A DNA stretch of 64,000 bases from NCBI GenBank assembly GCA_000708835.1, contig DF237453.1:4104-68103 (forward strand). Direction: 5' to 3'. The notes beneath the pieces are model-generated. The model made no database searches. It saw only the letters and a program-made list of their open reading frames with translations, and was not told the origin of the DNA. Below, piece after piece: positions 1-64,000 of the stretch. This DNA comes from Klebsormidium nitens (taxonomy: Eukaryota > Plantae > Klebsormidiophyceae). The translations under genes and the position numbers were made by a program. How positions within the stretch are numbered: position 1 is the stretch's first letter; each line of letters opens with the position of its first letter.

Positions 1-479
1 TTTTCGTCCGGCCTGAGTTCTAAAGGCCTGCAGTTTGTACCAGACGAATTCTTCACTTATAAAACTGCATACGGTTAGATCAATAGCAACGGGATGGGCA
101 GAACACGTTGCCGTGCTGAAACAGACGGTGGGCTTTCTAGGCCCATCATCTTATCTGGACTCGGAAACAGGGCTACGCTTGTAAACTATTGGTCACCCTA
201 AAGTCATCGCGAATGGGTTCACGGGTATTTTGGTACCAATTGGTGCCAGAACTTTGGCAAAATTCATGTTAATTGGCCAACGCTTTGGTTACAAATGCTG
301 CGAACGATAATAAGATCACCTATCCGGAACGGGAACAACTGAGGGTTATGGGTGGTTCAACGTGGAAACGAGTGGGTAGGAAGTTATAAATTGGTCCCAT
401 CGGTTTTCCCCGCTGCTCGAGCTGAAGCGTCCTCAAACTCACTAGACAAATAGCTGGGCGCCTTCCCCTCTATTTAGAT

Positions 480-1093
480 CCAGACCACGTCACATCCGTC
501 ATGCTTTCAACCCGTGCATTCGTCTCGTCTCTCAAATGCATCCGTCCTTTTGGAGTATGTACAGGATTACCTCGATGAGGAGCCTCCGAGGAGATCAAAA
601 ATTGCATGTCACCTGCCCTCTGCTTGGTAAAGTCATTTTCCAGGGGCCGCGCGAGGAGTACACGCAAAGCCCTAATGGGCTGATTTGCGGCTGCTCAGTA
701 CCTACCTTCGTCACTGCTCATACGAGGAAAGCATGTATTTTCAAATCAGTTCGTAGGACACAGTCAGCAATCTCCTTAAAGTGAGCAAGCTCGACAGGTC
801 TCTGATGCCTGAATAACGAGCAGAATCGTCGAAAGACTGTACTGAATTGAGAGCTCAAACCTAGTCAGAGCATGCAGCTTGTGACGATGATTATTGTGTG
901 GCTGGAATTGCGGCGATGACATTACTGGGTGTATCCTTCACCTCCACTGACGTCGTCGGGATGTACTGACGCCACAACCACGTGCTAGCACTAGCTTTTG
1001 CACTAAACTTCGCATTGGTCTTCCACAACCGGAAAATCTCTTCCGTTTCGCGCTCAGTGTCTTGCATGAGTACAGACTTGGTTGAATGTTGAT
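480..1093 (-). pseudogene. Possible decayed exons of an unknown gene
   Basis: Open exon-like block 1093-942 between cag and gtgaag (LMQDTERETEEIFRLWKTNAKF...WLWRQYIPTTSVE). The next candidate exon (EIADCVLRTDLKIHAFLV*) carries an in-frame stop. Confidence 0.25.
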
Positions 1094-1639
1094 CTGCTTA
1101 TCAATCTACTTGACGTACCTAGAACGGGTGCTGGATAGTAGTGGCCTTGAGGATCTTTCGGAGGGATAAACTTGCCCAAATGCGCCACAGTATTGCTTAC
1201 CTTACCCCAAGTCCGATGCCGCTCTTAATTGTCCACCGAAAAAGTGGGTAGCTTTCATGAGAGGTTCGTATACGCTCTGTCCTTTTCGCCCACCCTGCTT
1301 CCGAGCGCTCATGCTCCTTTATGCATTCGCTGTTTGACAATTGACCAAAAACTAAAGGCTGTAATCTTGATACCCCTTCACATCTGTTCTGCCATCCTGC
1401 GAGCTATAGTATCCCCACAAAATATGCGTACTGATGTAAGAGCCACATGGGCTAGAAAAAAGTCACGGGCTTTTCAATCCCCCCTGCTCCTCTGTTTGCT
1501 CCTGATCTTTTCCTTCCCACCTGTCAGATGGTGTTGGTTCCTTCGGGTCCGTTGTTTTAGTTTGTTGCCTCCTTGTGCTCCAAGACTCTCTGCTTAGACA
1601 TTTTTCAAGATGGTATTTCCGCGGCACTCTCAGATCCAC

Positions 1640-2175
1640 CGCGCTTATGGACCTGGAGCTTTTCGGGACGCTTTTGTCCGTCGCAGCAAGGAAGACGCTA
1701 ACTCTGGGCAGTGTCAGTATGTCCATAGACGAAGTGGTCATGTCCTGATGCCGCCATCGACTGTATTCCTCGATCCATGTATCCGGCGCCTTTTAGGACG
1801 CTTCTGTTTGTATCAGCGATTAAGACGCTTACTCTGGGCAGAATGATTGTTACCATTGTCGTCGTTGCGTCCTGATGCCGCCTTCAACTGCGTTTGGGGA
1901 TCCAAGCGCTTATGGACCTTGCGTTTGCTTTTAGAAAGCTTCTGTTTGTCGCAGCAATGAAGACGCATACTCTGGGCAGTGTGATTATGTCCAATTTCGT
2001 GGACGCGCCCTGATCCCGCCATCGACTGCGTTCTGGAAGGCACCGCGCTTAAGGATCTCGCGTTTTTCAGATTGAAGTTTCTGGTTGTCGCAGCGATGAA
2101 GATCCGCGCAAGTTACTCTGGGCACTTTCATCTTGTTTATAGACGTGGTTGAGATGTCCTGATGCCGCCGATGAA
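1640..2175. repeat. Degenerate tandem repeat, 4 copies of about 130-146 bp
   Basis: actctgggca at 1701, 1831, 1969, 2115; cctgat(g/c)ccgcc at 1744, 1871, 2009, 2158; shared gcgcttatggac and gtcgcagc(a/g)a blocks. Confidence 0.8.
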
Positions 2176-3675
2176 TACAATCTGGACATTCGTGTCATGC
2201 TTTGATGCTCGTTTCGTTGCGCATTTCTCTGTTCCGCAATTTTAACGGCCCGCCAAAAGCCCAATCCGAAAACGCTCATGGCTTCTGCTTTATTCTCCGA
2301 AGGTCGCCTTCAATAATGATATCTCAAGCCTTTGGCAATCTTGGACCATCGTTACTCAGGCAGATGAAAGCAGGACTTGGTGATGGAATTGAGTGCTTGC
2401 CCTTTGTTTCCAGCCAACAGTTGTGCTCTTTTTTTGCGATGGAAACGTTCCGCAGACGCTCCCCCTTTGAAAAGGTGTCCAGGGCTGCCCTTCGAGCCAT
2501 ACTCGAGGCTCGTGCGCTGCCCAAAACCAATGAGCTCATTCCAGCGCTCAAGCACAGGAAGGTTTGGCTGCTAACCAGAATTGATAATGAAACTTCATTG
2601 TGGTTCTTTGACCAACAACCGCGTTAAAGCCATTCATCCAACCTGGTTATTGCCCGAGTCTGGTCATTGGACAGTTAAACAGCTCAAAACCCCCCGTTGT
2701 GATTTACCCCCCAGAAAACCCTATAAAGTCTCCCTTTGGTCCTTGCCAACGCCAACACTATCTGCTGGGATCCTTTGAATTTCTCGGTCATTGCAGCGCG
2801 GCCATGACGAACTTGGACAGCTGTGAGCTCTTTCCAGAGTTCAATCTCTTTTTGAACCAATGGGTCATCTCCGACGGCCTCATGACCGGCCCGCTTTCAG
2901 CGTTTGCAGCTCTCGATTCGCTCTGAGCTGTCCGGGCTACCTCTTTTTTGGCCACTTCGGCTTTCCATGCCTGGACGTACCCGTTTTCGATATAGCAATC
3001 AAACCCTCATGCATCTGCGCTCGGCGACAGGGTACCACTAAGGGAGGTTATTGCCCGAGTGACCATTCGGAATTTTCCAAGGTGCCCCTTGCCCGTTTGT
3101 TTGCTTGTCGTGGGAATGCGTGCACGCTGCTGTGAGCGCCACAACGTTTTGCTCGTCAAAGAAGGAGCTTGTGAAGCTTGGACGCTCCAAATTTACGCGC
3201 AAGTCCTGCGAAACTTTTGTTTCTGAACCAGACTCTACTCCCGGCCATGATGACGAATACAGGCGCGTGGGCCCACTTCAGTGCTCAGTGTGTCCACCTT
3301 GGTCTCATCTGACGCCGCCATAATCAGCTGAACGGACTTTCTGAACCCGTGGATTATCAAGCGCTGATGGATCTAATGGCCTTGCCTCCGTCAGTCTAGA
3401 GGGGCATCAATGATGTGCACAAGATTCACCGACGTTGAAATTCTAAGAATAACATGAGTTGGTCTGGAATATGCAGGGACGCTCCGATACCATGCGAACA
3501 CCCTTAAAACTTCCGGGGTTGTGATGATTTCAGCGCAATTCGGATTTTTAACTTCGTTAGTCAAAGCTTGTGAGCACGCATGCGCAGTGTTGGCTTCAGG
3601 CGCTATCATTGCTTGGCCAGAAAAGCTTCGACTACTTGAGGTAAGGAAACCGAGTTTGCTCATCCGGATTGTTAC

Positions 3676-3739
3676 GGAGGTCCTTTTCTAGTGGTGCTGC
3701 CGTGAATTACACGGCAGCAACTCCAGAAAAGGACCTTCC
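3676..3739. other. Imperfect inverted repeat / hairpin
   Basis: aggtccttttct (3678-3689) pairs with agaaaaggacct (3725-3736); tgctgccgtg (3695-3704) pairs with cacggcagca (3710-3719); 5-nt loop aatta. Confidence 0.8.
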
Positions 3740-6700
3740 CTAGAGCTGCTAGTGCTTCATCAATCTTGTCGTGACCATAACGAGCTTAAAGTCAACGACA
3801 GCCCAAGGCTTTTGTACCCACAACTCGAAAGCAAACGGTGGCGATTTGAAGTACGCAATTTCCATCGCAGTCAGACTATATTTCCGAAGGTTCGGAGGCT
3901 CGTAACTCTTGCCGTGTACGCAGCAAAGTTGTAGAAGGAACCCATTCACGTGATAGCTCAGATCTAGTAGATTTACGCAAGGTCAGCTTCTTCGTTTGAC
4001 TAACCTTGCGTCCGTGACGTTCAATGGGTTTATCACTCGCAACCCACTGGAAGTATGCTAGCTTGAGTACTGACGCCCGCGGCTACATTTGCGCCCGCAC
4101 CTTTTGCATCTGTGATCGTATTAATCGTAGTGCATGTACCTGATTCTGCTTGTTTTCCGTCTGTAAACATTTACACGTGTTTCATTAAGTGCTTGTCGAC
4201 TCGCTCGACGTATACGGAACACGGATTCATGTCTTCCTGTCCGGTTCTGAGGACACTTGTTGAGCGTCACCGTGCTCAATTGCTCCAGGAGAATCTGCTC
4301 CACCTCAGTCTACAGCCGGTTCTAGGCGAGTCACCGAAGAAGTACCTGGTCATGAGAGGTTCTCTCCAAGCGGCCTTTCTCGCCCGCTGCTTACGAGCGC
4401 GTGCACTCACTTCACGATTACGTACGAGGGCCGGCCGCGCTCGCTTCATGTTTTCACCGTTTTGGTATTGAAGCAGAACTTCGACGCCTTTTACATCTCG
4501 ATGTCAGTGGCCATGAGGACAGACTGGGAGCCAAAGTTGCCCAATTAACACGGTTATCCGGGACTAAGCGCTACACTGCAGTGATCGAATCATCCCCACC
4601 TTCATCAACACCTTAATCTTTCCTCTAGAAGGACTCACATATTGCATCTTACAATGTGTAATTGGTTCTTGTGATTGCCACGCCATGCCAAGTGCTTTGA
4701 AGTCGGGCCTCTTTCCAGTACGTTCGTCAAGCGGCGTTCAGTGTTTCTTGCTTGTTGACCTGTGAGACTTCTCAGGGCGCTTCTCTGTGTAGCGGCGATG
4801 CAGACATCTGTTTTTGGGCACTTCCCGGGGGCACTTCGGTTTCGTCCAACTTCTCTCTTGCAGTTGAATTGACGCCGCTGTCGACTGCAAGGCCACTGGA
4901 TTCCACTCTAACATCCCATTCTATCATCCCGCAAGTTTTAGAGCTCGCTCGTTTATTTTTGACTTTCCCGCCTCGTTTGAGTTGAGCGAGCAAGCCAAGG
5001 AGCCGTGCTAGGCCGGCAAGGTAATTGAACGGACAACAGTAAGCAGGCTATATTCCAACTCGAGGACGCGTTTTGGGACAGCGCGAGAGTCACGGCTGCT
5101 TTCGTTGCTGGTTGCTAAGGGCCCCTGGGCTTCTGTAGTCGTCTCTTTAGAGAAGTATCTGGTTGTGCCGTCTATCTTGAGGCTTATGCGCTGCCCAATA
5201 CCCCCTGCTTTCAAACCGCCCGTTTAAGCTATCTCCCATGCCATGACATGCCAATCTTGTAATATCTTCTCTGGCATTGAATTCCTGGTTTGGCGGCCTG
5301 GATCCAGAAGGCCGCGCTTACTCCACATTTCTTGTTATTCTGTGCGAAGCACACACAGTCGGAGAAAGCGGTTGAATCTGCCCGCCCTGGTTACGAAAGA
5401 GAGAGCGTTTTGGCTGCTTTCTCTAGGAGTTGCTGCCGGCGTGCCCTCTAGCGTGGGCCGCTCCTCTCGAGGGATGTTTGTCATCGAATTCACGGGCCAC
5501 TTGCTCGAGATACATGATCTTTTAAAGGGACTCAGAATTTCACCTGTTCTGCCCCCATGTGCCAGTGCTCTACAAGCACAGCATATATAAGAGGAAGGTA
5601 TTTTTGTAGAACTTAAGTTGTTGGCAAGTACTCGGGTGCATCGTGCGGACCTTTTATACAGACCGCCTCCATTTGTCAGAGTTCTCACTAGTACCGGTTA
5701 TCAAAACTAGGCGTGCAGGCCTGCTTGGAGTCATATGCCTGGTTGCAATATCATACTTCGAAACAATTTGTAACAGTCGCTTACTACATCAAATGGAGCT
5801 GCGCAATCAAAAGTGCAAAAGACAGAGCAGTCCCAAAGGGTCACGGGCAAGGCTCTTGTGTCTGTCGAGCTGCAGTATTTTAAGAAAGACCCGGACACTG
5901 TCACGTAATATTTTGTTTCCGGTTAGATGATGAGAATAGTTCGGTCGCTGCTGGGCCCCCCATCTTTGCGCACCGCTTTTCTGTGGGCCCCCTTCTTTGA
6001 AAGGTTGTGCTGACGTGCGTCATGCATTGCCGCGGCACTGACCGTGAAGTTTGCGCACTCAAAGGCGCAATCAATCTACCTGTGTACATCTAACAAAACT
6101 TTGCAATAGAAGCAGACCCCCGAGTTTGCGGCCATGGATGAACGATTACAGGAGCGTGGGCCCTATTTAGTGCCCAGAGAGTCTTCGCTGGTCCAATCTG
6201 CATGACGCCGCCACTGCCTGCTTCATTTCTTAGCGGCGATTAATCAGCTTCGCTGACGTGACCACCTCCATACAACGTTTCGTTTTGACATTTCCGGTTG
6301 GGCGCCCCGGTTCGCGCCTTATCCTCCCTGTGTGCATGCGTCGGAGTTCTCATGCAACCTGGCCTAGGTCTGGCAGGACTCTTGAGCGCCTCTCGTTGAT
6401 GAAACATTGCGGCCGTGATGACTACCTATAACCAGTGGGTTGAAGGCTCAGTCTATGAGAACAGTCAGGCTTCCGAAGCCGCCATCCTTGTATTTACAGT
6501 CGTTAACTACTGAACTACTTATTTGATGCAGGCTACCTTTCATCTGCCACATACTTCGAGTGGTCTCGCATCTGCTCGTCCGAAATCGTTTCGAGGCTTT
6601 GTCTTTCAAATACATTCAGATTTAAGGAGGTCCCGTCCCTAAAAAGGTGAGTTTCTCTGCCCTTGGCGCGTCTCTGCTATTGCTTCAAAAGGCGTATTAT

Positions 6701-8718
6701 TTCTGACGACATATTGAAGGACTGCTGGCAAGGGCTGAGTCTCGTTGAGATTTCCTCTCTCCGTAGCGATGGGCATATATGGTGATGTGGCCGAAGTTGT
6801 GCCAGGCACGTGCATGCTCGTTGCTCGGTATGCCTGTCTTCCGTTCACACCCTCGGCAGCAATGGTTGGTTTGTGCAAAGAGAACCAGCAAAACATCTAC
6901 CAATCCTTCCGTGTATTCAGCCGTCGGATTTTTTTAAAAGGAAGTAAGGACCTCGGCTGGATTGATGTACTTTTGGAAATGTGATTCATGTGTGTCGTAA
7001 TGCACGGAGCAGGGCTAACAGCAAAGTGGATTGATCTCATTTCACATGAATGATCGATTGAGCCTTCTCCCTGTCCATGCAGGTTGTCCTAGCTTTTACA
7101 AATGGCCGATCTCGGCAGAGGGTGGCGTTACTATACTCCAATACTTATACTTGGGTCGAAGCAGCAACCATGGCAGCGTCTACGTTTCTCGTCGGAGATT
7201 CTAGGAGATAAAAGAGATCAAGACGACGTTCCTCGTCCGATATTCTACGAGATGATTAAAGAGACTGGATACGTCAGGGTCCGGAGCTTGGCACCCTTCG
7301 CAACCCAGATAACATCTCGTCTTCGATTTCGTTACGAGGATTGATCCTAGGCATATAACTAAGTTGTCACATGTATCACTGACATCATGTTTCTTGCTGT
7401 CGAATTGATAGCTCGTCATGAGCAGATGCATCAAACTAATAGCAGGCTCCTACCTTAGCGAGTCAGCGTTCAAATTGTATCGTGTTGCACCCCCGGTCAA
7501 TTTGTTGCGCCCTGAGGCCCCCCCGAGTCTGGCCGGCCATTGAAGCACTCGATGGAAGTATCTGTTATGCATCATGTTTGCATCCCTGTTCGTGTGCAAC
7601 TTACAAGTCGCCGCTGTCTGCAAATGTCCAAATTTTGGAAGGCATGGTCAGAAGGCTCGCGCACTCAGTCATGAGTGTCTATCGCGAACCTTGATTCGCG
7701 CTGCCCGCTTCAGTGCACGTCGTGTGCAGCATGGGCCAGTTGTTGCATGGTTGTGCAATGTAGCAAGCGCGATGCAGATCAGCCGCCTCGAGTAGTCCTT
7801 GGTGTGCGAACAAAGGACGTACCAGACTCAAAATCCGTACTAAGAGCGTGCATGATCGCATGATTAGAAGCGTTTTCCTTCAAGACTACGCCGAAGGGCC
7901 TGTGAGGGCTACAGTGCTCGCCGCCAGCTATGCTAGCTGGCAGGCCGGGCTGGCATTACCCATCAGCCGGGCCGCGCCCCCTCACGTCGGCGCCTGTAGA
8001 AACGCGGGCGGCCGCGGCGTTTACGTTAGCTACTGTATGACGTGGCGCCAAAAGATATCAAAGTTGCATTCACTTCTTGCCAATCGGGTCCGATTGTTTC
8101 CAGAGTTCAGGAATATACTAAGAGGCATTGCTCTAGTTTGGCTTTTGCTAGCTAGATGGCACCCGGTTCTTTTGCCAAGTTTTGGGAAGATTCACAGGAC
8201 GTGAAGACAAGAGATCATGGTCATATCAGCCAGCTCCGAAGTCAAGTGCTAGCTGACGACCTCAGCGCCGTCCTTGGTGGCTCATAGAAGGTGCATTCAC
8301 AGTGTGGTGGTGTATGTTTTGCGGCGCTATATAGAAGTGGAGAAGTGGAAACCCCAGGGTCTGCTTTCTCAAGTAAGGCTGTAGGTTGAGCTTGTTCTTT
8401 TCTTGTGATACCCTTGTGAGAATGGGTTTTGAATACTGATCCGTTGGCGCCCTGTTCTGATTGCTTGCTGACAGAAACTTCTTTTCTTTCTGGCTCGCAT
8501 TCGGATCTACCACCATCGGAGGTCTATCTGTATACATACATTTTCTTAAGGGGTACATGCAACTGCAGCGGGGTTCAAATCTAGAAAGCATCCTGACTCT
8601 TAGAAACCAATATGACATTGTTTTAAGCCCCGTGACATCAAATCACGGCAGCATTGTTCGTAGTGGGAAGTGTGACTAGACAATTGCACTCAACGGTGCA
8701 GATCAAGACCACGGCGCC

Positions 8719-11700
8719 ATGGATCTTCTTGCAACGGACGATCATATTGCAGCCCTCTCGCCTCTTGAGCTCGTAAATTGGGTGGTGGAACTGAGCTCTG
8801 GAGGTGGGTGACATTTGCTACCACTGTTTGAGCTATCGTTTGCTCCTTCAGCAGACTGCGCACTCTGAACTTGCTACTCTATGTAATCTGTGTCAGCCAC
8901 TGGCGGCGCATTGAAAGCTCGTTTGTCAAGCTGATTCCACGTTGATCACGTGCCTTCCGCAGTAACGTCGACAGCAGCCTGTAAAAATCTGTTGAGCTTT
9001 TGTGCAGATGTGGTCTGTGCAGTTGAACACTCTTGCAAATCTTATGCAACTTTCAGATTGGAGCATCACATGACAGTTGAAAAGGAAACCAACCTCAGTT
9101 GGACCAATCAATCAGCTTCATAATGATCCAACGTCTCATCTTCCACAAGCCAACAGCTGACTGTTACTTTGTTGACACCAGGCGATGGCCGGAAGCCTGT
9201 CAAGCACACCGCCCTTCTCAAGCTGGTGTCAAACGCGCTCGCGCTTTCCCCCGACCACGACCCCTACCGCCATTCCCTGGCCTGTTTCAAGTCTCTCGGC
9301 GGGGGCCAGTTCTCACCCGCGCAGCAGAACAGCATGGGCCACCTGCTCCTAGCTGCAATTGACCAGTGTAAACAGGCCCCAACCTTCTCCCACGTTGACC
9401 TAGCTCCCTCTAGAAACGAGGCTGCTGCTCTGGTGTCGTCCGTCTTCGAGGGGGTTTTCACACTAGAAAGCCGGCTGGTGGTCCGGGTGGCCGCCGCCTT
9501 CGGTGTGAAAAGCCCCGACCTCGGGGACTCAGGGAGAGCCGCAGCGGGCCAGTTTACGAAGAAACTAGTTGCGGATAAAAACTTTGCGGCGGGGATGGGG
9601 CTTGCGCAGCAGCTCGACTTGGGGCCGGAACTAGGGGCGGCGCTTTTGTTGCAGATGTTAGACATGGGGGCGGCGCAGGCTGCGGTCGATTGGGCGAAGC
9701 CATACGGAAAAGAAGTGGGGGCGCGGATAGTGAGGGAACTTGCGGCGAGAGGGGACCATAAGACGGCGTGGCAGATGATTGAGAAGCTGGGAATGCAGGC
9801 CGAGTTTCCAGGGGCGTATATTGCCTACAGGTGAGGATATGGTTTTGACTCTGGCAAGAACGAAAAGAGGGAAGCGACAGTCAGTTTCCAGTGAAGGAAA
9901 GTTCGCTGGTGTAAACAAACGTCGATATTTCTGGTCTTGTGAACTGTAGATGTGAGGGAAACGGGCTCATGCATCCGCGCTTCACTTTTATCTTGGTGAA
10001 GGCAGGGTAAATGATTACAACGATTTCACAGGTATCATTGTCAAACATCTCAAACCCATCCGTGCAAAAAATCTGGGTAACTTTTCTTCTTCAAGAGCTG
10101 TAGTGCAGGTCCAAGAGGGAGAAAAAGATGGCTTTCTGTTGGTCTGCTTGGAAATAGCGTAATCAGTTGAAAGACATTCAACTTCACAATCATCTGGCGC
10201 TTCAACAGAATAATCTGTGTGCATATCAGTCAGTCTGCACGTTGAGGACCGGCTATAAGTCGCTTCAAAGCTTGTGGAAGCTGCCATAGAAAAGTGGTCG
10301 CTTCTCTTTGTCCAGACGATGGTGTGGATCTCAGATGAAAACTTCGACGATCAGCATTCTATCCTCGAGAACGACTCACTTGGCAAACCCTCAAGGACCT
10401 GTTGGAAGGTTGCTTCTTTCCCTGTTTCGGAACCCATGTTTACCTTCCGCCCCTGTTGGCCCAAACGTCTCTCTCGCAAAGCAATCAGATCGCCTACTGG
10501 TCGGCCGATATGTCGAACCAACGCATTGTATCAGTCAGCTTATCATGTCCTTTGCTTCGTGAGCTTCTAAGCCGGTATGTCTCGCTTCCCCTCCAGGAAA
10601 ACGTCCATCACGAAGCTTGCCAAGAAAGGGGTCTGGGACGTGGCCCGCTCCCTCGCTGAAGAGGACCCGATTCTCAAAGAGCACCTCGTGGAGGCCGCCA
10701 TCATCGAAGAAGAGTTCGCCCACGCCGTCGAGTTTGCCGAGCGGTTCGGCCTTGACCACCTCTTAACCGAGGAGGTTGTCTCCGCGTCCGGGCTGCCAAC
10801 GCAGACCGACTGCCTAACCCTACCGATCCCTCCTAACCGCGTTTTCTTCGTCGATAACCCGGAGGGTTTAGCGCGGGCTGAAAATGAGATCTGTGCCTCG
10901 GACTTAGTGGGGATCGACTGCGAATGGAAGGCGGACTCAGTTCGGGGGGCGGTCCCAAACCGGGTTGCGTTGCTCCAGCTGGCGACACGTGGCGGCGCGT
11001 GGTTGGTCGACCTGATAACTCTCAGCCAATCCTCCCCCGAAGCTCTAGAGTCTTTCCTCTCCTCGTTCCTTCCCAACGAAAACATCCTGAAACTCGGGTT
11101 TGCGGTCAACGGTGACCTGGACCGAATCTCCAAAACTCACCCCGCAATCCGGGGGGCGCTCCGAAACTGCGGCCCGCTTCTAGACGTCGCCGGGTTAGCA
11201 AACCTGCGGGGAGTTAGAACCAGGTCCTTGAGCGGAATCTGCGGAGTCTGCATCGGAAAGCCGCTTTCTAAACGGGTGCGGATGAGCAACTGGGAGGAGC
11301 GGCCCCTAAGCGAGGCGCAGACGCAGTATGCTGCTCTCGACGCGCTGTGCCTGATTCCGCTCTTCGATCTGCTTACCAACCCGGACTTTCGGGTGCCAGA
11401 GAGAACCGCGTACAGCCAGGCAGCTGATGGGGGGATTGCAACGGTAGAGGAGCCGGGAACGGCGGAAGCTAGCTTTAGAGTCGAGAATGCAGATGAGTCG
11501 GCGGTTGAGGGAGCGACTGGTGATCTGGCTTTGGGCCGAAAAGGAGGGGATCCTGAAACTTTCGAGGGGCTGAGCGAAACCAACGGAGCAGCGCTTATAG
11601 AGCCTGGATCAGGGCTAGATAGAGAGTTGCAAAGTGAGTTAGAAAGCGGGTTGAGTAGAGATGTAGACAGTGAGAGGTCAGACAAAGGTATAGATGGAGG

Positions 11701-12745
11701 AGAAAACGGTCGACTACAGGAAAACGAGGCGGCCGGAGGGTCAGGCTCTGACGCAACAACCGAGCTGCTTGCGTCAGCAACCGGTACTCTGGAAATGGTT
11801 GGCCCCTCTCTTTCGTCAATGGCGGAATCTCTCTCAGCTTCCCTTGCCGCGCCGGTTAGAAACGAAGACGGGTCCTCGGTTAGTAACTCCGGACGGAAGC
11901 CTCAAAAGCCGTGGCAGAGTTTAGTGTACTTCTACGGGGCCAGGATCGACACGGGGAGGGGCAACAAGCGACGGGAGAAGCGAAAAGGAATGGCAACCGA
12001 GCGTTTGGAGAAAGCTGATCTACAAGGGCCGCAGTTCTCGGAGAACGGTGCTCTAAGCTCAGGCGGACCGCAGATTGCCGAACCAAAGGCAGAGTACTCA
12101 CTTTTGGCGGGTGAGAAACTAGAGGCGGGAGTCGCTGCGGCGGTCGAAAAGCCGCAGGCGTCAGAGAAGGGAAAGGGGACGTGTGAAAGGAGCAAGTGGA
12201 GCGGGCTGGGGCTTCCCGAGAGAGTCGCGGAGGCGCTTCAGAAAGGAGGGGTGGCGCCCCCGCAGGTTTTAGTGTGCTGGGAGGGAGGGGAAACGGTGGG
12301 GAGAGATAGTGAAAAAGCGGAGGTTGGTGGAGCTGGTAGGGCTGACGTGGATGCGACCGAAGACAACGGGAGTTTGGACGTGAAGGCGGAAGTTGAAGGG
12401 GAGCCATCGAGCTCGCATGTGGGTGTGAGTCCGGTCGATGGGGCCAGCGGGATCCGGCCGGAGCATACGGAGGTGGACGGAAACGGAAGTGGGAGCGGAA
12501 ACGGAAGCGGAAGAGAGGTTGAGGATGGAACGGTGAGGGGGGATGAGGACGAGGAGACTCGGGCGCTCGAAGCCTGGCGAGCCGCGAAATTGGCAGCGGC
12601 AGGGGAGCGAAAGGTAGGTCAAGAGGGAAGAGGCTCGGGAACTAGGAGTGGGGAGGAAAGTGGTGGTGTTAGCGAACGGGTGACTGGGAGCGAGGGGGAG
12701 GAGGCCAGTGGACACGTGGCGACGCGCGAGCGGCCAGCGTGGCAG
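8719..12745 (+). CDS. MUT-7/EXD3-like DEDDy 3'-5' exonuclease (core exons; may continue to about 16.4 kb)
   Basis: Phase-compatible GT-AG exons 8719-8803, 9182-9830, 10597-12745 (MDLLATDD...SSG|GDGRKP...AYR|KTSITKLAKKGVWDVA...). Intact ExoI VGIDCEWK (D at 10916), ExoII KLGFAVNGDL and ExoIII QTQYAALDALCL motifs, preceded by a helical N-terminal region as in the MUT-7/EXD3 family. A long acidic/Gly-rich tail follows. If the donor at 12746 is not used, the ORF stops at 12853. Confidence 0.85.
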
Positions 12746-14017
12746 GTGCGATGCATACCTGTGCTGATCTCGGGTGAGAAACAGCGCAGGGAAGTCTCAG
12801 ATGTGCACGCTACTTCTGTCCTGTGGTTGGAGCGTAATCAGTGGGACTCTTGAAGTTCAGACCTTGCAGTGTGACTGCTTCTGCGTCCTCTTATCTTCCT
12901 CTTTCTTATTTGTGACCAGATATGTTATTTCTTGAAAAGTTCTTATCTTCCACTCTAGCGGTTGAGTGGATCACGACTGAACTAAACGACACTTGAAACA
13001 CGAGCATAGGATCCGGAGGAGCGGCCATCGACCTTGTGAGGACTTCCCTGTGAGAAACATTCCTAGCCGCAGCAACTTCTGCTGAGGAGCGTTCGACTGA
13101 TCAGTCCTAGCCTTTTGGCTTCGCTCGCACGGAAGCAGTCCATGATGTCCAACATGGTCAGCAGCTTCGAAAATTTCAGACGTTCTACCCAACATGGGCG
13201 ACATCTGATCAAAACCTCGACTGAGTATTTTCATTGTTACAGTGCTAGAAGCCGCCGTGACCAGTCGTCCGGCCGCAGTGAACTCTTCGGAGAGCGGAGT
13301 CGAAGCTGACTCGCCGGAGCTTCCCACGCCGCTCGTTCATCCGCCCAAGAAGCTTAGACGTGAGCGCCAAACTGTTGCAGTGTTATTTGCAAAGCTCAGA
13401 GTCTTTCCCGTTTAGCTAGTCCGAAGCGCTCGTTAAAATCTGGACGGCGTTCCCCTGAGAGAGGAGCAAGCGAACGCGACCCAAGGGGCTGCAAAGCCTG
13501 TGGCCTTATAGAATCCAGCGACAACAAATTACACATATTAGTCAATTTTGACAGATTCTCGGATTTTCTGCATCTGTGCTGACCGGTCACTGTCGTTAGC
13601 GGCTTTGTAAGACTGAGCTTAGAATGCAATTGTAGAAACAGTTTTCCGCCTATTACTCGACAGGGTCTTACAGTTTTGACTCGCGGTGTTGCGCCTTTTT
13701 CCCGGCTCAACCACGTGACAACTTGCTTGACCTATGTAGACATCTGCCTCCCATCCTTATACGTTACTGGTATCTTCCTTTCGAACTTATCAAGTGCTAG
13801 GGCAACGTTAGTGTGGACTGTTAGCGGCTCGCCTATGCGACCAGGTAGTCTGTTGAAGCTCTTTCACTCCAGATTCAGGACAAAAACAATACGTCCATCT
13901 CTATGACCAATGAGAAATTGCACAACGGAGTTTGTCAGGCTAAGGGGATCCCTCTTCTCGAATGCAGTAAGGCCTGTTGTGCTTCTCATCGGCGAGGGGC
14001 GAACCCCTGATCTCCAG

Positions 14018-16351
14018 GTTGTCATTAAACACCTGGGCATGCCCGGAAAGTGAGAAAGCAACCCCTATTGTGCTCCCCTCTTTTCGTTCCTCTTTCTCTG
14101 CTCTCTCGTTTCTGCGTGCGACGCTTTCGGGTAGATAAGTTACCTATTGATTAAGGTATGCAAGTGTCCCGCAGTTCATGAGAGGAAGTGTGCCGACTGG
14201 CATGCCGCCCTTGCCTGCGCATGGCATCTGTCTGTCGCCGTTTTCCCTCGTGCCCAAAGTCGATCGTACTTGCACGCTTCTTTCCGCAAACGACGAAGGT
14301 CGTTTGAAAAGGCTGCCGAGTCAGAGCGTCTGCAGTGATGTGCCTGGTTACTGTAGCAAAAGATTCAATCGCATTCCTGCCTTCCCAAGTACGCCACGTA
14401 TAAAATCTTAAGTAAAGAATCCTGTTCCCGGAGCAGTAACGTTCGGCCACGTAGCAATTGCTGCTGAAGAGAAACACCTAAACTCTTTGTTGTTCCTCGC
14501 AGACTGGCTTGGATCGCCGACGACCACGAGTGTCTGACCTACTTCGGCTACCCCCCCGCGCTGCTCCCCCCGACCGGCCACGTGAAAAGAGCGCTTCTAG
14601 CTTTCGACAGCAAGCTGAGATCACAGCTCGGAAAAGCGGGGGCCCGGGTTGTGACCGCTTCCGGCAGAGAGGGGGTCTCTCTCGCCTGGGAAATAGGCCC
14701 CCTGGTCCGGTCAACTGGGGCCATTTCGCGGGACTTTGCAATCAAGGAGGCAGTTGGGCTGGAGGGCCGAACGGAAGAGAGTGGGGAGCGGAAGAGCGGA
14801 ACGGAAGAGGGTGGGGAGCATGAGAGCGGAATGGAAGAGAGTGGGCGGGCGGAAAGCGACCGTGATGGAACTAGCGGAGAGGAGACAGCGGAAACCGGCG
14901 AGATCGTGGGGGCTGCATCCTTTGACAACGGTGCGTTGGAAAATAGAACGGCCGAGGAGGATGGGAGCAATTTGCGAGCAAACGAGCAGGGGTCCGACGA
15001 TGGAGCGAGGCGAAGCGGAAATCTTCAGGGGGGCGCAGTTTCCGGCGGAGTTGGGACGGAAAAGGGCGGAGCTTCACCGGAAGGCGGGAGCGGAGACGGC
15101 GGTGATTCTGGGAAAGCCGAAAATCGAAAGCGCGTTGGCGCAGGGGAATGTTTAGGGTTGCCGCCACCCGACCAAGCGTTCGATTTGAACGGGCCAACGG
15201 ATGTGAACGGGGTCGACGTAACTGCAGTGAACCATTCAGGGGGATCCCTCTCCGCGGGCTGTGAGGAGGTTGCGACGTGGGATGAAGTGGGCCGGAGTGC
15301 GTCGGGAGGGGAAAACGCGGGGACTGCGTCCGTGAGGAGGGGTGCGGAAAGTGCGTCCGGAGGGGGGGGTGCAAAAAGTGCGTCCGGAGGGGGGGGTGCC
15401 GAGACTGTGTCCGGAAGGGGGTTGCGGAAAATGCGACTGGAGGGGGGGCTGCCGAGGAGGCTGTGTTTCGACAGAGGTTTGCAGAGACTACGTTTGGAAG
15501 GAAGGTTGCAAAACGTGCGTCCGAAGGGAGGGGTGTCGAGGCTGCGTCTAGGGGGCGGTTTGCCGAGAGTGCTTCCGGAGGGGTGACTGAGAGTGCCTCT
15601 GAAGGGGGGGTGACCGAGACTGCGTCTATAGAGGGGGTTGCCGAGACTGCTGCTGGAGGGGGGGGTCGCCACACTGCGGTTGGAGGGGGGACGGAAAGAC
15701 GTGCCGCAGGTCTGGTGGGCTCCCTAAGAGCTGACGGAGGCGTACTGGCTGTGAGGTTTCATCGACCAAGTTGGGAAACCGAAACCATTCTAGAACTCCC
15801 TTTAGAACCCTGGTACAGCCCCCCCAGCAAAGTAGAGCAGCTTGTCAGGGTCGCCGAAGATCCAGCGGGATGTGTGACCTGTGAGCAAGTGGGGGGGTCC
15901 GAACACGGGTCCGCCGTGCCCCCCAGAACGTTCAGGAAACGAAAACCGCGTCCCCCGAAAAAGAGCCCCCTGGCAGGAACGGGTCGGTTCGTTGGGCTGG
16001 GCACGAGAAAGGAGCTAGAGACGCTGGTTGCAGTGCTCGGGGGATCATCCCGGGGATCGCGTGGCGTGAGCAACGGGCTGGGGGAAACTAGAGTGGTGCG
16101 AGAAACAGCCGCTCCGGAAAAGCGGTCGGGGTACGATCCCCGGTCGTCGTTTCGGGAGGCGTGGGCTGCGGAAGCGGAGAGAAAGCGGCCATTTTGGGCG
16201 GGGTGGTTTTCCGGCGCGCAAACGTCCGCCCGGTACGAACCACCGGGGGCGATTCGCCCGCCTTGGAGGGAGCCGGTTGGTCAGTCACCGGTCGGTGGTT
16301 TTGGTTGGTTGACTGACAAGGAGTTACACCCTGCGGACAACCCTTGTGCTG
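14018..16351 (+). CDS. Probable downstream exons of the exonuclease gene (unknown domain islands in low-complexity sequence; one apparent frameshift near 15420)
   Basis: Micro-exon 14018-14049 (tctccag|VVIKHLGMPGK|gtgaga, phase 0 to 2) joins the 12745 donor to the acceptor at 14502 (phase 2: LAWIADDHECLTYFGYPP...). Frame continues as ORF 14582-15586 and switches to the frame of ORF 15463-16359 within a G run. Donor gtaggt at 16352; a possible last exon starts at 16398 (DEVGFFESSLRAYYQRVK). Confidence 0.55.
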
Positions 16352-16753
16352 GTAGGTAGCGTGCAAACACCCGGTCGTCAGCACGTCGACCTACCAGATG
16401 AGGTTGGATTTTTCGAGAGTTCGCTCCGCGCCTATTATCAGCGTGTAAAACTTATACGGCTCACTTGTCTTCGCAAAGGGCACCAGGCCCATGTTATGTC
16501 ACGAGAAGTAGTTTTTGGTATTAGTCCAGTCCAAGTACGCATCCTTGAGAAGAGCCGTGATCGAGCCCGTCCGCCGACCCCTTTATTGCTGTGTCCCCAT
16601 CTCTTCCCTCCACTCATACCATTTTTGTTACTATCACCCAACATTCGTCATTCGTGGCGACCTTCTCCTTAGATATGTTCTTGGAATTCTCAAAAAGCCG
16701 CCCACGTCAGCTCGTCCTTCGCTGGGATTCTCGTCCACTTGTGTCCGTAGATG

Positions 16754-17141
16754 TTAAATTGTGGTGACCATAACCCCCGGCTTTAGAGTCCCCAACTCAC
16801 GTCCTTCTTGAATCAAACTTGGGTCCATATTCTGATTAGCGCCATGTTTCGAATGCAGGTATGGCAGCACAACGCGACGAAGTTCTCGGTGTGCCTCCAA
16901 GCGCTCGCCTGGCCCGCTCAGCCGGAGTCTCGAGGCCCTGTTTGAGGACACACCATATGATACGGGACGGATTATGCCCAGGTAAGGAATCTGACCTCGT
17001 AAACAAGGCCTCTCTTCTGACGCCATGTGTCATTGTCCCATCTTCCAAGAACTCCTACTGTTCAAGGAGTTCGGAAATCTATTCAATAATTGCTGCCATG
17101 ATAGCATCCTCAAACGCGAACCAAGCTGTTTCTACAAGCGC
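16754..17141 (-). pseudogene. Decayed coding fragment of unknown family
   Basis: After an acceptor at 17142: ALVETAWFAFEDAIMAAIIE*ISELLEQ*EFLEDG..., two in-frame TAG codons, then an apparent frameshift into ERLEAHRELRRVVLPYLHSKHG. Confidence 0.3.
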
Positions 17142-18857
17142 CTAATCGTTGATCCTTAAATGCACCCATTCATCAAATCATACCTTTCGCAGGTTTTGCT
17201 CTCCGGCCGACCTTTTTGGGTGGAGCGTTGAAAGCCAACCCTTCGACGGGTGTCGTGCGGATGAGATGGGCCGCAAAGGTCTGCCTAGGATGTTAGGCCA
17301 GTTCCTGTCCGCCCCTCAGGCTCCCAAAACCTTCACTGGACGCCTAATTGAACATCGGATAACTTTGTCGAGCCTGCCACCCCGTTCCATTCCTTTCCGT
17401 GTTTGTATGAAAGCTTTGGTATGTCAACCCCTCGCCCCACGAAGGGAGAGCACAAATGCATTCCCGAGGTCGCCGGTCGAGATTGTGCTTGATTGGTCAA
17501 TCCTTCGACAGTCGACTCAGCCGACATGATCGTGTTCGAGTGCGCGATAGCCTTTGAAGCAGAGTGATACTGACAGCTATTGCAAATCACATGGCAATGA
17601 TGTGGACCTCCGCCCATGCATGCACTCTGGTTATACATGTATGCCAAGATTCGTCGATATTGCGCACTGGTACCGTAATCAAACGGCGCGACCTGATTGC
17701 CCGGCTGGCTCTGGCCTGCGGACGCATACGCAGTGGCCCGACACTGCGCGAGACCAGCATATGTCATGCGTCAGGTTACCTTCGATTATATGTAGATAAA
17801 GTGAGCCGCGCCCCAGCGACGCGCGCAGCGCACTGACATGGCGGCTTGGATATCGACTTGATCATGATGTCGATCACGCGGATATACGATGTATCAATTA
17901 ATCAATGTGCTGCATGGCCGCGGCGCGCATGGCAACTTGGCAACGACCAACTATGGATGGCGGGCCGTACTGTTGCTTGCTAAGCACCGGCCAGCAATTA
18001 CTGCGTCAGGTACGTCGCGTATGTCGTAGTTAATCCTATTCAACGCACGTATACCGGCGGCGTATACAGAACTGCTCGCCGGTGGTGTTGGCGCATGCAG
18101 CTGCGCGGCTGCATGCCTGTACGTGACCGTCGCAACATGCGACTTGCTGGCACGGGACCGCTGCCGCAACTTGGCAATGATTCAAATGCGATATGCCACC
18201 TTTGCCAGCATGCAGCGCGCGCGAGGATAACGACTCAGAGTTAATCAGATTGGCCAAATTGAGTTGTATACATCATAATTCGCACATTGAGTCACCGTGT
18301 CTAATTGTCCCGGAGTGAGTCCGTTTTATTGTACGTCGACTAACTTGGAACGGATTGCTCATGCAAGATCAGCGACTAAGACAGTCTACTGGTGCTCGGG
18401 AGAGGGGAACCGGTCTGTCTGCTACAGGCTTCGAGTCCACGCTGTCATGCAGCGTACGTCGCCCAAAGCGTGAATGCAGCACGTTACCCTCCTTCAAGTA
18501 GAAGTCACGGTGAAGAGGCAGGCTTCCAATATTAACGTGGCGAGGTACACGCACTTCTCAATCATGCAGTATGCTTGCGCGTGATTTCTATGTTGCAAGT
18601 TGCAAAATCTGCATGCCGTACGTTTAGGCAACTCCGGCCCTAGCCCAGTGTTGCGATTCACGAAAAAGACTAGACCTGGCCACAATCCGTTGAAGCCTGG
18701 GGACTGCTGCGCTTTCGACCGTTCCTCAATGCTTCTTTTTGAGCCCATCGCCTCGTTTCACAGACTTTGCACAGCGTCTGGCCCGTTTGACTCTATCGTT
18801 AACTTGGTATGCTACCGTTGAAATTTAGTGTTGGACTAATTGAGAAGGGGGTAAAGC

Positions 18858-18911
18858 CTGATCAGACGGCTCCGCCGCCGTCTACTGATCAGACGGCTCC
18901 GCCGCCGTCTA
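18858..18911. repeat. Perfect 27-bp tandem duplication
   Basis: ctgatcagacggctccgccgccgtcta x2; each unit contains the hairpin agacgg-N8-ccgtct. Confidence 0.9.
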
Positions 18912-19103
18912 CAGTCCTACAGCGTGGCGCAACACTGACTGTCCTGTCGGCATTTTCGCTGCCCTCCAAAATATGCTGACGCGAGCGCCAGCTTGATCCT
19001 TTGCTCAGGCCGCATCTTTCAAGTTCGCTGCTCAACAGTTGCGGACTTGAATAGCTGGCTTCTCTGTTAAGTCGGAAACGGAATTTAGTGTCTGAACAAA
19101 AAG

Positions 19104-22100
19104 CTATGCTTCGCCGGATGGGGCAGGCGGCTCTGATAGTTTGAAGGAAGACAGTACCTGCTCGAAGTCGGACTTAGCCTCCGCCCACCGGGTTTGGGCC
19201 GCAGAGGCGGTGACGACGTAGAAATGTCCTGCGACAAAAGGGTGAAACATGCAAACTATCAGCAAGGAACTACAGTCAGCAAGAAAATGTACAAGACTTG
19301 CTGACTAGATGCACTTGGCCTTCCGGCGACCGGAAGGCAGTGGCGAACGCCTTAAAGTCGCTGCCAGAACAAAAAAATCAGCAGAGACCACATCAGCTGC
19401 CGGAACGAGTCCATGGTGTCCACATCTAAACGACGATTGAGCGGCGTCTCTTCGATTGCAAGGAGCCGGAAAGTGGTAAGAGTAGATCCAAAGTACACCC
19501 TTAGTAGACCCACTGATCAAAGGTATAAACTTCTTGGCTTGGCCAGACCGCTTGTATTCTGCTTTGGGGCAGACTTTTAACACAGTTTCGGAAATTTCAA
19601 AGTCGTCTTGCTTCAGACATGACAGCTTCCGGACCCTTCGAAACTTCAACGTTTCCACGTTTCGGCTGCCGGATGCGTTCCTTCAAAACGCTCCAAAAGT
19701 TTTCTTGCTTCAGATACAGATTAAATACCACATTGACGTAGTGATGCCGCGCGATTGTGGGCAGCACATTCTCGCCTTTTCCTTCGGATGCAGATTGCAG
19801 TTTTTCAAATACTCGACGTTTATCTGCTTCTTGCTTGATTTACGTACCTTTAAAAGCTTCAACGTTGACGTAGTGATGCCGCGTGATTGTCGGCAACACG
19901 TTCTCGCCTCTGAAGCATTCCCTCCTGCCGCCAAGGCCCTCTACAACCTCGCCACGGCATTGCTCCGTCACGTACCTGAACGAGACGTCAGAAATAAGAT
20001 CCTGCGTTTGCCGTTCAACTTTTTTGAGCCAACCCTCCCCTCACTTACGGACCACGTTTGGCGGCGGGACTATCGGACTAACCAATGATAACGGGACAAG
20101 TTGAGAAGCGGATCCTCAAGACTAGAAAGAACAAGGCATTGGGATGGTCTAATTTACTTTTCTGCAAGCAAGCAATGCACACAAGGTCGTTCCCTAGGTT
20201 TGATCTGATTTCAAGAAAAGCAACCCAAAACGAGTCAAAATTTCTTGGTGGAACTAGCTCACGAAGAAGAAAGACAGGCCTCCTGATCTGTGGAATCGGA
20301 AGCTCGTAGCAGGGGACTTAATTATGGATCTCTGCAACCAAGATACGTTCCTCAGGGGAGCCCAAAGCAGCCCAAACGATGTCTGGAGCCCATGGAACAG
20401 GAATCTCGAGGATGTTTTAGTTGCACCTTCGAGTGGCTCCCTCTCAAAAGAGCAACTACTCACTCGAAGTGGTACTTGTTCCCTTGTGATGGATCCGCGG
20501 GGGTCTCCATCTCTTTCCGCAGAAACTCGGTTGTGATGTTCTGCACGGAAACGTGTCGCTAATCAGTTTGCGTCCATCGGGGCCTAGTTCTAAGCACAGT
20601 CGAACTGGATCACACACGTGTCAAAGCTGGTCAATGAAGTAAGAAAGAAACAGAGATATATTCAAAAAGGAAAAAGGTGTATAGGACAGGGCAGCGGTTT
20701 TTCAAAAGATCGGGACGGTATGCCGGGTAGGTCGGGCGCATAGCATGGAAAACTGATGAAAAGTTCTCAAGAGTTTCAAAGCTCTGCTTTCAGAGCTTTG
20801 TACTCTAGGACAGCTTAAGAGTAGAATCTTTCCGAGAAAGACTTCGCAAAGAAAAGAAACCGGGCTTTTCAGAGCTCGGTGAACGTTTAAGCCGGCAATC
20901 TGAAGCCACAGAGAAAAGCTAGGTACTCGATCCTTTGAAAACAACTGTTCCCATAACGAAGAGAGGGTTACGGCATTAGCTTCAACAACGCTGCAAAGTC
21001 AGAATCGATGCTCACTCCTCCTATGATGAGCTTTTCACTGATCTCTTCGGCACTGACTGTGCCAGGAGTGCCCGGCGCAATTGGGTATCGTAGCACGCTA
21101 ACCTGGAATGCAACGGCGGGAAACGGTCAGAATCGGAAATGATTCTAAAGGCACGGGAAATCTAAGCTTGGCTTCAAATGTTTTGCTGCATAAGGATCCT
21201 TCGCTCCTCAGAAGGAGACGTACAGTAAGCAAGACTGGCGGAAGGCGTCTTTGAGGAACCTCGATATTTATGCTCTCATGTCAAACCCATTACTCTATGA
21301 GCGTCTTGATCCTGATCCCAGTCTCAATTTGGCACATGAACGCTGCGCTGGCCCAGCGAAGTTCTCGGATATCCGTCGACTTGCCAGGAATGAGCTGAAG
21401 CAACGCTATAACCAGAAACGCCCAAGATAGGGTTTATCGTATCGTCCATTCGCTGGTTGAACTTATGAGCCGACGGAATGCATCAATCCGAGTCCAGCTT
21501 CAAGCTCCTCGTAATAGGGACTCTTCTTGTTCAAAAGATTTGATATGCGACCGATGACAAAAGGACAACCGTCCGAACACCGACCTGAAACCAAACATAC
21601 TCTCGACAAAGCGCACGAATGAAGCTAGCAGAGGCTCCGAAAGACGAAAGGAATCTGAGACTCACTGTATCGAACGTTTTGAAGTCGCCGATGAGAGCGA
21701 GCGTTTCCTCCCCGTCGTCCTTGGCGACCTCCGTCCCCGGTTTTCGGTTCTGCACGAAATGCGCAATGAGCAGATCCTTTCGCGTCCGGTTCCGAAGCAC
21801 TGTTGATCCAAGCGTGTCTGACGCCTTTGCTTCGCGAAGTTCCGCCGTTTAGTTAAAGCACCTCTAGTAACAAGGGTGAGGACAGTGAATGCTAAGAGTA
21901 GAAGCAGCTAGACGAGAAGTCCTTCAAGGAAGTTTCTGTAGTTGTAGGAGCATGATTGGATTTTCAACTGGTTGTAGATACTATGGCTCAGCAATGAAGT
22001 ACGAAGGTACAAGCAGTCGACATTTCGGAAGATTGTTGACTGGGCGTCTCTTCCGTCCAACCATCGATTAGATTCGTGGAGACATCTCAGTTTCGCGCAC

Positions 22101-23782
22101 CCAAAGAAAATCAATCACGCTTCATGAGAAGCTGACTCCTAATTCCTCGATTCCGGCGATTGAAGCATGACTTCTGCATCCTCCCGCGTGCGGACACGTG
22201 GCAGACGGCTACCAACGCAACGTGGGCCGTGATCAAGCATTGACTCACCAAAGCTTCGACGAAGCGGTCGGGGTACGTGATGGTGAATGGCGTGGCGTTC
22301 TTGGTCTCACGGTACTTGACGGGTGCGGGCGCGAGCGTTTTGCTTGCAACCAGGATGACGTCGTACGCGCTCGGCCAGACGTCAGCAAGGGCCGAATCTC
22401 GTGGGCCTGCGTAAGTCAGGCGAGGAGTCACTAAACTGCCGAAGACAATGTTATCTAGAGTGTAAAGTTGCATAGCCTGTCGAGTCAAGGCAACGTTCTA
22501 AGAGATCTTTCCCACTCCGCTGTCGGCCCCGTCATTGCGTTGGTTGTGAGCATAATGTCGAGGAAGGAGGGTTAATAGGTATGATCCAACAAGAATAACT
22601 GGGGCTATCCGGTGATCGAGAGAAAGCAGAGGCCGTGCATGTGGGAAAATCCTCTCATCACGATAGCTTTGGAAGAGTTGCTTGACTGGGCTAAAGAAGG
22701 CAACCTTAAAAATCTTCCCAACAGGGCCGCTTGCTGATCACGATGCAACAGGCAGAGAACAGTCTCAAGACCTTGCAAAGCGGAAGCGCAGACCAAAAAT
22801 CTAGAAAAGGTTAGCAAAGGCGGCCACGTGAACTACGGACACAAAGTATTTGTTGCCGCCCTATGAGCAGATTATTGGCCACTGAGGGCGTGGCAGTTCA
22901 GCTCAGGACAAAGGCAAAAGTTGACGCTGGATTCCGACGCCGCTGTAAAACGCACGTTGTAGTCATTTATCAGCAACCAACAAGCAGACCCCTATTATAA
23001 CAATCACTTCATGCCGTCACCGACTGGGGTCAAGTGCCCAAACAAAGTTGCGAGCGAGATTCTTGCAAGGGTGCCCACAAAAAGCTGGTGGTTTCGTGGC
23101 TTTGTTGAAACACACTGCCGGATCCAGTCAGCCAAACGGCCGTTACGCCAGCACATCAGCTGAATCTTTCACATCAGAGGAGCTCAGAGCCGATCACAGC
23201 GTATAGTCAGTACGAAATTGCTCCAGCATCGAGCCACCTCACGAAATATCAGACGACGTTGAGCAAGGTACCTGACTGGCTCGTGTCAGCTGCCGCATAC
23301 TTGCCATGGGAATGCCAACCTACTTTCAGAAAGGACCGGCACCTTTTGGGTGAAAAGGGTGGTCGTTCTCTTGACACTAACTAGTTACAAGAGCAATCTA
23401 TAAGGCACAGCCGCAACGCTGCTGCAGAGACACAGTGGTGAAAGGATATTATTGGCGCCACATCGGCTCTGCCAGTATTAGAACTTGTATGCAGCAGGCC
23501 AACCCATGCACAGTCGTCAGCACGGCTGCTTCGCATCGTCTAAGCGGTAGCTCAAAATAGATTCTTCCAATCCAAAAAGGGCGTTGCAAAGGACAGACTA
23601 AGCACTTGCAAAGCTTGCTGGCAGATTTTGCGCGACCACTTGGATCTTCCATTCGACTTGCGATGAATCAAGGAACTTCTCGACTGGATGTTGATCTCTC
23701 GGACCAAAGCGGTTCCACACTCCAGTTACAAGTTTCACCCACATCTTGACGACCCCTTTGACGAGTTCTGCTCCAAGCGAGA
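19104..23782 (-). CDS. PsbP-domain (Mog1p/PsbP fold, PPD-type) thylakoid lumen protein
   Basis: Minus-strand GT-AG exons 23782-23743, 23271-23243, 22406-22249, one short linking exon not securely placed (phase 0 to 1 needed), 21799-21666, 21102-21016, 20540-20464, 20287-20263, 20001-19848, 19228-19104. Translation has PsbP hallmarks: TPFTITYPDRF (N-terminal strand), FKTFDTVSVLRYP, and C-terminal RHHYVNVEAFKGHFYVVTASAAQTRWAEAKSDFEQVLSSFKL. Confidence 0.75.
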
Positions 23783-26700
23783 CTAAAGAGAAGCTGAAAC
23801 GGCAGTATGGTCAACAAACTCGGAGTCCGTTTGCTTTGCACGAGTCCCCTGAAATACTGACAAGCTCGTCGATCTAGAAGGGGGTCGACTGTCGTCAATC
23901 TGTGATTGCGGACGCACCAACCAAGCTTACGCGGATGGCTCAGCGGAGAACTCACGTAAAGGCATGGGTTTATTCAAACCCAGATCCGTGATTCCTCACT
24001 GCCCTACTGTCGAGTAGAATGCGACCAGGAATCAGCACAGCACACGCATGATGACCTCGGCCTTCTGGAGGGCCAGAACGGTCTGACAAAGGAGCAGACA
24101 GATGATCAAGAGAGGAGAAGGCTGAAGCGTTCAGTATGGAGACCGGAAAGAGGGTCTGAATGGCCGCAAGAACGGAAACGCGAGGCATCTTATATGACGA
24201 AAGGCCGGCCGCAACATCTCATATCCGCTAAGATCGAAAAATTACACGGACAAGTCTTTCGTTACGTTACAAAGGTGACCCGCCCACACGTCTTGGCAAA
24301 AGGGAAACATGTAGACTCTTTACCGAAGTCGACTAATACTGCAGACTGTCTGCGAAAAACGCCTCAGAACTGGTTTCGAAAGAGCAGATTTTCAGCGTCA
24401 AGGCTACGGGGATGCTAATCGAGATATTTTACCATAAAAGGAAGTCGTAGTAGGAAACCAGGATTTCCGTCGCTCAGCGCATCGCTTTGAATCTACTCCA
24501 ATTCTGCCAACAATTTGTTGTTTCGTCCCCAGGGCAAAAGGCAAAAGTAGGGCGACAAAGCCAGAACTAGCGGCATTATTGTTCCCTTTGACAGTCGATG
24601 ACCAGAGCCCTGTGACTCAAGTCAGAGAGAATAATCTCATCATCGCCGCTGGCAACCAGGAGAAGGAGTGGCATCGTCAGTGCAAAAAGTGAATTCACGA
24701 AAAGGCTCTGGTTCCCTAAGTTCGAGAAAGTACAGTATCAGTAGTAACGCCAAATCAGTGGCGCGGATTTGCGAGGCATTCCTATCGAAAGGGGGATATG
24801 ACCATTTCCTTGCAGCTTTCAACATCCCTTGAGCTCTTAAAAGCCAGCGGGATTGCCATTACAAATAGGCCTTTTGGATTTTATGCTTCGAACACTCTGG
24901 CAGTACAGAAAGCAGGTCGTTTATGTTGGTCCGATTTTCAGAGGCAACGATGTCAATCTACAGTACGAGGGCTGGGCAACCTTACTCAAGGAAAGCGCTC
25001 GAGCAAGGTCGCATCTGTTTTCAACCTATATGGCCTCTGCAAACTGAAGTGCCCTTTCAAGTGTGCTAAGGAGAAGTTCCAATGCAGAAAAGTACCATTC
25101 GGCTCTGAAACCCTCGTGAAAAAGCCTGGCTTCAAACCATGCTACGGTGTTAGCACTGTCGCTTGGGTTCTGATCAAAGTAAAGAGCTCGAATCCGTCTG
25201 ATGGTCTAATAGTTATGCCAATGGTGTGTGGTAAGAATGTCAGCTATTATTGGCTGATCACCAGTGCCATAAACCCACTTGACCTGAACCGAGGCTTGAA
25301 CCGAGGCCTAAAACAAAAGAAACAACCACGTAACCGATATCCTGGGCTGGACATGCAACTTCAGCGTTTTGATAAATATCAGACCTGTCCAGGACGCGTT
25401 TGTGACATGAAGAGCCCTTGAAACATAGAGCGCTTTTGTGACACCGCTTGAGTGAGGCCACTACTGTCAAGGAGTACATCGTTGTGAGCCTTAAACATGC
25501 CCAGTGCGGCCTCAAAACTACGACCACAAAATGGAAACGATGGCTCCCTATTCACATATAGGCTGGGGGCTTCATTTTCAAGTCATAAGGACCCCCGTCG
25601 GGAAAGGCATGCTGACACAGCGTTTTGCTGTTTACATTGAGATGGACAAAGTTCTATTATCAAAGACAACGACTGAGAAAAAGCAAACTTGTTCAAACAA
25701 GAAAGCTGCTGTTTCAAGAGCACTGCAAACCGCCACACCTCCACTTTGATGGAAGTAGGCCACAAAAGTAACCGCGGGGTGAGAAACAAACAGCTTCGAT
25801 TTTGCAAAAGTGATGCCTACCTTGTTACGACAGATAACCAACTATGCCCGCCCAGGACAAGTGCTGACGCCTCAAAACATATGTTGACAGCACGATTGCA
25901 GAAAAGCATATCAAGAAGGAGAGCTGCTGCCCTGACAGATGCCCTAAGAGCGTGCTCTGGACAAGGAGCAGGAAGCAACTCCTCGAGGAGCTACATGTAG
26001 TTTTGATCTCCTAAGCATCTATCCTTAGAAAACCAGGGGGCGGGAGGGGGGCTTCCCAACACAGTGGAAGCAGCAAACTTCTGCCCAGAAGTGGACTTGA
26101 TAGTCAACTGAAAAGAGAAACCACGCAACCCGGCAATCTGGCGTTTGGACCGTCCTTGAGTTGTTAACTCAGCGCGCCTTTGTGATGACCGGAGATCTGG
26201 AGCACGAGGGGCCCGACCCAAATCGTGAAGCAGGCTTAGATTTTGTAGTATACATCATTGTGACTTTGACAAGACTCACACAACTGAAGGAAGGGCACTG
26301 ACGCTGAAAGGCGAAGTAAACTTTGTTCGAGGTGACTCGTCTGCCAGTGGGGAGCCTATAACCTCTAAAACAGCAGCTAGAAGCGACTTGCTTCTGATGC
26401 TCCTGAATCAATCTTGTTGACTAGAATCAGCCAGGCACAGCGTTGTGGAAGTCCCAACAAACCACTTGAGAAAGTGCAACACTCTGGCAGACGGGGGTCA
26501 GATGTCCACTCCAAATTAACCCAGTATAGCAGTGGAACGCTTTTGCAGCTCACTCAGAACAAGATCCTCAGCTGTGCTATAGAGCGTGGCGGCAAATGCA
26601 ATCATAGCCAAACAACGGTATACAGGCAAAGCCAGGATTGGGTGTGGGTCCTCCCACAGTGCATTGTTTTTGCAGAAGAAGTTTCCAAGAAGAAAGTGGG

Positions 26701-27798
26701 GAGAAAGTGAGAATTGGGGTGGAAGCGACTGAATGTGTCTGAATGTTAAAGTCCAGCAAAGTGGCTGTAGTAGAAAGCTTAGGGCTGAATGAGTCGCTGG
26801 GGCCCAGTCGCAGCATTATAGCAGCGCGCTTTCAGTGGGCATCTCTGGTTGGTCAATGCAACTTTCGATGAAAATCAAATCAAAGTGATTTAAAGAGTGT
26901 TCTGATCAGAGCACGCTTGTCCATTGCATTTGGGCATTGATACAATCAGAACCAGCAGTCGCTTGTGCAAAGAGGGCGTGGCATTAATGAGTCTCGACCA
27001 CTAAGACGGATGGGGCCAAAACGCGGCTGACCCTTGTACTCACTGCCCGCAAAACTTGTCCTTCTGCAGAAAACTTTGCCACGCGGCTTGCCGGCGGACG
27101 TGCGCAACTCAAACATAAGGTACTCATCGAAGAGTCTACGTCAAGCAGCTGAAATCTTTCAATTGGACGTTAATTGCAGACACACAATGAGTCCCAGGGC
27201 CGTCAATTCAAAGACCCCAAAAACTAAATCTATAAATGAACAATGCAACCTCAGCATAGAGATTGACCAAATTGAAGAGATGCATGCATGATTTTCAAGT
27301 TGAGTCCTGTCTTCTATCAAGGAAAATCCTCTGACAAGTGCACGTACTTATAAGCTTGAGCTTCAAAACTGCAGTTGGCTTTCATGAACAATAAGGTCAT
27401 CACCATGAAAAGGAGCGTGCTTCCAGTCCTCTGTTTGCAGCATTCTGCCTATGGGGTAGCCACAGCATCCAGCGACCGACATGGAAAGGCAAATGCGGGA
27501 ACTTTCGGGCATTTCCCTAAAATGCATGAGTATCTCGCAGCATTTTTCTGGAAACAGCGCGGCGATTCGGGCTCAACCAACCATGTCCAAGAACCAACCA
27601 ACAAGCCGTCAGAATGTTATGGTGACGACTTCTTCAGAAGCAGTCTGCCCTCGTGATCATAAACGCACTCCTCCCATAAACTTCTGCAGCTCTCACCAGA
27701 ATGCGGCTTTCACTTGTGTCAAAGAACCTTCATCTTCAACAGATAAGAGAAAGGAAAAACGTTTCACAAAAGAATGCAGCAATCTTCTTTGTGCTTAC

Positions 27799-28141
27799 CA
27801 GCTCCTGCCACCGCTGCCGCCCCTGCCAACCCCCCAACCAGCACTCTCTTCATCAACTCCCGCCGCCGCAAACCCGCCATCCTGGTTGCATCGCTTTCAG
27901 CTCCCCCCGTGCATGCACCACTTTTATCTTCCGACTCCTCCGAGCCATAACTTGCCCTTGCCATTCCTCCATATTGCCTTTTGTGGTATACATTCTTGAA
28001 AGTGAAGCGCTGCGCTGATTGCTGCGCAGGCAGAGGAACAAGGGTCCGACCGGAGATTGAGCAGCTGGAGCTCAATGCTGTAAAGTGGGGAACCTTGATG
28101 GGCTGGATTGCGGCCACGCAGGAGCCGTAAGGCGTAGCCAT
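27799..28141 (-). CDS. First exon encoding a chloroplast transit peptide plus thylakoid twin-arginine (Tat) signal; probably the 5' end of the PsbP-domain gene
   Basis: ATG at 28141; Ser/Ala/Arg-rich MATPYGSCVAAIQ... followed by LRRRELMKRVLVGGLAGAAAVAGA (RR, hydrophobic core, AxA) and a gtaagc donor at 27798. Linking exons between 27798 and 23783 could not be fixed uniquely. Confidence 0.65.
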
Positions 28142-28227
28142 GGCGCCCTTTGTTGGAGGAGAAAACGGAGCAACCACTGAATGTGGGAGTTCTCAGAGCT
28201 CTGAGCCTGTTCATGAGCCAATTCCTG

Positions 28228-28247
28228 GGGTTAGGGTTTTAGGGTTT
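28228..28247 (-). promoter_or_regulatory. Telo-box-like motif (AAACCCTAAAACCCTAACCC) upstream of the thylakoid-targeted gene
   Basis: Plus strand gggttagggttttagggttt about 90 bp 5' of the ATG at 28141; AAACCCTA is the plant telo-box core. Confidence 0.5.
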
Positions 28248-29366
28248 GCTTTTAGAAATGGAGAACGTCCACCGTCGATGATGTGGTCCGGGATCCGGCG
28301 ATGAGTGGTTGAGACCAATTCTGGTATCAGAAAGCGGTTTATTTCAGCCTCAGCGCAACGTACTTGATTATGAACGGCCTACATTAGTACGGTGGTTGTG
28401 TACATTACCTATCTTCCGGTGCAGCTTACCGTACCGTACGTAAATCACGTACCTTGTATGATTTTTGCCGGTGTTCTGCACTCACCATCGCTACTTGCTG
28501 AAAAATACGACAAACTCTTCCATTGCCGGCCGAGTGCCGGCCGAACTTGAGGCGGCGTTGAGGCCAGGCTTCATAATGCATTGACATCTTAGACCGAGGT
28601 CAAGTGACTTGCATAAGTGTACGTTTCTGATCCTGACTAAGGTCAGCTGGTCTGGTAGGTATTCATCTAGGTGCTTGAGGGCCGAAAGCCCACAAGTTTA
28701 ACCACAGCGAACATTTCCTAGCTGTAGTATCTTTGTACTGGCAGGTGACCAGACCGTACGCCAGCTAGAGCTGAAGGACTGCGTATTGCCGACATATGGG
28801 CTAAGAAGACACGTTTCGCATTTACGAGCTCTAGGATTGTGAATTTTGCAAGTCAACAAACTCAACGGTCTACGGGGTCAACGGCTATTCGCTTTCTCAG
28901 GCTCTACATGCAGGAACTCTACAGACTGCATTTGATTCGTTCCGCTCTGGCCGGAGATTCGATTCTGTGCTGTGGAAAGGTTGAGCAGATTAGACTCCTG
29001 CAGACTGCGCGCAAAGACGGGCCAGCATTTGGAACCCCAACCTGTGCAGTCTGATACGTGTACTGGCTGATCCTATCTTTCTCCGCAGAACCTCTGCGTC
29101 CGGATTCCTCCTTGTGGTCGTTTTGTGTTTGAAGCGGCGCAAAGCAGTCCTTGTTGGAGCCAAGTTAGAAAGCCCACCATTCCTCCCTGCGCATTCTTCT
29201 CCAGCAAAAGTGGCGGCTTTGAAAAATCAGTGCATACATTGGGCGTAGAAAGACTTTGTGCTTTGATCAAACTTTAAGCATCACCGCTGCTCTCTGCATT
29301 GCGCGCCCGCATTCGGAGCACCAAATTTCTGTAAAGCCCTCAGCATTGCCAAAAGAAGCGGCAAAA

Positions 29367-32300
29367 ATGGGCAAGACCGCAGCGCCCTCTTTTTGGGCGT
29401 CCAGCCTGGTGGGGTGTCTGTTGCTGAGTTCACTCCTTTTGGCTGAGGCCGGGAGACACAACAGCGGGCTGGCGAACAAGGGGCGGGAGCATTCACACCA
29501 CCACCATCATGGTGGCCATGGGCACGGGAAGCCGGTGGGAATAAGCACCGAGGCAGAGTTTGAGGGGGACGTCCTCCCAGAGAAGACGGCTGTCGCGCAG
29601 GGCAGCGGAAAGATTGCTGGGGGAAAGTCGGAAAATAACCGGCGGTCGGTTGAGGAGTCTGCTGACGTGGGCGGAGTCTACATGTATCTGGCGTCCTTCT
29701 TGACTTTGCAGAGCCGCCCGGCGATCGCGAGCATGACAGGTGTCACGCCCACAAACTGCCACCTGTCGCATGACGTCACCTGCGGCAATGGCAAGCAGTC
29801 CGGAGACCGATTGGGTGCGGCCGTGGACTTCCTCACCGCGTCTTTGTTCGGAAAGTCGACCGAGGGAAAGCAAATTCTGCCGGCGGATGAGTCTGCCAAG
29901 CCCGCAGAGATTGACCCAGCACCGGGTTTCTCGCAAGCCCCCCTGGAAAGACCATCCGACGCGGGAAAGAAGATCCTGCCTAGTCACGAGGGAACAAAGC
30001 CTGCAGAGTTGGATCCGGCAAACCACAAGCAGGGGGGTGAAATTGCCGGACAGGAGACCCCCCTCCCCGCAGACGAGGGCACTGGCAACCCCTCTTGGAC
30101 CGGCCTCCTCCCGAGCATCGTCCGCGCATTTGCATCCATCCGCAACTCTGGCCACGTCACCGCTGACATCAGCGGCGCGTCAGCGCTCCGCCGGCCGTCT
30201 GATGCCGGCAAGCAGATCCTGCCTGCAGACGAGGGGAGAGGTGTTCAGCCCCCTCAGAGCGGAATGGAGGGGGAGCGGACGGAACTGAACGCGGCGTTCT
30301 CGGAAACTAGAGCGAGGATGCTGATCAGTGCGGGGAGTCCCGAGACGAGCACGGTTTCGCAGCTGTTTTTAGATGCGCACAACGCGGCGCGCAGCGCAGT
30401 GGGGGTGCAACCAATCAAATGGAACACGACCCTGGCAATATTTGCACAGGTGAGTTGTAAGGGGTTGCCTCGCTATTTGGTACGCTATTTGGTACGCTAT
30501 TTGGTGAAAAGCGGGTGCGGTGGTTTTGTCGTTTCAGGCAAGCGGATGGGGGGTGCACTGATTGGGGCAGAAGGCTGGCGGCGTTGGCGTTGGTTAGGAG
30601 CGAGATTATGCTTCTGGGGCTTGGAGACACTTTGCTCTCATTATGCTGGAGACAGGTCTACATTTTGCTGACTTTCATTGTAAGATTGGGGGTTTTCCTG
30701 ATGATGGATCATCAGCCACATTCGGATGTCTAAGTAGGCAATGTGATGTGAGTAGGCAATCCTTTCCTGCCAAAAGCCCGGCTTTCATGTATTATAAAAG
30801 AGAGGTTTGTAGGCGTCTTCATCTTGTGTAGAGTGAAGGTTTTCTTGGACAGCAAAATGTTCGTACTAATGCTTGACGAATGCGAACATCACGATCTTAT
30901 ATAGGAGCTTCAACGAAACCTGAGGCTCTTGGTGGAAAGCCCTAGAAGAAAGTCCGATAATGAAGCCACCAGAACCTCTCGGTTTTCCAAACGAAGAAGC
31001 AGAGAATCAACGCCATGTGTGCCGATCGGCGCGCTTACAACCAGGGCGCCCACTTGAGTTTTCTCGAGCGTTAGGGCTCCTATTCTTGACCAACCGAAAG
31101 TTCGTGAAGCGCCAATGAAACACATGACTCTGGAACGTCCGAGCTGAGACGTTCCTCTTATCTATGAAGGCACGGGCAAACAGCAAGCAGATCAACGCAA
31201 GCTGTGCGACTGCACACTCGCAACCACAGTGCCCAATACAGACTGATTTAAGCCTTAGCGCTTCATTACTCCAGATTATCGAGCTCGAAAGTCACGCGCG
31301 AAGTCCGCTCTGAACGGTTTCTCTCTTTTCGTACAGGCGTGGGCGAACAACCAGAAGATCAACGCGAGCTGTGCGATGGCGCACCGTCCGACGAGCGGGC
31401 CCAACAAGCGCATCTACGGCGAGAACATCGCGTGGAACGGCGGCTTCAAGAGCAGCGCAACCCAGGTGAGCGGGTTGTTCCGTTGTTCCGCTCTTCCGTT
31501 GAGTGGCTCAGCTCTTTCTCAACTGCTGATGTGTCTAGGCTAGCCGCCTTCTTTCATGACTTTCTAAAAGCAAAATTCTCGAGGTGAACGGCGGCCTCAA
31601 GAGCGTTCCGATGCTCCGCTTCGATTTCCCTTCCGTACCGATGTACCGAGCCTGCCTCCGTCTTTGGCCAACTCTCCTTTCGCTTAGCTCATCTGCCGGC
31701 GCATCTGCTGGCGCATCTGCGTCCAGGAACGTCGCGCCCGGAATACAAACCGTTTAATAATCAGCAAAAGCGAGCACAAAAACCTCCCACTACTCTTCTA
31801 TTCTGTTGACGGACCTTTCGCCACAAACTGCAAACTAAAGTTGGATTCTTGGATCCTTTAGCGTTTGGACTAGTGAGCGCATCCAATTTTAGCGACGGCA
31901 AACTTTTCAACCAAGGTTCGTTTCGCGAAAGAGAAAACGAGCGAACGGGGGGACACGTCAGCATCATGCAGGGTGATTCTCAAAAGAATCCTACATAAGG
32001 AGTCCTGACGTTTCCCGATTCTGATCCCAGATCACCAATCTGTGGGCCGGCGAGTCGATCTACTACAACCGCACGTCCAACACGTGCACGCCCGGCAAGG
32101 TCTGCGGACACTACACCGCGGTGAGCGCACCAAATCTACGAGTCTAGTATAAAGTCTTCAGAAAATGGTGCCTTTCTAGCCTGCAACCGACATGGGCTGT
32201 GAGTGTCTGGGGCGGGTAGTCGCACTGAAGTAGTCTCGCTCGGAGTCGTAGCTTTTTGGCAGTGACCAGGCAGCCTCAAACTCATTGCTCGTGTCGCCTC

Positions 32301-32838
32301 CTTGGACGCGTCGGAAAACTCACTTTGTCAGCACTTTGTCAGCACTTTGTCAGCACTTTGTCAGCACTTGTCAGATACAGGATCGCTCTAATTATTCAGA
32401 GTCACGAGCAGCCTTCACCAAGCCCTTTGTTGGCACCGTACTCGGGCGCTGCAAACCAAGTCCCGGACCCTCTTGTTATCCATGATTTCTGCCAGTCCCG
32501 TTCAGACGAAAATTCGAACTCTTTGCTATTCTGGATGCTAGCTGTCCTTCCGGCCTCAGGTCAACGGAGTCCTTCAGAAACTCCTTTTTCCTGCAACGAA
32601 GTTCGCAACGTGAACGAACGAACGGGTGGGTTTCATACCAGCCAAGAAGTGAAGTCCTTTCTTGGATCCCGCTCCGCCCACTGATTCCGTTTCCATTTCT
32701 ACGCAGATCGTCTGGGCCAAGACCACCCAGCTGGGCTGCGCCGTCGTGGCTTGCCCCGACCCCACCTACCGCATGACCCAATTCTGGGTGTGCAACTATT
32801 GGCCCAACGGGAACATCATCGGTCAGCGGCCTTATTAG
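29367..32838 (+). CDS. Secreted PR-1/CAP (SCP) family protein, 477 aa, with long N-terminal extension
   Basis: Phase-0 exons 29367-30449, 31337-31465, 32031-32120, 32707-32838. Signal-peptide-like MGKTAAPSFWASSLVGCLLLSSLLLAEA. CAP motifs FLDAHNAARSAVGVQPIKWNTTLAIFAQAWA, YGENIAW, CGHYTAIVWAKTTQLGCA, CNYWPNGNIIGQRPY-stop. Confidence 0.93.
30471..30506. repeat. 12-bp tandem repeat x3 in PR-1 intron 1
   Basis: (cgctatttggta)x3, last copy ending in g; gives the spurious RYLV x3 in the unspliced ORF. Confidence 0.9.
32321..32374. repeat. 11-bp tandem repeat x5 in PR-1 intron 3
   Basis: (cactttgtcag)x4 plus cacttgtcag. Confidence 0.9.
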
Positions 32839-35800
32839 GTTTACTACGACGTGAAAAACATCTAATGACGAATAAGTGATGAGAAGGGAGGGTGGGATGA
32901 AGAATCAATGTCGATCAGTTGAGGGGTGATGGAACCTAGGAACACATAGACAGGAAAAGGATTGGCAGAAGAGCGTTGGGTCATTGACGGACTGACAGAA
33001 TGTATGGTAACGATACAGAACAGACAGCAATCATTCTTTTACTGACAGGTTTGTAGGACAGGTATTGAAAACACAGGGCAAGCATAAATCGATTAGCACT
33101 CGACTGGAAAGCAGCACAGGGTGGTAGCAACGGATGCGTCAAGAAAGGAAATCGACTGAGAACCTGATACGTTACAATAAGAGGACTGCTCAAAGTGCAA
33201 GAACGAATCTGGTTCGGGACGTGCGAAAGAGCGTGATATCCACATACAGTATCGATCAGATGGATCGAAGATCCGAGTGTCCGGAATTTAGTTGCAGTAC
33301 GGCTGCAGAAATTTTTTTGAGTCACCTGCGCCTGTGCATATGAAGCTAGATCATCGGCCCAAAGTGGGAAACGGGACGCCCTCTGCAATCCAGGAGATTG
33401 ATTCTTGAACGTGCCTGACATGCACCTTTGAGTAATGCAGAGACCGAGTTCATTTAACGGGCTGGAACGCTCGACACGTCTCTCAACCATTATGCGGAGT
33501 TGCCAATTGACATGCATGTCAGCATGTGTGATTCAAATGAGTGCCGGAGCTGTTTTGCACCCCCCCACGCAAGCAACGGCGCCATGCGAAACTGAGCTCA
33601 TGACTTTGCGCGACTCTGTAATAGCGCAAGCGAAAATGATCTTGCCGCGAGTCAGGGGAACGTTTGGCATCCGGTTGTCCAGTTTGAATTCAAGGGAATC
33701 CCCCAAGCGTTGAACGGGCATTGGCCATCGGGAAGCACCACAGGTCAATCAGTTGTGCCTCATTGGAGAGGTCTCAAGCTTGGTCGGATAAACATTGGAA
33801 ATGTATCACGATGCGCAGCCGGCTGATCTTGCGCGCCACCAAGAATCGATTGAAGGCTGCGAAGATGGACGTGGGGAGCAGGGGAGCTGTGCCGCACGCG
33901 GCTAGTGGGCGGATTGACGGCGGCTTGTCTGCCGGCCTGAAGTCTTGAGTGAGCTCGGCTACGTTTCACCGATAATCTTAATAAGGCTTTCCTAATTCAT
34001 GGGCGACCATTCCCTCGCATAATTTTCAATAACTGGTGAGTCCAGACCAAATGAAACGCGGTGCACCGTGCCAATGCAAGCACGCCGCGAGGCTCATACT
34101 ACATGGACGGGCCGCCGCCGCTCCGCATTGCCAGTGCGATCGTGAGGAGACGGCCTCGATACGGACACGAAAATAGCGCAAGCCTTGACTCGAGCTTAGC
34201 GGACGGTATCTGAGCGCAGCCTGAACGGACGTCCATGCTACCTGACGACGGTCGCGGCCTGCACGCGTGAAAGTGGCCGCGGGCGCCGGCGACGGCAGTC
34301 ACACCGCCCGGCGTGCGCGGCGCGGTCGCGCCAAAAATGGATACCCATCGTCTGGTTCGATATCGGCATATTCGGAGTCGGCGAGAGCCGTCGATAAAAT
34401 GCGCGCGGAGAAAGTAGGTCCCCTTTCGATCTCTGCCGACGGTAGGTTAACAGTGCTCAATGTACCCCGGACTTTGCAAAGGCTGTCGACGATTCAGTCT
34501 ACAGTAAGTTAGCTAGTAGGTAGCTGAGGGTACTCCCGGCCAGTAGGGAGTGGGCACATACATATCCATCTGTACTCCAGAGCCACTTTGCAGGTACTAA
34601 AGTGTTTTGGAGTCGCTATCGCTTAAATCGTACTAAGCTTAAGCAAGTACATCTGTATCCTCTGGCCCTAAGCTTCTAGTTGACCTTGACTGCCATGTGG
34701 CACATTAATTCAAGGACATATGAAAAATAGCACGTGCTGAATGCAGCACCGAACAGAGCCTCCACGTGCCACCTTCTACGTTTATGTTCCGCTGCGTTGA
34801 CCGCGAGTTTCAAGTGTAGTCTGCTCGTAGCATACCTTTGCCCTAAAAAGTAGCCGCTCTGACGTCAGCTCCTCGGACTAGCTATCAGATGTGGGCCCCG
34901 TGCGAATGCAACCGTCTGTTCCTTACGTAAGCATATGCCCAATTCAAACAATGTTAGAGCTGGCGCTTGTCTGAGAGTGCAGACACCGGTTCGCCAATTG
35001 TGACCGCATCTGCTGAGAATTCGGCGCACTTCTGAGCGGCGACTGATTCTGAATATTGGAACTTCTCTCTTTTTGCCAGCATTGCGCGAGAAGCGAGACC
35101 TGACGTCAGCTTCACAAGAACTGTACTTACAAGGTACCCAAGGCCGCGCAGCACGTAGCTAAGTGCGAGGCGGTACTGTTCTGCATTCACAACATATCAT
35201 AGTCTCATCATTGTACAGCAATTAGAGTATATATATGCACAATTAGGACTCGAGGATCAATCACAGGCTTGAGTTCTGGTGTCGCCAAGTCACACTAATT
35301 AACTTCGTTGAGACCGCCAGTCCTGTAAATTTTATGCAGTTGCAATGTGCTCTGTTTGAGCGTTGGTTGCCTCTGGCCTTCTGAAAGCAGGCGGTATTAC
35401 TGGCCAAACGCGGGGGCCAAGCAATCATGGTCTTTCTGATTCAACTTGGCTAAATGCTGTGGTCTTCTTTCAAGGCCGCCTTTGATGCCACTCCCATCCG
35501 TCATGCTGGCCCTTTCGGAGGAAAGGAAAAGGGATTACGATAGGATGGGCAGATTGCCAAACGCAGGCTCCTATGGTTATGTGGCGCATTCATAAGATCT
35601 GAACCATGAGAGTGCTTTGAAAGCGAGCAGGGAACGAAGCCCGTCCCAACCGAGGCGTTCCAAGGGGGAATGATCATCAGGAGGAGATAGGTGACTATTC
35701 TGAATATTTGAGAATAGGAAGACTTACAAAGCTCAGAGAGGTTGGATTCCACAGAGGACGCGCAAGGCCTCCAAAGAGCGCTGCTTCAAGCAGTCAGACC

Positions 35801-36757
35801 GCTTGCTGTGTTTCTGTATATGAAGGTTCAGGGCCAACTCCATCACTGGCAGATAGCAGACGGCAGACGCCAGACGTCAGCACCCGCCAGCTTGACGGAA
35901 GGGACACGTTTGGAGAGGCGAAGCAACTGGGTTAGCAACATGAATGCTGAGCCAAATGCGGGCCAGCTGAAACCTGAATATCGGGGCCCTAGCCACTAGA
36001 CGCAGCATTCCACCGGGGGACCACCGTTTTTCAAGTCATGCAGGCAAGCCCTCGATTCTTCTTCTCCGTCGGAGGTCTATATGCCAATCTGCCCGAAGTA
36101 GCTATGCTGCCTTAGACAAGGCTGAGAAATCGCAGACGTTCCTGAGGTTGTAAAGAAGGTGCGAGGTGTAGGTTCTCGTGTTCTGGGGGACCGAAGGGAG
36201 ATCGGGAGGTCGTGAGATAAGACTTAATGCAGTATAAGAACCTCCTTCGTATTTAACAGCACAATATTGAGGCAGCTACTGAAGAAGCTAAACTACCGCA
36301 ACAAATCATCATATGGGCGGAATAAAAGAATTCGTTTTCGTCCTTAAGAAGACGCTTGTCTTTCACGAACGACCGCAGAGTTTTCATGTTGAGTTGTCTT
36401 CCTTCTCGTTCACTTTGAAAGTGCTTGGTTCATAGTCTCTCCCTATGCCTCCTTGGGGCTGGAGCAAACGGCCAAGCGACAAGGAGCAATTTCCTACCTC
36501 TTATCCGGTAAAAGACTGCCTATCTCTAAATTTGGACCTATCCCCTAGAAAATCAACAGCTATACCTGCTCATTACAGCTAGAACCCATCCCGTAAAAGA
36601 GCTACATTCGTTCACAGGCTGTCGCAAAAGAACCGAAGACATGGCTTCAGCAGATTGGCAGCATTGAACAACATTCAACTCTGCCTGCAGAGACTCGCTG
36701 GATCTTAATAAGGGTGCACATCACTCCTCAACTCCTTACGGCCCTCCGTTATCACAG

Positions 36758-39700
36758 GCCGCCCTAGAGGCGCGCCCCCGATGGGCGCACTGGGACGAGA
36801 GCCTCCGTTCGGACGTGCACTTCCGGAGCTTCGCCACTAAGGAGGCGACACGTGGCAGCATCAAGTGGCCCCCGCAATGGAACAGCTCTCCCATCGTCGA
36901 CCCGCAGGGCCCTTTAGCGGGGGTCAGGGAACGGGCGAGATCGGCCCCCCCGGAACGGAACAGGGAACGAGGGGAACGAAAAGCAGAGAGGGGATCCGTG
37001 GTGCCTAGGTGGGTGATTGATGCGAAAATCACAAACCCAGATTGTCACAGCCATAAGTGGAGCTAATAGATGCTCCGCTTGTGAGCAAGCGCTAGACTCG
37101 CCAATACAATAATCACGGACGGCTTCGATGAGGACGCAACGTTAGGCACGATGCTGCTCAAGCATGATGGAGGTTCTACAGCTATCAGTCGTGGCAGGTT
37201 TCGTACTTCGTGACGTGACGTGACGTGACGTGACGTGACATGGAGAACGCCGAAGAGTCTTTACATGATTAAAGTCGCTCAAAAAGTGGAAGTTAGTCTA
37301 ACTTTCTCTTCAACTTACATCAAGAAGCAACAGTTCCAATCCTGCAATCTCAAACCCTGCCCTCCGGTTCCGCAGGTGGGACAATTCCGTCGAAACCAGC
37401 ATCCGGGAGCGCACCGGAAAGGCAAAGCTCAAAGTGACCCTGCCCAAATATGCGGAGCCGTTCCGACCGAAGAGCGCGCCGCGGCCGTCGCGCACCGAGG
37501 TAAGACGCCGAGATGCTGATGTCACCTCCTTGTCACCTATATATTGGTCTTTGATGATCCTATAATCTTGAGCTTGTTTGAAGTACGCCGTTGCAGACGA
37601 TTCAGCCGTTCCGTTGGATCAAGCCGCTCTGAGTTTCGGTACCTACAGAGTGGCTGCTAACACGAAAGCGACTGTTTCATTCGCCACGATGACAGAGCTC
37701 TGTACAATTCCAAGCAGGGACACGAAACAAAAGGAAAGATGACAGCTACGGTTGGTGATCATTCGTAAAATGCATCGGATTCAGCGTACAGGAACGGAGT
37801 TCCTTTGCACACTCACTGCTCCTGTTTTCCTAAGTGTTCCAGAAGCTGCTTTCGAAACGCTCTGAAGCTCTCTCTAACCTCTTTAGTTTCCGAGCCGTCT
37901 GGTTCAACCACCCAGCACGCGACACAAGGCAGAATAGAGTTCCCGTTTCGAAGATTACGGTTTCCTTTCAAACAGCTGTACCACGACCGGCTCATTGACC
38001 AGCACTTTTCCTGACAGGTCCCCCGGTCAAAGACGCCCGTCAGCCGATCTTGGGAAGGCCCTTTCTCGTCGGAACCCGCCGCCCCTGCAGCGACCGGAAG
38101 ACACGCCCGGGCTGTCCGCACGCGGCCGCGCGCGCTCGCACCAGGGGACCTTCGCGCCTCCGCTGAGATGTTCCGTACAGTCAGACGGAGATCTCAGTCC
38201 CCAACGTTTCCTCGAGGAGGGATGCAATCGGCTGGGCATGAGAAAGAGGTGCTCGGGAGAGCAAGAAATGCGGGCTGCTCTCGACCGGTTTCTAAAGGAG
38301 GGCTACGTGCGCGCCAACAGAGTGCGAGCGCCGACCACATGCCGGACTTTGACTACGGAAAGGGGACGCGGCGCGCTGCGCGGAAAGATGACACCAGGTC
38401 TGGAAGCGAACGCGCGGGCAGGCGCAGACAAGATTCGGTGTCAACGCCGCGCGCGAGCGTCGTCCAGGACGTCGCCGCGGCCGCAGACGCGGCGCTCGCC
38501 AAAGCCCTGTCCCTCCTCCGCCAGAGCGCGCCCCCGCCCGCGGCGCTGACTAGACCGAAAACGGCGCCGCTTAACCGGACCCCAGTGATCTCCACAGACC
38601 TCGACCCGCCCACGAGTGCGAAGGTCAAAACGAGCGTTTCCTCCAGAGCCGATCGTCTCGCGGCCGCGCGGCCGCGCTCGAACTTGTCGCGGCAAGCGCT
38701 CCCGGCCGTAGACGACCCCCCGGGCACAATCGCACCCAATTCTCATTCTCACAACGAGCACGGTAGGAAGCTCCGGGCAAGCGACACCCCTTCGATGATT
38801 ACACCAAAGCCAGCGGGTCTTGTGCGGCGGGTTGTTGCGTCCACGGGCGAGGGCGCCGCTGACTGCTTCGGTTTGGACAGGGCCTCGGAGTGGACGAGCG
38901 CGGCCGCGAGCGGGAGCGCGGTGTGCCTGGTTGAGCTGGCCCGGGGGGAGACGACCGGGGTGTTTGTGAAGCTCGTGGTGACGGATCGGGAAAGGGCGCT
39001 GGGCGGGGTGCGGTTCGCGCATGCTGCGGACTTGACGGATGCCTTGGAGGAGGTAAGTAGATCAGAATTATCTCGTTAGGAGGTATATTGGACGCCTCTG
39101 TCAGTTTGAGCGGTCGAACGTGTCGAGAGAAACGGCCATACAACGTGCACGGTCGCGCGATAAAAAGAGACAAGTCTGCTTGATTGACGGGTCGGGGCTG
39201 GCCTGTTCAGTGGCCGGAATGCTTTGCAGAATACATTACGAACGGGAAGACTTTCGAAAGATCGCGAACAACCGGCTTCGCACCCAAAATGAGCACAGAA
39301 TCTGAATAACACGACCAGAATACAAGACCGTCGGTAAAGCCGGACGACCGGGTATCCAACAATGTCTGTTTTGTAATCAACTCACTCTTCAGCGTCCAGG
39401 TTGCGGAGCAGCTCTTACACAATCATGGTTCGAAGTTTCAATATATCCGTCGAACTTTCTCAGGTGGGCTACGGCGACATCCGCTTCCACGCCAAAGACA
39501 ACCCGAGCCCCGCAAACCCCGTGGTCCGAACCTTCAAACTGGGAGCCAAGACCGCGATCGGGCGTTACCTCAGCGTGACGCTATACCCACGTCACAGCTC
39601 GCTCGCGGACACTCAAAGTGACATCAGCGTCCAGAGGATCTACGTCGGACGGGGCGATCCGGCCCTGCTGTCCGAAAGCGTTCTGATGCGGAAACCGGAG

Positions 39701-40456
39701 AAGAAGCTCCGGATGGTCGGCAGCTTCCGGCACGTGTTTGTGGAGGAGACCGGCAAAGAGAATCGGGAGGAAGGGAGTCAAGGTCAGATCTCCGGTGCAG
39801 ATGTACCGGTCGCTGTTGACGGCTCGTGGAATGCACCGGTCGCTTTCGACGGCCCGGGAGATGTACCGGTCGCTTTTGACGAGTCGGTTGATAGTTTAAC
39901 ACAGGCCCAAACTGCAGAACCTGGGGCAGCGGTGGCAGGGATAGATTCTGCTCGGCAGTCCGGCTACCGAGCGTCGAACGAGTCAAACAACGGAACGTCT
40001 CTAGCCCCTGGAGAACTTTTCCGAGTAAGCGAGTTTGGCGACCGGTCTAAGCGAGCGTCCGCCGCTGACGCCTCCGGTTATAGTACCCGGCTGGTGGCGG
40101 TTAAAAATAACCCGGGGAGCGCAACCGAGCGGGTTGCATCCCCCGGGCCGGACCAGCTTGAGGAGTGGCTCGCGGGCGCTCTGCGGTTTGACAGACCGAG
40201 TTTGGAGGAACGGATGCCGGCTTATGTCCCGGTCGCTGACTCGGAGGCGGCGACGTATGAGGGGCCGAACACGGGGGATGGTCGCCTTGATGAGGAGGAA
40301 GCGGGGGAGGAGATTGTGGAAGAAGAAGTTCGGAGCCAAGATGAGTCTCAAAAGTTGGACGAAGAATGGAACGATATCCTAACTGGTGAAGCATTGGATG
40401 ATCCAGCCGCTGGAGCTGGAATAAGTGACCGCGCTGACGGAGTAGATGAATGCTGA
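36758..40456 (+). CDS. Unknown Arg/Pro/Ser-rich protein with a predicted galactose-binding-like (discoidin-type) jelly-roll domain; 5' end uncertain
   Basis: Phase-compatible exons 36758-37008, 37376-37499, 38018-39052, 39464-40456 (801 codons). Globular segment DCFGLDRASEWTS...VRTFKLGAKTAIGRYLSVTLYP...ISVQRIYVG across the last intron. Tentative upstream exons 34399-34441 and 35755-35825 are phase-compatible but use a weak donor. Confidence 0.7.
37209..37238. repeat. (CGTGA)6 microsatellite
   Basis: Six perfect copies inside the intron 37009-37375. Confidence 0.9.
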
Positions 40457-42101
40457 TTTTGCCCCTATTAAGGGAGAACAGCTAGTGTAGAAAAATATGC
40501 AATAAAACCTTTCGTCAAGGAGAATATACAACGCAGCATGGTCAAAAGAAATTATTAGAAAGGTTCCTTGCGATGTTAGGGATCAAAATTAATATATCCT
40601 TTGAGGATGATGTAGTTCCGGGTTGAAGCAGTAACGTGCAGAGGACTAACGATGCGTGTCACTGACAAGATTGATTGTCAAATATTCTTTGCGGTAACTT
40701 TATCGCCGGGAGTTGATCTGGAATGATTACTGCATGTGATTGGACGCCTGGCATTGACAGAAGGCGCACTGATGCTATGAGTGCCCTGCGAACGTCAACA
40801 CGTGCTGAACTTATATTAGACACTTAATTCAATTTTCAATATGCAGAACACCAAGGTGAATCGCAAGTTATTCCGGCAAATCAGGACTTTCGCATGCATG
40901 TTGCTGAACGGAAACGTCTTTGACTCTGAACCACAGGACAGGTATTTTCTTGAGAATTGATCAAGGATTCTGAAAGGCCAATCAGGCAACAATTTAGACT
41001 CCATCTATGGAAGTCATGTTGGTCCTTATAGTGTACTTTTTGTCATCTTGAGCTTCGCGTCAAATTCCTATCATCTGACACGTCCAAAAACAGAAGCTCT
41101 CATGTAACTTGCCTCGTAGCATTCTCTCGTAAGTAGGGCTGCTCGGATTGGGGTATGTCTGACAATTGCCTATTGGTTGCACCGAAGCACGTATATATTG
41201 GTTGAAGTTTCCTATTCTCTTCCGGTTCCGAAAGCAGTGACTGCTTGAACTTCTGAAGGGGTTCAATTCTTCACACCACTTTGAAGTGTCTCTTCTCTGG
41301 GGTGACGTCAATCGTGCACACCTGTTGAGAGGCTTTCTTGGTCAGCCGTTCAGGCCACTGGACTTAGAAGCGGAATCCACGGTTTTGGGTCGGCGCTTTT
41401 TTGACAGGCTACATGGTTGATTTTACTTGCTGTCTTCAACCGGATGCAGTTGAGGCGAACCTTTGCCTACTATAAGTTTCCTGCGCAGGCCAGGCTCATG
41501 AACGTGGCCTCTGAGTTGAAAATTATCTCACACGTTCTTCGAAGAACTTGAGCACGTGTTGAACAGGTCAAAGCACATCCATTTTATTCATTGAGACCGT
41601 ATTCGTATGGCCTTCCACATCCTTGACAACGTGGGTACAGATCAGCAGCTGGATTGATCCACACATCATGTAGGGCACGTAGGAACTGTTGCAGTTGCCC
41701 AATGCGCAAGTACGTAAAGGAATTTGCAACGTCAGCACAGAACGTACATATCATCATCATACGCTGCTCCATGCATCCGCGCCCCTCGATGTCGCACACC
41801 GCGCGCGCGTTCGTCCACCACATATGTCCCTAAACGTGGCGGCCGCCAGGCTGCGGCGTCGCTGGCGGCCGCGGCGGCTGTTTCTGCTCGAGCTTAGGAT
41901 CCACAGATACTGATTTACAGATGCCAAAGATTCAAGAAGATCAGGATTGGCTGCTGAAAGGAGCGCAATACCTGCAGTGTCCTTCTCCAATTAGGGCTCA
42001 TTATCTGAACTGCTGATGATCCCTCATGGTGCTTGAGCTTTATTCCGCAGGGGCATCTTGTTCAGACAGAAAGCTCTTAGAATGATTGGGAAGAAGTCGT
42101 C

Positions 42102-45100
42102 ATGGCCGCTACCTTGCAATCCTTTGTTAGGACTGTCGAAGGGAAGACAAGGGTCCTGCGTATGGATCCGTCCGCCTCAATTAAAGAAGTACTAGTTGAA
42201 AGCGCAGTTGACTGGGGCCCTCTGGGAGACTTCCTTCTAGACAACGTTTACGTCACGCATCACGGGCGACGGTTAGACTCTTGTTCAACACTGGAGGAGT
42301 CAGAAGTGGGCAACCTGGACGTCCTGCAGCTAAGGGGTCGACTGAAGAGCACTTACTGTCCTCAAGCTCACAGTCTAGTGTATGAGTTTTGCTTCCTTGC
42401 TTGGCAGCTCCAGCATTCAGGACTTGGGGAAGTTGCCTTGCAAAACTACTTGGATGAATTCAAGAGCCTTAGCACAGCTTTGATGTGCTGCATCCAGGGC
42501 CGCGATCCAGTCAAGGCTGGTTATCTGGCCCGCCTGTTCCTTGCTACCGATTGTGTAAGGTACATCGTGACGATGCTTTTAGGACCTTCTGCAAACTCGT
42601 TCAGGTGAGCGTATGTAGTTTGATGCAGACAAAATAGCTCAGCTAGGGTTGCTGAGAGGATGTTTGCAACTTTTTGTTAGCTAGCTGCTATATAGCTTTG
42701 CAGCAGCTACCGTGTATTCTGTTCAGGGATGTGCCTGGAGAGCCTCCCTAATCTTCGTCTCACTACCTCTTTCCGTACAAGCACAGGGATTGCAGATCTT
42801 GGTTACAAGGTTTGGTCCATTTCCTCGTCTTCTCATCTATTCTGGATTGGTTTTGAGATACATCAGAGTACCCCCAGTAACAATCTTATCTTTCAAATTG
42901 CAGTACAAGGGCATCAGAACATTTCATCGTGCGCTTCGCCAAATACTGCAACCCGGATGCAAGGCCGTCCGGTCTCAAACACGTGGTGCAAATTTTCTGG
43001 AGTCTCCTTCGTGACCTATTCACCAGCCCTTTCTTGGAGGCTGCTCTTCCTCGAGTCCGTGCCTTCCTCCAACAAAGTCAGGAGATACTCTCAGCGGCCA
43101 TGAGCGTCGCACTCTGTGCAAAACAGCTGGACCTCCTTCTTCGAGATCCGACCATTAGAAAAGAATTTCGCCGCCCGGCAACTTTGTTCCTTGATCTAGC
43201 TCTATCAGTCCGGAAGCGCTCTCTGCAGTGGGTCTGGGAACTCCGGTCTCGTGGGTATGATCAGACGACAGAAAGAGAGTCCTGGCTGACAGGTGAATAC
43301 TTCACATCGGGTCTCAGTATCTGCTGCAAATATCTCAGGTCCCAAGCTGAATACAAGCGCAAAGTCGTCCGCATGGAGCTTCTGTCGAGCTTGCTCTTTG
43401 CCTCGCCCTCCTCCGGACCTACTGCGCAGATCCTGTACGGAAACCTCGAAGAGGCGATCAACGGAGTTCTTGATGAACTCGGAAAGCTGCCTCTTCCAAC
43501 TGATGCTCGAAAGCAAGGCACGCAGCTTGTCTCGGCTCTGCTCCAGGGACTGCGCACGATAGCCAATACGGATGCCAGTCTCAAAATTCGTTTCTCCGCT
43601 CTCCTCCGCGTCCGAATCTTCCCAATCGTATCTCTTGTGTTGGAAGAAATGAAGGATCTTGCGTCCTCTGGAGGATCGTCTCCCTGCTACCTGCGATGGT
43701 TCTGGTCCTTAGAAGAGAGCGCAGAGCTTCTTGACCCCAAATGGAAGCAGGAATGGATCCGCTACTGCTTCCGTAGCCGCGAAGAAGACAACGGTACCCA
43801 ACATGAGGTCGTCATCCAGAGAGGCACGAACCTGCTGACTCAAGCCGTCGAAAACTTAGGGTCCGCCTCCTGGAAGTCTCTCATGCGGCCGCTTGCTGTG
43901 ACCTTCGAGGGAGAAGAGGGGAAGGGGCCAGGTCTCTTACGGGAGTTCTTTACCCTGGTAAGACAAACCCTGACAACTTGCCAGTTCAGATCTACTATGA
44001 ATCACATCGGGTGAAAGAGAACTCTCGCAAAGTTTTAGGTTACAGGAATGAAGACACTCCCAAGAATGAAATGTGATTTTCCATAATAACGGAAGGATTG
44101 AGAGCGGGTGTAAATTCCATCTCTGTTGAACTTCAGGTTGCATACCTCTCTCTTGATTGGAAAAAGCAGGTTAACACAACAATGCATGCACGCTTTGCGA
44201 CTAATCCGCTTTTGGTGTTGCTCTGGAGTAGTTAGCGAAGTTCTGAACCTCTGAGGATCACCGTTGGGAAAGAGCAAGCATAGAAGGATTCCTGATACTA
44301 GCATGTCGCTTTCTGCCAGGTCACGCGGCAGCTCTTTGACCCTGCGTGTGCGCTGTTCGTCGCGACCGGTCCCGACAAGCGGTGCTTCTTTCTCAACCAC
44401 GCCTCTAGCATCAATCCCGGCCATCTAGCTTACTTTAGGTTCTGCGGCCGCTTTGTCGCACTCGCGCTGTCCGGGGGGGTCGTTTTGGGAGTTCGCTTCA
44501 CTTGCGGACTGTTTGATCTGCTCAAGAAGGCAGACGCAAGCTACGTTTGGAACATCGAAGCGGCTCTGAAGACAGCGGAGGATCTTGATCCGGTTCTATT
44601 TGACAGCTGCAAGAAGCTGCTGGCAATGAGTGCGCAAGAAGTAAGTTCGCACTTTCGAAAGTCCCGGTTCCTCCCTTCATTGAGTTCCTGTATGACATTT
44701 GAAGCAAATCAGGGGTAGTCGTATCTTGAATGGATGTATATTGGGTACAAGTACAAACTGAAAACATCTTCAAAATCCTCAAACAGCTTGATCTGCATCA
44801 AACGAGTTAGAAGATTCGTCGAAACGGAGGATAAGCAAGAAGTTTTTGCCCCATGTCTGCACCCTACTTTTCCTCTGCCATCTGACTTTTGCCCGCCTTC
44901 TACCATTTCAGCAGGGAAGAGAATCACAAGCTACCTTCTTTGCAACCACGCCTAACGGCTTTCCTACGTCTGAAAGTGATCAATCACCAACCTACAAGCG
45001 TTCTGCCTTCTCTACAGTTGAAGGAGGCCTCTTTACCGTTCGTGTGCACGGAACCCGACGGCTTCGGCGGATCCAATGAAACGCCCTTGATCCACACAGA

Positions 45101-45938
45101 TGGGGATCGTTTCGTAACGACAGCGAACCGGGAGTTCTTCGTTTGCGAAAAGATTCGGCGCCAGCTGCTAAAGCCCGTTATGAAACAAGCAGCAGCGCTC
45201 AAGGAGGGGCTCTCGTATCTGCTACGGCCCGGAATTGAGCTGTCCGAACTCCTCGGACCTTTGGGGCGGCAGGTACGGATCTTACGTCTTGCTGTTTCCG
45301 CTATGTCCAGTCCTCCCGTCTGTATCGGAGGCACAATGCACGTTTGGTACTGTTAGCAGATCTGATTCAGGAACCTAAGTTCCTCTGATAATCCTAATGC
45401 TGCTTCCTCAATCTAGAGCATTTTCGAAGGCTCACAATTCTCCTCTCCTTGTTTTCTTCGAGTACGGTTGAAGTCGTCTTGATCCGAATTTTGTATGACT
45501 AGTCTCTTTAACCAGCCGGGGCATTGACTATGGAATTCATTTCTCGTTCGGCTCCAGTACTTTGACCAACTGCTTCTCGGCCAACCGGAAGACCTCTCCA
45601 TCGTGGACTGGAAGGCCCACACAGTCTACCACGGCTACGGCGCCAAGTCAAAGGTCATCAAAAGGTTCTGGAAGGTCGTGGAGGGCCTCTCGGACGATCA
45701 GCGGCGACGCCTCCTCTTTTTCGCCACTGCTGTGAAGTCGCTCCCGCTCGCCGGTTTTGCCGGCTTACAGTCCCGATTTCACATCCACAAAGCCGATTGC
45801 GCGTTGAACAGGTTGCCCACCGCGCACACGTGCTTCTTTCAGCTTGTCCTTCCGGCGTACGATTCCTGGAAAGCTATGCGACGGAGTCTGCTGACTATCG
45901 CGCAGGAGGAGGTTTCGCAAGGTTACGGGATGATTTGA
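42102..45938 (+). CDS. UPL5: HECT E3 ubiquitin ligase with N-terminal ubiquitin-like domain (UPL5-type), 837 aa
   Basis: Exons 42102-42604, 42904-43957, 44320-44640, 45018-45272, 45558-45938, all GT-AG and in phase (2514 nt). UBL: LQSFVRTVEGKT...RRLDSCSTLEE...LQLRG. HECT: VTFEGEEGKGPGLLREFF, YFRFCGRFVALAL, RRLLFFAT, catalytic LPTAHTCFFQLVLP. Confidence 0.93.
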
Positions 45939-46521
45939 ATGCAGACGTCGCCTTTTGAAAGTTCGTCATAAAGAATTTGGACAAGATTCTCAAGGTTGGT
46001 CAAGTAAATAGCTTCCAGGATTGGCAGTCTGACTGGCTCTCTCCGCAAACTCTGCCGCGACTTTTCTTGAGAAATACGAACTGCCTTGCAATAATTGAAC
46101 TTACTTTTAAAGCCAATCCTGAGGGTTGCCATCTCGCTTAAAGGGTCGATTGGTTCCGACCCTAGCTAGCGCTCTCCCTGTCTTTTTAGTCCGTTCAATT
46201 CCATCCATGATTTTAGAACTATCACGTGACCCTACTTAGAACATGGCCCGCCGCGCTGGTCGTCAATGTCACTTGGGCCGGGACGCGCAGCTGTCCGTAG
46301 TGCATTTTTCGATTCAATACTCTACCATGCAGTGCACCATGCATGCATGAAAACCCCCGGATTCTGAAAGGGTCGATTGGAAACAGTACAATTATGCACA
46401 GTGCGTGTCAGACGTGTCTTTCTGGTGAGAAGATCCCTGTCGGACGTTCAAGCGACTGGTCTTACAGATCGAAGTGACTCTTTTGGTCGTCATTGTCATC
46501 ACAAAACAACCCCCCCTCAAC

Positions 46522-46858
46522 TTCCATATGGAATGCATACGAACTTCAAGCCGGTAGAATCTCGTACGAGCGCCGCATGGAAATTTCAATCGGCGTCCAT
46601 GTGAGTGCGGCATGGAGATCAGACATTCGGTTTCCATGCGGTTTCCGACCAAGAACTCGCTTGGAAACCGGACGAAACATTCATATGAACACCGATCGGG
46701 AATCCATATGGAAATCATGTTTGGAAACCATGCGGAAATTGTACGAGGGTGGCGCTTGTGAACATCATGCGGAATCGGTACAGAACTCGACTCCGGAAAC
46801 TGCGGCCTATTTACATGATATCCAAGCTTGTGGTTACCGTATGATATCCATGCGGAAT
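46522..46858. repeat. Cluster of CCAT(G/A)(C/T)GGAA-like motifs in both orientations
   Basis: Copies at about 46522, 46573 (reverse), 46632, 46704, 46728, 46766, 46848. Confidence 0.7.
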
Positions 46859-47043
46859 CTTATCTTAGGGCTGGATATTTGACCTGCCATCCATGGATAC
46901 GGGAAGGCCGCAAGCCTTTGGAAAATCGAACTGCTAGTGAGTAACATACCGAATGGGCTGCCAAGGCAGTACTTCAAATGACTGACACATAAATCTTGCA
47001 TGTCAAAGCCTTTGATATCCTCAACAACACGAAATACGAATAG

Positions 47044-48486
47044 CTAAAGAACGTTTTGTAGAGCTGAGCAGGTTGATGACGTCACTGTTGGCCTGCAGGC
47101 TTGATCTCCATGCTTGGTTGGTGGCCAAGCTTGAGCGGAGGTCTGCAGGTTGTAGAAGTTGTAGCAGGGCTCCAGAGCTTGGCTGTCCCGAATGAATGGG
47201 CCTGCGACAGGGGCAAGAGGAGTGAGAATCTGTAGGCTAGGCAACAATTGCTTAGGTCTTTCGAAGCTTGCGTACTTAGACTCCAAAAAATCTCGACGGC
47301 AGCGCTTTCGAAACGCACGCTTTCACCAAACATTTTGCACTTCAAGCGACTCCAATAAAAGCCGCAAAGACAAGCAGACGCGAAATGAAAATCTGTGCTT
47401 ATAATGGTCTACAGGTGCTCTACTTTCTCGGACCAAAGTGTTGCGAGTCCTAGCCAGGATACCCGAAATGACACTGATGAGGCCACCGAGATTGGTGCGA
47501 GTGCATGCTCCAGACAGCAAAGCAAGTGCGTGCAGCTTGTAAGTCTCCTGAGGTCCAGCAAAGTACCAAGCGTCAGACCCACCTGTGGTGTCCCCAGCGT
47601 TGGCCGCGTGCTGACTAGTAGATAACCGCGCGCAACCCGCCCCCAGGACCCAATGAGGCAAAAAGCGGCGAAGTCCGTCAGCGTCGCCCGCGCCTCCGCA
47701 CCGGTGCCTGCGCGCGCGCAGCCGCCGCTCCACAAACCCGGCTCCACCCCTGCCGTAAGCGTGCTTGTCTCGACCATGCCGCGGCTGCAGAAGCTCGTCC
47801 CTGCAATCAGGAGGTTACCATATTCATTCCGGTCACTATAATGTTAGAGAGGTGTGGGCTGTCACCCTCCGAAGATCGTCAATCTGTGTGCCCCACAGGC
47901 TGCGGAAACAACCACGGCGGAAACCCCACCAAAAGCGCCGGAAGAACTTGTGCTGGGCACCGTCTCACTCAACGTTTGTTTCGACTAGGTTTAGATTTAA
48001 CGGCTGGAAGGTTTGCGAATCGACATTTCCAAAACCTAGATATGATTTTTAAGAAGCTGGATTCATTTTCAAAGACCCACTGTCCGACTAGCTCACTCGC
48101 CAGCTTGCAAACAGATTGTCACTCATAAGCACAAAACCGCATCATAACTATCCCGCAGATGAAAATGACGACGCTGTCTCTAGCTTTGTGGCGGCTCGCG
48201 TAAGGAACAAACGAGCACTCAAAAGAAAGTCTTTCTGAAAGCGGCAATCTCGTCCGACTCAGAGCAATAAAAGGCAGTGACAAATCGTCGTCTACCCACG
48301 CAAATCCTCACCGCAGCAGCGTTGGTCATACAACAGTCTCGCGAACAAGATGGACGTCTGGTCGGTGACACGTGGCCCGCCCCGGAGCTCCTCCAGTAGC
48401 GCATCCACGTGGTGGAACACTTTCGTGAAGCTTGATGCCGAACTGGAAGAAGAAGGTCTTGCTCATGCTCTTGCAGTCGTCGAGAC
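47044..48486 (-). pseudogene. Decayed multi-exon gene, copy A (unknown family)
   Basis: Exon-like blocks 48486-48312 (frameshifted: GLDDCK...FQFGIKLH/KVFHHVDALLEELRGGPRVTDQTSILFARLLYDQRCC), 47800-47583 and 47201 onward, with splice sites conserved relative to copy B. Confidence 0.5.
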
Positions 48487-49049
48487 CTGCACAATCAACG
48501 ACTGTCCTTCAACGGTTGACACACACCCTAAAACCGGCTTAGAACTGGAAAGCTGCAGGAGGTAATTCGTCGCTTGGCTTATGACATAAATACCAGTCGG
48601 TTACAGAACGGCCGGGACAGCAAGTGAGTTCTCACAGGCATACCAGAAGAAGAGAAGGTGTTGAAGGGGGCGACAACCTGTCGAGATGAGGTGCCTGAAT
48701 GGGTGTACAAGTGATAGGCTGGGCGGGTGACCCCAAGGTTCAATCAGCGCGGTGGACATCTTAGAAGGAAACGTGAACTGGGCATCATCGCTGGAGAAGA
48801 AGTTTTGAAGGCAGGCATACAATCTACGGCAAAAAATGGAGAGGTCAACGCAGATCTCCGCGGTCCCGGATTCATTGTTATCAGGAGAACTTGCCGGGTA
48901 TACTAATCAGAATTAACTTGTCAGCACTTGGTTCTGTCGAGGACTTGTATAATGGACCAGAGGGGGTGCAAGCCCAAGTGGAAACCGATATCCCCAGGAT
49001 CCGGATCAGTTGATCGGATTCTTCAAATGGCTTGTCAACTTCCACTTCT

Positions 49050-51183
49050 CCGGGTTAGGTAGACGCTTTTCATGATGGATGTGAGCGATAATGAGCGGTC
49101 CCTCACCTCCGCATGCACTTACTGCTCGGAGTCGATGGTTGCTTGGTCTCAACACGCGAGCGGGCGGGCGAGCGGGCAGAAGGAGCGACACGTTGCATAC
49201 CTGCAGACACGGCACAAGAGGTTTGAGCTTGGTGTTCCCAAATTCGGGCTTCCCCGTTACAAGCAAGTAGAAAAGGAAGAGCGCTGTCATACAACTCCGG
49301 CTTGCAATTGAGACATGATGTCTGCAGAAAGATTGAGAAAAGTGTGACTCAACAGGCTCGGCGACGCCGACACGTTTGCATAACAGCGGACAAATTCCGA
49401 CAAAGTCAAAGAATCAAGGGCCTTGCCTTGACGAAAGCCTGAGCGGCTCTTGGGTTCTGCGGAACCAAGTCTCCTTCAAGCTCTCCGCGCATCGAGAGAA
49501 ACAAAGGCCGCACAAACACGCGTACGAAGGTGGAACCTATCTTCCTTGTGCTCTACTTTTCATTGAGCTACAGTAACGGTTGTTCTAAGTCTCGACTAAC
49601 GAAGTCAGGGAAGTCTACTGTGAAAGGTTGGGGGCACCATCGAAACTCCGAAGCGAATAGAAGCGTTGCTAACCACTTCTTCGCCCGCCCCAGCCTGTCC
49701 GAACGTTCAAAAGGTGAGCACGGCCAGTGCGGCTTTCACCAGACGTCCAGCCAAGTGCCACGTGTCGACCCACCTGTCGTCTTCTCGCGTGGCCCTCTAG
49801 CTGGCCCGTGCTGGCTAGTAGGTGGGCAAGGGCAACCCGCCTTCAGGACCCAGAGCGGCGAAGGGCAGCGAAAATCAGCAGCGTTGCCGCGCTCCCCCAC
49901 CGTTGCCTACGCGCGCAGCCGCACCTTCCGCGCTGCCCCAAGCGGTTCAATGTCTCAGCTAGTATGCCGCCGCTGCGGAAGGTTGTTCCTGAAACACGAT
50001 TTAAGAGCATGAATGCCGATGACGATGATTAAAAGTAAGATGGACCGGAGGTGTCACGTTGGTAGTGACCAGTGGTGCTTCGTGGGTCCTAGGGACTGTG
50101 GAAGAATGGCAACGTGCCAACTTGAAGACCACTAAAAGCGCCAGTTGACTTTGCATGTCACTTGAATCAGGGAAACTCCCGTAACTTAGACAACGCTTTG
50201 CAGTCCCGGTTCAGCGGCTCAAGAATCGACCCAACTTTAAGTCCAAAGAAGGCTCGGTGTTAACGACCTTTTGAAGAGCCACTTTCCGTTTCCCATCACC
50301 AGCTTTGATGCAAACTGCTGACCGCAAAGCAATGTTTCGCGTTGACTTTCACCGAGGAGACAAAAGAAGCGTCTGCGACACGGTGCTAAGAGATAGGACC
50401 GAGGTGGAATTGCACAATGGAGCGGAACTGACCTGCGGATGATGAGCACGTCACTGGTCGCTACTCGCCGCATCAGCATCGTTTGAACGTCTTCTTCTAG
50501 TAGCCCTTGTCTGCATCTGAGAGAGAGGGCGGCATGTTCAGTTTTACAAACTTCATTTCAAACCGAGTGTTCAGGTTAACACCTTTTCGTGCAAGTTGGG
50601 CCATCGCACCGTTCGACCTCGTTTGTCCCTTCGATTCCGTCGGTCCGTAATCAGATTCAATACAGCAGGTACTGCAAATCTACGCAAAGCAGCCAGGGTA
50701 GTGCCTAGATACCCTCTTCACCCGCGGGGCCCGCCCGTGGTACCCTTGAATCCGGCTTTGCATGACGTTATATTCAATTATCCTCGTCTTACTCGGTTGA
50801 GCCACGAAACGGATAGGCACGCGACATCTCCGTTGATTTCGTTGGACAACGTAGCCTGAAGGTTTAGAGACGATATCAGGCAGAAGAAGACAGACAAACA
50901 GGCGGAGCTCTTTTCAAAACTCGACCCTCATCCCGTCTTATCCAATACAGCAGAGTCTAAATTTTGATAAAGGTGTGTCCGACTGCCAGAGCGGCCTCAC
51001 CGCAATCGAGTTGGTCGCAGAGCAGCCTGAGAAGCGAGATGGACCTCTGGGAGTCGACGACACCCGGCCCGCCCCAGCGCCTCCCCAGGAGCGCATACGC
51101 GAACGTCGGCGTGGTAGAAGATGCGGTGCAGCTTGATGTCAAACGGAGGAAGGAGACTCCGCTTCGGTGCAGTCGTGGACAGC
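49050..51183 (-). pseudogene. Decayed multi-exon gene, copy B (paralog of copy A)
   Basis: Blocks 51183-51001 (FDIKLHRIFYHAD/ALLGRRWGGPGVVDSQRSISLLRLLCDQLDC, frameshifts), 49988-49774 (TGA where copy A has TGG) and 49200 onward; same gtgagg and gtgggtc donors as copy A. Left end approximate. Confidence 0.5.
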
Positions 51184-52707
51184 CTGCGGAACACACAGCT
51201 CTTATTGATCGCACGACATGAACGACCTGGTAATTTCAAAAAGGACTCGCAGTCAACCGGTCGCTTGAATGGGCAACACAAGGCGAACAGTCTGGAACAA
51301 AATTGCGGGACAGTGCAAACTAGTGTACCGAAACGACAGCCGAAGGGAGAAGCGTGTTAAGAGGTGGGAAATAACGCCGTGACGCCAGCTATGGTGGGCT
51401 CGTTTGATTGAGACACAAATGCCTTGAGTTCCAAGGAAGTTGGTGCGATATACAGGACAGCCTCGCAAGATGAAGGCAAGCACATCTAACGGGCGACCGG
51501 AATCGCTTGAAGCAGGCAGACCGTCCCCCGGTAGACGGTCTACCGGGGGATCAGAAGATAACGGACGCAATTCGAACCCAAGTGCTTCAGAAATTATTGC
51601 TGTCAAGGAGATCTACTCGGTCAAAAGGTCAACCGCGCATTCGACTGGCCTCCTGATTGATTCAGTCGTGCTCATGATGCAGAGAAGACGAGGGCATCAA
51701 GAAAGACCATGAGCGCTGCAAGTGCAAGTGAGTATACCGACATCCAGTGTCTCGAAATCAGCCAACCGGGTTCGTCAAACAGTTGCGGTCCTCTCCATCT
51801 TTCCAATCTAGGCGGGCGCTTTCAGTGATGCACGTGAGCGAACGCGAGAGGGCCCTAACCTGTGCCGACAGATGCCCGAACATGCTTCTTTGGTGAGGTC
51901 AACACTTGTTGGAGCAGGCAACACGCTGTACAGGTTCGCAACACGCGGTACATCTGCAGCAACGGGGTTTCAAGTTCGAAGTTTGTGTGGAGTTCAAGAA
52001 GGAAAGCGGATGGACTACACCGTCGTAGAAGTTCAGTCAAGGTTGGATTCGGGCTTGACCTACCGCCCTCGTGTCAAAAGCATTGGTCGCCAAGAACCAA
52101 GTTCGTACAGCAACTTGAAAAGAAGCACGTCAGCAGATTCTGACGTCCAAATCAAAACTCGACATCGGGACAATAGTTACCGGTCAGGAGTTTTTGGTAT
52201 CGGCTCTTACAAGCACACTTCTATTGAAGAGAGCGGCCGAGCAGTAAGAGCCGCAACACTCAAAACGATATGGTCACCGAGTGGTCAGGTATATACCTGG
52301 GGCTGGTGGCTGGTGGCTGGCGGCTGCCCGGGTTGAAAGATGACAACGATCTCAATATCTGCACAAAGGAGTGTTTTCGAGTGTGACCCACGGACTTGTC
52401 CTCCAGAAGTGACGGCACGAAAATACTCAAGTAAAGAAGTCCGTAGTAGCTGCGCCAGACCATGTAAAGGGGTTTCTGCTTTGGCAATCCCAAAGGAGCT
52501 CGAATCTTCACGGTCGACATGCGGAATCAGACAGGTGTATTTAAAGTAAACGCTTCCAGCAAGAACCGTCATGGAAGCAAAGGGATTTGACAATTTCCCG
52601 AAATCCAAAGTCTTCGGTAAACAATCACAATTCTGTTGCGCCTTCAAGGTGTCAGCCAATCGAGACAAATCCCGCTTGTCCAAGGTAGCTCTTAGGCGTA
52701 GACGGCC

Positions 52708-55700
52708 TCACCAAGACGTGTACTGGAAGAGGAACCGGTTGACGAAGAAGATCTCGGGCAGGTCGTTGCGCGGCACAACGTGCACGGCGCGGAGAACGTT
52801 GGCGGTGTCGACCAGCTTGAACTCGCCGCCGCGCGCCATGCCCTCCCACTTCAGTTGCACGCACTTGGTGAGCTTGTCGATGGCGGGCAGCTTCTTGTAG
52901 TAGCGCACCAGCGCCATCTCGTGGCGCCGCTGCTGCCCGGGCGCATGGCCCTCCACGGTGCAGCTCAGGAAGAGCCGCACCTGCGCGTGGAGGTCCCACG
53001 GGGCTTGTCCCTCGGCCTCTCCTTGGAGCGCGATGTTGCTGTACCAGGGCCGTCCGTGGAAGCTCGGAACGGCCCTGGCGCACATAGGGCGGGGGCCGAA
53101 GCGGTCGCTGTCGCCGGTCGGCAGGGCGAGGGCGCTGTGCACAGTTACCTGCGGGGAATATTGAAAAGCTTTTGCATTAGGGTCGCGCATAGTCTGATAG
53201 ACGCCCGTAAGAGAATCAGCTGCCGCAACTGGAAAACATAACTGGAAAACATAATTCGCTATTATGCTGCTAGCACCGAATCAGAGTTCCCTGATCCACC
53301 CACGAAAGCCCAGGCGTTCGACCCAAAGTGCAATGCGCAGCTTTTTCAGATCTGAACGTTGCATATCAGCGAAGGAGCAAGAGGGGAAACGCTAACAAGC
53401 TTGTGTAAGATTCCAAGGATGCATCAGAAAAGGCTTGTCGAAGTTGAAAATGACCCACCACGCGCTTTGCAATCCGGTCGTAGTCCTTGCCCAGAAACTT
53501 GCGGAGTTGTGTAGCGAGGTGTCTCAGCTCGGGTTGCTGATTTAGCAGCTCGCGCGCGTGTTTGGATGAAGAAGGCCCGTCAGCTGGATCCGAGCTCGGG
53601 TTACTGATGTGCTCCAGCCACGGGAGCCTCAGGTTGAGCTTGACGGAGGACAGCACGTTCCGGCGGGGGTCGCTTGTCATCGCCTGTCAAAAGAAAAAAG
53701 AATCGCAGGATGATCCGCTCGGTAATTCCTGGATCACAGAAAAGCTCTCGCCTTGACTTTCGAGGCACTAGGGTTTAACTCGGTTCCAACCAAAGCAGTT
53801 GTCAATATCGTTTAAACTTCGGGCAAGTGGCGACATCTCCCAAGGACGAGATGCAGCTGCTCAGACTTTCAAATGATTGCAACGACAACGAGATGCAAAC
53901 GCTCGGACTTGCAAATCACTGCATCGACAACGTCACACCTGCCAAGGTACATTTTTCAAGCACTCTGCGATGAGCGGACAGGCAGGCTTGCAGATCATCT
54001 CGGACCTCTAAGTGGAATCATCCTCGAAACCTTTCAACAGCTTCGATTCCAGTCTTACCCGTTGAAGAGCCGTCCTTGCATTGTCCTCGGTGCGCTGCTC
54101 CTCGTCCTCCTGGTCCTCCTCGTCGGCATTTGGCAGGCCGGCTGCTTTTCGCAGTTGGCAGAGTCGTCGATGATGTTTGAGGACCTGTGAAGACGGTTTA
54201 CAAGTGCTCAAGCGCAGGCAAAACTCGGATAATGGATTGCATCCCGGGGAGTCCTGGTACAAAGCATTTCCAAAGTGGACAACACAACGATGTCTCACAA
54301 TCGATGCCAAGCTGCAAGAGAACGTCAAGCTAGAGGCCGGCAGCTCTGTCCGACCGCGACGCTACTTGAGAATGTGCAAGTCAGCCAAACTCCAGGGCTT
54401 TAAAGAGTAGATTCGACCGCAAGGTTTTCTTTTGCCACGCTCTCTAGAGCAAAGAGAACGAAGTCGGCTGAGCTTAGACGAGCTCGTCACCTCTCGCTTC
54501 ACCAGAATTCAGAATCCTCTTACAGTTCAAACACTTCAAGCCCCGATTAGAAAGCCATGGGCACCACCGCTCACCTGGTCCATCGCGTTCCTCCGATTAC
54601 TGGCTCTGTAGCCAATTTTGAGCAGCTGTATGTCGAGCGACTCGAACAGATTTGTTGAGTAGTGAATGGGCACTCCGGAACGCCATATGCAGTCCCGGTA
54701 GTGCGAAACCAGGTGGATTTTGATGATTCGGAACTCGGAGGCTTGCCCCTCGCCGAGCGTACGAATGATCGCCTTCACAGCCCTGCACAACAAGGACACT
54801 TCAGTCCCCGAGTCCGACTGACCAACTTCATAAACTTGAGGTTGTACACGACGTCGCTAGCTGTCTAGTAGACCAAAACTTTCTATACTCCGTGACCGAG
54901 AGCTGGAGATGTGTTGAAAAATGTTCGAACCTAACTAAGCAAGCTGATTGGAAACAAGGGCATGTCGAGACTCGTGAAAGTAGTAGCTGAATGCAAGTGA
55001 CCAGAGGGCTCCTTCGGTCTTTCTTTCTGCAAGACAAGAGTCCGCAACCGTTCAACTTGCAAACCAGAAAGCGGCCCATGTAGTGAACAGTCAGTAGGAG
55101 ACTAATCTGTTAGTGACTAAATTTAGAAAAGGGTGACTTCCCGGATGATGCTTGAAGACTGACACGACTTCCGACCCCGAGCAGCTCATGAACCTGGTGA
55201 ATCTAAAGTCGGACTGATATGCTTTGCCTCACTTTTCGCCTTGTCGCTCCATCTGGGTCAGCGAAGCCTCCGTGTGTTCGTCCGTCCGGCAGGCAAGAAT
55301 CACCCAGTCCACGAACTCAACCAGCGCCGCAATGATGCTGTTGTCCACAAGGCCGACGAGAGCAGGGATGACCACCTGAAAGCGTACGGAGGTTGTGGTT
55401 CAGCAGCTGAATGAAGCTCGGGGCTGGCCTCAAAACGTAGGTCCTCATTTGAAAATAGACGCTGCTTTCAGAGGAGAGACACCGCAGCAAGGGCAAAGCA
55501 CAGGCTGCCATGTTGGTGACTTTGTAAATTGGAAAGTTCGCCTCCCGGATCGTCTTAGAGGAAGTGCGGATGGCTGGTTGCGATACAAGAAAGACGATTC
55601 AAAAAGCGAGGTATCATTCTTCTGAATAGCATACAAGCAGATCCGATCGTCTTACCTGCATCACCGCCCGATGTTCGAATGCTGCAAACTTGGATCTGCC

Positions 55701-58700
55701 CGAGCTAGTGAAGTACCCTCCTTTGTCAGATCCGGGCACACGCAGATCGGCGAACCTGAAGTGATGTCACGGGAATCAGGATTCCTGCTAGAGTCGCATT
55801 CACATTGAGAGCTCTTTGGCTGTCGAAGCAAGTGCCTCACAATCTGGACATCTACTATAAGCTGAGGAACTAAAATCTCGGGTTTGAATCTCCTTGGCTT
55901 TTCTAAGTAAGTCACATCAGACGGACTCCCTGACCAACATGTTACACGAATCGAGAAGTACATTTTGTGGTCAAAGACCAGGTGAACAAGTGCCAGAGTA
56001 CCATCTAAGCCAACCATTCCTACTGCTCTTCTGTAGTGCTCTGACTTCTCACCTGTAGTTCTCTTTAATGTCCATGAGCGCCTTCTCGATGGCGCGCGCA
56101 ATAGCCGTGCGGTGGGACCCCGCTGCCACGTTGAGTAGCGCGTCGCAGATGGTGGGGAACAACCCCAAGTCCGTCTGGTGCATCATGTCTACGTGCACCG
56201 CCCGGTAGGGGTTCCCCCAATCGGTGTCGCCCCCATTGAAGCCCCACAGAGCGCACTGCACATGGGTCGACAATCGCATTGGAACTGTTGTCAAAAAGGT
56301 GGTCTGCTCGAGTGACCTGGATGAATGTCCTCCAAAGTTGTGCTCTCAAGTTGTCAATCACGGGCTTGATCACGGGCTTGTTCTACCAAGGCTTTACTGC
56401 CGAGAAATTACACAAACACGCAAGAAAGGGGCTCTCAGCTACGGCAGGACATAGGAAGCTTGGAAGACTAATTCTTCTAAAAGGTCTCGTCCTCACCTCC
56501 ACGGGATGCAAAGACAGGCCCATCGACCACTGATCGCGCTTCACAGGGTCTATGTCCTTGTTGGTGATCTTGGCGTGAGCCGCCATCATGCCTTTCTGCG
56601 TCCGGAAATGGAAGTGCTTGTCCACCTCGCACAGACGAGAGGCGGGGCACATGCAGATGCTGCACGGGGCGTTCGTCTGGTTCGTGTCTTTCGTACACGT
56701 CACCTGTGGCATGAAGCAACGGGTTGGTGGTCAGATATTTCTGCTTCAGACCCTCTTCGCACGCAGAGTCTTCATTGCAACATCGCAAACGTTCTGCAAA
56801 CCTTCTGCGAGAACGCGGGCTGACATTTCAGTACCAAGCTTATTGAGAAGCAAGACCTTTGCTAACTTGTCAACAACTGTATTGCCTGAGAGGTGTACCA
56901 CATCCAGTTCTCAATTGTCTTGATGCCTGCTGCGCCTGCGAAAGGTTGGACTCACTTTGCATCCCTCAGGATGATCGCAGACGTAGGCAAACAACATCGG
57001 GTAAAACCACCTCTCCTCAGCGTCCGGATCCTCTGACATGAAGCCCCTGCACACACATCAGGTCAACCTTTCTGTTAGCAATTAAACCCTGAAGTTTAAA
57101 GCTACTTCTACTTGCTTCCGTTTCAAGTGAGGAGCTTGTACGCTGGATTGCAATCACTGCACTTTGGGTACAAAGCCTGTAGTAGCGAGCAAGAGATCAC
57201 ACAGGGAGAAGGTTGAATGCAAGGCAGCTATAACTCACGTAAAGCTCGCATCCTTGAGCGGTTGCAGAACAAGCCGCAAGCACTCCTGGAAGACCTCCAG
57301 CTTCCGTAAGGTGAGCTCAGCGGACCCAGGCTCAAAACCTGCAACCAATTCGAATATTCCAGAACTTAGCCCAATCCTGGCAAGCAACAATAAGGTCTGA
57401 CCTCAAGACTGAGTCACATGCCTGCTTCGAACCACCAATTTCGAACATGTCCGGCAGCCCCGCTTACAGCAATTTCGCAACTGCACGCAACCTTTTCAGA
57501 TCCCGGCCCGGATCTCGAGCAAGTACCTGGATGTCCCGGCACAGCGTGTAGGATGGGGAAGATAGCAACCAGTGCATGCCCCCCAGGTTCATTCCGACGG
57601 TGCGACGCAATGTTTGCGGATGTGAGGGCGAACGGCCAGCCCAGGACGCTCATGTCGTTGGAGAGCGTGGTGACGTCACTGTTCATAATCAGCGGAGCGA
57701 TGACCGCTCCAGCGTGGCCCGTTCTGTTGATGTATTCCTGCACGAGACACGCATCATGGTTTTGGACTTGCAGGAGCTCCTTGCAAAGCGAGCACTAAAG
57801 TGGCCATAATTGGAGACAATGCTGGCGACACTCTCCAATATCTCTTTCTGTAAGTTTAATCCAATTCCATCCAAAAATTTGCCAAGACTGCAGTGCCAAC
57901 GAGCTTATAAACTTCTGATTGGCGACTTCTAAAGTGGCACATAGGTCTCCCGCTCGGTTCCTTCGCAGGTGGCGCTGACCCAACCGGGGGGCAATATCCG
58001 AGGCGTTTCTTCCCCCCCGTTGAAGATGACTTAATCACAAAACCATTCGCAACCATGGCACAATCTTTAACCACTCAGGTCTCACCTGAGCCTGTTCCCA
58101 GAAAGTCGCCGTGTCGGGAGAACTGACTGTACGATTGCCCTTGCTGTCTTGCGGTCGATCAGCTAAGCCCGTCGAGTTTGCAGAGTTGGAGAGCATCTCC
58201 TTGAGCGCTTCCTCCGGGTCTCGCATTCGGAGAATGATTGGGTAAGGATCGCCCTCTTTGCTGAGGTCGATGCTCACCCATCCCTAAAAAGACAAGAAGA
58301 TGCTTCACTGAAAACTGAGTAACGCAATTGCTTCCCCTCACTTTCCACAGTACCAATTTCAATGAACATCTGCCAAGGTCCAAGCTGCCTTTTTCTATTA
58401 GATTCAGGGCCGCTGTCTGATCCAACTTGCACGTGCAATAATAAAAAATGGATAGTCTCAAGGACCTGTTGAACATCCTTGAACGACCTTCATTTTACCT
58501 AAGTTCAGAAGATGGTCTCAGCAGTTCCTGGCGCAATTCAAAGCAACGCTGACATCACAAACGCCAATTGAGAATCATGACCAACTTCGGGTCAGTTGGA
58601 CGCTATTTGCAGGGACTCCAGTCACAAAAGATATAAAAAACTGCTGCCATGAGATACACAAGAGTAATGATGCAGGGAACACCCTCAAAACCCTGCACTA

Positions 58701-59401
58701 CAACTTTCCTTACATCGTCATTGTGAAACCCTTCCCGACGCAACACTTACTAGTATTTCCACAGCCAGAAAGTTCAGCATTGTCAATTGTGCATGTTAAC
58801 ATAGTAAGACAGCCCTGGACGCCAATAGAAGTTGTTTACTCACATCACTTTCTTTGAAGAGCACGCGCTCCTCAAACTTCTTGAGCGCCGCCGGCGTGCG
58901 AGCCTTGACCTTGGAGGCGTCCAGGTCTTGGAAGAAGAGCAGATTCATAAGGCTTCTAGTGTCTTGTTCGCTGAGGCCGACATTGTTCCGGCACCGCCGC
59001 ACAAATTGTAGGATCTTCAGCGTCTCGCGGATCTCATCGTCTAGCTGAGGAAACCTGCTCTTCTCTGGATCCTCAACCGGATCTGAGAAAAATGAGCCGC
59101 CTGCGCTGTGTGCCTGATGCGCACCATGATCCTCAACAGAAGCGGCCCCCTGCCCCTCCCTCTCTTCCGGCAGCTCAACCCTTTGCCTTTTGCTGCCATG
59201 CGGCTCAGCTAGCGCTTGACTGGGGCCTGCTTCTTCCGCAATGCTCAGATCTCGCAGCAGCTCTTCTGCAGGTGCTGCTTTCGTGCTAGGACCTGCCTCA
59301 TGTCTCACCCACTGACCTGGGCACGCGAACGACTCCCTGTGGCTTCCCAAAGAAGCGGGGGTTGGAAACTCTCGCCCGCAGGCGGCACACTTGTGAGGCA
59401 T
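52708..59401 (-). CDS. Plavaka-type DDE transposase (CACTA/Mirage/Chapaev-related), 936 aa, with N-terminal C2H2-like zinc finger
   Basis: 13 phase-compatible exons: 59401-58844, 58283-58086, 57737-57527, 57338-57239, 57046-56956, 56703-56497, 56255-56053, 55755-55656, 55375-55233, 54782-54575, 54184-54059, 53683-53459, 53148-52708 (2811 nt, no internal stop seen). Motifs: HKCAACGREFPTPASLGSH; PLIMNSDVT; YPMLFAYVCDHPEG; PCSICMCP; VHVDMMHQTDLGLF; KIHLVSHYRDCIWRSG...YSTNLFES; C-terminal RAVPSFHGRPWYS...VLRAVHVVP. Confidence 0.88.
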
Positions 59402-60707
59402 TTCTCTTTGCACACACTCGGATCTTCTGAGGCTTGCAGGTAGACTGTATGCACTTCTTCAATCAGCCTGCAAGGATTTACTTGCTCCAGTGTGGAAAAT
59501 GTCCAGCGGGTTGATTCAGTTCTGCAGCGATGGAAGCAGCAGATGACCAGCGTCAGCTGCCCTGCATCTTGCGATGCGGATCTGACTCTTGGCGCAACCA
59601 CCTCTGATTTGCAAGAGCTTGCCTCCCTGGAACTTCCAGTGGAAAGCCACTTGAGGTTCCCTTAGACAAAGGGAGTGCTTGCATGCTGCTCTCCAAAAGT
59701 GGTCGGCTGACACTGTATTGGGCGGGCTTCCCAGGGAAATTCACTGCAATCCAACCCGGTAGAAGTGGCAGGGGGCAAGCTCCAGGCTCCCCTTCCCATT
59801 GGCACAGTGGGCACTTCCCCTCTTTCTAGCCTGGCTAGGGCAGCATTTATCCAAGAATTGAAGGATTTATGAAAAGTTGCCTTCTTGACCACAGAAACCG
59901 CTGATTCCACGCCTTCTCCACGCACGCAAACCCCCGAATTCACGCCTCCGATCCAGCTGTTTTACCATCCGAGTCCCCAAATTTTGCGCTGCTATCACGT
60001 GTAAAAACAGCCGCATTTGCCAGTGCCACTGAAATTGAAACCCTTAAACGGTCTCAACTGAACAACTGTTGCCAGATTGCTTTCTTGGCATCTCTTGCAT
60101 ACAGGTACGGTAGTTGTGCTGCACGCGACTGCCAGCCTGCAACTCTCAAGACCATGATTGACTCAAGAGTCAAGTGCTGCACAGCCAGGCAGCCTCCATG
60201 TGCAGGCAGCCTCGTTGCTGGTCAACCTTTCGAAAGCGTGAGCTCTTGGTTGGCGAATGGAGGGCCTTTGCGTGCATCTTCTGCATCTCTCTGCCTGCAG
60301 CCTACAGCAAAAGCTAAAAAGACGGATGCTAATTTGCATAGAGCTGGATTTCTCTCATTTTGGAAGAAAATATGTGCAATGCTGAACTTGTGAAAGTCAG
60401 AGTGACCGGGCCAAGCTTGGGTTTGCATGGGCTCTGCAGACGCTAGCAAGGCCAAGGATTTTTTCCTGCATCAGGCCTCAAACAGCATAGGAGGCTGCGT
60501 GTCTTAGCGAACATTGCTCATCTCCTCATAAGCAGGTCCCAAGAATCTATAGAAGCACCTCTTGCCAGCATGCCATTTTTCTCGCAGCTGCAGGCTGCAA
60601 GCAAAGGCTTAGAGAGCAAAGGTGGTGGGGCTCTAAATGGCAAGGATCATCAGTGGAGCTTGGGGGACAGGTTGGCAGGGATTGCAAAGATGCAGAAGAA
60701 GCTCAAG

Positions 60708-63700
60708 ATGGCTCCGCGACGAGCTAGGGTCGTCGATGATGAGACGTCTTCAAAAGATGATCCTCCCAGCAAACGGACAAGGTCTCATAATCCAGCTCCC
60801 TCATATGCCAGGTCAACCAATGGAGGGGATGCCGATCCAACAAGAAACGAGGAGAATATGGATCCGAGAAGAGCGGCAGCGAGCAATGATATTACTGCGC
60901 AGATACGCAACATGCAGGCACCGCTGTCCCCAAGAAATGCCAATGCACAAGGTCAAGCCGCTCGTAAAAAGAAGACCGCAGGAGTTCCAATGACAGAAGC
61001 AATGGGGGTTGCAAGTCGTGCAGATCAGGGTGAGCATTCTGTTTGCCCCTTTGCATGAGGTCCATTATCAAGCCTGGGTTCTCAGCGAAAGGTCTACAGG
61101 GAAATAGAGTTTCCAGTAGCGATGGAAGTCCGCTTTCAATTTGATGCATTGTGGCAGGGTACATTATTGAGATCTGTCCTGCAAATAAAAATGGTGCCTG
61201 TAGAAAGAGCATTGTTGAACCAACCTTTACATTTCTGCAGAGATATAGCGCAATCTGGTCATGTGACTCATTTTGAGACACATTGAATCTTGGCTAGGTC
61301 CAAACAGAAGCCAATTCGTAGATTGATGAAGGACAGGGTTGGCCATTTTCATTTAGTGAAAACCTTCTCAATTGAGCATATGTCTTTTACAGAGTAATTT
61401 CATTCAGCTTGGGTGTTGTCTCTCGTTAACACAGCAATCACATTAATCAACTTTTAACTCGTGGGGTTTTCCCAAGCATTGAGCTGCGAGTGTAGCTGCA
61501 AGTTTGAGATCAGAAGCAAAGATGTCCGACTTTAGAATGGCATTGTTGCTGGGTCACTTGATGAGTAGAGGGTGGTCAAAAAAACTTCAGCAGAGCATCA
61601 TGTTCTATCAGATCTTTTGAATACTGTCAGGTCCATCTATGTATGCGTGCCAGGGAAAAGAATCTCCATTTGCCTTCACTCTGGTCACAGTCTGAGCAGC
61701 GAAGCTGTCAGTACAGAAGAAAGAATGTAACTAGTGTTTGCTTTTTCTTCTCAGATCAAACACTCAATGCGACTCAGATGGTCAAATTTGAGAGGGCAAA
61801 GGCAAAGGTCAAGGAGTGCAAGGCCAAAATTGGGACCCTAGAGAAGGAAAACAAGGATCTGCGCGTCGTGAACTTGTCCCTGGAAAAGAGCTTGGCGGCC
61901 ATGAGAGATCGGTATGAGCTGCCGGACTACCTGAAACCAGAGCACCTAAAGGTAGGTAGATCCATATAATTGCACCTTCATATTTTTTTCCAAGGCTCAA
62001 AAGCCTGTATTAATGAAGGATGACACTAATTTTTGATAATCCTAGAATTGAAGGTCATCGGCTCAGTCACGGTGGTCGCAGCCACAGTGTCATAGGTGTG
62101 CAACAGAACTTCTTGGTTATGCAGCGCACGCCTGGTTCTTGCTGCCAGTGTAAATGCGTGACTGGCTCCATCCTGGAGCGTTTCTGTTTCATATCATCAA
62201 GCTTAGGGGTTTAAAGATANNNNNNNNNNNNNNNNNNNNNNNNNNNNNNNNNNNNNNNNNNNNNNNNNNNNNNNNNNNNNNNNNNNNNNNNNNNNNNNNN
62301 NNNNNNNNNNNNNNNNNNNNNNNNNNNNNNNNNNNNNNNNNNNNNNNNNNNNNNNNNNNNNNNNNNNNNNNNNNNNNNNNNNNNNNNNNNNNNNNNNNNN
62401 NNNNNNNNNNNNNNNNNNNNNNNNNNNNNNNNNNNNNNNNNNNNNNNNNNNNNNNNNNNNNNNNNNNNNNNNNNNNNNNNNNNNNNNNNNNNNNNNNNNN
62501 NNNNNNNNNNNNNNNNNNNNNNNNNNNNNNNNNNNNNNNNNNNNNNNNNNNNNNNNNNNNNNNNNNNNNNNNNNNNNNNNNNNNNNNNNNNNNNNNNNNN
62601 NNNNNNNNNNNNNNNNNNNNNNNNNNNNNNNNNNNNNNNNNNNNNNNNNNNNNNNNNNNNNNNNNNNNNNNNNNNNNNNNNNNNNNNNNNNNNNNNNNNN
62701 NNNNNNNTCATCAAGCTTAGGGGTTTAAAGATATCTTGTCCCACCAACGGGGCGAGGGGGTTACATTCCTTTGCTTATTATCATGGAGAGGCCTGCTCAT
62801 TTTCATACCTTCAGACATTTGTCCTGCTACAAAGGGCAGACCTTGTTGTTGTAGCTCGCCCTTCGCTCATCCTTCATTCTGATTGTCACCTGAGTCGCAA
62901 GTGAAGTTGACCCCTAACATTTTTCTTGTTGTGTTTTGGTTGCAGAAGATTGCCAAGCGCGTCATCTCCGCATTTCTGCGTGGCGACCAGTTCTACAGTG
63001 ACCTGTATCCAACCATGGACAACGTATACAAGGTCTTCCTCGCCGAGCAGGACCTGGCCCACAGCAGTGACCGCAGGAGGTTCAAGGACTACTGGGACAG
63101 CAAGTACGGGCAAAAAGTGATGACTAAGCTTGGGGACCGGCGCTCCAAGTTGGGGGGCAGGTTTCGTAAGCTGCTTGGCGAGGAGGTCAAGTGCGTGCCC
63201 ATGCCTCAGTTTCCAGACGACGAGGAGGAAGCAGCGGCGAGACAAGCCATTCGGGACAAGTTTGCTTCAGGTAACTTCCTCTCTTGAAGTCAAGGAAACA
63301 ATCACCTGTCAAATATTAGGGTAATCTTCCATGCGAACGCGTTTGTCACCCTTGCTGAGTGAGAAAATGGATTGCACCGAAGTCATCTTTCCCAGGTCAG
63401 CTTGTCATCTGAAGAATGCTTTACTTCGTGCTGGCAATTGTGCTTTCGTCTGGGGCTGATCCTAAAATCTGTATATGGCAAACGTGTCCAGATCTCGCGA
63501 TTGAGAAGAGACCGATTAACATTCAAGCGGCGCTTTGATAAGTCTTGACGACATCCAAATAATCGCACGTCAACTCTTGAGACGTCTGATGCGGGCTACA
63601 GTCTGCGTCTCTTGGGAAGTCTGTGAGTGAGTGGTCAATGCGATACATCTTGCTGTCCTTAATCCTTTACCAAGAAGTCTGGATTTGCGGTGAATTCTCG

Positions 63701-64000
63701 GAAATGAATCACTGGCAGGAGATAGAAGCACTCGTGGAAGGTTCATGAGACCTTGTGTTGAGGTGCTTCTTATCTGAAACAACCAATAATTGAATATTAC
63801 ACTATACTACAACAGCAAACTCATCAAAACCCTCGAGTTTTTCCTTATAATGCAGATAAGATTTGGATCGCGGGGCCCAATGCATTCCAGAATACGGAAA
63901 ACGGGGAGATTGCGTACGAGGAGAGCGAGGGGGACGAGCCGGAACCTCTGAAAGGACGTGTTTTTCGGGTTGCATATGCCGGCACGATTGAAGCGGCGCT
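60708..64000 (+). CDS. Unknown protein with basic N-terminus, coiled coil and helical domain; 3'-truncated by the window edge
   Basis: Phase-compatible exons 60708 (or 60570)-61029, 61755-61951 (KFERAKAKVKECKAKIGTLEKENKDL heptads), 62946-63270 (KIAKRVISAFLRGDQFYSDLYP...), 63856 to the end (DKIWIAGPNAFQ...). The N gap lies inside intron 2 and could hide an exon. Confidence 0.7.
62220..62706. other. Assembly gap (N run)
   Basis: Run of N; the same 26-mer tcatcaagcttaggggtttaaagata occurs on both sides. Confidence 0.98.

Follow-up and report, generated by a model that had tools for sequence, protein, structure and literature searches.

The analysed window, a stretch of 64,000 nucleotides from Klebsormidium nitens, contains on its minus strand a gene of 13 exons and 12 introns (59401..52708). 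When spliced, it measures 2811 nt and runs through 936 codons to a TGA with no internal stops. An earlier reading made from the sequence alone had joined 13 exons through GT-AG sites into a 936-aa frame, and this is borne out by the exon sums and the splice sites: all 12 introns begin with GT and end with AG, the 3' ends being CAG in 11 of them and TAG in one. Retention of any one intron adds between one and nine stops. The introns are AT-richer than the exons (GC 0.43–0.51 and 0.54–0.67, respectively), which gives a sharp exon-intron contrast, and exon GC3 (0.61–0.90) resembles that of the neighbouring HECT gene (0.59–0.74). Because the longest single ORF piece is only about 200 aa, the gene is not seen by plain ORF finding, and the sequence-only reading was right that it is hidden from ORF-based annotation.

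The 5' neighbours of the gene are an orphan gene in divergent orientation and an assembly gap. The orphan lies head-to-head with the 13-exon gene on the plus strand (60570..63270), has at least three exons (60570–61029, 61755–61951 and 62946–63270) and is broken by the gap at 62230–62707. It matches no Pfam family and has no recognisable domain; only weak coiled-coil-like matches were obtained. No homolog of this partner gene was found beside the four metagenome relatives of the 13-exon gene. On the 3' side no gene is recognisable over about 6.8 kb, and diverged repeat blocks and unassignable DNA lie in this flank. Two similar blocks there (47544–48404 and 49736–51096) were considered as a cargo gene and rejected, as the similarity runs through several frames that contain stops. 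Neither Rfam families nor tRNAs were detected in the window.

The exons of the minus-strand gene can be followed one after another along known proteins, the main colinear reference being CAM6089392.1 of Calypogeia fissa (P0031), with Closterium and K. nitens proteins covering exons 2 and 12. Exon 1 (58844..59401, 186 aa) starts with ATG and encodes an N-terminal C2HC/C2H2-like zinc finger, an acidic linker and a conserved helical segment; its residues 105–184 align with P0031 74–156 (E 3e-10). The pre-catalytic exon 2 (58086..58283, 66 aa) matches Closterium P0050 212–280 (E 8e-6) and also P0078 and P0068. Exon 3 (57527..57737) contains the first catalytic Asp in the motif LIMNSD and is 49% identical to P0031 230–282. 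Exon 4 (57239..57338), corresponding to the helix after beta-3 of the RNase H-like core, aligns with P0031 295–318 and P0050 339–366. The second catalytic Asp (YVCDHPE) is in exon 5 (56956..57046; 53% identity to P0031 320–349), and exon 6 (56497..56703), in which PCSIC forms the insertion-domain C(2)C motif, covers P0031 350–417 and thus abuts the exon 5 alignment. Exon 7 (56053..56255) carries the H(4)H motif HVDMMH (41% identity to P0031 420–487, E 8e-16), exon 8 (55656..55755) is 50% identical to P0031 489–520, and exon 9 (55233..55375) aligns with P0031 521–563. The catalytic Glu (YSTNLFES) lies in exon 10 (54575..54782; 48% identity to P0031 569–632, E 2e-17). Exon 11 (54059..54184, 42 aa) is an acidic low-complexity linker with an open frame and consensus splice sites, for which a single-exon protein search found no significant homology. 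Note that its length matches the gap between P0031 632 and 678. Exon 12 (53459..53683, 75 aa), the linker before the tail, matches K. nitens GAQ81132.1 (P0004) 30–75, where its homology is continuous with that of exon 13, and aligns weakly but colinearly with P0031 678–734. Exon 13 (52708..53148, 146 aa plus TGA) encodes a conserved C-terminal all-beta, BAH-like domain.

In our searches the exons were used one by one and not as the joined 936-aa protein, and the Pfam scores are therefore single-exon scores. Exon 3 matches the Pfam Plavaka family PF18759 at profile positions 106–158 with 25.7 bits (E 8e-6) and exon 5 at positions 204–230 with 16.3 bits (E 0.006); both scores are below the curated cutoff of 26.3 bits, exon 3 just under it, and the two matches are colinear and in the correct profile order. 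By exon-by-exon blastp, 12 of the 13 exons are colinear with full-length streptophyte Plavaka proteins from Calypogeia, Closterium and Klebsormidium nitens, at 29–53% identity and with near-seamless junctions. These relatives themselves score 66–128 bits against PF18759. A frame that is open by chance is ruled out by the colinearity of 12 of the 13 exons with proteins annotated as Plavaka. The closest full-length proteins come from the liverwort Calypogeia, Sphagnum, Closterium, Chara and Klebsormidium nitens. No retrieved protein exceeds 57% identity to the window protein, whose nearest relatives, at 45–57% identity, are paralogs and not orthologs. On these matches, the locus is an apparently intact Plavaka/CMC-type DDE transposase gene in a streptophyte context, and both the assignment to an intact Plavaka-type gene and its green-lineage setting, put forward in the earlier reading, agree with the PF18759 matches, the colinearity and the streptophyte origin of the full-length relatives.

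The motifs are located as had been claimed: IMNSD in exon 3, YVCDHPE in exon 5, DMMH within HVDMMH in exon 7 and LFES in exon 10. The first catalytic Asp (LIMNSD) stands in a column that is invariant among the relatives, and the columns of both Asp residues (LIMNSD, YVCDHPE) and of the Glu (NLFES) are conserved in every Calypogeia or Closterium relative covering them. CSIC (exon 6) and HVDMMH (exon 7) fit the zinc motifs C(2)C and H(3-4)H set out for the Plavaka/CMCT clade in PMC12730594, and the alignment shows that the exon 6 CxxC is kept in relatives. The N-terminal finger has the form C-x2-C-x12-H-x5-C and matches a Pfam C2H2 family (zf-C2H2_6) weakly (E 0.006); the relatives likewise begin with a CxxC finger. 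One position deviates. All eight relative sequences with the motif have ExxH, and the window gene has ExxD, with Asp three residues after the catalytic Glu of exon 10. Judged from this alignment, the His to Asp change might impair activity. The AlphaFold2 model of the full-length relative P0031 was poor (pLDDT 62.7, pTM 0.36) and was used neither for fold search nor for active-site geometry.

In our view, the gene probably encodes the transposase of a cut-and-paste DNA transposon of the Plavaka lineage that resides in a Klebsormidium-like streptophyte alga. In such an element the N-terminal zinc finger and the helical region would recognise the element ends, the RNase H-like core with Asp in exons 3 and 5 and Glu in exon 10 would cut and rejoin DNA, and the BAH-like beta domain at the C-terminus would most plausibly attach the enzyme to nucleosomes or to a partner protein. 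The 936-aa transposase is presumably catalytically competent, and the gene presumably still lies inside a mobile element.

We searched both flanks within the window (45940–52708 and 59402–64000) and found no convincing TIR pair; the best candidate, with 16 of 20 matches, is at background level and has no matching flanks. Termini of the CMCT type (5'-CA..TG-3', TGT..ACA or CATCA..TGATG, with a 2–3 bp TSD) were not found in the window, nor was a target-site duplication around the gene. The window stops 4.6 kb from the gene, which limits the flank seen on that side, and the right element end probably lies beyond position 64000. When each exon was used in tblastn, no second copy was detected in the window, and short inverted matches to exon 13 were dismissed as chance. 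Large protein collections hold no near-identical protein, save a 43-aa fragment of 95% identity in ENA data. Word-index searches were uninformative on copy number: with exon 13 nothing was found in the 80–255 aa range, and a profile built from relatives and exon rows returned only eight proteins, the window product not being among them.

Two other explanations compete with this one. The gene may have been domesticated: a Plavaka element would have lost its ends, and selection would maintain its transposase for a function in the cell, such as binding DNA in a chromatin-directed way by means of the BAH-like tail and zinc finger. Such an origin would fit a 936-codon frame that is intact despite 12 introns and has a codon bias like that of the host, the failure to find TIRs or a second copy in the window, the lack of a near-identical paralog in protein collections and the His to Asp change beside the catalytic Glu. 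It is at odds with the retention of the DDE triad and of both zinc motifs and with nearest relatives that are paralogs at 45–57% identity and not orthologs; moreover, one element end is out of view 4.6 kb from the gene, and the gene adjoins an assembly gap and non-genic DNA. We regard domestication as unlikely. Alternatively, the ORF is intact but the element is dead, its ends lost or rearranged or its enzyme crippled, and stops have not yet accumulated. An immobile relic would suit the failure to find ends in the window, the replacement of ExxH by ExxD and the diverged repeat blocks and unassignable DNA of the 3' flank. However, in the absence of selection or recent activity, 936 codons and 24 splice sites would be unlikely to survive undamaged except in a young copy, and the exon-intron composition contrast is sharp. 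We hold this explanation, too, to be improbable. A resident Plavaka transposon is the reading that we favour.

The C-terminal beta-rich domain named in the sequence-only reading is confirmed by a confident all-beta AlphaFold2 model of exon 13 (pLDDT 93.8), which has 12 strands and no helix of four or more residues. In VIA-align, ranks 1–15 are all BAH domains (Z 10.4–7.0), with 93–107 residues aligned to these 15 structures at an rmsd of 2.5–4.5 Å. Foldseek also places BAH first with a probability of about 1.0, yet with E values of only 0.03–0.3. The structures likened to the model include EBS/SHL, AIPP3, ORC1, DNMT1/MET1, CMT/ZMET2, Rsc2 and TNRC18. Neither exon 13 nor any of 45 tail homologs matches Pfam BAH (PF01426), and comparison of a tail profile with the sequences in PDB yielded no relevant match; the likeness is one of fold and does not extend to sequence in either database. 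Phmmer with exon 13 gave 81 matches, and the Pfam Plavaka family was found in six of the 10 longer ones scanned, with up to 127.7 bits. Among the matches obtained here, the tail either ends a Plavaka protein or stands in a short ORF fragment. It is conserved from Klebsormidium to liverworts and is weakly shared with a Marasmius Plavaka protein (hhalign E 2e-4). BAH domains are not known as parts of DNA transposases, and our literature text search found no report of a BAH domain in one. The tail is the only lead here that may be new.

We tentatively propose from the modelled fold that the Plavaka C-terminal tail might read nucleosomes or histone marks in the manner of a BAH domain and steer integration to a particular chromatin state, although we hold this to be doubtful. 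A parallel would be the chromoviral integrases, in which chromodomains steer integration. Some streptophyte-algal Plavaka gene models include histone-fold genes (Chara GBG85192.1), and in streptophyte algae the BAH-like tail may belong to a chromatin toolkit carried by the transposon. Should the tail bind marked nucleosomes, a whole superfamily of DNA transposons would have a simple and testable mechanism of target choice.

The Plavaka lineage belongs to the CACTA/EnSpm-Mirage-Chapaev-Transib clade. Plavaka transposases of fungi were reportedly treated by Iyer et al. in 2014; compared with a fungal Plavaka, the Marasmius protein, the window protein is only about 19–35% identical. No TET/JBP accessory gene was seen. 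The family (PF18759; PlavakaA/B of Kojima 2025, PMC12730594) is matched at exons 3 and 5. Land-plant CACTA/En-Spm elements with TnpD share with our locus the logic of the superfamily, in which the transposase gene has several exons and is accompanied by a second gene. The window gene matches no plant CACTA Pfam family. The 64 angiosperm CACTA transposases compared previously have 1–6 exons (PMC4158355), in contrast to 13 in the window gene, and the relatives on four metagenome contigs are distant, far more compact and contain much less intron sequence. The first claim, that such intron density is unusual for a mobile gene, is thus only half right: both comparisons bear it out, but the density probably reflects the host lineage.

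Publications have already described Plavaka from red algae, chlorophytes, streptophyte algae and moss, in the Spirogyra pratensis genome paper (PMC13519894), for the giant Plavaka of Bostrychia (10.1101/2025.02.11.637652) and for Auxenochlorella (10.1101/2025.02.07.637104). These three reports make known active or abundant Plavaka elements of algae, which are often large and have accessory genes. The neighbouring non-transposase gene in the window recalls such accessory genes, although it has no recognisable domain. Value for annotation is the main one here, as a 13-exon transposase is missed by ORF-based pipelines. The window gene shares lineage and host group with these Archaeplastida elements: green-lineage Plavaka is not new, and the gene is one more intact Plavaka transposase in a lineage already described.

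Both strands of the region were read, and exons were set by homology together with a survey of every GT/AG pair that preserves the frame. Thirteen open segments of the minus strand can be joined via canonical splice sites: exons 1 (59401-58844), 2 (58283-58086), 3 (57737-57527), 4 (57338-57239), 5 (57046-56956), 6 (56703-56497), 7 (56255-56053), 8 (55755-55656), 9 (55375-55233), 10 (54782-54575), 11 (54184-54059), 12 (53683-53459) and 13 (53148-52708). They sum to 2811 nt, i.e. 936 codons and TGA, and a scripted stop-codon walk met no internal stop in the spliced frame, which agrees exactly with the 936-aa, 13-exon GT-AG frame of the sequence-only reading. All introns are GT..AG and retention of any one would bring 1-9 stops. 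GC content is 0.54-0.67 in exons (GC3 0.61-0.90, similar to that of the neighbouring HECT gene) as compared to 0.43-0.51 in introns. It should be kept in mind that all homology searches used single exons, joining of the spliced protein being limited to arithmetic and the stop-codon walk. By exon-by-exon blastp, the 840-aa protein P0031 of the liverwort Calypogeia fissa (CAM6089392.1) is colinear with exons 1, 3, 4, 5, 6, 7, 8, 9, 10 and 13. Specifically, consecutive exons 4-10 match residues 295-318, 320-349, 350-417, 420-487, 489-520, 521-563 and 569-632, exon 13 matches 736-839, and gaps between successive matches are nearly nil. Exon 2 matches residues 212-280 of the Closterium protein P0050, immediately past the exon 1 homology. 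Exon 12 matches K. nitens GAQ81132.1, which reads uninterrupted across the exon 12/13 junction (DYDNIKKVV-VTVHTAL aligned with DYDRIAKRV-VTVHSAL). Exon 11 (42 aa, acidic), set by the splice-site scan, is the sole exon for which the exon-by-exon search found no homolog; its length suits the gap seen in relatives. Because the exon-by-exon homology is colinear and nearly seamless, the gene model, as read from sequence, is correct to within a few residues at each junction.

Regarding the family, exons 3 and 5 match the Pfam Plavaka profile (PF18759) in the correct order, exon 3 at profile positions 106-158 (E 8e-6, 25.7 bits) and exon 5 at 204-230 (E 0.006, 16.3 bits), each score taken singly being below the 26.3-bit cutoff. 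Exon 1 gives weak C2H2 zinc-finger matches, and the Pfam scan of the other exons gave none. A full HMMER search with exon 13 against 1.84 billion representatives returned 81 proteins. Ten longer ones were scanned, and Pfam Plavaka is present in six of them (up to 127.7 bits); Plavaka-bearing relatives carry the exon 13-like domain at or near the C-terminus. These relatives come from Calypogeia fissa, several Closterium species, Chara braunii and K. nitens; further ones, from Sphagnum and a Marasmius fungus, came in through a profile search. Of the D, D, DxxH and E proposed earlier, the D of LIMNSD, the D of YVCDHPE and the E of NLFES sit in conserved alignment columns, and DxxH is part of the H(3-4)H motif HVDMMH in exon 7. 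This motif and C(2)C (CSIC, exon 6) are common to Plavaka, EnSpm, Transib and RAG1 (Kojima, PMC12730594). The gene was also called apparently intact. This holds for the reading frame, activity being putative. As a caveat, three residues past the catalytic Glu, all eight motif-bearing relatives have His, and our gene has Asp (LFESLD), which might impair activity. That the open frame belongs to a dead relic is improbable in our judgement.

The C-terminal beta-rich domain noted previously is recovered in an all-beta AlphaFold2 model of exon 13 (pLDDT 93.8, pTM 0.86; input, a 45-sequence alignment with homologs). Foldseek against PDB places BAH domains first with probability ~1.0 but weak E values (0.03-0.3). 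In a VIA-align all-against-all search, independent of Foldseek, ranks 1-15 are 15 different BAH domains (Z 10.4-7.0, 93-107 residues aligned), followed by Tudor, PWWP and chromo barrels at Z 5-7. The BAH matches include EBS, AIPP3, ORC1, Rsc2, DNMT1, TNRC18, MET1, ZMET2, ASI1, PBRM1 and ASH1L. Pfam and PDB-sequence searches gave no BAH signal for the tail at the sequence level. A fungal Plavaka protein shows a weak trace of the tail (hhalign E 2e-4), and four compact metagenome relatives contain it; language-model look-alikes of the tail are uncharacterised fungal fragments. Judged from the modelled structure, the tail rather likely has a BAH-like fold. A putative docking on nucleosomes or histone marks would be plausible, and we propose it only tentatively. 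A text search of the literature turned up no mention of BAH domains in DNA transposases, and priority is uncertain; the BAH-like tail offers a testable lead on how chromatin might guide target choice. Two further observations concern tail-bearing proteins. Four long predicted proteins (P0003, P0022, P0051 and P0058) with 6-18 tandem partial matches to the middle of the tail domain, one of them a 2337-aa protein from an ENA contig, resemble tandem arrays of Plavaka tail fragments read as protein. P0066 of Chara braunii (GBG85192.1, 2125 aa) has a core histone fold at 439-557, Plavaka at 983-1310 and a BAH-like tail at 1611-1729; probably two genes were fused in annotation, a histone gene being carried beside a Plavaka transposase.

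Towards the 3' side, the closest host gene that can be recognised is a plus-strand HECT-type ubiquitin ligase, whose C-terminal exons lie at ~42929-45938 (last exon 45603-45938, Pfam HECT E 2e-30). The 6.8 kb between it and the transposase gene holds no clear gene. A diverged direct-repeat pair there (47544-47725/49736-49922) is colinear with a second one (48306-48404/50995-51096), with identities of 71% and 74% and spacing of about 2.2-2.7 kb; the similarity passes through stops in several frames, and the blocks probably represent either the remnant of a repeat or a non-coding segment duplicated long ago. The 5' neighbour is a divergent orphan gene (60570-63270, plus strand; at least 3 exons, consistent phases) that stands head-to-head with the transposase gene, the start codons being 1.17 kb apart. 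It has no Pfam family, only weak coiled-coil-like matches, and the element may carry it as an accessory gene. It is broken by an assembly gap (N run 62230-62707), which also accounts for the seeming fall in GC at the window end. Identical 26-mers bordering the gap (62194-62219 and 62708-62733) are a scaffolding artefact within this gene. As the gene continues towards the window end, one element end could lie beyond the window. Neither a second transposase copy nor a credible TIR pair was found within the window, and large protein collections contain no near-identical product except a 43-aa fragment at 95% identity. A domesticated transposase-derived gene is, like the relic, an unlikely explanation; the gene probably encodes the transposase of a resident element that is, or was until recently, active.

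Taken together, the earlier observation is confirmed and its interpretation is partly supported. The proposed green-lineage Plavaka branch is not new, because such elements are on record for red algae, chlorophytes, streptophyte algae and moss (PMC13519894 and the two preprints cited next). Roughly one third of the genome of Bostrychia consists of giant Plavaka elements that carry accessory genes (bioRxiv 10.1101/2025.02.11.637652), and Auxenochlorella is reported to have EnSpm-Plavaka families with potential activity (bioRxiv 10.1101/2025.02.07.637104). The remark on unusual intron density stands in part. Angiosperm CACTA transposases have 1-6 exons (PMC4158355) as compared to 13 here, and in four JGI metagenome contigs (L001-L004) with distant Plavaka relatives, which keep the tail at 25-39% identity and have much less intron sequence, homology from exon 3 to exon 13 spans 2.1 kb instead of 5.0 kb. 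The high exon number most likely stems from a long stay in a host lineage rich in introns, and the gene adds one member to an already known Plavaka kind.
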